Source: Heteronotia binoei (lineage: Eukaryota). From it: a stretch of 64,000 bases of DNA. Positions 1-64,000 of the stretch are shown here, one piece after another (the stretch's first letter is position 1; each line of letters begins with the position of its first letter). The stretch covers positions 167,772,001-167,836,000 of the forward strand of contig NC_083223.1 of the NCBI RefSeq assembly GCF_032191835.1, given 5' to 3'. A program made the position numbers and the translations under genes. Below the pieces are notes generated by a model that was not told the origin of the DNA, did no database searches, and saw only the letters and a program-made list of their open reading frames with translations.

Positions 1-1025
1 TGCTTTGTCTTACATATCGCAACTAAGTTTTTTAATTTTTCAGTATTCACAAGCCATCACCAGCAAAGAGATTAAATTGCTGCTGGCATGATGAACCATT
101 TACCTGTCCCCGTCAAGCAGTAAGAGCCCCAGAGGGTAAACAGCAACTGGTAGGGAGGGTGCACTGCATTGGCTAGAATTTATCTAGACAGGTTGCAAGA
201 GATCCCTATTTGGGTCTCTCTGTGTCTTTGGTGTTATTTAAAAGTAGGCACAGGAAGTCTTTGGTTTGGATTAGGGCTATGAAGAAAAGCATTCCATTTA
301 TTTCCTAGACAGAAATTCCCTAATTGCTGTTACCTAGTCTTTTTTTACATATACCCACAAGAGCTATTATCATCTGCTTTAGGAGGCAATTTCTGTGCTG
401 TAACAACACAAGAGGTAGAATTTAACCCCTCCTCTGCCTTTGCAGCACAGCTCCAAACCAACTGCAGCTCCATGGATGCTTTTAAGGAAATTTAAATACA
501 TCTGGAGATCCAACTCTGGATCTCTCATGTCTCTTCTAGTTAAGCCCTAATAACATGAACTGTGTGCCAGAAAATTCCCAGCTAATTCCCAGCTAATCAA
601 CTTCAGTCCCTTATGTGCAAGATAGGGAAAATGCTAGCCTTCCTTACAGACCAGGAACAATTTTTGTGAATATACATGGTGTGCTTCAAACACCTGAAAT
701 ACGCTATGTAAACAAATAGTTTGTTTGAAGTGAGAACATGAATTGAAGCACAAAGAATCACTAAAAGAATACTATCAGTCCGCATAACAAAAGGAGAAGC
801 TCTTCTGTTCCAGGTACACCCTAGCATGGTATTTCTCCTCATGCCAAGTACACAGTGAAGTATACCAGGGATAATATGTCACATCCTCTTACTTGTTGTG
901 TCTCTGTCTATGGTTACGATGACAACTCTGGTTTAGGAAATTGTAAGTTATATAACCATCCCTACCAGCAGGTGGTGCTGTTTCACAGCTGAGTGTATGC
1001 CTTGGTTCTATATATTGATTCCAGT

Positions 1026-1527
1026 TAGGCATTTTTTTGAGCAGGAATGTGCAGGAATGCAAAACTGCCCCATGACGCAGAGTGGTAAAGCTGAAGTACT
1101 GCAGTCCAAGCTTTCTGCTCATGACCTGAGTTCAATCCTGGCAGAAGCTGGGTTCAGGTAGCTGGCTCAAGGTTGACTCAGCCTTCCATCCTTTCAAGGT
1201 CAGTAAAATGAGTACTCAGGTTGCTTGGGGGGGAAATGTAGATGACTGGAGAAGGCAATGGCAAACCACCCCCTAAAAAGTCTGCCACAATGTCACCACA
1301 GAGTCAGAAACGACTGGTGCTTGCACAGGGGACTACCCTTCACCTTTTTATGTGCAGGAATACCGTTCCAGCTGGCTTGACTTCAGGGGGTGTGGCCTAA
1401 TATGCAAATGAGTTCTTCCTGGGCTTTTTCTCCCAAAAAAGCCGTGTGAAACAATGGTGACATCAGGGGTGTGTGGCCTAATATACAAATGAGTTCCTGC
1501 TGGACTTCTTCCACCACGAAAGCCCTG
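1026..1527. mobile_element. hAT-type MITE (CAGGGCTTTTT family) interrupted by a Sauria SINE
   Basis: Right end AAAGCCCTG. 8-bp TSD ATTC(C/T)AGT at 1018-1025 and 1528-1535. Two internal CTAATAT(G/A)CAAATGAG repeats. Confidence 0.75.
1067..1349 (+). mobile_element. Sauria SINE nested in a hAT-type MITE
   Basis: tRNA-like head, Sauria core and TGCACAGGGGACTACC tail. 12-bp TSD ATGTGCAGGAAT at 1047-1058 and 1350-1361. Confidence 0.88.
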
Positions 1528-1672
1528 ATTCTAGTTACTGATTTTTAAAGATCTCTGCTAGAGATCAGTTGGGAATCTTTGATTAAAGTTGGTTTCTTAA
1601 ACAAGTGCATTACATACAAAATTCTTGGAGTTTTGATAGAGGGAGTGCTCTGCAGAGATGAACACACACATG

Positions 1673-1970
1673 GAAAGGAAAGGTCCCCTGTGCAAGCACC
1701 AGTCGTTTCCGACTCTGGGGTGACGTTGCTCTCACGACGTTTTCACAGCAGACTTCTTATGGGGTGGTTTGCCATTGCCTTCCCCAGTCATCTACACTTT
1801 CCCCTCAGCAAGCTGGGTACTCATTTTACCGACCTCGGAAGGATGGAAGGCTGAGTCAACTTTGAGTCAGCTACCTGAAAACCCAGCTTCCACTGGGGAT
1901 CGAATTCAGGTCATGAGCAGAACTTAAGACTGCAGTACTGCAGCTTTAACACTCTGTGCCACGGGGCTCT
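1673..1970 (-). mobile_element. Sauria SINE
   Basis: Full-length copy with 12-bp TSD AACACACACATG at 1661-1672 and 1971-1982. Confidence 0.9.
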
Positions 1971-2594
1971 AACACACACATGAAGCTGCCCTATATTGAA
2001 TCAATCCATCAAAATCAATATTGCCTACTCAGACTGGCAGGGGCTCTCAGGGTCTCGGGCTGAGGGCTTTCATATCACCTACTACATGATTCTTAATGGA
2101 GACGCTTGAGATTGAATCTGGGACCTTCTGAAGAAGCCCTTTCAGTACGCCACAGGCCCTCCCGTAAATGTGATGCATAGAGTCTGTCCTCCAAAACTGC
2201 CAAAGAACTGGTCCCTGTGTAGACTGAAGATTCTGAGAGAGCTCCAGGCCCCACCTACAGGCTGGCAACCATATCTCTTCCCTCTTCCTCCTTGCCCTCT
2301 CAAATGCTGTTTCAAGAAGCTGGGAGGAAATTGAAAGGATAAAAGATGACCATGAGGTGCCAATTTCTACTTTTAAAATCAGCTCTCCCTTTAGTAGCAT
2401 TTTAACTATCTGTTTCTACAAATGTGTAAAGAAATAATCAGCTCAGTCCTAATCATGCATAAATAGGCATGTTAAAAGACTTAGGAAAAAATGTCCTTTC
2501 CATGTAACTGTGGTTTAATGTTGGGAAAAGACAGCTTTTCATGAGTTGTACGTAAATAACATAACCATTAAGTTCCTAATAATCGTGGCAGAGC

Positions 2595-2966
2595 AGTTTT
2601 TAAACTAAATCTTGGGGGAAAGCCGACAGATGAAATGTCTCTGGTTCGGGAGGACTCGTCTCAAAGAGATGAAGGGTTAGCTGCTATTTTTCTACCGGGT
2701 AACGGACCAGAGTTGTCCACTGTGAAGGTGACAAACAGTATGGACTATCTGCCAGAGTCTCGAGGCGGCAGGAGGAAGGTGGCGGGCCTAGCTTGCCTGG
2801 CAAATTATAGATGTTTGTATGCAAATGCTAGAAGTGTTCGAAGTAAAATTGGTGAATTGGAATGTTTAGTGTTGAGAGAAAACCTAGACATTGTGGGAAT
2901 TTCAGAAACTTGGTGGAATGAGGAGAATCAGTGGGACACGGTGAATCCTGGATATAAGCTATATCG
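2595..2966 (+). mobile_element. CR1 LINE fragment (end of ORF1 region and start of ORF2 endonuclease)
   Basis: CLYANARSVRSKIGELECLV...DIVGISETWWNEENQWDTVNPGYKLYR is the APE endonuclease N-terminus typical of CR1. Confidence 0.85.
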
Positions 2967-4173
2967 TGGGTTCTGGTTCGGGGCCCCGAGGGTGCCACTT
3001 CGACCCACCCGGATCTCGACGGATAAGACTGCAATGGAAAACAGGGTGTATTTTACTAAACAGTTTGGGCAAGTCCAATTCAACAGTCACTTTATTGATC
3101 ACCCGTTTGATCTTGAAGGGGCCGAGGAACCGGTAGGCTAGCTTCCGAGATGTCTGGGGAAGCGGAAGATTCTTGGTTGACAAAAACACAGTCTCTCCAA
3201 CCTTGAAATCCCACCCCGGGCTGTGCTTTTTGTCGAATTGGGCTTTATAGTCTCTTTTGGCCTCTTCCAGGTTCTCCTGGATGACTTTCCAGGAGCTCTC
3301 TAATGATTTCCACCATTGCTGGCATTCTGGCGAGATAGGGGGGGTGCTTCCGCCCGGGAGCGTTGGGAAAGGCTTCCCCTCGTACCCGTGCACAGCCTGG
3401 AACGGGGAGACTTTTATTGAACCAAGCAGGCTGTTGTTGTAGCTGTATTCGGCAAAGGGTAACAGCTCTACCCAGTTGTTTTGCTGAAAGTTCACATAGC
3501 ACCGGAGGTACTGCTCCAGAAGCCCGTTCACCCGCTCACTCTGCCCGTCCATCTGCGGGTGGTAGGCAGAGCTTAGTCCCTGTTCCATTCCCAGTAATTT
3601 GCAGAACTCCCGCCAGAAGTTGGCAACGAACTGTGGCCCGCGGTCACTAATGACCTTATCGGGGAACGAGTGGATCCGGGCCACGTGCACGAAGAACAGA
3701 TGGGCTAACTCTTTGGCGGTGGGGAGTTTTTTGCAGGGGATGAAATGGGCTTGCTTCGAAAATGTGTCCACCACTATGAGAATCACTGTCCGCCCTTTTG
3801 AGGGTGGTAGCTCCACGATAAAATCCATGGAAATCACCGACCAGGGTCGCTCTGCCGAGGGAAGCGGTTGGAGCAGCCCGGGCACCTTCCCTCCCCTCCG
3901 TTTGGCCATTAAACAAGTTGGACACGTTTGCACAAATTCAGAAATGTCTTTTTTCATGTGGGGCCACCAGAACTGCCTGTGCACCATGTGTAGGGTTTTC
4001 ACATAGCCATAGTGGCCGGCCAGTTTGCTGGTGTGGCAGTGTTGTAGCACTTCCACCCGGAGTGATTTCGGGACGTAAAGTTTCCCATCATGGAACCAGA
4101 ACCCCCCGTCCCCTTTTACCAACCCCTCCGGGCGGTCATTCCCTTCCGCCTCCGCCTCCGAGATCAACTTGCT
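2962..4173 (-). pseudogene. Gypsy integrase, C-terminally truncated
   Basis: HHCC (H..LAGH...CPTC), DDE (SMDFI, SDRGPQF, GQSERVN) and GPY/F (RFLGPFKI) motifs. It ends at PEPEPTI* at the deletion junction, where a chromodomain would normally follow in this clade. Confidence 0.9.
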
Positions 4174-4556
4174 CCCCCCCCCACGGGGTGCTCGGGGGCT
4201 TTGCCGTCTGTGAACGGGTTTGGACTGCGCCCGCCACTGCCTCAGGGGGGATGAGAGAGTCTATGACTTCCTCGCGTTCACTATCGTGCTGCGGGAGCCG
4301 AGAGAGCGCGTCGGCTAGAAAATTCTTCGACCCTGGTATGTGACGGAGGGTGAAGTCAAATTTGGCGAAGAACCCGGCCCACCGTATTTGCTTGCCGGTC
4401 AGTTTCCGGCGCCCTGTGAGCGCTTCTAGGTTTTTGTGGTCAGTCCAGATCTCGAAGGGAACCCTAGCCCCCTCCAACCACGATCGCCATGTTTTCAGGG
4501 CGAAGGTGACGGTGTAGGCTTCCTTGTCCCACACCGACCAGTTCCTTTGCTCGCCT
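4174..4556 (-). pseudogene. Gypsy RNase H C-terminal part and linker
   Basis: WDKEA, WTDHKNL and NFLADALSR motifs. A +1 indel in a G9 run (plus-strand C 4174-4182) separates it from integrase. Confidence 0.88.
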
Positions 4557-5717
4557 GTAGGCGCAGGGTCTTAGGCAGCCCCCCTCGTCCTTCTGCATCA
4601 GTATGGCTCCTACGGCCGTGTCGGAGGCGTCGCATTGGACCACGAAGGGCTTGAGCTCATTCGGGTGCACTATCACGGGTTCGCTCGTGAAGAGCCGCTT
4701 TAAGGTCTCAAACGCTTCTTGGCACTGGCTAGTCCAGTGGAGTTTCGCCCCAGGTTTTTTCGCTTCGGGCCCCCTCCCCTTGGTCTGCAATAGGTTGGTG
4801 AGGGGCAGGGCCACCTTGGCGAACCCCTGAATGAACGTTCTGTAGAAATTTGTGAACCCGAGAAATGATTGGAGCTGTCTACGTGTCCTCGGGGGTTCCC
4901 ACTCTAACACTGCTTGGATTTTAGCCGGATCCATGGCTAAGCCCTTCCCGGACACTCGGAAGCCTAGGTAGTCTAATTCTTCCTTGTGGAACTCACATTT
5001 GGACAATTTGGCGTATAGTTTGTTCTCATAAAGGGTGGTTAGTACCTCCCGGACCAGTTTGACATGGGAGGGCATGTCTTTCGAGTAAATAATGATGTCA
5101 TCCAGGTACACCACCACCCCCTTGTACAGGTACTTCCGGAGGACCTCATTGATAAAGTTCATAAAGACCCCGGGGGCCCCTTGCAGCCCAAACGGCATTA
5201 CTAGATACTCAAACTGTCCCATCGGCGTGTTGAACGCCGTCTTCCATTCATCCCCCTCCTTGATCCTGACTCTAAAGTAGGCGTCCCGTAAGTCTAACTT
5301 GGTGAAAATGGATCCCTCCGAGACGCTGCTCAACAAGTCTTTGATGAGGGGGATGGGGTAGGCATTGGACATCGAAATCCCGTTTATCCCGCGAAAATCT
5401 GTGCAAAGCCTAAGACTTCCATCCTTTTTCTTGCGGAATAGGACGGGGGCCGCATGGGGGGCCGTTGCTGGGCGGATGAACCCCCGACGGAGGTTTTTGT
5501 CGAGGAACTTTCGCAATTCCTCCTTTTCCGCCCAGCCCATTGAATACAACTTGGCTTTTGGAAGCAGCTGCCCTGGGATGAGCTCTATGGCGCAGTCAGT
5601 GGCCCGATGGGGTGGTAGCTCATCCGCTTCAATTTCGCTAAAAGCCCCTTTTAGGTCTCGATACTCCCTCGGGATCGTTCTCACTTCCTCTATGGTCACG
5701 CATATTTTTTCATTTTT
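4557..5717 (-). pseudogene. Gypsy reverse transcriptase and start of RNase H
   Basis: KLDLRDAYFRVRI, MPFGLQGAPGVF, VYLDDIIIYS and VQCDASD motifs. The frame breaks at 4557/4556 (CAY|...EQRNWSVWDKE), where a short deletion has removed the usual LS(R/K)KF-type residues. Confidence 0.9.
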
Positions 5718-6214
5718 GGGGGGGGCTGGGGTCCCCAGGACTCTCGCCATAGGTGGGAGGTGCACCGCCGATCCAGGAAGTCAATAGTGTGCTCCCCCCA
5801 CTGAATGTCCGGCTGGTGCCTTGCTAGCCACCCCACTCCTAGCACAATGTCAAATGAGCAGGAAGGCGCAATCACAAATACTTCTGGGTCCCAATGGTCC
5901 TCTACCCCCATGAGTATCTCCTGCGTTCTGTCGATGCAGGGTTCCCCCTTCATTCGTGTCCCGTCCATCTGCTCAAATTCGAGGGGCCGGGGTAGGCGCT
6001 CGCGCCCAATTCCTAACATGTCCACAAACCGCGGGGTGATTAGCTCCCGCGTGCACCCAGAGTCTATGAGTGCTCGGGCATGTACAAAGTGCTTTAATTC
6101 CACATTTAATAAAGTCAGTGGGATGAACATCAGTTCCCCCGAGATTCTCACCCGTAATGGTGCCGCTTTCTCCGGGACCTGCCGCTGGGCACCTTCTAGT
6201 ACAGGTCGTCCTCG
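5696..6214 (-). CDS. Gypsy aspartic protease, -1 frame relative to gag
   Basis: ALIDSGCT active site and DIVLGVGWL motif. The frame is open from the slippery site at 6214-6220. It stops after a C8 run (plus-strand G 5718-5725), where one extra C would join it to RT. Confidence 0.88.
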   Translation of the reverse strand, partial: RGRPVLEGAQRQVPEKAAPLRVRISGELMFIPLTLLNVELKHFVHARALIDSGCTRELITPRFVDMLGIGRERLPRPLEFEQMDGTRMKGEPCIDRTQEILMGVEDHWDPEVFVIAPSCSFDIVLGVGWLARHQPDIQWGEHTIDFLDRRCTSHLWRESWGPQPPPKMKKYA

Positions 6215-7674
6215 TTTCCCGACGGCTCGGCCTCCCAGGTATCGTCCCCAAGCTCTTCCAGCATTATAGAATCCTCGTCAAGCACCATCGACAGAGCGGT
6301 GCTGCTGTGGCTCGACTCCTTCGGCTTGCTGGGCTTCTTGGTGCCACCGCTTGGCCCTTTCGTGGCGGGGGTGCTGGATCTCGCCCGGTCCGGGCAGTTG
6401 GCGGCCAGGTGGTTCGGGTCCCCGCACTGGTAGCACTTGCGGGGCCCCGGAGTGATCTTGGGGCTCACCCCCCCTCCTGCTTTCTTGGGCTCCACTTTCG
6501 CAGCCGGCCGCCCGTCTCGGCTGGAGCGCGGTTGGAGTCCCTGGCGTTGGATCGCCACTTCCTTCATGTTGTTTTCGATCTCCCCCGCCAGCTGGATCCA
6601 GCCCACCAAGGTGTCGGGGCAGACCTGCCCCAGCGCCCGGTCCAGGATGCCCGGGTTAAGCCCTTTCTTGTACGCCCGGATCTTCATGGCCTCGCTCCAG
6701 CCCCTTATTTTGCGGCTGTGGTTCCGGAACTCTAGGGAGTACTCTCGGATCGACTTCCTCCCTTGGCGCAGCCCCTCGAGGGCTGCTATGGCCACGGTCT
6801 CCCTTAGGGGGTCTTCGAATTGGGACAGGAGGGCTTGCAGGAACCCCACCACGGTGGCCACTTCCAGCCCGTTCGCCTCGAAGAGGGTCACGTACCAAAG
6901 TTGGGCTTCCCCCTCCAACTTCGACCCCAGGTAGGCCACGCGGCTGCGTTCGCCGTGGAAGGACACCCCCCAGTAGTGCATGTAGCTGTTGGCCTGGATG
7001 ATGAAGTACTCTACTTTGTCTGGGCTGCCGTCGAACGTGACGAGAAGCTCCCGGGTCTTTACCCGGGGTGCCGGGGCTTGGGGGGCGCCCGGCGCCGCGG
7101 GCGCTCCCGGTGCAGCCGGAGCCACCGGTGCCACTGGGATGACTGGCGCGGTGGGCTGCTGCGGGATCGGGGCCGCCGCCCCGCCGGCGCCCGCGATAGC
7201 GCGGTCCACTTGCTTCTGCACCTCTTTTAGTATCAGAGTCATGGTGAGGTTCATCTCCCGGCGGAGGTCACAGCCCAGGATCTCGACCTCCCATCGGAGT
7301 TCGTCCATGGTGGCGGCTTTCAGGGAGGAGGCTCGCGATTCCTCGTCTTCACCATCTCGGGAGTCGCAGCTGTCTCTCCTCCGGCGTGGCCCCGGGCCTT
7401 CCTCGGGCTCCCCCCTTCCTCGGGGTCCGTCCGCTGGCTCGGGCGAGCCGGGTGGTGCATCCGGGTCCCCGGGGTTGCGGAGGAGGTTGGCGTGGCGTTG
7501 CACGGCCTCTTCCATCAGGGTAGTGGAGGTGCGGTGCTTCCACTTCTGCGGGGTGATGAAGAGCACTTGGCTGCTCACCTTCCGTGGCTTGCGTTTCTCG
7601 GTAACGTACCAAGCCGGGGACCCTGGCAGCTCTGGTATGCAGGGCTCTCGGTCGTCCGGTGCCTCTGTAGCCAT
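6196..7674 (-). CDS. Gypsy Gag, intact 492 aa (predicted coiled coil, capsid, CCHC zinc knuckle)
   Basis: Uninterrupted ORF with a retrotransposon capsid-like segment (TFDGSPDKVEYFIIQ...LRQGRKSIREYSLEF) and the knuckle CYQCGDPNHLAANC. Confidence 0.92.
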   Translation of the reverse strand: MATEAPDDREPCIPELPGSPAWYVTEKRKPRKVSSQVLFITPQKWKHRTSTTLMEEAVQRHANLLRNPGDPDAPPGSPEPADGPRGRGEPEEGPGPRRRRDSCDSRDGEDEESRASSLKAATMDELRWEVEILGCDLRREMNLTMTLILKEVQKQVDRAIAGAGGAAAPIPQQPTAPVIPVAPVAPAAPGAPAAPGAPQAPAPRVKTRELLVTFDGSPDKVEYFIIQANSYMHYWGVSFHGERSRVAYLGSKLEGEAQLWYVTLFEANGLEVATVVGFLQALLSQFEDPLRETVAIAALEGLRQGRKSIREYSLEFRNHSRKIRGWSEAMKIRAYKKGLNPGILDRALGQVCPDTLVGWIQLAGEIENNMKEVAIQRQGLQPRSSRDGRPAAKVEPKKAGGGVSPKITPGPRKCYQCGDPNHLAANCPDRARSSTPATKGPSGGTKKPSKPKESSHSSTALSMVLDEDSIMLEELGDDTWEAEPSGNEDDLY

Positions 7675-7727
7675 TCGCTAGAAGTAACTTTCGCCGATAA
7701 GCCCCTTGTTAGGGTTCACTTTCAAAA

Positions 7728-8198
7728 TGTCAGCGTAGTGTTCATTGAGATTCCAAAACAAAAGAACTCTTTCTTCAGAAATAAGTTTCTTTATTGGATA
7801 CACAATGTTTCTACTGGAGAAGACCATTGAAAGTGATAACATACATTGGATGGGTACTATCATATGTTGGGGGTACATCAAAGGCAGGGCCCTTTAAATC
7901 ACTTCTTAAAACAAAAGTTGCTTTCTCCCTCAGAGGTGTTTGATTCACACGCTTGCTATCTGTCTTTCCTGAGTCTACCCACACTCCCCCTTTCACTTGG
8001 CGGCCTTGCCTGGCCTGGCCTGGGAAACGGCGCGGTGTCTGTGTTCTGCCAGCCGTTTATTACCCCTGGCGCCCAAGGCCTCCCTCCCTCTGACATACCT
8101 TGCATTCTACTACAGGGCAAAAAGGTTAGTCTTAAACAAATAAACAGTATAGGCAATATGGTTAGTATCGATAGGAAGCGATTGAACACAAGCTGACA
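7728..8198 (-). repeat. 5' LTR of the Gypsy element (471 bp)
   Basis: Terminal inverted repeat TGTCAGC...GCTGACA. AATAAA on the minus strand at 7790-7795. Host CR1 3' sequence resumes immediately at 8199. Confidence 0.8.
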
Positions 8199-8241
8199 GT
8201 TGGCCTGATCCAACATGGCTTCTCTTATGTTCTTATGTTCT
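8199..8241 (+). mobile_element. CR1 3' terminus
   Basis: TTGGCCTGATCCAACATGGCTTCTCTTATGTTCTTATGTTCT is a squamate CR1-type 3' end with a (TTCTTATG)n-like tail. Confidence 0.7.
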
Positions 8242-8716
8242 ATTAAAAGCTGAGAGTCCTAGGGCTGCCAGATCCAGGGTGGGTAACTCCTGATTTGGTG
8301 GCAGAGTCTGGGGAGGACAGGTCATCAGTGGGGTGTGATGCTATATATTCTACCCTCCATTTTCTCTAGGGTCACTGATCTCTGTAGTCTGCAGACAAGC
8401 TGTAATTCCAGGGGATCCCCTGGCCTCACCTGGATGCTGGCATCACTAGCCAAGACATTTTTTTTCTTCAGGCAGCTGACAACTCTATAGTGATACATGG
8501 CTTTTGATCTAATAAGGATCCAATTGGTCAAATTTTAACACAGAAACATAACTCTTTGCATTATTTAAAAGAAATTATAGTAATAGTTCTCTCTTTTCAT
8601 ATTTGTGAGCAAACAGTAGAAAACTAATGCAACTTTACCACATTCATGTACTGCCATCTCCTGGATATTGTAAGAAACTAAGTGTAATATGAAAACACTC
8701 CCTAATTTCATTACCT

Positions 8717-9012
8717 GGGGAAAGGAAAAGTCCCCTGTGCAAGCACCAGTCGTTTCCGACTCTGGGGTGACACTGCTTTCACAACGTTTTCACGGCAGAC
8801 TTTTTATGGGGTGGCTTGCCATTGCCTTCCCCAGTCATCTACTTTCCCCCCAGCAAGCTGGGTAATTTTACCGACCTCGGAAGTATGGAAGGCTGAGTCA
8901 ACCTCGAGTCGGCTACCTGAAAACCCAGCTTCTGCCAGGGATCGAACTCAGGTCGTGAGCAGAGCTTAGGACTGCAGTACTGCAGCTTTAACACTCTGTG
9001 CCACGGGGCTCC
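8717..9012 (-). mobile_element. Sauria SINE
   Basis: Near-identical to the copy at 1673-1970. TSD TTCATTACCT at 8707-8716 and 9013-9022. Confidence 0.9.
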
Positions 9013-9137
9013 TTCATTACCTAGACAGTTCCACAATTCTAAGGGGCAAGCTAGATGCAACCTGACACAACCCAGCTAATTTCCTCAAAGCCACATAGTT
9101 GCTGCAAGGACTGTCATTTTTAAAATTAGCAGAATAC

Positions 9138-9353
9138 TAGGGTTGCCAATTCTGGGTTTGGAAATACCTGGAAATTTTGGAGAGTGGAGGAAAGGAGAGA
9201 GTTTGAGGAAAGGCAGGTCCTCAGTGAGGTATAATACCATAGAGTTCTCCCTCCAAAGCAGCCATTTCCTCCAGTGGAATTTATTTCTGTTGCCTGAAGA
9301 TCAATTCTACTTCCATGAAATCTCCAGGACTCTCCTGGAGGTTGGCAACCCTA
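9138..9353. mobile_element. hAT-type MITE (TAGGGTTGCCA family)
   Basis: TIR TAGGGTTGCCAA / TTGGCAACCCTA. A related degenerate copy lies at 8260-8448. Confidence 0.75.
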
Positions 9354-10968
9354 GCAGGAACCCAATTTAGCTTGGAATTGCACTATGGAGTGAGGCACTT
9401 GCCTCCACCCATGTTGTTTTCCTGAGCTGAAACAGCCCCAGGGGGAGTTATTTCCACCTTTTCGCAATTGCACATAGACATAATACTGCAATACTTAAAT
9501 AGAGATGAAACAGCCCTTGAAGTATCATGTGTAGTTTGGCACTAAGCCCTTTGACTTCCATGAACTTTGAAGGGTATTAGTCTGCTGAGGACAGTATTGT
9601 ATGTTTAGGCTTCTAATAAAATTCTAGTCTTAGGGTTGATTCTCACTTGACTTTTATACTAAGGTACATATGAATGTAAAAGATTCCCTAGCAGCTCATT
9701 AAAGCATCTCTGGTACCTTGGAAAATGACCACCTGAGAGCTCAGAAATCCACAGTCAATGTCGGTGGGCTAGGACGGTGGACCATTGATCTAACGCCATG
9801 TAAATCACCTACCCTGAATGGCCTGAACAGCCCACTTGTTTGGTATAAGAATGAAAAGCAATAGATATTTTCCTGTCCTAAAGTTGGAAAATCTTAGGCT
9901 ATAACATGGTTTGAAACAACAGTGGGCAAAGGGAATTTTAAAAAGCAAGTATGGTTGGAACAGGAATGGAGACAGAGTTTTCTGAGTACAATGGGAGTCA
10001 AATTATGAGCAACTCTATAGTTACAGAGATAGTCACAAGATGACAGGAGCTTCCATTGAAATTTCATTCTGCTCTGTATACTATTAATCTGCCTCAGGAA
10101 TAATCATTCTCCTCAACCAGCACTCAATTTATGTCACATCATTCTGTTTCAGGGACTAGATTCTACTTTGAACATATAACTGCCCTGCTTTCTATGTTGC
10201 ATCTTATGTTCTACATTATTTTCTCCCACAGGGTCATTGCTCCAGAATATGACATGATTAACCTATGCCCTTGAAAAAGTAGCTACTTCTAGTCAAGTAC
10301 CACTGGTAGTGAAGGGTATCATAATTTGCTGATGACAGCTAGCTCTATATTTCTATGACTAGGCCTCCAGAAGCAGTTGTCTCTGCACCAGGACAGGCTG
10401 CATCTGAATCCATCCAAGATTAATGATACAGGTTCACGCGACAGATATTCTGCGTAATACTACACTGCCTGCCCTCAGTGTAGTATTTATTAGAACCCAT
10501 TTACTATAGGGGCTCTGTTGAATGTAGCTCTTGTTTGCAATGTAGGCAGGGGTGGTGGCCAAAAATAGTTTATTCGAACTTTTATTTTAGCACAACCATT
10601 AGCTCTTAGCCTAAAATCAGCTGAATTAGTTTTACTGATTCATGGTACAGCAACCTTAAGACCAGACTACTGTAGCATGCTCTACCTGCAATGGCCCTTG
10701 AAGACAACTCAGAGACTTCAACTGGTTTAAAAATGCAGCAGCTTGATTATATGCAACAAGCCTCATTCTGCACATATTCCATCTATTTTAAGAGGAATTT
10801 AAAATGCTAGCTCTTACCTTTAATTTTTAATGTTAATTTTTTACTCTTTATCTATGGACTAATAGACTTACTAGAACAGTTGCTGTCTAGTCTCCAGTTT
10901 TCTGTGTTCCCCCTCCAGCGGAATGGCCTTTCTGAATTGGAAAGTGTGTAAGGCAGAACTGTTTAGGC

Positions 10969-11247
10969 CAGGGGTCCCCAATGCAGTGCCCATGGGCACC
11001 AAGCAGCCCACCAACACCTTTTGTGGCACCAAGTGTTTGTAGAAAGTGGGTGGGGTCAGGCAGGGCTTTTGGCCAGCAAGGGTTTGAATGGCCACTGGAG
11101 ATTTTTTAAAACCTTGGTTTGGCAACAGCTAGCTATTGCAATAATTTTGCGGCTGGTTCCATCTCTTGCGTCAAGCATTTTGTGGCTGCTGCACCCACCC
11201 TGCCATGTCAGAATCCCAAAGATGTCCACAGGCTCAAAAAGGCCCTG
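10969..11247. mobile_element. hAT-Charlie-like non-autonomous element
   Basis: CAGGGGTCCCCA...CCCTG ends. TSD GTTTAGG(C/T) at 10961-10968 and 11248-11255. Confidence 0.72.
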
Positions 11248-12310
11248 GTTTAGGTATTTAAAAACTTGCTAGCAGAATTTACAGTTTTTTTAAGTTTCAT
11301 AATGGATGGCCTTTAAATATCAGTTAGTCCTTTTGAATACTTCGTTGAAGAAAGGTGGGTTCAAAATGCATTAAAATAATCCATAGTGGACATTATTGCT
11401 AGAGTGTGTCTACAGCTGATTCACGGGTGCATATTCATTGCTATTACTTCACCAAATGAATGGCGTATTGAATATCTAACATGATACCACAGAACATTTT
11501 CAAACCTTCTCAGAAACATTTCAATGCAGCATCGGTTCACACATTCAACAACAAATCATCATGTGCTGATTTGATTTGATTTATTGGATTGGTATCCTGC
11601 CCTCCCCGCTGATGCAGGCTCGGGGCAGCTCACAATACTAATAACTAAGTGATAAAAACCGGTCACTTGTTATCACATATGATGGTCCAAGTCTATATTT
11701 CAGTACATGGACCACACACAGCACAGGCAGTGGTGATCATAATGGCGAGGGGTAAAGAGGAGAGTGGGGCAGATTTCCAGTCTCTTCAACTGTACTGCCC
11801 TTCATGGCATGTTTAAAACTATCAAGCTCGGACCACTGGAGGGAAGCAGCTGCATCTTACAGACAGGCCCATAGCTACAGAGGGGCCCAGGGGGAGAAAG
11901 GCCCCACAAACCTGCTTCACCTTTCTGGCACCTCCACTATAGCTTGCTGCTCTCCTGCCAGCTTCCCCGCACTCATCCCGGCTTCCCCACTCTTGTCCCG
12001 GCTTCCTTGCACTCGTCTCGGCTCCCCCAAACTCATCCTTTCATTCATGTCAGCTTCCCTACACTCTTTGGCTTCTCCGGACTCGTGCCTCCTTGTTCTG
12101 CCTTCCCAGAGTGCCATGATGCACATCTTCCCCCCACCAGCAGAGACAGTATCCAAATTTAGCTCCGTCTGAATGTACCTCAAGTGGTCCTCGAGTGGTC
12201 CCCTGCCCCCCCCCCCAACAAAAATTGCATCTGTGAGCCCTGCCAATCTTAAAATTCTGGCTAAGGCTTTGCTTACAGACCAGCTTGAGTCCACACAAAA
12301 CGTATCTCGA

Positions 12311-14893
12311 CAGGGCCATAGCCAGAATTTGGAAGGTGGGGGGGATTTACATTTTTGCACAGCACTGATGCCAAGCCCAGTGCCCCAATGACCTTTCCTC
12401 TAGTGGCTCCCTCCCTGCCTACCTCTCTCTCTTGCCACCGCCTTCCCCTCTCCCCCCAACCAACTTGCTTCCAGGCTGGGAGCAGAAGCAGCCACCAGGC
12501 CCTTTAACTTGCGTGGGGGGCTGGGGACTGCTTCTGCTGCCGGCCCACGCGCTGTTTTAGTGGCAGGGAACAGAGGGCTGTGGGGAGCTCACCACCACTC
12601 TCTCTTCCCCAACAGAAAAATAACGTGCTGGACGGCAGCAGAAGAAGCCCCCGTGCGAGTTAAGGGCCCGCAAAAAAGTTGATCAACGGGTCCTGTAAGT
12701 AGCAGAGGGGCTGAGGGCTGCTTCTGCTGACAGGAGAAGCTCTAGGATGAATAGGCCCTAGGCAAGCGACCGCCACACTCCGATCGCCCCCAGCTGCTAT
12801 CAAGGTGCTCTGCTCGCTCCACACTACCACCACCCGCTCCGCGCTCTGCTTGCCCACCACTGCGGCGCTCCTTCTCCTCCCCCCACTCGCTGTGACTGCT
12901 GCCGGCCCCCGCGCTGCTTTAGTGGCAGGGAACGGAGAGCTAAAGCAAGCTCGCCACCAACCTCTCTTCCCCATCAGTAACATAACGTGCGGGCTGGCAG
13001 CAGAAGCAGCCTCCCGCGCGAGTTAAGGGCCTGCAAAACAGCTGATCCACAGGCCCTTTAAGTAGCGGAGGGGCACTGGGGGCTGCTTCTGCTTGCTCAC
13101 CTCCCGCCATGCTCGGTTTGCCTGCCACCACCGCGCTCCCCTGCTCGCCGCAACTGCTGCCAGCCCATGCACTGTTTTAGTGGCAGGGAATGGAGGGCTG
13201 CGGTGGCCTCACCTCTGCACTCTCTTTCCTACCAGTAAAATTACACACAGGCCAGCAGCAGAAGCAGGCCCCTGTGCAAGTTACAGCTGATCCACAGGCC
13301 CTTTAAGTAGTGGGGGGGGGGGGGGGGGCTGGAGGCTGTTTCTGCTGCCAGGAGTGGCTCTAGGGCGAATAGGCCCTAGGCACACACACACACACCCCGC
13401 GCCTCCTGCCACCACACTCCGCCCACCCCCCACTGCCATACTCCGCTCCATTGCCCCCCATGGTGCTCTGCTCCCCCGCTTGCCGCCCCTCCTCCCCCCC
13501 TCACTGCGACTGCTGCTGGCCCAGGCGCTGTTTTAGTGGCAGGGAAGGGAGGGCTGTGACAAGCTCACCACCACCCTCTCTTCCCCATCAGTAAAATAAC
13601 GCACGGGCTGGCAGCAGAAGCAGGCCCCCATGCAAGTTAAGGCCCTGCGAAACAGCTGATCCACAGGTCCTTTAAGGGGGGGGGGCTGGGGGCAGTTTCT
13701 GCTGCCAGGAGCGACTCTAGTGCGAATAGGCCCTAGGCAGGCAACCCCCCCCCGCCTTCCAGCCATCGAACTCTGCTCACCCCCAGCTGCCACTGCAGCG
13801 CTCTGCTTGCTCACCTCCCACCACACTCAGCTTGCCTGCCACCACCGCGCTCCCCTGCCACCACGCTCCCCTGTTCACCACCCCTCCTTCCCTCGCTCAC
13901 CACGACTGCTGCCAGCCCATGCACTGTTTTAGTGGTAGGGAACGAAGGGCTGTGGTGACCTCACCTCAACACGCTCCTCCCCACCAGTAAAATTACACAC
14001 AGGCCAACACCAGAAGCAGGCCCCTGTGCAAGTTAAGGGCCCGTGAAACAGCTGATCCATGGGCCCTTTAAGTAGTGGGGGGGGGGCTGAGAGCTGCTTC
14101 TGCTGCCAGGAGTGGCTCTAGGGCGAACAGGCCCTAGGCTGGCGACTCCCCCCACCCATGCCTTCTGCCACCGCACTCTGCCCACCCCCAGCTGCCATGC
14201 CCCCCCCCCGTGGTAATCTGCTCCCCCACTTGCTGCCCCTCCTCCCCCCGCTCGCTGCAACTGCTGCTGGCCCAGGCACTGTTTTAGTAGCAGGGAAGGG
14301 AGGGCTGTGGCGAGCTCACCACCACCCTCTCTTCCCCACCAGTAAAATAACGCACGGGCTGGCAGCAGAAGCAGCCCCCCATGCAAGTTAAGGGCCTGCG
14401 AAACAGCTGATCCACGGGCCCTTTAAGTATTGGGGGGGGAGGCTGGGGGCTGTTTCTGCTGCCAGGAGCGACTCTAGGGTGAACAGGCGCTAGGCAGGCA
14501 ACCTCCCCCCCCCGCACCCCCGCCCCGCCTCTGCAGTGCTCAGCTTGCTTGCCCCCGCCGTGCTTTGCTCCCCCTGCTCGTCACGACTGCTGCTGGCCTG
14601 CGCGTTGTTTTAGTGGCAGGGAAGGGAGGGCTGTGGGAGCTCACCGCCACCCTCTCTTCCCCACCAGTAAAATAACACATGGGCCGTCAGCAGAACCAGC
14701 ACCAGTTAAAGGGCCCACGGATCAGCTGATCGACAGGCCCTTTAACTCAGGACAGGCTGGGACTTTATCCCCCCCCCCGCCCCCCCCAAGCAACCTCTCC
14801 ACTGTCCTTGAGCTATGGCAGAGGCCCCAGAATCAGGGGGCCTCTTCCAGAAGTAAAAGGGCTGCGTCCTCACAGGCCCCCCCCCGTAGCCTG
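12311..14893. mobile_element. hAT-like non-autonomous element carrying an internal GC-rich tandem array
   Basis: Starts CAGGGCCATAGCC and ends GTAGCCTG. 8-bp TSD T(A/G)TCTCGA at 12303-12310 and 14894-14901. The right TIR is eroded. Confidence 0.55.
12450..14760. repeat. Degenerate tandem array of about 7 units of 260-400 bp with higher-order dimer structure
   Basis: The anchor TG(T/C)TTTAGT(G/A)G(C/T)AGGGAA recurs at about 12553, 12915, 13173, 13529, 13925, 14280 and 14606. Confidence 0.9.
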
Positions 14894-15149
14894 TGTCTCG
14901 AGTGCAATTCCCTTTACGCAACAGGACTAGCAGCAGGAACACAACACCTGCAAGCCCACAGCTCTTCCTGACAGCACTCAGGAAATCTGCATGTACTGAA
15001 TTTCTGCCCTGCCATGCAAGCTCTCAGCACAGAGAAGTTGTGCCCTCCATAAACCAGACAATCCCTCCCGCTGTGGCCGGAAGGAAAGCTAAAGGTGGGG
15101 GAGGGGGCTTCTAGCTAGCAAGAGAGATGGAGAGAGAGAGAAGGGCGAG

Positions 15150-15500
15150 AGAGGAAGTGGAGGCTCTGCCGGTACCTGCGCAGGCAGTGCTCGCACACGC
15201 CTCCCAGGCGCTTCTTGGTGACGGTGTAGGCGAAAGGTTCTGCGCGATACAGCAACTCCCCGGCCTTCGCGTGTTTGGAGAGGCGCAGACCGTTGCCTTT
15301 GCCTGGACTGGCAAACTTCTCCATGTCCGCTTTGACGGAGCTAAAGGCTAAGCAGCGAGGCCGCAGGAACATAGCCCCTTCCCGCCTCTGACACCACGTG
15401 ATGGCGTCCTCGTTACTACGGGAACCATTTTGACTAAGGGCAGATAGAGTCGGCCTTAAGATACTGACGTTCTGCTGCACCAACCTACAAAAATTACGAT
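15150..15500 (-). promoter_or_regulatory. SMYD3 CpG-rich promoter and first-exon region
   Basis: CpG-rich sequence around exon 1. E-box CACGTG at 15395-15400 next to a YY1-like GATGGCG. Confidence 0.55.
15176..15372 (-). CDS. SMYD3: SMYD3 (SET and MYND domain lysine methyltransferase 3), coding exon 1; rest of the gene lies left of the window
   Basis: Translation (MFLRPRCLAFSSVKAD)MEKFASPGKGNGLRLSKHAKAGELLYRAEPFAYTVTKKRLGGVCEHCLR resembles the SMYD3 N-terminal SET segment and the first MYND CxxC. Phase-2 donor AG|GTACCG at 15176/15175. Synteny with TFB2M and CNST favours SMYD3 over SMYD2. The start may be ATG 15372 or ATG 15324. Confidence 0.92.
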
Positions 15501-15777
15501 CTTTAGCACTTTTTTCTTTTTTAAAAAACATACCTTTTCGCTTGTTGGCTGAAACAACGGTACCTCCTGGATTTCCAGTTCAAGAGCCATGAGAAAAAAA
15601 ATGAAATCCCCGGAGATACCTGGGTTTTGCGCATCCCATATCATTTTAAATAGCAATGAAATCTGCACTTCTCAACTGGAGAGCTAGTCAGGTGCAACTT
15701 AAAACGTGGCAGAACGAAATTCACATCCCTATCGTTCACATATGACCACGATTTATATTGAGTCAGGCAGGGCCTTT

Positions 15778-16251
15778 TAAGGTTGCCAATCCCCAGGTGG
15801 GGGCAGGGGATCCCCTGGTTTGGAGGTTCTTCCAACGCTTCAGGGTCATCATTAAGCATAGGTGGGGAAATGTCTGCTGGGCACTCCATTATTCCCTATG
15901 GAGACTGAGTCCAATATGGTATAATGGAGAATTGAGCCATGGGTATCTGGGTCGGGGGGGGGGGCATTTTTTGAGGTAGAGACACCAGATTTGCAGCATA
16001 GTATCCAATGACTCTCCTCAAAAGACCTCCAAGTTTCAAAAAGTTTGGACTAGGTCCAATTCTATGAGCCCCAAAAGAAGGCACCCCTATCCATTATTTC
16101 TAATGGAGAGAAGACATTTAAAAGGTGTGCGGTACCTTTAAATGTGACGGCCAGAACTCCTTTTGGAGTTCAGTTATGCTTGTCACAACCTTGCTCCTGG
16201 CTCCACTCCCAAAGTCTCCAGATATTTCATGAATTGGACTTGGCAACCCCA
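15778..16251. mobile_element. hAT-type MITE (TAGGGTTGCCA family) about 400 bp upstream of the SMYD3 ATG
   Basis: Closely similar over its length to the copy at 58818-59346. Ends TAAGGTTGCCAA / TTGGCAACCCCA. Confidence 0.8.
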
Positions 16252-16799
16252 TAGGGCTGTATCGCCCCATCTGACAGTGGATTTCCTACACCATGCTGAG
16301 AGCCTTTTAACTACCCTTGTCTGGGATTGAACCTGAGCTTCTACAAACAAATTGTCAGTGCCACTTCTGAGCTAGGACCCCACATCTAAAACACTTCCTT
16401 ACGCCTTCAGAATTGCATTCAACTTCAGTCCACTATGAGGTGTTATAGAACAAAGTATTCAGAAGGTAAGGTTTCATGTGCTAAAAGCGTTGGAAGAACC
16501 TGAAGCGTTCGAAGAACCTCCAAACCAGGGGATCCCCTGACCCCACAGTGCTACATATAGTTGTGAATAGTGGTTAAGCATGTAAAATATGGTAAAGTTA
16601 GAATCCAATGGCAAGATAGTGAAATTAACTGAAAAACTAACAGCTTTGTCTGGATAATATAAGTTGCATGGGAAAACAGCAAAAAGCAATAAACTTGTTG
16701 GAATTGGAGAATGATGGTGAGAATGGCAGTAAATGTTAATTACTCTGTTTCTCCTCAAGCATGGGTTAAACGGAAAACATCTTTTTTCTCAAAGGTTTC

Positions 16800-17945
16800 T
16801 GTCCACCCAATATACTTTTTAGCATGTAGCATAGCATTATAAATATCATTCCAGTTTGCCAAAACAAAAAATACATTAAAATACAGCAGAAGCATTTAGC
16901 ATGTGATGAGATATACTATTCTAAGAGAAATACATTGGAATAAAGTGGATGTATGGCTCTACTTGGTGAGAATGGGTATAGCATATGTAATAAGAAACCA
17001 ATATCCCTGTTCAGTCCCAGGGAGGTGTGTGTTCCAAGTTTCATAATACTTTGTAATTCAGCAATTTCCCTCTTGAATTTCCTTCTTATGTTCTTGAAGT
17101 TCCTTTGCAGTAAAACAGCTACTTTGAGGTCACCTATTGAATGTTCTGGAAGATTAAAGTGTTCTCCCGCAGGTTTCTCAGTTTTTGTAATTTCTGATTT
17201 CAGATTTGTGTCCATTTATCCTTTAGCGTAGGGTTTATCCTGTGTAGAGAACTGAAGGGCATTGTTGGCATTTAATGGCATATATAATGTTGAAAAGTGA
17301 ACAAGTGAATGAGCCTCAGATGGTATAGCTAATGCTGTTAGGTCTATGAGCCTGCTTCAGCGGGGAGGGCAGGATATAAGCTGAAGAAATAAATAAATAG
17401 GTCCAGTGATTGTGTTGCCTGGGTGTATGTGGCAGCAAAGTTGGCACTTGGGTTAATTGCAAGCTCTGGTACCAGTGTCCATGCTCAAATGAGACGTTGC
17501 ATTGTTGTGAGTTGTTTCGAGATTAGGATGTTGTCTGTAGGCAAGAAAGGGTTTGCCCCCCAGTACTGTCACTATCCAACAGAAGTTGTAAGTCATTGAT
17601 GATACGCTGAACTGTTTTCAGTTGAGAGTTGTGCGTGACCACTAGTGATGTTCTGTTACTGTCTTTCGGGGGGGGGTCTGTCTTGTTATTCTTTCAATTT
17701 GTTAATTAAACTATCTTGCTATTGGATTCTAACTTTAAACTTTTTTGCATGCTTAACCACTACACACAAGGTATATGTAGCACTGCTCACCATACCCCAT
17801 TTCATTGTCTGATGAAGTGTGCTTTTAGCACATGAAAACTAACATTCTGAATAAAACTTTGTTGGTCTTAAAAGTGCTACTAGACTCCTACTTTGTTCTA
17901 TTGCTTCAGATCAACAAGGCTGCCCACTTGGATCTATCTGTGAGG
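16800..17945 (-). mobile_element. Penelope-like element remnant (GIY-YIG endonuclease on minus; inverted 3'/pLTR segment on plus at about 17700-17945)
   Basis: Degraded reading of FTCS..NIIYAIKCQQCPSVLYTG...EKPAGEHFNLPEHSIGDLKVAVL...LGLNRD. An L2-type tail is inserted at about 17345-17400. Confidence 0.82.
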
Positions 17946-19478
17946 TGTTATGTTACTACCCACAATTGTCACTATCAGTCAAAGTTGAGTGATTCAATAT
18001 TTAATTCTAGTCACTAATCATAATTTGTTCTTTAAAGTATGCTCCTACTAAAGGAAAATATGTACTTTACAAATGTTAATGAACAGAATTTATCTTTTTG
18101 GACCTTGCTCCTACAATAAACTGGTTATGGAAGATAGTCTAGATGGGTTGCTTTTAAATTAAATCACCCCCAAAGTCAATTATTTGAACTGCCTTGACCT
18201 GTAGGGCATCAGTTCAATTTACTCCTTAACATATTTTGATGGCCATTTGTACATACTACCATTCTTTTCCTCATTCTTGTATGTGGCTGTAACAGGTGGT
18301 GTGCCTTATTAGAATCCAAATGGTTAATATGGGTAAGGAGATAGATTTTTTTTCCATCTACTCTTTTCAGGCAATACAGATGCTAGGTGAAACACAGATT
18401 GTCATAAATGTGACAGAGAATTCATTGCATGGCTATGTTTAATTTAAAAAGTTAAGATGGATATTTACACAAAAGGAAATTAATTAGAAAGAGGTTTGGA
18501 GACAATGTTGTTACAACTAACATGTAGTTCAAACCATGCTCAAAGAACACTATCATCACTATCTGTTCAATGGTGTTGGAACCTATAGAACTATAAACAG
18601 TTGTGACTTTGTAGAAGGGACTGTCACCGCTTCCCTCAGTCCTTGTACGTCCTGAAAACTCGTTGTACATTCCTGAGTATTGAAGGAGCCTCAGAAACTA
18701 GGGATATAGAACAGGGGGCAGTAGCCAGAAATTGGGGGGAGGGGGGAACCAGCAAAAGTCACACTCTCCCAACCCTTGCATGCCTCATATACTCACACTT
18801 TCTTTGCTGCCTCCCACACCATACTCTATGGACTCACAAACCTTTGGAATGGCTTTTCAAGGGGATACAGGGCAGAAGTGGGAATGGGGAACAAAAAAAA
18901 AGCTGTCATTGGTGAATTCAATCCATTTCTGTAAGTTACAATCCATTTTTCTTTCAAAAAGGGCCGGAGGGTTCACAAACCTGCTACAATTTCTAGTATA
19001 ACACACGCACTGGAGGGAGGGGGGAATCTTTAAACTGGAAATGCACAGTTGGTCTCTACTGTGCCTTGCTCTTTTTGTTCAATGTTATTTTGGCTGCACC
19101 TTTTAAAACGGGGGTTGCACACAGGAAGCCCACAGAGCACCTAACATTCTTACAGTTAGAGAGAAATTGTAGGGCTTGCCCGTATTTAACCTGTTCTCCA
19201 ACTGCAGATCATATAACCTCAAAGGCTAAAACAAGAGTCCTTCCCCCTGTAACAGGCCTTCTGACAACCAAGGATTTTCTCATATCACAGAAAATGTCCA
19301 ACTTCAAATTAAACAGTATCAAACATACTGCCCTTGCTTGCATCTGAAGGGCCTCTGTTTTCCAAGAGGTGTTACTCTGCACAGAAGTCATCTTCATTGT
19401 TAAAGAACTTTGAATTTTTTTTCCTTTGCATCATCTTGAAAGTTACAAAGATTCTTTCCAAAGTATCCAAGCTTTGTT

Positions 19479-19665
19479 TTAAAAATTTATGGCACTGTTA
19501 TCTTCTAAGGCATCATCATAAAGCCAGCTTTGGTCAAATTCATTAGATTGTTCCATAGCTTCAAAAAGACATTTGTACTCTTCTGGATATAAACTGCCTG
19601 TTGTAACGTCTTCTGGTATCTCTATCTGTCTCAACAGATTCTTCCCACTCTCAGAACTCCATAAA
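19479..19665 (-). CDS. TFB2M: TFB2M coding exon 8 (last), to stop TAA
   Basis: tttcag|T TTA TGG... encodes (N)LWSSESGKNLLRQIEIPEDVTTGSLYPEEYKCLFEAMEQSNEFDQSWLYDDALEDNSAINF*. The eight exons sum to 1215 nt, i.e. 404 aa plus stop, with all phases compatible. Confidence 0.94.
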
Positions 19666-20890
19666 CTGAAAGACATTGGGGGAGGGGAGAGAAATCTGTT
19701 ACACTTGAATAATCAAGAATAATTAATGCTACTACTCAGAGAACATTCAGCGCTGTTAAAACCACCATTGTATATAATCTTAGTGCAAGCAAAGAAAACA
19801 GCTACCAGAAAATTCAGAAAAACCAAAATATCTATGGTATTTTCCTCCCCCCACTGAAACAAAGTCAATAGGCCAGATGATACAGAGCGCCTCTTTCCTT
19901 ATGTGGGGTGATTAAGCAAACATCCAACATGTCCCCTCAGCTCCACACAAATCGAGAACGCACATAAAATCCCCAAGTTCCCAAATGAAACCAGATAAAC
20001 TGAATGCACAATTTGTACTTTCATATACCCTATACAGAGGTTAAGGTGCACTACAAATTTCAGAAGCAGAGCAGATGAGCAGGGTGGGAAAATACATACT
20101 CTATTATGCTAAGGAAGCTAAGTTGCTTTCTATTGTTCGTCTTCCTGGCTAGCCCCAGGTAAATGTCACATTCCATACCCAAACCAAAAAGTGTTAAACA
20201 AGAATCTGATTGTTTTTTTCCTCTCAAGTCACTATCTTCCATTTTGATTACAAAAAACATAATCATTACTGTTAATTCTACAATACCGCTTCACTTGAAA
20301 TTGTCTGAAAAACCACTACATTATAATTCTTTCACTAATTTCAATGCACGGCAGCAAGTTTATAGAATGCTTTTGAAGACACATTTATGCTTCTGAAGCA
20401 GTAACCTCCTATGCTTCTGAGCTGGAAATGAAAGGAGTTTCCCAAGTAGCTTTTTATAAGGCAGTTATTGAACAATTTTTTTTAAAATCCCACTAAATAT
20501 CCTTGCTCTGGAAGGAAAGAACTGCACAATTAGTTACATGAGTCAAAAAGTGGTGGTAGATGTGTGTTTCACACTGCTACCTATTTTTGAAACAGAGGAT
20601 GAAATCAATTTTTATGGTATATGGTATGATGTTCTAAGAAAGCAAAATCAAAACTCTTACTGTGGACGCCCATGCCTTTGGATGTGCCTATAGAAGTTCC
20701 TGAATCCCAACCACTGCACTCAAATACTCAGCCACACAGCTTCTTGATCTACTTAACTGTAACTACACTGCCAACACTATACATGAAAGAATATGTTTAT
20801 ATACTTTACATTTTGCACATTTACACAACTGCCACATTCTACTAAATTCTCTACCATTTTTGTCAACTCATGGATCTGACTTTTACTTAC

Positions 20891-21042
20891 TTTAATTTGT
20901 CTACTAATTTTGTTCTGCATTTAGCAAGACACTGTTTTACCATCAGAATAAATATGCGTGAATTAGCGGCCGTCAAGCTTTCTGTAAATAAATTCTTCCG
21001 AGGTGTCATTCGTACTAAGCATAAGTGGTCATTCTGCAGCAG
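20891..21042 (-). CDS. TFB2M: TFB2M coding exon 7
   Basis: acacag|CTG...AA|GTAAGT, 152 nt. Encodes LLQNDHLCLVRMTPRKNLFTESLTAANSRIFILMVKQCLAKCRTKLVDKL. Confidence 0.95.
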
Positions 21043-21815
21043 CTGTGTGTAAAACAAAAAGAGTATGTTATTAAAATTGCATTTTGTACATATTTCAGCT
21101 ACAATTCCTGTCCAGAAGTTGAACCTGTAAAACTGAGAAAAAAGATAATTACCTTCCAAGTTGAAAAGTCCGTCAGGAATCTGAACACAGTATACAGAAT
21201 TACTTTACTGGCAAAACATTTTATTCTCTGATGTATAGATAGGTCTGGTATGTTTGGATTCTTTTGGACTATGAATATTACACTTTGTCATGAGGTATCT
21301 GTGTAACTACAGCAACAAGAAGTACCACAGCATGGATTTATTTACATACAAAAGACATTCTGTCTACCACAATATCAGTATCTTTAGTTGGTGCACTGTC
21401 CAATGAGACTCCATTCTTCTCATTAAATTAGTGTTTTTAAGTTCACATTTTGGTCCACTGCCTCCTACTACCTAGTTAAACCAAATGTGATGTGACAGAT
21501 CACTCAGTCTGTAAATGCTAGTATTCTTTGAAGGGGCTGCTTTAACACTTCACTTGTCAGCCCAAAATGACACATCTGTGTATTTCCAGCAGTGCCAATG
21601 AAGTGTTTTGTGATTCAGCATACCTCCCTCAACTATAACAATCCAAACCTTATTCTACCACTTCAGCTGGAGGAACACTCCTTAAGCTGGATTCATGCCT
21701 TTGTTTTTATGAGTGTTCCTTATGAACTATTGAATCTAGGTACTACTAGTCTCAGACATTGAACTTAGGTACTAATTTAGGCATTCACATCAGAATTCAG
21801 GAGGGGTAGGCTTAC

Positions 21816-21878
21816 CACACTCTTTGGTATGGAGAGTCCCCCATTTCTTGAATTAGTTAAAAACGAAGACCAAGGCTC
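21816..21878 (-). CDS. TFB2M: TFB2M coding exon 6
   Basis: ttctag|GAG...GTG|GTAAGC, 63 nt. Encodes EPWSSFLTNSRNGGLSIPKSV (human exon begins EPWSSF). Confidence 0.93.
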
Positions 21879-24255
21879 CTAGAAGGAAGATAGACCAAAA
21901 ATCAGAATGTGATTATTTTTTAAAAATGAGACCATCAACATGGCTGAATTCTTGATCATGGGACATGAGGAGGGGAGACAACTGAAACTCACAATTTGCT
22001 CTACTTTCTGTTAACCCCCCCCCCCCTCATTTATGATCCTTTCCTGGAACTCAAGACAGCATACATATGTTCAAGTAGCCTCCCAACTAGGCACTGACCA
22101 ATTTAGAATCAAGAGCAACCAAAAAGGTTAGTATAAACAAAATTTAGGACCCCTTATTAAAAAAAACATTAAGGAACCAACATTAGCCTCATTACAATTT
22201 AGACTTTCTGCAAGGTTGCTGTATCATATGTTGAGTTAAAACATTTTAGACCAAAACCAACTATGCAGTCAATCTTGACCAAATCCTATGTAACAATTGT
22301 CTATATTAATTTACTAAACAGACACTATTTAAATCCTAAAAATCAAAGATTCTAAACACACAAATTACAGTTGACATTTTAAAATTTTGAAATACAAAGA
22401 ACCTCAATCACTTAGCCTGATGTTTACTTGGATATAAGGTTGCAATTTTAAGCATGATAACTGAACTGGCGTCCCATTGAATTCAGTAGGACTGACTTTG
22501 GAATCAACACGTTAAAGACCAGCGTGCAAGTGAACAATATCCTCTGACATTCTGGTAATTCAGAAACTCCTACTCCAGATGCATTAAACTGTAACAATCA
22601 AATTTTAAACACAGTCTAAAATAATAGTAACTAAAATGGCATATTTCAAAAATTCAGGGAGGTTCATGAGCATCTATGAAGCAAACTTCTTCTATTCATG
22701 AACAATTAGTCAGCCAGTACAGTTGCACCATACCAAATGCTGACACAGGTTTGATTTATGGCTTTTTTATAATGGTTCAAGAATTACAAAAGTCCTAGTA
22801 ACACAAAAATACTATATAAAGCTCTCTGGATCCTAGCCTAAGGAGTTAAGAATCTGATTCACTTTTGATTCCCAGACAAAAGATAGAACAGTAAATTCAT
22901 TATGGTAAAATGTTTGTTAAACTGAAAAGGAAGGGATCGAAAATATTCTATGCAACCCCCACCTGCACAAATCTCTAAATCTCCTAAAAGCATTCCAGGA
23001 GATTTAAGAGGTCTCTTCTTATCTTAACATCCTTCCTCATTTGGTAGCACTTTGTATTTCTATAGTGTGGAAGTGAAGCAGGGTTTAGATACACCAACTT
23101 CTTGTGTTCACCCATGTGAGCACGGCCCAAGAGATATATTTCCTGGCTATGCATCTTTCCTTTGATCAGTGTTATGGAACAGGCCTGCTTTGACTCACAG
23201 ACCCCGCTCTGCCCACCCCTCCTTGCTGTTGCCAACTCCTGGAGAGGGTTGCTTCTTCCTTCCACTAGGGTAACTCACTGCCACCACCTGCCCTTTTTTG
23301 GGGGGGGGGGTCCTGCTTGGAGGGACAGGGCTCCTAGCTTCCCTTCTCAACCTGAAGCCCCTCCATGTCCTCCATTACTCAGAGCCTGGTTACTATAGGA
23401 ACCAATTACAGTTTTGGGACTCCCATGAAGAAAGAGCCACATGCACACAGATTGCTTTCCTCCAAACTCAAGGGCCCCTCTTGCACTAGCCTGAAGATGG
23501 TAAGGGATCTAGGCAGCACAGAGACTGAGAGCCAACCACCAAATTAAAAAAGACTTATTGAAAAGAAAATATCTAGAAGCATACTTAAGCACAACACTAT
23601 ATCAGCAAACAAATTTCAAAGGAAAACTGGTCATAAATGCAAGCTCCTTTCCCTGTTCTAGACATACCCTAAATGATTTTAAAATAGGACAAGCACTAAT
23701 AGACTTTAAAAGTTACATCCTATTATCTGGGAGACAACATGATCAGAAAAAGATGGCTGCCTGCTTGCATACCAGAGCTCAAAGTTGTCCCCAGAGTAGC
23801 ATTCCAAGGAAGAGAGACCAACTTCCCCTTACAAGGAAGTTTTCTTAACCCCCTGTCTCCACCCGCTTTACATCACTCCCTCCACTGCCTTGACCTGGCC
23901 TGCCCATGTCACAGGAGCATCCTGGACCCCTCCTAGAAGGCATTCTGGGATTTCCTTATCAGAATCCCTTCTGGAAGTATCCAGGAATCACCTGGAGACT
24001 TCCTAGCATCCAATTCCTTAGTTGGTTTTCCTACCAAGGCCATTAGCATATATATAGATGTAATCTAGCAGGCAATTTAACTGACACCCTGCCACTTTTA
24101 GAGAAAGAAAAAACACTCTTAAAACTCGGGGTGGGGTCCACACCCAGCAAGGTGGAGGTTTTTTGGACACTGATGTGTTTAACAGCAAATTACCAAATCA
24201 TTTAATGCAGGACCATACATTTCTATTACAAATTGGATTTATAATAAATATTTAC

Positions 24256-24345
24256 CATGTGCAGAAGCTGAACATCACAGGCTGTTTGCCAAAGTACACT
24301 TAGAGGTTGATAAATTCTTGAATCTCCAGGCTTTGCAACAAGAGT
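24256..24345 (-). CDS. TFB2M: TFB2M coding exon 5
   Basis: tgtcag|ACT...ATG|GTAAAT, 90 nt. Encodes TLVAKPGDSRIYQPLSVLWQTACDVQLLHM versus human LMADPGNPDLYHVLSVIWQLACEIKVLHM. Confidence 0.95.
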
Positions 24346-25535
24346 CTGACAAAAAGCAACAGCTGCAGTTTATACAACATGAACACATTTGTCTGAACAA
24401 AGAAACAGTTACCTACATTAACAGATTTTTATCATGAAAAGAAACACAAAAGCTTGATTAAGGCAGAAAGTTACAAATTCATACTTTAGACTGCCTTATC
24501 AGGAGCTATACTAAAAGAAATACAGAAATGCCCTATTGACTACCACAGAAATACACCTACTGGCATAAACTTACTCTTTCCAATTCAATTCTAGTATTTC
24601 TCTATTAAGGTTCATTTTCTTACAGAAGCAGTTTATTGTTACAAAGCTGCAATTTTTAAACATTTACACTTTGTTAATCTGCACAATAAAAGAAAGCTCT
24701 TCAAATAAAAGATACTATAGTCCACAATTTCTAGGCAGGATCTTTCTATACCTTACTATATGAGATACTGTGGTATAAAGCAAGCAATATAACAGTCAGA
24801 ATAGTAGTTAAGAAAACTGGCTGAAGAGACTTCATACAAATCCATTTGATTATAATCTTTCTCCCCACCACACATGTATACACCCCCACATCCATCCTAT
24901 CTAGAATAAGGCTCCCAGACGCACAACAGTTTCCCTTGCAAACTGACTTCTGAAAGGTAAAGGTATAAGTTGCAGTAATCTTTAAACTGTTTTCCCACAC
25001 TCCGAAGAATATATCAAAAGGCTGCCTATTGATAACAGTTGATACAATGATTTATTTACAGAAATCAACACATATCTGACTTCAAAATTAAAGCTATGCC
25101 TAAAAAATAACTACCATACTATAGATCCCCAATGCCTGAGAGGGTCTGCTCTTGAGGCATCGGTACTGTTGAACATGTTCTGCTGTCATGTCAATTTTAC
25201 CAGGAGATATGTGTTACATTTATTATCCCCCTAATTTGTAGACTCCTGGGTCCTTCTAATTCTGAGCTTACCAGGAAGTTTCTCATGGGTGTCAACCCAC
25301 AGATTCCAGGTTTTTTTCAGCTGCTTGTAAAATTTGCAAAGATATTTTATGTATTAAAGCAAAATGTTATTTCAAATGGTTTATATTGTCATTTTAAGTG
25401 ACACTTGAATACTTTAAGTCATTTTAATTTATGTTTACTTTTTTAATTTGTGCTGGTTGCTGATCATTTTAAAATTGAATACCATATTAAAAATAACATT
25501 CAGTAATAGGTTAACTACTGTACTTCTATTTAGAA

Positions 25536-26890
25536 CAGGGGTGTCAAACCTATGGCTTACAAGGCCAGAACCAGCCCACCCAGGGTTTTAATCCAGCCTG
25601 CAACTCTCTTCTCCCCTCCTCCCCTGCCGGTCCTCACCCTTCTGAGCTCAAGCTGCAGCGGAGCTAATGCAGCAGAGGGTGGGGCTGCTCAAATTCACAG
25701 CTTGCTCGGTTTTCTGGTAATGGAATTCCACTCTGAGGGCTATCATTCCAGTCCCAGAGTATCTATCTGGGCCCAGAGACCTTAATGGAAAATCTATTCC
25801 ACATATTCTTTGCCACTTTTTTTGTGCTGCAATGTATTGCAATGAAGCTCAGGCAAGTCAATTGGCATTCCTGGTTCCCATTATCTCCAATGGGACTCCA
25901 AGCCTTTCCCACTGTTAATCGAATCCCCATATCTTCATTTTAGACAGGCATCTTTTAAGGGCAGGGGGAAGGTTTGGGACTGACCATGGTTAAAATATAG
26001 AATTCTACAAACTCAAGGAAATCCAGTTTTATAGAGAAATATTAGTTTTAACACAAACACCCTCCTAATGTGGGGCTCCAATGCAGAACAAGTTCTGATG
26101 AGGACTACAAAAAGCATTACCTCAAGGAAAGGAAAGGTCCCCTGTGCAAGCACCAGTCGTTTCCAACTCTGGGGTGACATTGCTTTCACAACATTTTCAC
26201 AGCAAACTTTTTATGGGGTGGTTTGCCATTGCCTTCCCCAGTCATCTACACTTTCCCCCCAGCAAGCTGGGTACTTATTTTACCGACCTCGGAAGGATAG
26301 AAGGCTGAGTCAACCTGGAGCCGGCTACCTGAAAACCCAGTTTCCGCCGGGGATTGAACTCAGGTCGTGAGCAGAGTTTAGGACTGCAGTACTGAAGCTT
26401 TAACACTCTGCGCCACAGGGCTCTTACCTCAAAAAACCTGAGATCCTGGAAAGCTACTGCCACTCTGAGTAGACCTGGAGGGAAAGAAGCTTGCAATGCC
26501 CAGCCATGTTTTCCAGGGCTCAAAGCATTTTATATTTTGAGTTTATATTTTTAGTTTTTGCTATGATCGTTGTGCTTTTTCTTGATGTTTTATTTTTAAA
26601 ATTGCATTGTCAAATTCCATTATTCCTGCAGGCACCTTTTAAGGGCAGGGGTTTGGAAGGTGTCAGTTATCAAAGACGGTTAAAAATAAACAAAAGTGTC
26701 ATAAGAGTGTTACTGATTTAAGCATGTTTGTATTTTAATTTTAAAAATTATACCTTTAATTGTGTTTGTATCCTTTTTAAAGTTTATATCTCCACTACCT
26801 GGCATTACATTTTATGACACTCATGGCCCGGCTCAACAAAGTCCCACTTATGTCAGATCTAGCCATCACAACAAATGAGTTCAATATCCG
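25536..26890. mobile_element. hAT-Charlie-like element in TFB2M intron 4
   Basis: Left end CAGGGGTGTCAAAC and a degenerate right end GAGTTCAATATCCG. TSD ATT(T/C)AGAA at 25528-25535 and 26891-26898. Confidence 0.68.
26126..26423 (-). mobile_element. Sauria SINE nested in a hAT element in TFB2M intron 4
   Basis: Same consensus as the other copies. TSD TTACCTCAA at 26117-26125 and 26424-26432. Confidence 0.9.
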
Positions 26891-26917
26891 ATTCAGAAAC
26901 TTTTGTACATAAGTTAC

Positions 26918-27066
26918 CTTGTACTCTTTTTCACTGACAAACAGGTTCAATTCTATTCTTCCGTATTTATATACAGAACTACATTCATATAAGGCATAAA
27001 CAAGCTTCCAAAGTAGGTTCCTTTCCCTTTTCTGTGGGACAATTCCAACCACTTTTAGAGGAGTAT
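26918..27066 (-). CDS. TFB2M: TFB2M coding exon 4
   Basis: gaacag|AT...AAG|GTAACT, 149 nt. Encodes (D)TPLKVVGIVPQKRERNLLWKLVYALYECSSVYKYGRIELNLFVSEKEYK. Confidence 0.95.
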
Positions 27067-28118
27067 CTGTTCAGAAAATGCACAAAAAGATTTTAAAAAT
27101 TACTACACGCCCTGTATTACCTCAGCAATCCTAATTTTGTAAATGACCTTGGTATTGCATTTAGTTTTAAAGCAAGAGATAACAGAATCTGCATCTTTTC
27201 TAAGATAACTTCAGAATACACCTCTAGCTTCTTGCCACTTAGATCCTCCATCAGAAATCTGTTCTGTGCACTACAACCATCAGAATTATGTTGGCAGCAA
27301 CATGGGTCAGGTCCTTCCCCACACTTATGGAGCTTTATCCCTAGGAGGCAAGTTTAATTCCATTAAGGTTTCTGGAAGATCCATGAAGACAGTCTTTTTC
27401 CAAAGGGCTTTTGGTGAACTGAAAGGATGCTTTAACTGTTTTATTGTTTTACTGTTCTAATGGAGAGGTTCTCAGACTTTTAAAAACAGAGAACCACTTC
27501 AAAACTTACAAGAGTGTTTGGGAGCCACCCGCAAAGTAATTTCAAAATACTTTCCCCCTTCCCAGTGCAAAACACAAGAATTTTACTTCTCTCAACAATG
27601 TGCTCAAGCCACTACTTACAATATTCTCCCCTTTTTCATTTTATTCTCACAACAACTCTATGAGGTAGACTAGGCTGAGAGCATGTGATTAACCCAATAT
27701 CACCCAGCAAGCTTCCATGGCAGTGGTGATCTGATGCTGAGTCTTGAGACCTTGTCTGACACTGTCACCACAACATCATTTCACATATTAAGCAAAGAAA
27801 AACTTAATTTTACTGTATAGTCTATTCTTTCAGCTCATCCTTTTCTCTCTCCTCCCTCCCAGTCTCACAGCCCATGAGACAGTCATTACATGCTTTTGGA
27901 TCCTGACCCAGTTTGAGAACCATACACATCTGAATTAAACTTGTTTTGAGTCAGTCAGATGGAGAACAATCTGATACAAATAGAACAATTAAAATAAAAT
28001 TGCGCTCAACTTGTCTATCAAGTTGCAACCAAGTCATGATGATCCCATCCATGGGGGCATTCCAAGCAAGAGATGAACAGAGGTGGTTTGCCATTGCCTT
28101 CCTTCATATATGAATTAC

Positions 28119-28272
28119 CTGCTGTCCAAGGAACAGGGAGGATACCCAAATTCTCAAAAAGTTTCTCAGAATACATAATAGGAGGTCTCAATGTTCCCAA
28201 ACCAATAGGGTCCAGTCTGAAGAAATCACAATGCACCACTTCCAGCTGTCCATCTAATTTCTTCTGTAGAGA
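28119..28272 (-). CDS. TFB2M: TFB2M coding exon 3
   Basis: ttttag|TCT...GCAG|GTAATT, 154 nt. Encodes [51 protein letters not shown]. Confidence 0.95.
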
Positions 28273-28481
28273 CTAAAAGTGAACAATAAGGAAGCTATAT
28301 AAACATCTGGACTACATTACACCAACCATTAGTCAATCTAATATTTATTTGAACCAAAAACATCTCTATAGATCAATCTTTCCAGCCTTTCTATGAAGAT
28401 ACTTTAAGCAGATGCTGGAACCTTACATTTAACTACAAATGCTCATGAGTTTCATTGCTCTTGTAAATAATTAAAAAGTAC

Positions 28482-28570
28482 CTCCAGATCAGGAAGAAAA
28501 GCATTATTGCTCTCTAGTGCTATCACTCGGGAACCAGCATTAAGTAGAGTCCGGGTCAAAATTCCAGGAC
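28482..28570 (-). CDS. TFB2M: TFB2M coding exon 2
   Basis: ttttag|GTCCTGGA...CTGGAG|GTACTT, 89 nt. Encodes (G)[29 protein letters not shown] versus human PGILTQALLEAGAKVVALESDKTFIPHLE. Confidence 0.95.
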
Positions 28571-31500
28571 CTAAAAAAATGTGTTTAATACTTTACTCTG
28601 AGTTTCATACAGTTTTACTTCATATAGTTTTTAAAAGATATTAAGTAGCCCATAACTTATCAAAAGTAATATGTAAACATGCAAAACTGTTCATGGGCCT
28701 CCATTACTGGACTTCATACCTCAGTACAAACATGCAAATACAAGCAAATTACATTAAATTCAATTAGATTTCAGAAATTCCACATCTTTGTATTTTTCTT
28801 ATATTTCCTGAAAGCCTACATCCCCAGAAGCAAGCCAAATCCAACACAATGGCATTGACAACACATTGACTGCAGCTCTATCTCTTGTTTCCCTAATGCC
28901 AGCTGTCCCTTCCAATTCCAGGGAAATTGATTAATGAGTTGATGGACTTATGTGGTTGGATTACAGTCGGAAAGAGAAGGAAGCAAACTCTCACTTCACT
29001 ATCTGCTGATGGGAGAGTGACTTTGCTTCTTTCTTATTGCACCCTCCAAACCCAAGTGGTACTTAGACCATGCAGTTCCCACAATCATGGAAATCAACTT
29101 TCCTGGGGTCAGATGGGGCCACTTGGAGTACATGGACAAGAAAAAAGATCTGTATCTATCAGCAGAAGGCATTCAGCTTCTAAAATTCAACTGAATGAGA
29201 GTCTGAGTAAACAAACATGTAAATCAGGCTGTAATCTTGCTTTTAAAGCATGATTTTCCTCCATCAAACTGTAAAAAGGTCTAAGTTTGCTAATTAACCA
29301 GGTTTCCACAAGCAGCTTTTCCATTTTAAGCAACAAAAAAGGTTGTTCCACAAAATCACTCAAGTTGCTAGTGGGCCAAGACATTTTTCATCTTGGTTAT
29401 TTTCCTGGGCACAATTCACAATGCTGCTTACCATTAAAGCCCGAAATGGCTTGGGGCCAGGGTACCAGAAGTAATGTATCCCTCCCCCCACTTTATTGTC
29501 TAGCCTGTCAAGATTTGCCCACAAGCCCTGCTTTTCAATGCCCCTGCCTTCAGAAATGAAGCAGGTCTACAAAGAAAAATAATTTCTTAGAAAAATGGCT
29601 TTCCTTTTTTGACTTTGTAAACAATAACAAAGATATGCAATGTACAATTCCAAACAAATATATTACTTTTTCCTACTAGTAGCAAAGTGGTAACATTAAG
29701 TAACAGCTCTATTGTGATATTTAATATGTGAGTTCTAATGCATCTTGAACAACTGGGTCAATGTTACTATGTTTTCTTCCCCAGTGGGATATTAATTGTT
29801 GTATTGTTATATATTTGTTAAGCAAACAAAAATGAAGGTTTTTTTAAAAGGAAAAGAAATGAAGCAGGTGTAACCACAGACGTAGCTCAGTAGTGGCATC
29901 TCATTTATAGAGTGCCCTTCCGCTTGAGGCTCACATAGTGGCTCCACCATTTTCTTTAAGGCACCAAGCCAAAATATTTCTGTTCACCCAGGTTTTTAAT
30001 TAAGTAGTTTATATTTAATACTATTTCAGCCTGGGAATTATTGTTTTAAGCTGTCAGTGGTCTGTTCTTACGGCCTAAGTTTTAATGGTGAGTTGAATTT
30101 TTAATGCTGGATTTTAATATATTTTGATGTTTAGTTTTATTATTTTTACTTTATAAATCACCCTGGGCAGACTCCTGGAGAGACAGCATAAAATAATCTA
30201 AATAAATAAATACTGCCTATTGAGGCAAATGAATTTACTTCACTGTACCTTTAAGCAGGGATATTTTTCTTTCATTTTTGGCCCCTCCTGCCTCAAAAAT
30301 AACACTGGCTTTTCTTTTTGCAGACACCTTTCATGAAAGTATTTTCTCAGGCAGGACAAGAGAGAGTGAAAAGATAGCAAAGCACTGCTACAAAAAGCAC
30401 CCAATTTTCTAGAATTATCTAGAAAGGGTTTTTAAATTAAATTATACTTACTACTAACTTTTTAATTAAATTATATTTGCTACTAATTTCCTTATAACAA
30501 GCTTTTCCAACATCACTGTCAAGGGAGTTTTGGTAATGTCTGACCATATGCATATCTGATTAAAAATAAATCCCAGTCAGTTTACTGGGACATATCTGAA
30601 TAAATGCACAGAACTGCAGCCTTCAACATATCATGAATTCCCCTTTTGCTTTTCTAGGATAGATTCAAGAAGTTTGGAACCAGAATTTTCATCTGCTTGA
30701 AATCTATTATGGTTTGCACGTTCACATGTATTTGTCTGCTTTATTTAAATTCACTAATTTCTGTTACCAAGGAAGATAACCAGAAATGTTCTGGAGAGCA
30801 TTCTTGAAGAAGAAGCAAAGCTGGGTCAGCTCTGGAGGTAGTGTCTTTTAGGGATAAATTCTACATTGCTGGTCTTGCTGCCTTAAACAGCAAGTTACAG
30901 TTACATTTCCTTGTGCTGTTTTTCCCTCCCAGTTCTTCAGTCCCAACCCCAATGTGTTATTTTGTTTTGTTAGGAAACTTTACTGTTCCAGTTAAGTGAA
31001 TTAAGCATTTTAGCCATACAACCCAGTTATGTTTAGCTAGAAGTCTGGCTGTGATTTTAGAATATCATTCAGCTATCTGCACAGGTAAAGAACTTTACAT
31101 AAGTCCATATGCATTAAAAAAACCCACCCACTCTCTAAAAACATGGTAAGTGCCACAGAATCCATGAATACCACACTAGGAACCCCTCACATAAACAACC
31201 TTCAAATGTAAACCGATTATGGATTGATTTAGTCTATAAAATTTCTTCAGTTTACAAAATTTCCTTTACCAAAAAGTGTGAATGTTGTAGAGCACTACCC
31301 AAAGCTCAGCAACGCTAACCACTATAGCTATCTTCCAGTTGCACGTGAAGACCTTTTTGTAACAACCGGCACTTTTGTAACAACCGGCACTAGCCCTCCT
31401 TTCCAGTCTGTGCTTTTAACTGCTGCATAGAAGTGTATCGTTTCAGAAGCTTGTTTCCAGTGTTCTTTTTAAATTTTTCGCTGCCTTGAGAACCCTGATT

Positions 31501-31669
31501 GGGTGGAAAAGTGGAATAAAACATATTAAGCAAATAATAAGGAACAGCTACTTTCGCAAACATTCATTACTCCCCTGAACATAATGTCTGTTTGCCCCAG
31601 CCCCCTCAACGCCAGCATCAAGCGATAGCAGCCCAGCATTAAAGCCGAGGGAAGAAGCGACTTCCTCAC

Positions 31670-32000
31670 CTGGATCGCATTCCACCACAACTGCCGGCCG
31701 CCTGCCGGTGGGCTCCAGGTCTGAGCTGTTACCCAGTCGAGAGACCAGAGTACGCGCCAGGTCGCGGCAGGCGATGAACCTTCGCACTGGGGGTGGTGCC
31801 CGAGACTTTTCCAGGATTGCCCGGGCTGCTTCATCCTTCCCCGGGACTCGCAGAGGAAAGCCAGCTTCTGCCGCGCAACGACGCCTCTCGCTTTGCCCCG
31901 CCAGGCCTTGCGCCGCGCGCCACGAGACGGACGAAAAGGCTGCCGCCCACACCACGGGCCTCACTGATAGCCCAGGCGCGGTTACTACCATTCCCGCCAT
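31670..32000 (-). CDS. TFB2M: TFB2M coding exon 1 (presequence-like N-terminus through SAM-binding motif I, VVECDPG)
   Basis: ORF MAGMVVTAPG...RRFIACRDLARTL...VVECDP resembles human KRYVTDRRLAETL...LLECNPG. Donor G|GTGAGG at 31670/31669. 331 nt, phase 1. An in-frame upstream ATG lies at 32012. Confidence 0.92.
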
Positions 32001-32560
32001 TGTACTCAGCATCCTTCTAGTAGCGCACGCTGGTCCCTACACGTGCATGTAGGACGGTGACCTTGATGGCAGCACCCACCCGGAGTATTTTAGTGAGAGG
32101 ACTTCAGCATCAACTTCCGCTTCCGTTAAGTTGGGGTGGATGGTTGCTCTAGCCCTTTTCTGGGTGTTTATGGTAGCAAGCCTGTTGAGTCGATCCTCTC
32201 TAGGCGCTCGTACGCCTTGGTGCTCACCTTTTGCTGCTGCTGCTCGTCTCGCGTCCGCAGCCGGGTCACAGGTAGCTCCGTCTGTAGTTTGTCCTCGTTC
32301 TTCGCTTTGCCATCGTAGAAGGCTGGCGGAACCTTCGCGCGGCGGCCGTGGGTTGAGGTAAGGGGAAAGGAAGGCTGCCCAAGCCAGGCTCCTTAGAGCC
32401 ACCACCAGCTGCGCAGTCCCTTCTCTCTTCGGGACTGTGTGTTCAGCTGCTTATTGCCTTATGAAACCTTCGTAGGGTGGGGGGAAAGATGACTGCTGCG
32501 TAGGAGTGAGCGATTGGGGGATCCGGGGGGGCAACGAAAGAATGGTCTGTGTGGAGAGGG
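31700..32560. promoter_or_regulatory. CpG island and bidirectional promoter for TFB2M (-) and CNST (+)
   Basis: CpG-dense region. Tandem ETS/GABP-type sites ACTTCCGCTTCCG at 32113-32125 and an E-box CACGTG at 32040-32045. Divergent gene arrangement as in mammals. Confidence 0.8.
32200..32357 (+). other. CNST: Putative non-coding exon 1 of CNST (5' boundary approximate)
   Basis: GC-rich stretch head-to-head with TFB2M, ending in a strong donor GAG|GTAAGG at 32357/32358. This implies an intron 1 of about 29.3 kb. Boundaries are inferred without transcript data. Confidence 0.6.
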
Positions 32561-34879
32561 ACTTCTGGAATGGCTGAAAAGAGATAAGTAAGAAAGGTCT
32601 CCCTCTTCATCATAGGTTTGTATAGGTTGAGAATATCGGATTTTATATGGAAAGTTATTGCCTGTTTTTCTTTGCAGCTCTCCTTTCCCCCTAGCACTTT
32701 TATCTTAACTGCTTTTCAGTCAGATATTCCCATTTTGGCCAATATGGTATTCATACCGTCTGAGTTAGGGGCCTTGTGACCCCTGAACAACGCTTAGCAC
32801 AGTATAATATTAGTTGCCACGTTTGTATTTTTCTCCAGAAAAATCAGGCTGGAGATTATCGGGTTATCACATTTTAGTCTCAAGAGAATACTGTGCTGTA
32901 AGTTTAGGCTATCCAGCAAGCTTCAGGGCAGAACAAGGCTCTAAATCCAGGTCTCCTATATCCAGCACAAGCCTCAGCACTAAACTAGTTCTAATTCTGG
33001 TGTTTTTATATAAGTTGCTGTTCATGTGTAGACTTTTGGTCCTTCAGTGTTTTGTCTCCATCTTGGAGCAGCTTCAAACATTACACAGGCATCTGTCTCC
33101 TGGGATGTTTGTATGTAGTAGAAGCAGGCACATCTACAATGATCATGTGTGATGAATGACCTTGAGCCAATTGATCTCCTTTAGTCAGTATGGTGTAGTG
33201 GTTAGAGCATCTGACTAGGGTAATTATAGCTAGCAGCACTTAGTGACCAACAAGATTTTCAGAGTATGAGCTTCAGGATTCAAAGCTCCCTTCATCAGAG
33301 AGCTTTGACTCTTGAAAGCTCATCTGCCAAAAACCTTGTTGGTCTTTAAGGTGAGAAATACTAGTAAAGATCTTAGTTCCTTGTTTTGCTCTTAATTGTT
33401 TTCAACTCTATTCAGGATCTTATACTTGTATTGGGGCTTAATTCAGGTGACATTTCCACCTTTATCAGTCCAATTTTGTTGCAAGGGTGTTAAATAAAAC
33501 TAGAAATGTCAGTGAGGTGTGGTAACTCTATATTAGAACACTTGAGTACATTCCTGAAAGTTATATCATTCTTCATAGTTGCCTGCAAACTTCCCATGTT
33601 GCAGTGCCATATTAGCATAGCATTTAAATGAGATTGTTTTAAAATTTGTTCAAGCATGGAGACTGGTGACCCCTGAGCTGAAGAAGTGCTAGATAAATAT
33701 AAAAATAAGAATAATCGTTCTGGTATGTGTCTATAGTCAGTCTGCAAATGGTCTCACAAGCTGTCTACTTATACATTTTTGTCTCGTTTTTCTACCAAGA
33801 AGCTCAGGGCACTGGCTGTTCTCTTCTCTCTTGCTTTTATCTTAAACCTTGTGAGGTACCCTGTGAGATAGTTTGCCTGAGCGAGAATGCTTGATCCAAA
33901 ATCTCCCCGTAAGCATCATGCCTGAGTGTGGATTTGAAAAACTGTCTCCCAGGTCCTTGTCCAAAAATACAATCCAAAGCAAAATTATACCCTTCTAAAT
34001 TAACTGGAAACCAATCAGCACAGACGAGAATAACTATTCAGGATTATATTGCAGTTCTTAAACCACCAGTGTACATAAAATAGTTTTTATCATGAGCAAG
34101 AGAACTCATAATGGTTGACTTCTTGTTTTCTTTTTCTTACATTTTTGAATATATTTTTTTGTGGAAGTTACTGTGAATAATGTATTTATGTACATGTGTA
34201 GAACATAACATCATTTCAAAGGAGTCCCTAACAAGTTAAATAATTTGCTCTGCTTTATGAAGATAGTAGTAGTCAAAATTTGCTTGTGTATTGCATAGCA
34301 ACCTCGTAAGTTTCACATGTAAGTCCTTTAGATCTAATGTTTGGTTCATATTAAGAGCCCACAAAATGACAACTGAATTCTCTCCTATTCTGCCTCTGCT
34401 TTCCCCTATGTATTTGATGCTGTTCCTAAATTTCTAACTCCCCTCAAAATTTCCAAAAGAATGATCACTGTTCCTTTGCCTGGATAAAGAGCAAGTTGAG
34501 ATTCAAAGATAATGTAACTAAATATGAATGGCCAAGGAGACATGCCCTCCTCATTGTAACTTGTGGGAAACAACCAGCAAAACTTAGGAAATTTTTCCAA
34601 AGCAGTTTGTGACATGGTGCTGTATCTGAAGTTTCTTTCTGGGGCCAAGCCACAGAATCTGTCTTACTTTCCTTACGCTGGTAGACTTGCACATGGTCAT
34701 ATTTAGAATATATCTTACTGGTGTGGTTGTGCTGATAGAAGAATTTAATTTTGAAGTTTGTTGTCTGTGGAAACTGTGGTGAGTTAATCCGCCCTGCTTA
34801 TCTTGCACCCTCAAAGTTCAAGTCTTAGCCATTTGTCAGAGGCCTCTGTATAATGCGGCTGTGAATCCCACTAACATAC

Positions 34880-35930
34880 TACATAACACCTTGCCAACAT
34901 GGAGATATGGGGGATAGCCTTACAGTGGCTTACCTCCTTTCTCCAAGGTCAGGAACAGAGTGTGGTTCTAGGGGAGGAGGTATCTCCATGTTACCCATTG
35001 GTATGTGGAGTCCCCCAGGGGGCTATCCTCTCCCCAGTGTTATTTAACATCTTTATGCAACCCTTTGCCTAGCTGACTCAGGATCATAGGCTGGAGTGTC
35101 ACCAGTATGCTGATGACATCCAGCTCTGGCTGCTGATGAGCAGCCAGCTGGAGGTCACCTCAGACCATCTGGCCATGGTTGGCTGGCTAAAACAGGCCGA
35201 AAAACTAAATCCAGTGAAGAACGATATCCTGTGACTGGGCCAGGGCTGGGGGCTGGGAAGAGTTGCCAACTTCCCTCTCTTGACGGGGTGCTGTTGACAG
35301 CTGAGCTATCTGTCAAAAGTTTGGGAGTAATCCTGCATTCCTCCCTTTCAATGGAGGCCCAAGACACAAAGTTCATTAAGCTGACATTTTGCCATCTCAG
35401 CCAGGCCAAACAGTTGGCCCTGTACCTGTCACCCTCTGACCTAGCTGCAGTGATCCATGCACAGGTCAGTTCTAGATTGGATTACCATAACTTGCTGTAT
35501 ATAGGGCTACCCATGAGGTTGGTCTGGAAAACGCAACTTCTTCAAAATGCAGCTGCAAGGGTCCTAGCAAGAATAACCTTTAAAGTGCAAATCCAATTGA
35601 TCTGTCAGCTGCATTGGCTCCATATTGCAGACTAGATCAAGTTAAAGGTCCTGGTGTTGACCTTTAAAGCAGTCAGGAACCAGCATACCTTGGGGACCAC
35701 CTGGTATGTCCCCCATAGGGTATTACACTTGAGTGCTCAAAATCTACTGGTGGGCCCCAGACCAAAGAGTGACCATCTGTCCTCGACCAGGACCTTCTTG
35801 GCCCTGACCCCAGCCTGGTGGAACAGTCTTCTGGGAAAGATGATGGTCCTGTGGGTTTTAATACTATTCCAAAGGCCCTGCAAAACAGTTTTGCTGGGCC
35901 TATGGTTTAGGGCAGTAAAGGGGTCCTATC
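34880..35930 (+). mobile_element. Degraded L2-clade LINE 3' fragment
   Basis: Remnants of HQYADDIQL and SSRLDYHNLLYIGLP...LQNAAAR, homologous to the copy at 42225-44172. Confidence 0.8.
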
Positions 35931-36177
35931 TGGTAGCAAGTTTGGCTTCCCCAAGTGTTACCATGGAGTGTTAGCATTAGTATACTTCAAAGTTTAGAAC
36001 AAGATTCTGTGCTGATCCTCAGTGTTCTTTATTCTGTAGAACAGCTCTTATTAATTTTATTGTCTCAAAACAAAAAACCCATTTACAGTCTCTTTAATAG
36101 TTGAAAGTCAAAAGATTTTTCTGACTTACAATGACTTATTAACAGTACATTCCCAAGGACATGCTTCTAAACACATT

Positions 36178-37420
36178 GGTCGTTTTCGCACTTAGCGTTT
36201 GCTCCCCTTATTCCTCGGCGCAATTATGTCCGGATCATTTTCCTCGTTTTCGCACATTGCCTCTTTAGTGGAGTCGCTTTCCATGAAGCCCCGGCTCAAA
36301 TCGTTTTTGCACTAGCATCGACTTGAGTTCGATGCCCTGTCAATCATTTTTTTTTAAGCGCAAGTCTAATTGTGTAACAACGTAACAACGTAAACCGCAT
36401 CACGTGTGCCGCTTCTGCTTATGGAGTGGCTGCAGCTGTAGTATCCTCCACAACCCTTTATGTATTAACAGAAGCATTCACAGTGGAGAATCCCAGCACT
36501 AGATTCCACCCCCAACACAAATTCCAGAGTTGCCTGTGTGTGTGTGTGTATGTGGCAGCTTCTTCCTTTCCCAGCCTCGCTCCCTCCCGGGTGGTGAAGC
36601 TGGGATTTCCTCCACGCTCTTCCCCCTCCCCGGCTGGCGCTTGCAGCTGCAACGGGGACCTGACTGACTCCTGCTGCCAGAGCTCCCCCCCCCCGCCCCA
36701 TTCTCTCCTTCCCCTTCTGTGGTGCGTGTGAAGAGCGAGCTCGCGTCTGTTTTCTAACCGAGCGGAATGTAGCCAGGGAGGAGAATGCAGGACTCCAACT
36801 TCCCATTTTATACATGGCGATTTTGTGCAGGTCCAGAAATGCTGGTGGCACAGCTGAGGGAGGCATTGCCTTTTTAAAACACACACACATGAACTCTTTG
36901 GCCCACGCCGGCACTAGATTTCCCCCCCCCCCAACAATGTATAATGCAATTTCGAAGTTGCGAAATAACGCAACAGCGGAAAAGCAACCTCACATACCCG
37001 CCGCTTCAGGAGGGTTTTTTTTTTTCTATTTGTTAATTTCGAAATATCGCTATTACGCAAGAAAGATGAAGTTTTTTTAAAAAAAATGGCCGTGCGGGCA
37101 CTTTTGGGAAGCGCCGCGAACAGCTGATGATTGGCCAAGGGGGTGGATGGGGTGGGAGGACGGAAAGGGAGAGGGTGACGCCCACAAAGCAGTCGATCCG
37201 GCGTGGATGGATTTCCCACAGCAAACTCCGAGGAGTGGATCCGGTGTGGATCCGGAGGTTTTCAAAAACTCCGGAAGGAGGTGGATCTAGATACTCCGGC
37301 GTGAAACCCCTGCAGCACCGGAGCAAGACGCAGAGCCGGAGCAACAGGTGCGAAAACCAGGAAAAGATCCGGAGGTAAATGGGGTGCTACGCCGGAGTAA
37401 ACGCTAGTGCAAAAACGGCC
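36178..37420. mobile_element. PIF/Harbinger-type non-autonomous DNA transposon
   Basis: TIR of about 23 bp (GGTCGTTTTCGCACTTAGCGTTT / AAACGCTAGTGCAAAAACGGCC). 3-bp TSD ATT at 36175-36177 and 37421-37423. Confidence 0.8.
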
Positions 37421-37949
37421 ATTGTCTTAATTGATTTCTGCTTAATATTGCACTGTACTTTATCCTGATTCCCAACAGGATAGCCAGGGTTTGTAAAACT
37501 AATCAGTGATGTGTTCTGCATTTTAGCTTGTAGATTTCTGTCCTGATCCATCTATGTTGCTTGCACATTACTTTTCTTTTTCCCTCTGTAGAAAGAAGAG
37601 GAGAAAGCAACTAGAAATCTGTATATGTTTATTTAGTGAGCAGATACCAGGCAACTGTGTGTGAACTCTTTGGAGCCTAAAAGAAGTTATCTCCTTGCTT
37701 CTGTAACATTCTTGAGAAGCAGTTTAAGAGCTAAAAAATGGTGAGTGTATTTTCCCTATTTTCAGGTAGGGAGACTATGGTAAGAATTCCACGTGTTGTT
37801 GAACATTCTGCTTCCTTTGTTTTATGAAAATATTGGGTGGCATCCAAAGCAGCGCAAGTGGAATTCTCATGCACTCAGATTTTTCTGCCTTCCCCTTCCT
37901 GCTTCAGTCTCTTGTTACCATTGAAAAGTTGGTCCGTGAGTCAGGGCAA

Positions 37950-38040
37950 AAAAAAGTAAAGGTAGTCCCCTGTGCAATCACCAGTCGTTTTTCGACTCTG
38001 GGGTGACGTTGCTTTCATGGCTGACTTCCCCAGTCATCAG
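37950..38040 (-). mobile_element. Sauria SINE 3' fragment
   Basis: AAAGGTAGTCCCCTGTGCAATCACCAGTCG...GACTCTGGGGTGACG matches the tails of the other copies. Confidence 0.75.
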
Positions 38041-40989
38041 TCATTCAGGGAACTGTCTTTAATGGCTTGGGATATAGAGTGAGATAAAGGACAATAGTTT
38101 ACATTTCCAGTCTTTGTCTCAGATTAAAGAGAACAATGTGTTATTTGTGAAGCAGTATCACCCGCAACTAAGGATGGTTCACTGGCTGATGTGAATCAAA
38201 ACATAACATCTCAATATTAACGTGTGGGAGCTGTCATGACTGCAAACTATGTGTACCTGAGAGCTGAGCTGCTGCTTTACTCCCTGACCAACCTTCCTCA
38301 AAACTCATGGGCCTCTTGTACCTCATGCAGCTTCATCAACCCCTAGTTTCTCAGCCGCTTCCTCACCTGACTGATCCCTGCCCATCCCTGATTCTAATAC
38401 ATTTTTCTATCTAATCAGGAAACTTTACTTATGCCACAAAGTACTCCCTGTGTGAAGCACATGAGTTCTTTACCTTGTATCGGTCTCATTTTGTTTGCAG
38501 ATCTGCTGCTCTCTTCCTCAGCCTTAACCTGTGCCTATTTGCACTCCCTTCACTTAACTTCTCAACTTCAAATCCATAAATTAAGCCCCTTGGCAGCATC
38601 CAGAATGGTAGTGTCTGTCCTGTTGCCTGATCCTTTAAGGGGTCATGCCCCCTACCCCAGTAAAACAGCCAAATACACAAACCTAAGCTGGTTTTGGCCC
38701 TGTTTGTCCTGTGAATTGCTGTTTTATAAAATTGCTAAAACTTACAGTTTTAATAATGTTATGATTATGTAGTGGAGAAACTTTAGCACCATGATAAAGT
38801 ATATGATTTAGATTTTAAACTAACTTCTCACCATTTACTTAAACATAGTTTGATGTATGTTATTTTGAAAACAGGGGATTTCAGGTTCCATTGATTTCTG
38901 TGGGGTATTTACATGTACTTAAATTTCTCTCAACAAAATAAGTGAGACTGAAGGTAATTTTGTCCATATCATGCCCTATATATGTTCAGATCTGCTAGAT
39001 GGCCTGTCTTAACATGCATAATATGGTGTATCCAGCTTCTTATTGCCTGACTCTGCTGAACATACAATGAAAACAAGTTAATTTTAACAACTATTCAAAA
39101 CAGGAAATGCTGTGTTTTAGTGCTCTTAAATTAGGCATTGAATGCAAAGAACATAATCAATGTTCAAGATATGCATTTTTACATTCATGGCTTACTGCTT
39201 AAACCTAAATTGCACGTGTGACAGTATTTTTAATAGATAGAAAGGCAGGGCAGGGTCATCACTGCCAGTTAGGCATTAGTTTGAAATTTACATGTGTTCA
39301 GAGAAGCAGATGAATAATTAAAAAATGAAAATAAATACTTATTCACAAGGGCTGAAGTTATGCTCTATTATAATGAAGCTATAACATGCAATTCTTGGTA
39401 CTTTACAAATAACTGGCTATTTAAACTAGTTTCTCTCTTAGATTATGAAATAGCCATCTATTCTATCCATGTGTTCCATTTTTCCCTCTGTTTCTACATG
39501 GGAATCCACATAAGGTCAGTGCTGTCGACCACTGTTGAAAATGGCCAGCCTGTATGAACTTTCTGTTTCCTTCCATTGCCAATGTTGACCATGGAATATT
39601 ATTACATATGTACTGATTCTAACCTAGGTTAGCTTTTGACCACAGTTTGAAACTTTGCACTCTGTTTGTGGATATGCATTGAACACATTCCATAGATTTA
39701 ATTGTGTTGATGAATTGTTTCTCCATTTTGAAAGATGTTATTTCAAGGATTGGGGGGGGGGGGCAGGAGGAGCGTAATAAAATAGAAGAGCTCATTTACA
39801 GAAGAGCTCATGCAGGAGCAAATGTACTTTCAGCAGGTTTTTCTATGGAGAGAAAGCAGCATAAACTGAGGTTAGATTAAAGAGATTGTCTGATAGTAAG
39901 CATACTCACTAATGAGATTGTACACAATGCAATAATCTCATGAGGACAGAAACTACTAATGAAATAGCTCTGAGTGGCAATTCTCTCTGTTGAAAAGTGG
40001 AGATGAAGAAGAAGAGGTGGAGATTGGATTTATACCCCTCCCTTCGCTACTCAGAGGAATCTCAGAGCTTCTTACAATTTCCCTCCCCTTCCCCTATGAG
40101 GTAGGTGGATCTGAGAATGCTCTTCGAGAACTGCTCTTGAGCAGAACAGCTCTGAGAGAGTCATGACTGACCCAAGATCACTCCAGTAGTTGCATGTGGA
40201 CGAGTGGGAAATCAAACTCGGTTCTCCCAGATAAGAGTCCACACCAAACTGGCTCTAGTTTCTCCATCCGATTATGAAATAGCCGTCTATTCTTTCCATG
40301 GAAAGAGCATTTGTATCTCAAAATATTCTTCTTCCTCAACTGCTTCTAACCCAAGCCAAAAAAAGTCCTTTACTTTTTTCATAACTATGTTCTTAATTAT
40401 TGACTCCCGCATTTCTTATCATAAAAGCACCACAAATACTGTGATTCATTTGTTTTTCTGCATAATTATTGTGCAATTTAGAATAAAATCATACTTTATT
40501 GGTCTAATCCTACTTAAATACATTAGAAACCTGAAAATATATTTTAATTTTGTCATTACTGGATGAGTTCATTCATTTTTATCATGTTATCTTCCTTCTA
40601 GATGCCATAAATATCAGTTCACGGACCAGCAGATTATATATTGTAAAAGTGGGGACCTACAAGATTCACATGGGGATCCCATCTTTCCCCCTCTCCCACT
40701 TCATTCACTCACCCTCAGCTGCACCACATTACACTGCTGATGTGGTAGCAGTGGCTCAGGCTGTCAGTCCTCTCCTTTGGCAAGCTCACAGGAAGGGGGA
40801 ATCTCACTCCCCCCCTCCCGCTCTGCCCTTTGCATGCTGTTCTTCCCAGCCATCAGTGGTCCCTACCACTCGGCAGAGGGCAGTGGTGGTGGGTGGCAGC
40901 AGCTCCTGCTTTGTCCCTACTATCTGGTTTAATCAGTGTTATTCCCTCCTCCAGTGCCTCCCACACATAACAACTAGAGTGGATGCTGC

Positions 40990-41815
40990 ACAGTACAACC
41001 AAAAAAGGGGGGGGCATAACCCTGCATGAGAAAAGCAATCGAAAAGGTTGGAACAAAGGCTTAAAGGTTTATAGTCCACATTCAACAATATAGGTCTGTA
41101 AGATTGTGGTAGTGTTGGATCATTTCCTTCCTCAGAAATTAATGTTATACATGCCTCCTGTCATATTTGAGGTAATTTCTTTTCGCTTATTTGATTCATC
41201 ACTATACATTGCCAACAAACCATCTGGACATGGAGCTTTATCTTTTTTCAACCACTTTATTGCTTGTGGGATCTCTTGTATTATACTGGTTTGATTCAGC
41301 ATTTCTCTGCCTTCTTTCATAAATTTAGGTATGGAAGTATCTTTTATGTACTCATCCAGTCCATCCTTTGTTAAGTCGTGGGGAAAAGTAAATACATTCT
41401 TCATGTATATCTTTCTCTGATAAGAGATTTCATCTAACTTTTTTACTCCCATTATAGATTTTCTCTCACTTTCTTTTCTTAAGCAATATGCCAAGTAACA
41501 TCAAGGTTTATTTGCATATTCAAAGGATCTTTATTTGATAAAACTTATTTTTTTTCTGCAGTTCTTCCACCTTGTTCAAGTTTAATTGGTCTTTCTATTG
41601 TTTGATTTCTTTTAAATCTGTTTACTTTGATGTCTTTATATGCTGCTCTTCCAGTATTTGAATTCTTTCTGTTATTTCCGTGGTGCTTTCCATTTTTTCT
41701 TTCTTCTTCTTACAAGCAGTCACAATGAGGTTTCCTCTCATGAAGGCTTTGCTTGCTTTCCAAATCATTGGTATTGATGCATCTTCTGTAATTTCAAAAC
41801 TCTGCTTCAATAATG
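40990..41815 (-). mobile_element. L1-clade LINE ORF2 fragment
   Basis: IWKASKAFMRGNLI and AIKWLKKDKAPCPDG are degraded versions of the L1 WxxxKxxxRG and KAPGPDG motifs. Confidence 0.75.
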
Positions 41816-42224
41816 GTAGAAAGGCTTAAGAAATGTATAAACAAAATAATCAAGATCAGACAGGTTTTGTTCCTTAAGAGATATATAAAGAAAAATGTCC
41901 ATTTTATAATTAACTAGCAAAACAAAACAGAAGAAAAATCCTAACCAGTTTAATATTGTCAATTTCAACTATACTTAATTTAATTTTCTCTAAAATATCA
42001 TATACACAGGTAATATCCAGTGAAAATTCAATATTCAAAAAGTCTCATTTGTGGTTCCTTAAATTAGGCAAAAATGCCATTAAGATCCTAAATCAGTTTC
42101 AGTAGCTTTTGGATTGTTGAAGCAGTAAAGCTGTGTAATTATATAATTCCACATCAGAGGATCCCAAAAATGGATCCTCTTTCCTTTCAAGTTTAAACTA
42201 GAGGGATGAACAAGATTACTTCAT

Positions 42225-44172
42225 GGCCAGGATTGTGTCTGCAAATTCGCGCCCGGCACAATTGTTTAAAATAATTGTACATTAACTACGCTGCCCCAAG
42301 GCAGACCAAATGTTAGAGAATTAGAATAGGCTGCGAGGCTTTTGCGAAATATTTTGCAGACAAAATCACGTTGCTCCGCCAGGACCTGCCCATCACATTA
42401 GATACAGTACATGAACTGGAGGCTCCGTGCCTGTCTTCTGGTTTAGTCCTGGACCACTTCAACCCACTCAGCCTGGAAGAAGTTGACAGAATTCTCTCCT
42501 CTGCACGCCCAACAACTTGCAATTTGGACCCATGCCCCTCTTGGCTAATTAAATCTTGCCTGAGGGAGCTTAGATGTCCTTTATGGGACATCATAAATAG
42601 ATCCCTCCTGGAGGGGCGTTTTCCAACACCCTTAAAAGAGGCTATGGTCCGCCCCTCCTGAAAAAAAGTACAGCAGATCCGGCCGAATTGGCAAACTACC
42701 GACCAGTCTCTAATTACCGTTTTTAGGTAAAATTATTGAGAGGGCAGTGGCGTTGCAGGGTTTTCTGGATGACGCTTCCGTCCTAGACCCTTGCCAGTCC
42801 AGCTTTCGTCCAGGTCACAGGACGGAGACAGTGCTGGTCACCTTGGCGGACAACCTCCAGCGGCATCTGGATCGAGGTGGTGCTGGCGGTGCTGATGCTG
42901 TTAGATCTGTTGGCCGCGTTCGACACGGTTAACCATCAGCTGCTGACCCGCCGCCTCACCAACGTAGGGGTTAGGGGGTTGGCTTTACAATGGCTTTCCT
43001 CCTTCCTCGAGGATCGGGGACAAAGGGTGGCAATCGGGGGTGAGCTGTCCCAGAGGCGCACACTAGAGTGTGGGGTGCCTCGGAGCAGTTCTCTCACCAA
43101 TGCTATTTAATATCTATATGCTCCCTCTTGCCCAGATTGCCCGGAGGCATGGGCTTGGGTGTCACCAGTACGCGGATGACACCCAGCTCTATCTGCTAAT
43201 GGATGGCCGGCCTGGCTGCGTCCCAGGGAATTTGGACCTGGCACTGCAGGCCATGGCAACTTGGTTAAGGCTGAGTGGGTTGAAGCTGAATCCAGCGAAG
43301 ACAGAAGTCCTGTGCCTGGTTCGGGGCATTCTGGGGAGGGAAATATCTCTCCCAGGTCAGGAGCTTGGGAGTTCTACTGGAGCCTTCATTATCAATGGAG
43401 GCCCAGATAGCAGCCACTGCTAAATCAGCCTTTTTTCATCTGAGGCGGGCAAGGCAGTTGGCCCCCTTCCTAGAGCGCCAGGACCTGGCAACAGTGATTC
43501 ACGCAACAGTCACCTCGAGACTGGATTACTGTAATGCCCTCTACATGGGGCTGCCTCTGTGCCGAACCCGGAAGCTGCAGCTGGTGCAGAACGCGGCAGC
43601 TAGGCTGCTATTGGGGCTCCCAAAGTGGGAGCACATACAGCCAGGGCTGCGTGGACTGCACTGGTTGCCAGTTACATACCGGATTCGTTACAAAGTGCTG
43701 GTTATTACCTTTAAAGCCCTATATGGCCGAGGACCTGCCTACCTGAGGGACCGTCTCTCCCCATATGAACCCCAGAGATCACTGAGGTCAGCAGGGAAGA
43801 ACCTGCTGACCATCCCCGGGCCGAAAGAGGTAAAACTACAGAGTACCCACATGCGGGCCTTCTCTGTTGTAGCTCCACACCTATGGAATCAGCTCCCGGA
43901 AAAAACACGGGCCCTGCGGGACTTTGATCAGTTTCGCAGGGCCTGCAAGACCATTCTTTTCGGGATGGCCTTCACCGATTAAAAGAAAGAGACTGCTTAA
44001 GTAATTTTACCATCTGCTGAAGTAGCACCAGGATGTTAATTTTAATAAGCTTAGAATTTTAATTAAATTGCTATATTAGTTATTGTTTTTAAACATTGTT
44101 GATCTAATGTTGTTAGCCGCCCTGAGCCTGCTTCGGCGGGGAGGGCGGGATATAAATAAAATGATTGATTGA
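42225..44172 (+). mobile_element. L2-clade LINE, 5'-truncated, frameshifted RT
   Basis: PTTCNLDPCPSWL, LDLLAAFDTV, QYADDTQLY and SRLDYCNALYMGLP motifs. 3' tail GGATATAAATAAAATGATTGATT. Confidence 0.9.
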
Positions 44173-44944
44173 TTCTCACACAGCTTAAACAGTGGTCTGC
44201 AGGAAATTATCAGTCTATATGCTCAAGTAAAAATGGTCCCAGTGATAAGCAGTCAGCTTGAAAATCTCGTTTCAACCCTGGTTGCTTCAGAGTCGGGAAG
44301 ATACAGCAAAATCTCTAAATTACAAACACCACATGATCTTAACACTTAATGTGCAAACATCAATAAACCACACAACAGTTTTCACTTACTTCAAACTCCA
44401 GTTTTTCATATCCAAGAACAAAACCTTCAACAATAAATTACTGTGCAGCAACAGTTCACATCAGTCACGTCGCAACCAGCCCGGCAAACACAGAGACATT
44501 AAAGGCTTAATTGAAAACGCCTGTCCTCATTCCTAAAGAGCCACACAATCATATATATGGTATACAAAATGATTTAAAGTTAAACAATCTCAGATATGTC
44601 CACATTACAGTTAAGCATGAATTTCTTTAAAATATCTATAGAAAACATATAATCCAGTTCAAACCATAGGGTATGTCAGTCTTTAGCCTTATGATTTCTC
44701 TCTCAATAAAATCTTCTGTATATCCTCATAAGTATTGTTTCTTATATTTGTACAATACAAAATATCTGAAACTGTAAACACCGTGATCCTTTTTGACAAA
44801 GTGAGAGGCACCTCCAGAATCCTGTTCGGATTCTACTTCTATGTTCCAGCATTCTGGTTCTTATAGGGCGAGTGGTACTCACAATGTATACTAGTTCACA
44901 ATCACATCACACATACCACATTCCTGGTGGCACAGTTTTCATTT

Positions 44945-46300
44945 CATTGCATTTTATTTGATTTATATCCCGCCCTACCCCACCAAAGCGGGCTGAGGGC
45001 AGCTCACAACATAAAAATTCTAACAATAAAATTCAAGAATTAAAATACAATAATAATTTACATAATTAAAACAACTAATATATCACATCAATCAGTCTCA
45101 GTGTGCTATCTTATAGTCTTCCGTCAGAATATTTCAATTTTTCAGTGCCTGTCAGTTATAAGCCAACTGGAAGAAGACTGTCTTACAGGCCCTGCGGAAC
45201 TGTCCAATGTCCCGCAGGGCCCTGACCTCTTCCGGTAACTGGTTCCACCAGTAAGGGGCTGTGATCGAGAAGGCCCTAGTTGACTTCTGTGATCGAGAAG
45301 GCCCTAGTTGACTTCAACCGGGCCTCCTTTGGCCCGGGGATTACAAGCAGATTTCTAGAGCCAGATCGCAGCACTCTCTGGGGAGCACATGGGAAGAGAC
45401 GGTCCCTAAGGTAGGCAGGTCCTAGGCCATATAGGGCTTTAAAGGTGATAACCAGCACCTTGTACCGGACTTGGTATATTATTGGCAGCCAGTGCAGTCT
45501 CCGGAGGCCCGGCTGAATGTGCTCCCGTCTAGGGAGCCCTAATAACAGCTGAGCGGCGGTGTTCTGCACTAGCTGCAACTTCCGGGTTTGGCACAGGGGC
45601 AGCCCCATGTAGAGGGCATTACAGTAATCCAACCTTGAGGTGACCGTTGCATGGATCACTGTTGCCAGATCGTCCTGCTCCAGGAAAGGCACCAACTGCC
45701 TCGCCCGCCTATGATGAAAAAATGCAGACTTAGCAGTGGCTGCTACTTGGGCCTCCGTGGTTAAGGCAGGCTCAAGTAGTACCCCCAAGCTCTTGACCCT
45801 GTGCGCCATTGTCAGTGGCACACCGTCGAGAGCTGGTAGGGGAATTTCCCCTCCTGGACCACGGCGACCCAAGCAAAGGACCTCTGTCTTCGCTGGATTT
45901 AGTTTCAACCTACTCAGCCTGAGCCATCTAGCCACGGCTTGTAATGCCAGGTCCAGGTTTTCTGGGACACAGTCAGGCCAGTCGTCCATGAGTAGATAGA
46001 GCTGGGTGTCATCAGCGTACTGGTGGGAACCCAGCCCATACCTCCAGGCAATCTGGGCAAGGGGGCTCATGTAGATGTTAAACAACATTGGGGAAAGAAC
46101 TGCCCCCTGAGGCACCCCGCAATCAAGCGTGTGCCTCCGGGACAACTCACCCCCAATCGCCACCCTTTGTCCCCGACCATCAAGGAACAAGGAGAGCCAT
46201 TGTAAGGCCAACCCCTGAATCCCCGTGTCGGCGAGACGGCTAGTCAGCAGCTGATGGTTGACCGTATCGAACACTGCCGATAGGTCTAACAACATCAGAT
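44945..46300 (-). mobile_element. L2-clade LINE, 5'-truncated, convergent with the previous copy
   Basis: Open RT stretch LDLSAVFDTV...QYADDTQLY...SRLDYCNALY. A 28-bp tandem duplication at 45259-45314 breaks the frame. Tail at about 44945. Confidence 0.9.
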
Positions 46301-48939
46301 AGAAGACTAATGCAAATAAATTGTAGGGGCCCCCTGACGGCAAACTAAATATCTGCCACAATGATGATGTCCTGTCAATTCTGCAGTAACTCTACTAAAA
46401 TTAAAAAAAACCCAGAAAGAATACAAAATTTGTCATGTTACTTGAGATAATGTTACTAGGATTTCTACCAACGAATACAGATAGAGCTGTACACAAACTG
46501 TTTAGTTATATGTTAACTGTGCCACAATTAGTATTTGCAAATTGTAACTAAATGGAAAGCTGAGATTTGCCAGATTTTGAGAAGTGGAAAGATAAATAAG
46601 AAGCTAAATGAATTTGAAGATAACTGGAGAGCTTTTTATGCTTATTATCATTAATTAATTGTTCATATAGTTATATATTTAAATAGTTATATCAGCAACA
46701 ATTAGTATTTGGAATATTATTTTTTCTCATATTATTTATTTATTTATTTACATTAGACTTTTATCCCATCCTCTCTGCAAGCTGACTCAGGGCGGCTTAC
46801 AACAGTCGTTTACACGATTTAAAACAATGTCAATAAAATCTATAAAACATTAAGACAATTAAAATTGTATTACAAACTGTAAGGTTGTCATCCTAAAATT
46901 ATACTCAAAATTAATAAGAATTGTGTCTCTCTAGTTTTTTTAGATAACGATAATGAAAATATACTATGTGAAAATAATAGAATACTATGTGCATAGTGTT
47001 ATCGTGATTTATTATATCATGTATTAACAATTAACAACATTATTAACAATTATCCTTAAAAATGCTTTTTTTTTCTTCTTATCCTTTTTTCTTTATTCTG
47101 TATTTTTATAAAAAGTCAAAAAGAAAATTTAGAAAGAAAAGGGTAAAACAAAGAAAAGGAAAGTAAAATGTTCAAAATATTGCATATAATTTAATAATAC
47201 ATTCAGAAGTGCTAAAATATTTTCTCACACTGAGATGTTCACCCATGGAGGCTGATTATTTTTTAGTTGTACCTGAACACTCCAGTAGAGTTTTGAGTAT
47301 TTCAAATTGGATCTCAGTGCTCAGTTTGAATTATACCACTGAGGAAAGCCAGGTGCCTAAGGTTCTTCCATATGGAGATGTGTATTTTTAAACATGTATT
47401 CATGTAAATGTTCATTTATCTTTATATTGGGATTAAGTAGTTATATGCTGAACCACAGGATTGTTTTTAAATGATATTTTAGCACTTTTGGATGTGTTAT
47501 TACATTATATACAATATTTTGTTCATTTGCACTATGTGCAGTTATAATTCATTTTTTTTCTTTGTTCCAACCTTTTTGGTTACTTTTTTTGGATGCTGTG
47601 TGGACAATGCTCCTCTGTGTGTGGGGGGGAGAAATCCATCCCATTCATTTTTTTAAAATGTCCATATTTTTTTTCAAACTGCCCAAGTTTGTAGAAAAAT
47701 CTCCCATCTCTCAGCATGGCCCTGACCAAAGAGTTAAATATACACAGATGGCACCATGTTGAGAATTAGATATATTGACTGCTGATCTAAAAGTCCCCAT
47801 TCTTGAACTAAAAAAAATTTCAGAGTCTCCAGAGTTAAACTGACGTATCAGATTTTATGAAGAGGTTTGACACAATCTCTTACTGCTGCCACATATCCTT
47901 CCCTGCCTCCCCTTTCTCTGTTGGCTCATCATCCTAACCTGACTTCAGTGACTTAGAATATAAATTTAGCTTTGGTATACTTATGTCCGTAATTAGATTA
48001 TATACTTGTGTTTTGCATGGTAAAGTTTATGGAATATAATTTTTTCAAGGAAAAATAGCAGATACCTGAGAAAAAGGAACCCCTAGATTTTGCTGCAACT
48101 TTGCCGCAACTGCATATGCTATTTCAGCTTTTCTGATAATCACAACAGATTTATCAGGCAACACCCATTTAAGTATTTGTGACATGCTAGGTTGATCAGT
48201 CTACTTAGCAAGATGCTGCTTGCTTGGCAGGAAGTTTCCCTTTGCCAGCTGCAGTGTTAGGATGGGACTGTACAATGTATTTGAGAACATAATATGTCAG
48301 GAGGAAGATAAGTTGTTTACCTTCAGTAAAGTGGATGGTACAAGAACTTACAGGTACAAACTGGATGCTAACTTCAGTTAGAAGTTGTGTAAATTTCCAT
48401 GGATTAATGGAAAAGTGAGGTAAAATTATGAAAGATCTGATTATTTTATTTGTACTGTGCCTCTTCAATGGAATGTTCAAGCTTGCAAACACAAATTATA
48501 ACAGATCAATGCAAAATGATTACAATAAACTTTAGAATCATGATCATCTGATGGAAAAACTGGCAACAGCCATACTTTTCGTTTTTGGTTGTCAGTTTAT
48601 GTCCTTTGGTAGAAAATAGGATGTGTTTTCTTTTCGAAGTTGATTGCTTGCCAGACTTATAGTGGTCTTATCCTTCGTTAATGATCCTTTACAGATACTT
48701 TTTATTTTCACTGTGTACCAATTTCTTCATGAAATGAATCCCTTAAATAATATAATTATTAGTTTCTTGAAATTTGATTCTCGTTATACTGATACAGCAA
48801 TTTTAGTTACCTATTATTTTTCCTTAACTCAGATATAATTTCTCAATTTAACTGTTCTTGCCAGATCCCACATTTATAACTTATTGGAAATCCTGTTGCA
48901 CTTCCAATAAGGGTGTCTCACCACCTCTGCAGCTACCCT

Positions 48940-49339
48940 GCATGCCTTTTAAGTGCCATCAAGTCACTTCCAATTTATAGTGACCTCAGGGCTATTTTTG
49001 AGTAGGAACACATAGAACACAGTTCTGGCTGGCTTGGCATCAGGGATGTGGCCTAATATACAAATGAGTACAAAAAAACTGTGCGAAAAAATAGTGATGT
49101 CAGGGGTTCTGGCCTAATATGCAAATGAGTTCCAACTGGGCTTTTCTGCAGAAAAAGCCCTGAGTGACCCTATGAATTAACAGCCTCCAAAATGTCCTGT
49201 TGTTCACAGCCTTGCTCAGGACTTGAAAACTGAAGGCCGTGGCTTCCTTGATTGAGTCAGCCCATCTCATATTGGATCTTCCTCTTTTTCCTCTGCCTTC
49301 AATTTTTCCTAGTGTTATTGTCTTTGCCAGTAGGTCTTG
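48940..49339 (-). mobile_element. RTE/BovB-type LINE 3' fragment (host of two nested hAT insertions)
   Basis: AKTITLGKIEGRGKRGRSNMRWADSIKEAT resembles the RTE ORF C-terminus (LGKIEGKRxRGRxRxRWxD). Confidence 0.75.
48987..49162. mobile_element. hAT-type MITE (same family) inserted in an RTE fragment
   Basis: TIR CAGGGCTATTTTT / AAAAAGCCCTG. TSD AGTGACC(T/C) at 48979-48986 and 49163-49170. Confidence 0.82.
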
Positions 49340-50598
49340 TAGGGTGGCCAGACCGTCCCGGTCTCCCGGGAAAGTCCCGGTTCTGGCCCCCAATTCCTGG
49401 CTCCCGAGCTGGCTATACCGGGATCATTAGAGGTCCCGGTTTAGCCAGCCAGAGAGCCGGTGGGCCGCGCGCGTGGGCGGGGAAGACGGCGAGGGAGGGA
49501 GGGAGCATCCCTGCGCGTGCGCAGGGCGATTGTGGCGGGCTCTGCGCATGCGCGGGGACGCTCCCTCCCTCACTCGCTGCCTTCCCCGCCTGCGCGCGGG
49601 GCCTGGCGGCAGTGGCGGAGGCCGGGGAGGCGGCGGAAAGGCCGGCGCTGGTCGCTGGAGGCCCTCCAGTGACCAGCGCCGGCCTCTCCGTCGCCTCCCC
49701 GGCCTCCGCCTGCAGTGAGCCTGTCGGTCACTTCCGGGTTCCTGTCCTGCATCTCGACGTCTGTTATTAGTGACAGGCTGCTTCGGCGTGCCGCTGCGCC
49801 GGCCCCCTGGGTCCCACAACGATGGGACCGATGCCACAAGGACGGGCTCGAAACACTCTATAACCCCTCAAAAGAACAGCAGTCTAGCTCGCTTCCCCTG
49901 AGCCCTGCCGCCATAAGCCTCAAGGGGGCTCATTTTGCGGCATCTCCCGGCGGGAGGGTGGCACCCGCACAGGACACATATCAAATGAAAGAGGGGGTGT
50001 AGGGCTATCAGAAACAGCCGGCGGAGGGAGTCGGGAGACCACCCCACTGGGGGATCCACACCCCGAAAGTGATGAAGGTGGTGCAGATAGAGCCAACAGA
50101 GCAAACAGGACAAAATAAATAGGCTGCATTATGCAGCACAGTCTCACTGGAATCTCACTGGAATCTGACTGGCTTCTCAGCGTGGAACCCGTTCTCTCTA
50201 GTCTTCTCACTTTGAAAAAAGTAAAAAAAAGAGTTTTATTTAACTTTATTTCCCCCTTTCCCTCTCTATAAATAATCTTGGTGTTTCCGGTGGTGATATT
50301 TGGGGGATTTTTGGGGATGTCACAGGAAGTGCTGTGAAGTCACTTCCTGTTTCCGGCAGTGGCATTTGGGGGAAATGATGTCACAGGAAGTGATGTCACT
50401 TCCTGTTTCCGGCAGGTGGCGCGGGGGGAATGATGTCACAGGAAGTGATGTCACTTCCTGTTTCCGGCGGTGGCATGACGTCACCGGAAGTGACGTCACT
50501 TCCTGTTTCCGGCAGCGCACACACTGCGCCGCGCACACACACATTCCTTCCCCCCTCAAGGTGTCCCTGGCTGGCCTGCAGAAATTATGGCCACCCTA
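49340..50598. mobile_element. Young CpG-rich hAT non-autonomous element (1259 bp)
   Basis: Perfect TIR TAGGGTGGCCA / TGGCCACCCTA and perfect TSD AGGTCTTG at 49332-49339 and 50599-50606. Confidence 0.9.
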
Positions 50599-51699
50599 AG
50601 GTCTTGTCTTCTGAAATAACTCCCTGGCAAACTACAATTCTATAATCTGCCTGCCAGTATAATCTTTCTTCTGTGATGGAGTATGTTGCATTCCATGGCA
50701 CAAAGCCAAGAAAATCCATGAAAATCAGTGAAAATAAACTGTGATCACAAAGACTAGTAAAAGTACAATAGCGTTTACTGCTAAGTAACAAACAAAGCAG
50801 TCCTCTTGAACAATCTCTCAAATATAAGAGTTTCAATAATGATGTCCATACAAAGTTTCAACAGCATAAAGTTAATGCATCCACATGAGGAATTCACCAA
50901 ATAGATACTGGTATTCTGGATATAAACAGTGTTTTGGAATAAAAGTTTTCCTTCCTCAGAAGTTATTCCACTTGAGCTTTCACACTTCAGAATTCTAAAA
51001 ATACACAGATAACATGTAGCAAAAGCATATGCACAATATGCCAATACAAGGGAATACATATGAATAGTCCTTCCCAGAACCATACAGTTTACTCATCGCA
51101 TAAGGTAATAGTATGCTCAGTTGGAATTTCGCTTGGTTCCTGTATTTCTAAATTACAAACATACACTATACTATACGTTTTTACCAATATTATCTAGTCA
51201 TGCCATCTATTCATATACAGAAAGCATGTACTGAAGGTATGTGTGCAATATGCTGTTGCAAGAAAATACATATAAACAGTCCTTCCCAAAACCATACAGT
51301 TAACAAGGTGCTTATACGTAGAAAATGTACCAGAAGCATGTGCCCAATATACCAGTGCAAAGAGATACAAACAGTCATTCCTAGAACCATCAAGTTTACT
51401 CTCCACATAAGGTAATGGTATGCTCAGTTGGAATTCCACTGGGTTTCTGTATTTCTAGATTACAAAGTACACAAACATGCACTATATCATACAAACTTAA
51501 CACAAACAGATCTTACCGATATTTATTGTCAATCAACTCACCGCCCAATGTAATAAAAACTTCCTGGTGAGGCTTCAGTTCACAATACAGCAGGCAACAG
51601 CTCAACAATATCCACTGACTGAATTCACCTCTACATTTTGCTCACCCTAATGTTAGTTACGATGTAGCTATAATGATTCTGCTTGCAAGCTTATTTTAC

Positions 51700-51920
51700 A
51701 GGGACATCCCTGAATCTCCTCAGTGCTCTTAAAGGGATATCACTATATAAAGAAAGCATGTCAAATCCATAACAGTATTTAATCCTACAGGATTGTAAAT
51801 TTTAAACCTGCTTATCCAAAATAATTCCCATTGTGGCAACCACTTCTGTGCATTAGTATACTTATATGCTAAGGGTTCATATTTCTCCAATACAGTAAAT
51901 TTAAAATCTTCATAATCATT
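51700..51920 (-). mobile_element. Penelope-like GIY-YIG C-terminal fragment
   Basis: DFKFTVLEK...QWELFWISRFKIYNPVGLN resembles the PLE endonuclease end (E.FWI..L.T..P.GLN). It is bounded by an L2-type tail at about 51925-51985. Confidence 0.7.
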
Positions 51921-54900
51921 TATTTTATTTTTTATCAGATTTATATCCCACCCTCCCCTGGTGGGCTCAGAACGGCTAACAACAGTTAAAAACACTATAG
52001 AATATTAAAAAACAGAATATGCAATAAAATCATTTTTATACATTTTACAATCATTAAAAGTCTGAGATGCCTAGCCCCTCTAAAATGCTGCATCTATTTT
52101 CAAACACGAGCAATGTTCAATGATCCTGATTCTCACAAATCTCATAGTTGACTCTACATAATACAAGCCTCACCACATTTTATGAGATACACAACTTTGG
52201 AGCTTCCACAATTTGTAAATGTCTGTGGTACAAACTTAGACATTCACATAAAAAAATTTCACATTTCAAACCAGTTTACAAACTGAACATGTCCCACACA
52301 GGTGATTTCCTTTAGATGTCCAAATCCTATGGCATAGCTCTAGTGCATCCAAACGAGTCAGTAAATTCCCCAACTTTTAGTTCTCCTTAACCCAATATAT
52401 GGTTTACTGCCACACTGTGGTAAGTGCTCTACAATATGCCAGTGTGTACAGCCCATTCCAGACATATGCGACAGCTGGCCATGGCGCACGTCACGCAGCA
52501 CTCATCGAGTCCCAAAGGGGATTGGCATGCGCAGGGGTAGGGGCAGGGGGGAAGAGGCTTAAGGCGACTGCAGGTCCTGCGGTCACCATGGCAACCCCGC
52601 TGGAGCTTGTGGGCGAGGCACAGCAGGAGGAGAGAGCCAGCCCAGACCCCCCTGATTGGCCAGGCGCCATGGCAGATGACAGTCGAGGGTGGGAAGAGGC
52701 TGCCCCGGAGAGGCTGATCACTTTCCCCGCCTCAGCAGAGACCTGAGCCAATCATAGCCAGATGGGGCACAGGGGAAAGGGCTAGGCATGCACCCAAGTG
52801 AGACAGAGAAGTCTGGTGCACTGCCTTGGTGAGGGTGGGGAAAGGGAAGGGGAAGGGCGGAGCTGTGGGATTGGCCAATCAGCCTTGCCCACTGTCAGAG
52901 ACTTGTGCCAATGGGAAGCAGGCTAGAGAAGTCATGAGCCCCCCCCCCCCCCCCCCCAGCCATGCGCAGACAGGGAAAACATTGGACAGGAGTCTGCAAT
53001 CAGGGAAACCAGGCAAAATGTGTGTCCAGGAAAGAGGAGACAGAGCTGCAGCATGTCCAAGTCCCACAGGACAGCTCTGCCCGGCACAGACACAGAGTCT
53101 CAGGCCCCCTCCCTTGCGGGGAACCCCACCCCTGTCGGCAGCAGGACACAGAATGCAAGGTGCCAGCCAGGTGCCCAGCTCATGCCATCCCCCCCCCCCC
53201 GCACTCCCTTCTGCTCTGTGCCATGGGATGAGGGGGGGAGACCCTCAGACTCCCCTGTTCACTCTATCACAGAGGTGGCTCATAGACACGGCCCCTCTCC
53301 ACCCACTGACAGAGGGAACACTGCACACAGCACACTTGGAAGGGGCTGGGACAGATGGAATGTGCAGCAGACACCACACACGCAAGACAAAGAGCAGCAC
53401 ATCGCAACACTTTATTGGTCAGCAACTGGGTGAAACAGTTTCCTAGGAACAGCTCAGACAGTCTTGCTGGGCATAAGGGACGCGAGGCTTCACTCCGAGA
53501 GGAGGGTGGGAGCAGCTGATGGAGGGGGGAAGGGGCATCCCACATGGAAGTCTCTCTGTTGCATTCCCACCTGCAAAGCAGAAACATATCAAAAGCACCT
53601 GAAGGGGCGGCAGCTGCAGCCATGCACACGTGTTGTGCTGAGGGAATCTCTTAAAGGGACAGTCTTCAACCCACCTCCCTGCATCAGGGCAGCTGCCAGA
53701 CACCCCCCCCCCCCGTTGCTCTGCCAGGGGTTGGGAACATGGCAGAGGGCAGACCAAGGGAAGGGAGCAGGCAGCAGCACAGGGGAGTGGGGCCAGCAAA
53801 TGCCCCCTGCCAGAGCCCACTGCCTGGTTCAAGTGCTGGAAACGCTTGCACACCAAGCGGTCGAGAGCGAGGGGAGGAGGAGGACAGTTGGGGTGCACAG
53901 TGGAACTTACCCAGCCATGGGCGACAGTCCTCGCATGCAGAGCCTCCGGAAGCCTGGAACCTGTGGAGATCTGGAATCAAGAGTAATTAGCTCCAGGGAA
54001 GAGACCTTGCTCTCCCCCTCGCAAGTTAAAGATACTGTCAAAGCAACCGTGCAGTGAAAAACCCGTCAGCAATGTGCCTGCCTGTCCCTCGCTCTAAGTC
54101 CGTATGACAGGGAGCTCCCCGGCAGAACTTCCCACCAGAACTTCCCACCATACGAAGCTGTCCCTAACAACTGAGTTGTGCAAGGCCAGAGCGGAAGTAT
54201 TTCTAGGAGGGGGAGGACCGCAATTGGGTGCTGGGGAGGGGGCTCATCAGCCTAAGGAGTGAAGGGATTGGTGAGGCAATCATACTGCTCCCTAAGGGGT
54301 TTTCAAGCTTCCGCAGCGGCGGAGGCAACCTTTGTTTTTGGTTTCAATGAGTGCCTATGGGACACGTCGCCGTTTTTGCAGGCGTAATGTTGCGCCTCTC
54401 GGGGGGGGCGTGTCATGGCCCAAACTCCTCAGGGAGCTGCCTAAGCCTGGCCACACCCCCAACTCCACCCCCTCCTGCGCCTGAGCACCACGCTCCACCA
54501 CACTTCTGCCAACGCTTGGGCGCAGCCCTCAGGTGCCACTGCTCTCAGGCGGAGTGGCGCTCTGGCGACCCCGTGCGTACATAACTCCCCTCCGCTGTGG
54601 CGGAGCCAGCCGTACATGGGCATAAATGCTTCTTGTGCCAACGTAGTGGATCGTCAGCTCCCAAAACACTTCCCCCCCCCTTAGGATTGCGCTCTTAATA
54701 TGCCAACTTGTTTAATACAATGCAAAAGACATTCTGTTTCCTAGGAGCTAATCTTTTCTTGAAGCAATTGTTGTCTACCTTATTGACTCTCTCAATGGCC
54801 CCATATAATAACTCCCATGGGTGGCCCTTGTTTGAAAATGGGTGTTTAATCATAGCACTGTTTCTGTTAAAATCTGCCTCTTGTTTTAGCTTCCTCTTAA

Positions 54901-57900
54901 TTCTAAACAACTGCCTCTAGGAATTCTGTGTCTCATATTCCTGGGATGGCGGTTCTTAAAATATAAAGAATTACATTCACTTGGTTTTGTATAGGTTTTG
55001 ACTACCAACTTTCTGTCCATGTTCTTAAGCACAACTGTATCCAAATGCACAATTTCCTTTGTATTGCAATGGCTAGTGAACTTAATGGTATGATGGATCG
55101 TGTTTAGCCATGTATTCTATGGCACTGCATGTAACACTCTGAAGTAACAGGTTTAGCCAGTAAACTTATGGAAATCTTGTCATTTTAGTATGGGAAACTG
55201 CACCTGCAGTAAGAATTAAACTCCAGTTTCTTCACAGAAAGAGATGTGTTCCATCATATTAGCCTCAGATGTTCACTTGTTTAAGTGCAGTCCTATGTGA
55301 TTATCTCTTTGCTAGGCAGTCATTTAAGTATTCCTGCTTAATTTTTCTTTGTTGTGCCAAAAGATTGGAAAAGCTTTTGCCTGCTTATCATTGATGTTGT
55401 GATGCATAATGTTTGTAGGGTACATCTCAGATGGGTAATTTATGTAAGTACTAAATGTTAGGGCTCATAGAACAATTTTCCTAATTATATGAAGGCACTT
55501 TCTTTGCCTCTGCATTTTGTTGTTAAATACCAGGCTTTCAGTTTGTTGAAGGTAGTGGTAATTCAGATAATCTGTAGCTTTAACATAATGTGTATCTGCA
55601 TATTTCTGAGTCTTTGAGAAGAGCTTTTACTTGAGTTAACTACTTAACTTTTCAAGAGAAGAATCCTCTCATGCTTACAAAAGATGAAGATTGTATTTCA
55701 CAACTGTGAAATGCTATCTCCCTGGAATTAAATTGCCAGAACTAGAGAAACAGTTCAGTTTACTCTGACCTCCTTTGACATACAAAGTGCAACTATTTGG
55801 ACATCTTCCTGGTGGCTCTTCATTTTGGGTTGGGTTCATAGGAGGCAAAGGGGAAGGGCTACAGTTGCCACTAATTTCCTTCTTCCATCTGCAGCAGCCC
55901 CCACATACCATAGCTCATGGCAATTTCAGGAAAATAGCTTTTTCAGGAGGCACAGTGGTACTTCTGACCACCTCCAGGTGGGGCTTGTTGATCTTCTGGA
56001 ATTACATCTAATCTCCAGACAACATAAATCAGTTCCCCTGGATAAAAAAAAATGCTTCAAAGGGTGGGATCTGTGGCATTATCCCTCTCTGAGATATCTG
56101 CTGTCCCCAGACCCTGCCCTCTGAAGTCTCCACCCCTAAATTTTCAAGGATTTACCTACCTGAAATTGGCAAAGCCACACAGGAACAGCAGTTGTTGGGG
56201 TCAGGGGGAGGCAAGAAAGTAAAACTCCTCTTGTGGTTCTCAGAGTTTTCTATTTACCTGAAAAAATTATCCTAAATTATTACAGCAGCATTGCATACAG
56301 ATTTGCAGCAAGTAATGAGTGGACTTACTCTCAGATTTGTCAATCTTAGACAGTAAGTATTTCATTTGGGAAGAAAACCTGAAGGCATTTTTTAAAATAG
56401 ACAAAATAAAGAGTGATTGAGGCCATATCACTTCTTTTTTTTATTCCCATTTGAATCTGCAGTCACGTGGGCTCAAAAGGTTTGGGTTTTTTAAAACTTA
56501 AGCTGTGATTCTCAATTTTTGAAGAGAAATCACAACAGCCATGCAAGCTCTAAATTGGTCAGTGATACTGAAATACTCCCATGTGCATGTACAATGCAAA
56601 TAATTAAACAATTAAAGCTACGTTAAAGCAGCTAATTAATACACCCATTTAATTTTTTTCTTTTTTTTAGGAGGGTTTTTTCTGTTTAGGTATTTTTTAT
56701 TAATACTGTCTTTGAATCTTGCTTTTTAAGAGAGAAACAAGTAAAGTGTTTGGACAAGGTGTCATTTATTTTGTTTTATCTCAGCTATTATCTTGAGAAA
56801 GAAACTTTCTGAGCCTGTTTTGCTATTATAGTGCTGCTGTTTGTTTGAGTTTAGTTTAAATGTTAAATGGCATAGACAACCTGACAGTTTGGCACACTTT
56901 CTAACAATAGCTAGTTTCCTTTGGTGATGGATTTTAAAATGCAGTCCTGATTTTGTTAGTGTGATCACATTCCAGTGAATGTTAGCTGTTTGAAGAGAAT
57001 ATATAATTATCCTGTTATGCTTAAAAGTGGCATCTTCATTCACTGTTGCTCACCTCTCAAGAATGCTTCTAGCAAGGTGTGGCACTTCATGCCAGTTGAT
57101 GACAGCTAAGAGTCTATTAAAAATGTTTGATTAGATGACTCAGATGGTTGACTGAATGATTCGAGTTGATTGTAAGTTCCCGAGAACGTTTGTAAATAGG
57201 AGGATAATGCATTTTGAGATTATCATTTGGGAGAAATGGGATGTTGATAAAGAAACACTCACTTAATGCAGAGCTAATTTCTGTGTCCCTTTTAGCACAC
57301 TGGAGTTCTTCAGCCATTGTGTGCTGTTGCTGTGGTCATTGCTGATGTGAAAGAATTGTGCACTCAGCACTATCTCTTTTTCATTGGAATGGTGATTACA
57401 GCAATGGCTTTTTTGCCATTAATTCTTCATCTCTCCCATCAAGATATTGAGAGAAAATAGTTCCATTAAATCAAAATGAGATCAGACATTTACACTGATC
57501 TGTTCCAGCCTTTCTGCTGCTGCCTTTTGTTCCATTAGCTCTTTGAGTTCTGAACAGGCATATTTGATTCTCATTTAATTTTTAACATATTTCTCACAAG
57601 CTGGTTTTTGCATCTGTTTACATAGCAAGTATTTCATTTGACTTTATTGTTGTGACAACAGATTATGTTTACCACAAAAATGAAAAACTGAAAGTGAGAC
57701 TAATCTCTTACCACACAAGAACACAAGAGTATGTTTAAACCAAATAGACAATTTGCATATCTGGTGTGTCGAAATTACCTTGTGGTAACTTGACCATATA
57801 AAAAATAATGTAAGATTTAAGCCTGAGGTAAAAGAAGGCGGCAGCAGTGGTATGTGTGAATGGTGTGAACACTCTTATGCCCCCATGTGACAGTAGCTTG

Positions 57901-58039
57901 TGGCATTTGCTATAGCCAAAACTGGTTGCACAACAGGTTAGAATCATTGACAAAAATCAATAATCTCTCATGCAAACAAGTTAAATTCTCCAATAAAATT
58001 TTGAGGATTTTTAAAATCAAAGATAGTATAATAAATATG

Positions 58040-58290
58040 ACATGAATAGAATCATAGAATTATAGAATTGGAAGGAACCTCCAGGATCACCTAATCCAAC
58101 CCCCTGCACAATGCAGGAAACTCACAAATTTGTTGTTGTTCAGTCGCACAGTCAAGTCCAACTCTTTGCAACCCCATGGACAAAGTCACTCCAGGCCCTG
58201 CTGTCTTCTACCATCCTCCAAAGTCTACTTAACTCACAAATATCTCCCCCTAAATTCACAGGATCCTCATTGCTGTCAGATGGTCATCTA
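58040..58290 (-). mobile_element. CR1 3' fragment with a nested 101-bp RTE/BovB-type 3' end (58130-58230)
   Basis: (CATAGAAT)n-like CR1 tail read on plus. The insert has a (CAA)n tail on minus and an 11-bp TSD AACTCACAAAT at 58119-58129 and 58231-58241. Confidence 0.75.
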
Positions 58291-58817
58291 GCCTCTGTGT
58301 AGTAGAAGAGTAGGAATGAGTACCCTGAGTGCAGCTGAATAAATCTATTCTCTGACTAATTAAGATATTTAATTACTTTCACAATCAGAATTTGCGGTCA
58401 ACTGACAGCGGGACAACAGTCCTTACCCAGTACAAAGGGTCAAATCCTTATTCTACAAACAGAAATAATTTGTCAAAATGGATTTTCTTTCTTTCTCCCA
58501 GCAGCTCTCTGCATGACCCAAAAAAGACTCTCGGAGGGGATAGGGGACCCTTGTTAATAAAATCTAGCATGGCACATAGGGCTGCTTCAAAAATGAGAAT
58601 TGCCTTCTTCCTTGTATGAGCAGATCAAGCATGAGAGTTGTTTTTTAAAATTATTTTGATTTTTATACAGATTTTCTCCTTTTTCAATAGGACAGAGATA
58701 ATCTGACATTCCTTTTTTTTTGTTCAAGATAATACAATTTTATGTGTTCTAAAAAGCTCTATTCCACTTTGAACATGTTCAGCCTTTTTTACTGAAGTTG
58801 CATTAGGGCTAAGATGA

Positions 58818-59346
58818 TAGGGTTGCCAATCCCCAGGTGGGGGCAGGGGATCCCCCGGTTTGGAGACCCTCCCCCGCTTCAGGGTCATCAGAAAGCGGGG
58901 GGAGGGGAGGGAAATGTCTGCTGGGGACTCTATTATTCCCTATGGAGATTTATTCCCATAGAAAATCATGGAGAATTGATCTGCGGGTATCTGGGGCTCT
59001 GGGGGTGCTGTTTTTTGGGGTAGAGGCACCAAATTTTCAGTATAGCATCTAGCGCCTCTCCCCAAAATACCCCCCAAGTTTCAAAAAGATTAGACCAGGG
59101 GGTCCAATTCTATGAGCCCCAAAAGAAGGTGCCCCTATCCTTCATTATTTCCTATGGAAGGAAGGCATTGAAAAGGTGTGCCGTCCCTTTAAATGTGATG
59201 GCCAGAACTCCCTTAGGAGTTCAATTATGCTTGTCACAGCCTTGATCTTGGCTCCACCCATAATGTCTCCTGGCTCCACCCCCAAACTCTCCTGGCTGCA
59301 CCCCCAAAGTCCCCAGATATTTCTTGAATTGGACTTGGCAACCCTA
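58818..59346. mobile_element. hAT-type MITE (TAGGGTTGCCA family), young copy
   Basis: Perfect TIR and perfect 8-bp TSD TAAGATGA at 58810-58817 and 59347-59354. Confidence 0.88.
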
Positions 59347-59975
59347 TAAGATGATGATTCACCAAATGTGTGTCTGCAAAAGATTTTCTGTCTAAATGTG
59401 ACTCATGTGATGTCCTGTTAAATTGGTGCTAATGTAAATTTCCTTGAAATGCCTTCTTCGCTATATAAAGTATTCATAGTGAAATATCATAATGGCCCGA
59501 TAATGCATTTTAGCTTAGTGTAGAACTTGTTTTTTTAAAGCCCTAGAAGTTCAGCAACCTGCCAGTACAAACACAGAAGTATAGTGGTAAGAATATTGCC
59601 CAATTAAATAAGAAAACATCACTGGACCAAGTTTAGTAGTATTGCAGACAGTATTTAATGCTTAAAGTAGCTTGTTGTGTTAGCAAGGCTTCCTTCTCTC
59701 TTTACAGTTCAGTGTTGCAAAATAAGGCCTTCAGGCCTGTCTTTTAAGCCAAATATAAACTTCTGTGAAGACCAATGTTCCTTCTAAGCTTCAGAGTTTT
59801 GTGAGCAAAAATTCTACCTTGTGAGCTACTGGCATTAAAGTTGTGAGCTACTGCATGAATTAGTGTGCTCAGGGGTCAGACAAAATGAGTTAAGACAAGA
59901 ATGTGTGAGCTGGAGGCTGAAAATCTGTGAACTAGCTCATGCTAACTCAGCTTAGAGGGTGAAGACCATTGTTAC

Positions 59976-60378
59976 AAAGTTAGAGTCCAAGAGCACCTTT
60001 AAGACCAACAACATTTTATTCAGGCTCTGATATTTCGTGTGCATGCACACTTTTGTCAAAGAGGATGGAATCAGACTTGCTTGCCCATGCAAAAGTTGAA
60101 CAGCAAATCAGCATACAATATAATGAAATGCTTTAACAGATGCAAACAAAAATAAGCTACGTTCATAAGGTCATTATAGTTTACATTCTGTTCTGGGAGA
60201 AAACAGGCAAATAAATGCCTTACTGTTAAGAATGTTCTGATTCTATCCTCTTTGACAAAGTGTGCATGCACATGAAAGCTCACAGACTGAATATAACTTT
60301 GTTGGTCTTAAAGGTGTATTGGACTCTAACTTTGGAACATTGCTTCAGACCAACATGGCTACCCACCTGGAACTATGT
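59976..60378. mobile_element. Penelope mini-element with inverted pLTR arms
   Basis: Arms 59976-60066 and 60245-60333 are reverse complements and match the PLE 3' end at 17810-17940. A similar smaller copy lies at about 33240-33352. Confidence 0.72.
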
Positions 60379-60425
60379 GAATCCCATTGTTCCTCCACAG
60401 ATACAAAAATACTTGTACTTCTGAA

Positions 60426-60616
60426 CATCGCTTTTTTTGTAGAAAAAGCCCGGCAGGAACTTATTTGTATATTAGACTTCACCCCCTGACAGCACTATTG
60501 TTTCACACAGGACTTTTTGGTTAAAAAAAGCCCAGCAGGAATTCATTTGCATATTAAGCCCATACCCCCTGATGCCAACCCAGCCAGGACTGCGTTCCTG
60601 GCCAGAAAAAGCCCTG
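60426..60616. mobile_element. hAT-type MITE (same family, reverse orientation)
   Basis: Reverse-complement match to the copy at 48987-49162. Ends AAAAAGCCCTG; the left TIR is eroded. Confidence 0.7.
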
Positions 60617-61149
60617 CACAGACAGAAGAGCACACATACAATAGGATATATACACACATTAAGAACAGGGCAGGTATACGGTAGTTTAAGACCACTGATT
60701 ACCTGACCAGTAGAAGTGTATACATTTCCCTATTGTCATTTGCATTACTTCCCTTTGGCTCCTTTCAAGTGTGACATTTAAGCAGGAGAAGAGCCAGAAC
60801 TGTATGGTGGTAGACCTGTTGCACTTTGAGTGGGGATTCAGATTTCCCATTCAAGCATTACGTTTTTGGAAGACTTTGGGTTACTCACTCTCAGCCTAGC
60901 CTGTCTCATAGCATTGTTAGGAAGATAAAAGGGAAGAAAGGTGAATCCTGCATGCTACTCTGAATGTCTTAAAGATTAAAAACATGGTCTCTAGAATGGG
61001 AGATGAGCAATTGCACTTCTTTTCCTGTGACATTAAATCTTTCTTCCTTCTCAATCTTAATCATGGTTTATTAAGTGTGTACTGGTACTCGATAGAGCTG
61101 GTGCTAACCAAGATTTCTCTCCTGTCCAGTAACTGAAGTTTGGTTTGGG

Positions 61150-61390
61150 TTGAGTTTTTTTTTTTATATACCACTTTTCTCTGCCCTAAGGAATCTCAAA
61201 GTGGCTTACAATCTCCTTTCCCTTCCTCTCCCCACAACAGGCACCTTGTGAGATAGGTGGGGCTGAGAGAATTCTGAAAGAACTGTGACTGGCCCAAGGT
61301 CACCCAGAGGGCTTCATGTAGAAGAGTAGGGATTCAAACCCGGTTATCCAGTTTAGAGTCTGCCACTCTTATACCATTCTGGCTCTCCAA
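61150..61390 (-). mobile_element. MIR-like tRNA-derived SINE
   Basis: CCCACAACAGGCACCTTGTGAG...GACTGGCCCAAGGTCACCCAG core. Related copies lie at about 27630-27770, 33790-33960, 40010-40250 and 60800-60960. The family name is uncertain. Confidence 0.6.
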
Positions 61391-61661
61391 CGCTGGCTTG
61401 CAAGCTGTGGTTCAGAGGGTGCCTGGACCTCTCAGTATATTACTGGCATTTTAACTAGGATATTTTGTTTACATTTTGTATATATTTTATTTATACTGAA
61501 TTTACCAACCTGTTGGCGTTTTCAAATGTATCATAACTGAGTCTGGCTGATACAATAATAGGGTTTGAATTTCTGTTAATGTAATTACTTTATATTTTAT
61601 TTTGTTTTTAGAGCTGAGAATCATTTCAACAAAGTGGATATAAATGAATAGGAACATTCTA

Positions 61662-62022
61662 ATGGATGACAGGGAATCTCCTACAAAAAACCTGCAGGTA
61701 AATGTGCAAGACCTGATTCATGCCGACACTCATGTGGAAAAGATAAACACGTGCTTGGCTTCTTCACCAGATGAAAATGAGAACCCGCTTAATGGCAGCA
61801 GGCACGAGGCCCTGAAAAGCAGAAACAAAGTGATGGGAATAATTGAGCAAGACAGCATTAATAATAATGAAGGGGAGGACAGTGGTATCTGTGCATCCAA
61901 ATGTCAAGAATCCTTAAGTGATAAACTGCTTAGGAGTTCCAGTACAGATGACATCCTCATTCCTGAAACTTGCATCCTTGAAAACAGGAGTTCAAGAAAA
62001 ACAAAAAACTGCATCAAGAAAG
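61662..62022 (+). CDS. CNST: CNST (consortin) first coding exon; later exons are not seen in the window
   Basis: Acceptor ttttag|AG at 61611/61612 and donor AAAG|GTATAA at 62022/62023 (phase 1). MDDRESPTKNLQVNVQD...SSPDENENPLNG...EQDSINNNE resembles human MDDSDTPTYYLQIEPQD...SASDENENQLDG...EQDSLNNNE. An in-frame upstream ATG lies at 61644. Confidence 0.92.
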
Positions 62023-63327
62023 GTATAACTGCTTCCTAAACATAAAATTTGCCCGCTTGAAAGTACTATAGTTTTGTTTATATTCCCTGAATTGATCTTT
62101 CATATGTTTTCTGACTTGGGAACATCTGCTTAAGAGGTACCAAGCACAATATCTATATTCCTTGCTTTGGAAATCGTTTCAAGGTCCCTGTGTTCCAGCT
62201 ACAGAACTCAAAATTAAATGATGCTTATATTGACCATGAAAACATTAACATTGCTCTTATCTTTCTTTTCCTACTGCTTAAAATGTGCATACTGCACTGC
62301 TATACTGATTGCTTCTAGCTGGATTGTGAAGCCAAATGGAATTGTGATATTAAGTGTCAGGAACCATTTCCAACTAGAAACTGAGAGGCAACATGAACAT
62401 GTTAATGGTCAGGAACGAGTGGCTCTGCACAGAGCCAATGTAAAAAGAAAGAATCAATTGGACTTAGAAAAGTGTAACTTCACTTGTAGATGAGGACAGG
62501 AATGATAGGCATTGTTGGATTTATGATTTATGTCCTGCTTCTCTCTTGTTCTTTTTCTGAAGATTTTGAGAGTATTGAGAAAGAAAACCAGCATGCTGCT
62601 TGGCAAATAGCAGGAGAATAGGAAAATAGGAGCATTAGCTGTCACCTCCATCGGAAGAAAGGAGCCAGCAGAAAGAAATGTATGACTAAGAGATCGGTAT
62701 CATATTCAGTGTACTGGTCATTGGAAGAAAAAGCACAGATTTGAGCACTTGCTCATTAAACAAAGATAACACCACAGTTAAAAATATAGTAACATAGCAT
62801 TTGTTACTTTAAAGGTAGATACCACAATCAAGTAAATTTGGGTTCGAATCTCTAAAAATCAACGTTTTCTTAATTGGGATTCTGTGTATTTGTTTGTTTA
62901 TATATACAATTTATATTTTCTCATCATCTGGTATGTTGTTATGTTCTGAGCGTGTTCTAGCTTGGGGCTTGTGCTGTCAGGAGGAACTCTCAGGATTTCA
63001 TTTGGTTATTTCAACTGTTTGTAGTCTCCTTTTGTCCCAAGAAAAATTGGCTAATTGAAAAAGTGTAAAACAATCAAACAAGAGCCATGACTAAAACAGA
63101 ACTGCTGTTATACATCAGCCCTCTAAGTCCTCTTAAACAACTTTGTCTTAAATCCATTTCTGAAGACCGTATGTACAGTAGCCTCCCTATCGCATTCTGA
63201 GAGGGTGTTCCAATCTCCATCTTACTTAGGTATTTATTTATTTTCATCAAACATCTATCCCGCCTTCTCCGCAAGCGGACTCAGGGCGGCTAACAACATT
63301 CATATTTACAAGTTAAAACTAATAAAA

Positions 63328-64000
63328 CATACTACTCGAGTATAAGCCGACCCGAATATAAGCCGAGGCTTCTAATTTTACCCCAAAAATCTGGGAAAAC
63401 TTATTGACTCGAGTATAAGCCGAGGGTGGGAAGCGCAGCAGTTACTGGTAAATTACAAAATTAAAATACTGGTAGATACCAATAAAACGACATTAATTGA
63501 GGCAGTAAACTATTGTTCTGCAAGTAGAAAAGAGGGTCAACCTAAACAATATGGTATCAACAATAACTAAAAAGTACAAAACCTTAGCTCAGGTAAGGGG
63601 TCTGAGCCGGCGGATGGGGTGAGAAGCCTCGGGGCCAGCGTGGGCGAGGCTGGGGGAGGCCTAGGCCCCAATCCGTGTGTCCGGGGAAGCCGCGGGAAAC
63701 CAGCAGCTGCTTTGTAGGCGGGCGGGCAGGCAGGACGGCTTCCTTTCTGCTCCTCTCGGGCTTCCCAGGGTCTACAAGACGGTGCATGGAAAGGAGTCCC
63801 CCGCCCACTTGCAAGGAAGGAAGCAGGAGGGAAAGAGGGAGGGAGGAAGGAAGGGAGCCCCCGGGAGGGAGGGAGGCAGAACTCTTGGGGCGCGGAAACA
63901 AGAAGCCGGGGAGCGGTTTCCCGGCGAGGCCGGCGTGCTGTGGCTGCTTCACCCGGAGGCCTTCGGGGAAAGGAGCTGCAGAGAGGGACAGACGGATTGC
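63328..64000. mobile_element. Tc1/mariner (Tc2-like) non-autonomous element, continues past the window edge
   Basis: Repeated terminal motif ACTCGAGTATAAGCCGA followed by a GC-rich interior. The right end is not visible. Confidence 0.6.

What the first reader, a model, noticed from the sequence alone, without database searches (positions are those of the whole stretch)
5696..8198. Gypsy copy whose surviving coding capacity is Gag plus Gag-protease, i.e. the PEG10 architecture
Seen: the LTR, the 492-aa gag, the frameshift signal and the protease (DSG) are all intact, while every lesion lies downstream (indel at the PR/RT boundary, RNase H deletion, indel before IN, 3' truncation). As written, -1 frameshifting gives a Gag-PR protein of about 659 aa that stops just after the protease. 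Established: mammalian PEG10 is a domesticated sushi-type element expressing Gag and a frameshifted Gag-protease that forms capsids. Inference: this could be an independent squamate proto-domestication. The more parsimonious reading is a recently inactivated copy, since CpGs are retained and only four lesions are seen.
Basis: partly seen in the sequence, partly recalled or inferred. Interest (0 to 1): 0.72.

Follow-up and report, generated by a model that had tools for sequence, protein, structure and literature searches.

The report
Young broken Gypsy retrotransposon copy
This is an ordinary, recently inserted Ty3/Gypsy retrotransposon copy in a lizard-like genome; it looks like the mammalian gene PEG10 only because its first frame break happens to fall just after the protease.

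Summary
On the minus strand there is an open 492-aa gag and an in-frame GGGAAAC slippery site five codons before the gag stop. A -1 frame follows, carrying an aspartyl protease (DSG) and stopping at 5698-5696. A -1 shift would give a 659-aa Gag-PR.

Downstream there are three frame breaks:
- a one-base break in a C8A5 run (5725-5713);
- a 17-nt RNase H deletion (~4557-4549);
- a break in 4199-4158, which contains a 9-nt homopolymer.

No second LTR copy is present.

The PEG10-like reading is not supported:
- RT, RNase H and integrase are all still present, with no in-frame stop and all catalytic motifs.
- CpG content is equally high in gag-PR and RT-IN (0.65-0.79, against 0.16-0.29 in the flanks).
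- By length alone, three breaks all fall downstream of the protease 19% of the time. Two of them sit in intervals holding the element's two longest homopolymers, which are mutation or assembly hot spots.
- The gag stop just after an S-G-N motif recurs in gecko and Anolis relatives, so gag / -1 / pol is the family's normal layout.

Verdict: a recently inactivated transposon copy, of low interest.

The parts
7728..8198 (-). Candidate 5' LTR (471 bp). It starts TGTCAG (8198-8193), ends CTGACA (7733-7728), and has AATAAA at 7795-7790.
   Evidence: Read directly from the sequence. CpG o/e is 0.41 against 0.16 in the adjacent flank. There is no second copy in the window and no primer-binding site was recognised, so the boundaries are inferred.
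6196..7674 (-). gag ORF, 492 aa including the stop codon: a disordered N-terminal part, a Ty3-type capsid and a CCHC zinc knuckle (6435-6421 region).
   Evidence: It aligns without large gaps to squamate gag proteins at 31-55% identity.
6214..6220 (-). Slippery heptamer G_GGA_AAC for -1 ribosomal frameshifting, five codons before the gag stop.
   Evidence: It is the only in-frame X_XXY_YYZ heptamer in the gag frame. The encoded S-G-N-E motif just before the stop recurs in Paroedura and Anolis gag proteins. The same heptamer is reported for PEG10, PNMA3/5 and Rtl3 (PMC11299033).
6158..6207 (-). Possible H-type pseudoknot beginning 6 nt after the heptamer (stem 1 of 7 bp, stem 2 of 6 bp).
   Evidence: It is not significant: 304 of 2000 dinucleotide shuffles give an equivalent pseudoknot, and the MFE z-score is -0.15. 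This part is inferred only.
5696..6277 (-). -1 frame relative to gag (open 6277-5699, stop 5698-5696) encoding the aspartyl protease, with DSG at 6064-6056.
   Evidence: RVP_2, E=1.6e-6; weak DDI1 match. It is 60% identical to the protease part of the Heteronotia binoei protein P0010.
5713..5725 (-). Frame break 1 (PR to RT, one base) inside a C8A5 run. The run also forms an in-frame C_CCA_AAA heptamer (5720-5714).
   Evidence: The closest relative, P0010, reads straight through this point in one frame. The window matches it in the PR frame up to the proline run and in the RT frame from the next residue on.
4558..5714 (-). Reverse transcriptase plus the first part of RNase H, with no stop in frame. 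YLDD is at 5108-5097 and DASD at 4631-4620.
   Evidence: (RVT_1, E=2e-30). Best relative: a Gekko japonicus partial RT at 75% identity.
4549..4557 (-). Frame break 2: the site of a 17-nt deletion within RNase H.
   Evidence: Six relatives (P0008, P0016, P0021, P0134, P0140, P0284) each leave 17 nt unaccounted for at this junction. The two Pfam RT_RNaseH matches abut at profile positions 36 and 41.
4184..4549 (-). Remainder of RNase H and the linker, with no stop in frame. TDH is at 4444-4436.
4158..4199 (-). Frame break 3 (RNase H/linker to integrase). The interval contains the element's longest homopolymer, 9 nt at 4174-4182.
   Evidence: Relatives align in one frame down to 4199 and in the next frame from 4158.
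2962..4173 (-). Integrase (H2C2 zinc finger, DDE core, Tf2-type SH3), with no stop in frame. The ORF ends at 2962.
   Evidence: Anolis relatives end within about 10 residues of the same point.
2900..2961 (-). 3' truncation zone: no polypurine tract and no second LTR follow the integrase stop.
   Evidence: Sequence read. A self-BLAST of 2400-8400 against the whole window finds only itself.

Best explanation
This is a single, evolutionarily young copy of a squamate Ty3/Gypsy (Metaviridae) LTR retrotransposon, inserted on the minus strand.

The family's normal expression plan is a gag ORF that ends just after a G_GGA_AAC slippery site, with PR-RT-RH-IN in the -1 frame. Most ribosomes make Gag, and a minority shift frame and make Gag-Pol.

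This copy was inactivated by four lesions: a one-base break in a homopolymer at the PR/RT junction, a 17-nt deletion in RNase H, a frame break in or near a 9-nt homopolymer before IN, and loss of the 3' end (polypurine tract and 3' LTR).

Because the first break lies just after the protease, the frameshift product, if this copy is translated at all, would be a 659-aa Gag-PR. That architecture is a by-product of where the first lesion fell, not evidence of host recruitment.

Shown: the coding anatomy, the lesions, the lack of decay in RT-IN, the uniform CpG retention, and the family-wide gag terminus. Inferred: that frameshifting actually happens, the LTR boundaries, and the youth of the insertion in years.
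For: - Domain order gag-PR-RT-RH-IN, with Pfam matches in five frame segments.
- No in-frame stop in any segment. DSG, YLDD, DASD, TDH, HHCC and the DDE residues are all present.
- P(no stop in the 2733 nt of RT-IN) falls below 0.05 once neutral divergence exceeds about 2.5%.
- CpG o/e is 0.79 (gag), 0.65 (PR), 0.73 (RT) and 0.71 (RH-IN), against 0.16-0.29 in the flanks.
- By length, all three frame breaks fall downstream of PR with P=0.19. Breaks 1 and 3 lie in intervals that contain the only two homopolymers of 8 nt or more in the element.
- The closest PR-RT relative (Heteronotia P0010) and more distant Gypsy proteins have PR and RT in one frame.
- Gag proteins of Paroedura and Anolis end a few residues after S-G-N-E, like this one. 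30 of 166 gag relatives have G-N in their last 14 residues.
- Active Metaviridae lineages are reported in reptile genomes, and domesticated derivatives are reported as scarce in sauropsids (PMC3670739).
Against: - Copy number in the host genome, presence at the orthologous site in related species, and expression are all untested.
- No near-identical gag or pol protein exists in the protein collections (best 55% for gag, 75% for RT). Family membership therefore rests on moderately distant relatives.
- The LTR has no partner copy to confirm it.
- Intact gag-PR alongside broken RT-IN is also what an early domestication would look like, so the anatomy alone cannot exclude it.
Confidence: 0.86

Rival explanations
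1. At least one of the two homopolymer-associated frame breaks (5725-5713 and 4199-4158) is a sequencing or assembly miscall rather than a real mutation. The real copy would then be less damaged than written. It would still carry the 17-nt RNase H deletion and lack its 3' end, so it would still be dead. The 659-aa Gag-PR stop would then be an artefact.
For: Both breaks fall in short intervals that contain the only two homopolymers of 8 nt or more in the 5.2-kb element. Homopolymer length errors are a common failure of long-read assemblies (general knowledge).
Against: Homopolymers are also real hot spots for replication and reverse-transcription slippage. The assembly technology and reads are unknown. 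The third break is a clean 17-nt deletion that no homopolymer error would produce.
Confidence: 0.2
2. PEG10-like proto-domestication: the host keeps this locus because Gag and frameshifted Gag-PR are useful, for example as capsid-forming proteins or as a restriction factor against related elements.
For: gag, the slippery heptamer and the protease are open and complete while every lesion lies downstream. The heptamer is the one used by PEG10, PNMA3/5 and Rtl3. Squamate genomes do carry annotated gag-only gene models of this family, including a RING-B-box-gag fusion in Anolis.
Against: - RT, RH and IN show no more decay than gag-PR: no stops, motifs intact, same CpG retention.
- The lesion pattern has a chance probability of about 0.19.
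- The frameshift layout is ancestral to the family.
- A candidate LTR is still attached, and no host promoter or intron has been acquired.
- There is no evidence of orthology or expression.
Confidence: 0.03
3. The PR/RT break is not a lesion but a second programmed -1 frameshift site (gag / pro / pol in three frames, as in beta- and deltaretroviruses), using the in-frame C_CCA_AAA heptamer.
For: C_CCA_AAA at 5720-5714 is the only in-frame X_XXY_YYZ heptamer in the PR frame, and it sits exactly where a -1 shift is needed. The shifted product is colinear, without gaps, with the Heteronotia relative.
Against: - The closest relative and all more distant Gypsy proteins examined read PR-RT in one frame.
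- A one-base length change in a C-run followed by an A-run creates this heptamer automatically, so the coincidence is not independent evidence.
- No stable structure is predicted downstream (z = +0.71).
- Low-level slippage there could at most partly mask the lesion.
Confidence: 0.04

Closest known systems
Vertebrate Ty3/Gypsy (Metaviridae) LTR retrotransposons of squamates, e.g. the gecko (Heteronotia binoei, Gekko japonicus, Paroedura picta) and Anolis carolinensis elements behind proteins P0001, P0010, P0014, P0128, P0134
   Same: Same domain order. The gag has a Ty3 capsid, a DUF4939-type N-terminal lobe and a CCHC knuckle. The gag ends a few residues after S-G-N. The protease is of the RVP_2 type, and the integrase has H2C2 and a Tf2-type SH3.
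   Different: Only 31-55% identical in gag and 55-75% in RT, so this is a distinct family or subfamily. This copy has three frame breaks and no 3' LTR.
Mammalian PEG10 (a domesticated sushi-type/chromoviral element)
   Same: Gag plus Gag-protease coding capacity, joined by -1 frameshifting at GGGAAAC, and a DSG aspartyl protease.
   Different: PEG10 has lost RT, RNase H, IN and its LTRs. It is single-copy, orthologous across therians, under purifying selection, and driven by a host promoter (PMC11299033, PMC3670739). Here RT-RH-IN are still present and undecayed, and a candidate LTR remains. No orthology or selection is shown, and gag has no detectable sequence match to any solved structure.
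Retroviruses with gag/pro/pol in three frames (e.g. MMTV, HTLV; from general knowledge)
   Same: Two successive -1 frame changes, each at an in-frame slippery-type heptamer.
   Different: Relatives of this element have PR-RT in one frame. The second heptamer is most simply a by-product of a homopolymer length change.

Membership tests
Ty3/Gypsy (Metaviridae) LTR retrotransposon | gag with a capsid domain and a CCHC zinc knuckle | tested here: met
   Retrotrans_gag E=1.5e-11, Ty3_capsid E=4.6e-10, zf-CCHC E=9.8e-5.
Ty3/Gypsy (Metaviridae) LTR retrotransposon | pol domain order PR-RT-RNase H-IN (integrase last) | tested here: met
   RVP_2, RVT_1, RT_RNaseH(_2), Integrase_H2C2 + rve + SH3_Tf2-1 occur in that order along the minus strand. 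They are colinear with Gypsy polyproteins.
Ty3/Gypsy (Metaviridae) LTR retrotransposon | Two long terminal repeats flanking the internal region | tested here: not met
   There is only a candidate 5' LTR (8198-7728, with TGTCAG...CTGACA ends). No second copy exists in the 64-kb window, which fits a 3'-truncated copy.
Ty3/Gypsy (Metaviridae) LTR retrotransposon | Primer-binding site after the 5' LTR and polypurine tract before the 3' LTR | tested here: inconclusive
   No TGG-initiated tRNA-complementary stretch was recognised between 7727 and 7675. There are no tRNA genes in the window to compare with. No purine tract follows the IN stop.
PEG10-like domesticated Gag/Gag-protease gene | Coding capacity for Gag and a -1 frameshifted Gag-protease at a GGGAAAC site | tested here: met
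   492-aa gag, in-frame G_GGA_AAC at 6220-6214, a -1 frame with DSG that stops at 5698-5696, and a 659-aa fusion. Actual frameshifting was not tested.
PEG10-like domesticated Gag/Gag-protease gene | Loss or advanced decay of RT, RNase H and integrase | tested here: not met
   All three domains are present over their full length, with no in-frame stop and with catalytic motifs intact.
PEG10-like domesticated Gag/Gag-protease gene | Stronger conservation of gag-PR than of the rest of the element | tested here: not met
   CpG o/e is 0.65-0.79 in every segment, and no segment has a stop. The lesion placement has P=0.19 by length. A dN/dS comparison needs orthologues or close copies, which were not available.
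PEG10-like domesticated Gag/Gag-protease gene | Single-copy locus, orthologous across species | not testable with these tools
The protein collections hold no close copy.
PEG10-like domesticated Gag/Gag-protease gene | Expression from a host-type promoter, with protein detected | not testable with these tools
   No RNA-seq, Ribo-seq or proteomic data are available.
Three-frame gag/pro/pol retroelement (two programmed -1 shifts) | The pro/pol frame change is shared by relatives | tested here: not met
   Heteronotia P0010 and P0021, P0030, P0039, P0078, P0133 and P0140 read PR-RT in one frame.

The most novel reading that the evidence does not exclude
The copy is transcribed from its remaining LTR and makes Gag plus a 659-aa Gag-PR that the host has begun to use. 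One possible role is as an interfering capsid protein against active members of the same Gypsy family, in which case this would be a very early stage of a PEG10/Fv1-type recruitment in a squamate.
Probability: 0.03. Interest if true: 0.6.

Novelty: new member of a known kind. Interest (0 to 1): 0.13.

Why it matters
If the domestication reading were true, it would be a rare sauropsid parallel to PEG10. It would also catch a recruitment at its very first step, which would interest people who study how hosts capture retroelement capsids. As it stands, the locus matters in smaller ways. It is a clean example of how lesion placement in a young transposon can mimic a domesticated architecture. It suggests that the GGGAAAC gag/-1/pol layout known from PEG10, PNMA3/5 and Rtl3 extends to squamate Gypsy families. 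It also flags two homopolymer sites worth checking for assembly accuracy.

Tried and rejected
- Exact look-up of the four ORF products in the 15-billion-protein collection found none.
- The word search with whole gag was swamped by low-complexity words and gave one hit. Repeated on residues 205-492, it gave only two Heteronotia hits at 40-53% identity.
- The exhaustive HMMER search with gag found 1997 relatives, but none above 55% identity. Copy number in the source species could therefore not be estimated.
- The look-up of encoding contigs, meant to fetch DNA of related elements so that frameshift sites, LTRs and PR/RT junctions could be compared at the nucleotide level, was closed.
- Self-BLAST for a second LTR or another copy in the window found nothing.
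- MFE folding downstream of both heptamers showed no unusual stability (z = -0.15 and +0.71). My own pseudoknot scan found a canonical-looking H-type knot, but 15% of shuffles did too.
- Rfam found no frameshift element or other family.
- Sequence search of solved structures found nothing for gag and only weak DDI1 matches for the protease.
- A search for a repeat that would pin the 5' LTR boundary found no other copy in the window.
- There are no tRNA genes in the window to test for a primer-binding site.
- The SMYD3-intron context was not tested. Exons are too short for the ORF-based tools, and I did not type a reference protein from memory.
- Structure prediction was not used, because the domain identities were already clear.
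Full report
**What is there.** The finding lies on the minus strand of a 64-kb window that has no N runs. Reading 8400 to 2400 in three frames gives five consecutive open segments.
- gag, 7674-6199, 492 aa, stop at 6198-6196.
- A segment in the -1 frame, open 6277-5699, stop at 5698-5696.
- A third segment, again -1, open 5780-4467.
- A fourth, +1, open 4570-4139.
- A fifth, +1, open 4260-2962.

Pfam assigns them as follows: Retrotrans_gag / Ty3_capsid / DUF4939 / zf-CCHC; RVP_2 aspartyl protease; RVT_1 plus the first 60 positions of RT_RNaseH_2; RT_RNaseH positions 41-105; and Integrase_H2C2 + rve + SH3_Tf2-1. This is the Ty3/Gypsy order gag-PR-RT-RH-IN.

**The frameshift site.** In the 79-nt overlap of the gag and protease frames, the gag frame reads G_GGA_AAC at 6220-6214, five codons before the stop. 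It is the only in-frame X_XXY_YYZ heptamer (Y = A or T) in the whole gag frame. The protease DSG is at 6064-6056.

The same heptamer is reported as the slippery sequence of PEG10, PNMA3, PNMA5 and Rtl3, followed by a structure 5-8 nt downstream (PMC11299033). Here a canonical-looking H-type pseudoknot can be drawn 6 nt downstream, with stems of 7 and 6 bp. However, 304 of 2000 dinucleotide shuffles give the like, the MFE z-score is -0.15, and Rfam finds nothing. The heptamer is therefore established and the stimulator is not.

**The lesions.** Tblastn and blastp of related Gypsy proteins against the window locate the breaks.
- Break 1. Heteronotia binoei P0010, the closest PR-RT relative (60% identity in PR, 67% in the adjoining RT), reads through in a single frame. 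The window follows it in the protease frame up to a proline run and in the RT frame from the next residue on. The one-base break therefore lies inside the C8A5 run at 5725-5713. More distant Gypsy proteins also have PR and RT in one frame.
- Break 2. Six relatives each leave 17 nt unaccounted for between 4557 and 4549, which indicates a 17-nt deletion in RNase H.
- Break 3. Relatives align in one frame down to 4199 and in the next from 4158. That 42-nt interval contains the element's longest homopolymer, 9 nt at 4174-4182.
- 3' end. The integrase ORF ends at 2962, within about ten residues of where two Anolis relatives end. No polypurine tract or LTR follows, and a BLAST of 2400-8400 against the whole window finds only itself.

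**The LTR.** The stretch 8198-7728 begins TGTCAG, ends CTGACA, and carries AATAAA at 7795-7790. Its CpG o/e (0.41) lies between that of the element body and the flank. That makes it a reasonable 471-bp LTR. With no partner copy and no recognisable primer-binding site, 'intact LTR' remains an inference.

**Is gag-PR preserved better than the rest?** No.
- Each of the five frame segments has zero in-frame stops. The RT YLDD, the RNase H DASD and TDH, and the integrase HHCC and D-D-E residues are all present.
- About 4.4% of single-base changes in the RT-IN codons would create a stop. The chance of seeing none in 2733 nt falls below 0.05 once neutral divergence passes about 2.5%. RT-IN has therefore hardly decayed.
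- CpG o/e is 0.79 in gag, 0.65 in PR, 0.73 in RT and 0.71 in RH-IN, against 0.16-0.29 in the flanks. This is uniform and high, as expected for a recent insertion.
- By length alone, three frame breaks all fall in RT-IN with probability 0.19.
- Two of the breaks sit in short intervals that hold the only two homopolymers of 8 nt or more in the element. The longest run in gag-PR is 7 nt. Mutational or assembly hot spots thus explain the placement without invoking selection.

**Is the Gag / Gag-PR layout special to this copy?** No. The exhaustive search with gag found 1997 relatives. The named ones are squamate proteins from Anolis carolinensis, Paroedura picta, Heteronotia binoei and Eublepharis macularius. 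Paroedura and Anolis gag proteins end a few residues after S-G-N-E, just like this one, and 30 of 166 relatives have G-N within their last 14 residues. The gag stop shortly after a Gly-Asn pair, which is the protein footprint of GGA-AAC, is therefore a family trait. In an intact element the shifted product would be Gag-Pol. Active Metaviridae lineages are documented in reptile genomes, while domesticated derivatives are reported as scarce in sauropsids (PMC3670739).

**The second heptamer.** The protease frame has exactly one in-frame slippery-type heptamer, C_CCA_AAA at 5720-5714, right at break 1. A -1 slip there would give a product colinear with the Heteronotia relative. This tempts a two-frameshift (gag/pro/pol) reading. 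But a one-base length change in a C-run followed by an A-run produces that heptamer automatically. Relatives read through in one frame, and nothing stable folds downstream (z = +0.71). I rate it at about 4%. At most, occasional slippage could partly mask the lesion.

**What could not be done.** No near-identical protein exists in the collections. The exact look-ups failed. The best gag identity is 55% and the best RT identity 75%, to Gekko japonicus. Copy number, orthology, nucleotide-level comparison of frameshift sites and LTRs, and dN/dS are therefore all untested, as are expression and raw reads. The host-gene context (SMYD3 intron 1) was not checked. The source species is unknown. The nearest relatives are geckos, and nothing suggests a human contig.

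The pieces were searched apart.

**Verdict.** The best explanation, at about 0.86, is a recently inserted and recently inactivated Ty3/Gypsy copy whose PEG10-like coding capacity is incidental. There is a side possibility, at about 0.2, that one or both homopolymer breaks are assembly errors. Interest is low.

Noticed in passing
Protein P0271 (Anolis carolinensis LOC107983628 isoform X1, XP_016853407.2) and P0124 (isoform X4, XP_062829756.1): In this Anolis gene model, a RING finger and a B-box (a TRIM-like N-terminus) are fused to a Ty3-capsid gag of the same broad family. NCBI names the gag-only isoform 'retrotransposon-derived protein PEG10'. Its C-terminus keeps the S-G-N-E motif. It may be a better squamate candidate for gag domestication than the window's copy.
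   Followed up: partly
window 5714-5720 (minus strand): An in-frame C_CCA_AAA slippery-type heptamer lies exactly at the PR/RT frame break. It is probably a by-product of the homopolymer length change, but it could allow low-level translational bypass of the lesion.
   Followed up: partly
window 1067-1334, 1669-1973, 8709-9011, 26115-26427: Four copies of a SINE-like repeat of about 300 bp (81-91% identical, both orientations). One lies only 0.5 kb upstream of the element.
   Followed up: no
window 12496-14745: A GC-rich array of diverged tandem units with a period of about 360 bp (72-84% identity between units), found by self-BLAST. Tandem Repeats Finder reported nothing at score 100 or above. 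It accounts for the GC peak at 12-16 kb.
   Followed up: no
window 45279-46361 (minus strand); 42892-43951 vs 45180-46298: A 361-aa ORF with a reverse-transcriptase domain (RVT_1, E=1e-21), probably a non-LTR retrotransposon. A 1.1-kb inverted duplicate at 76% identity lies nearby.
   Followed up: no
window 2635-3141 (plus strand): A 168-aa ORF on the opposite strand spans the element's 3' truncation point. It has no Pfam match and is probably a chance ORF.
   Followed up: partly
window 8199-8245 (minus strand): The flank ends, right at the candidate LTR start, with a motif (a repeated ACATAAGA unit followed by GGATCAGGCCAA) that I recall from memory as part of a common squamate repeat. If so, the element inserted into an older repeat. 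No other copy is in the window.
   Followed up: partly
window 15778-16219 vs 58818-59270: Another dispersed repeat pair, about 450 bp at 81% identity.
   Followed up: no
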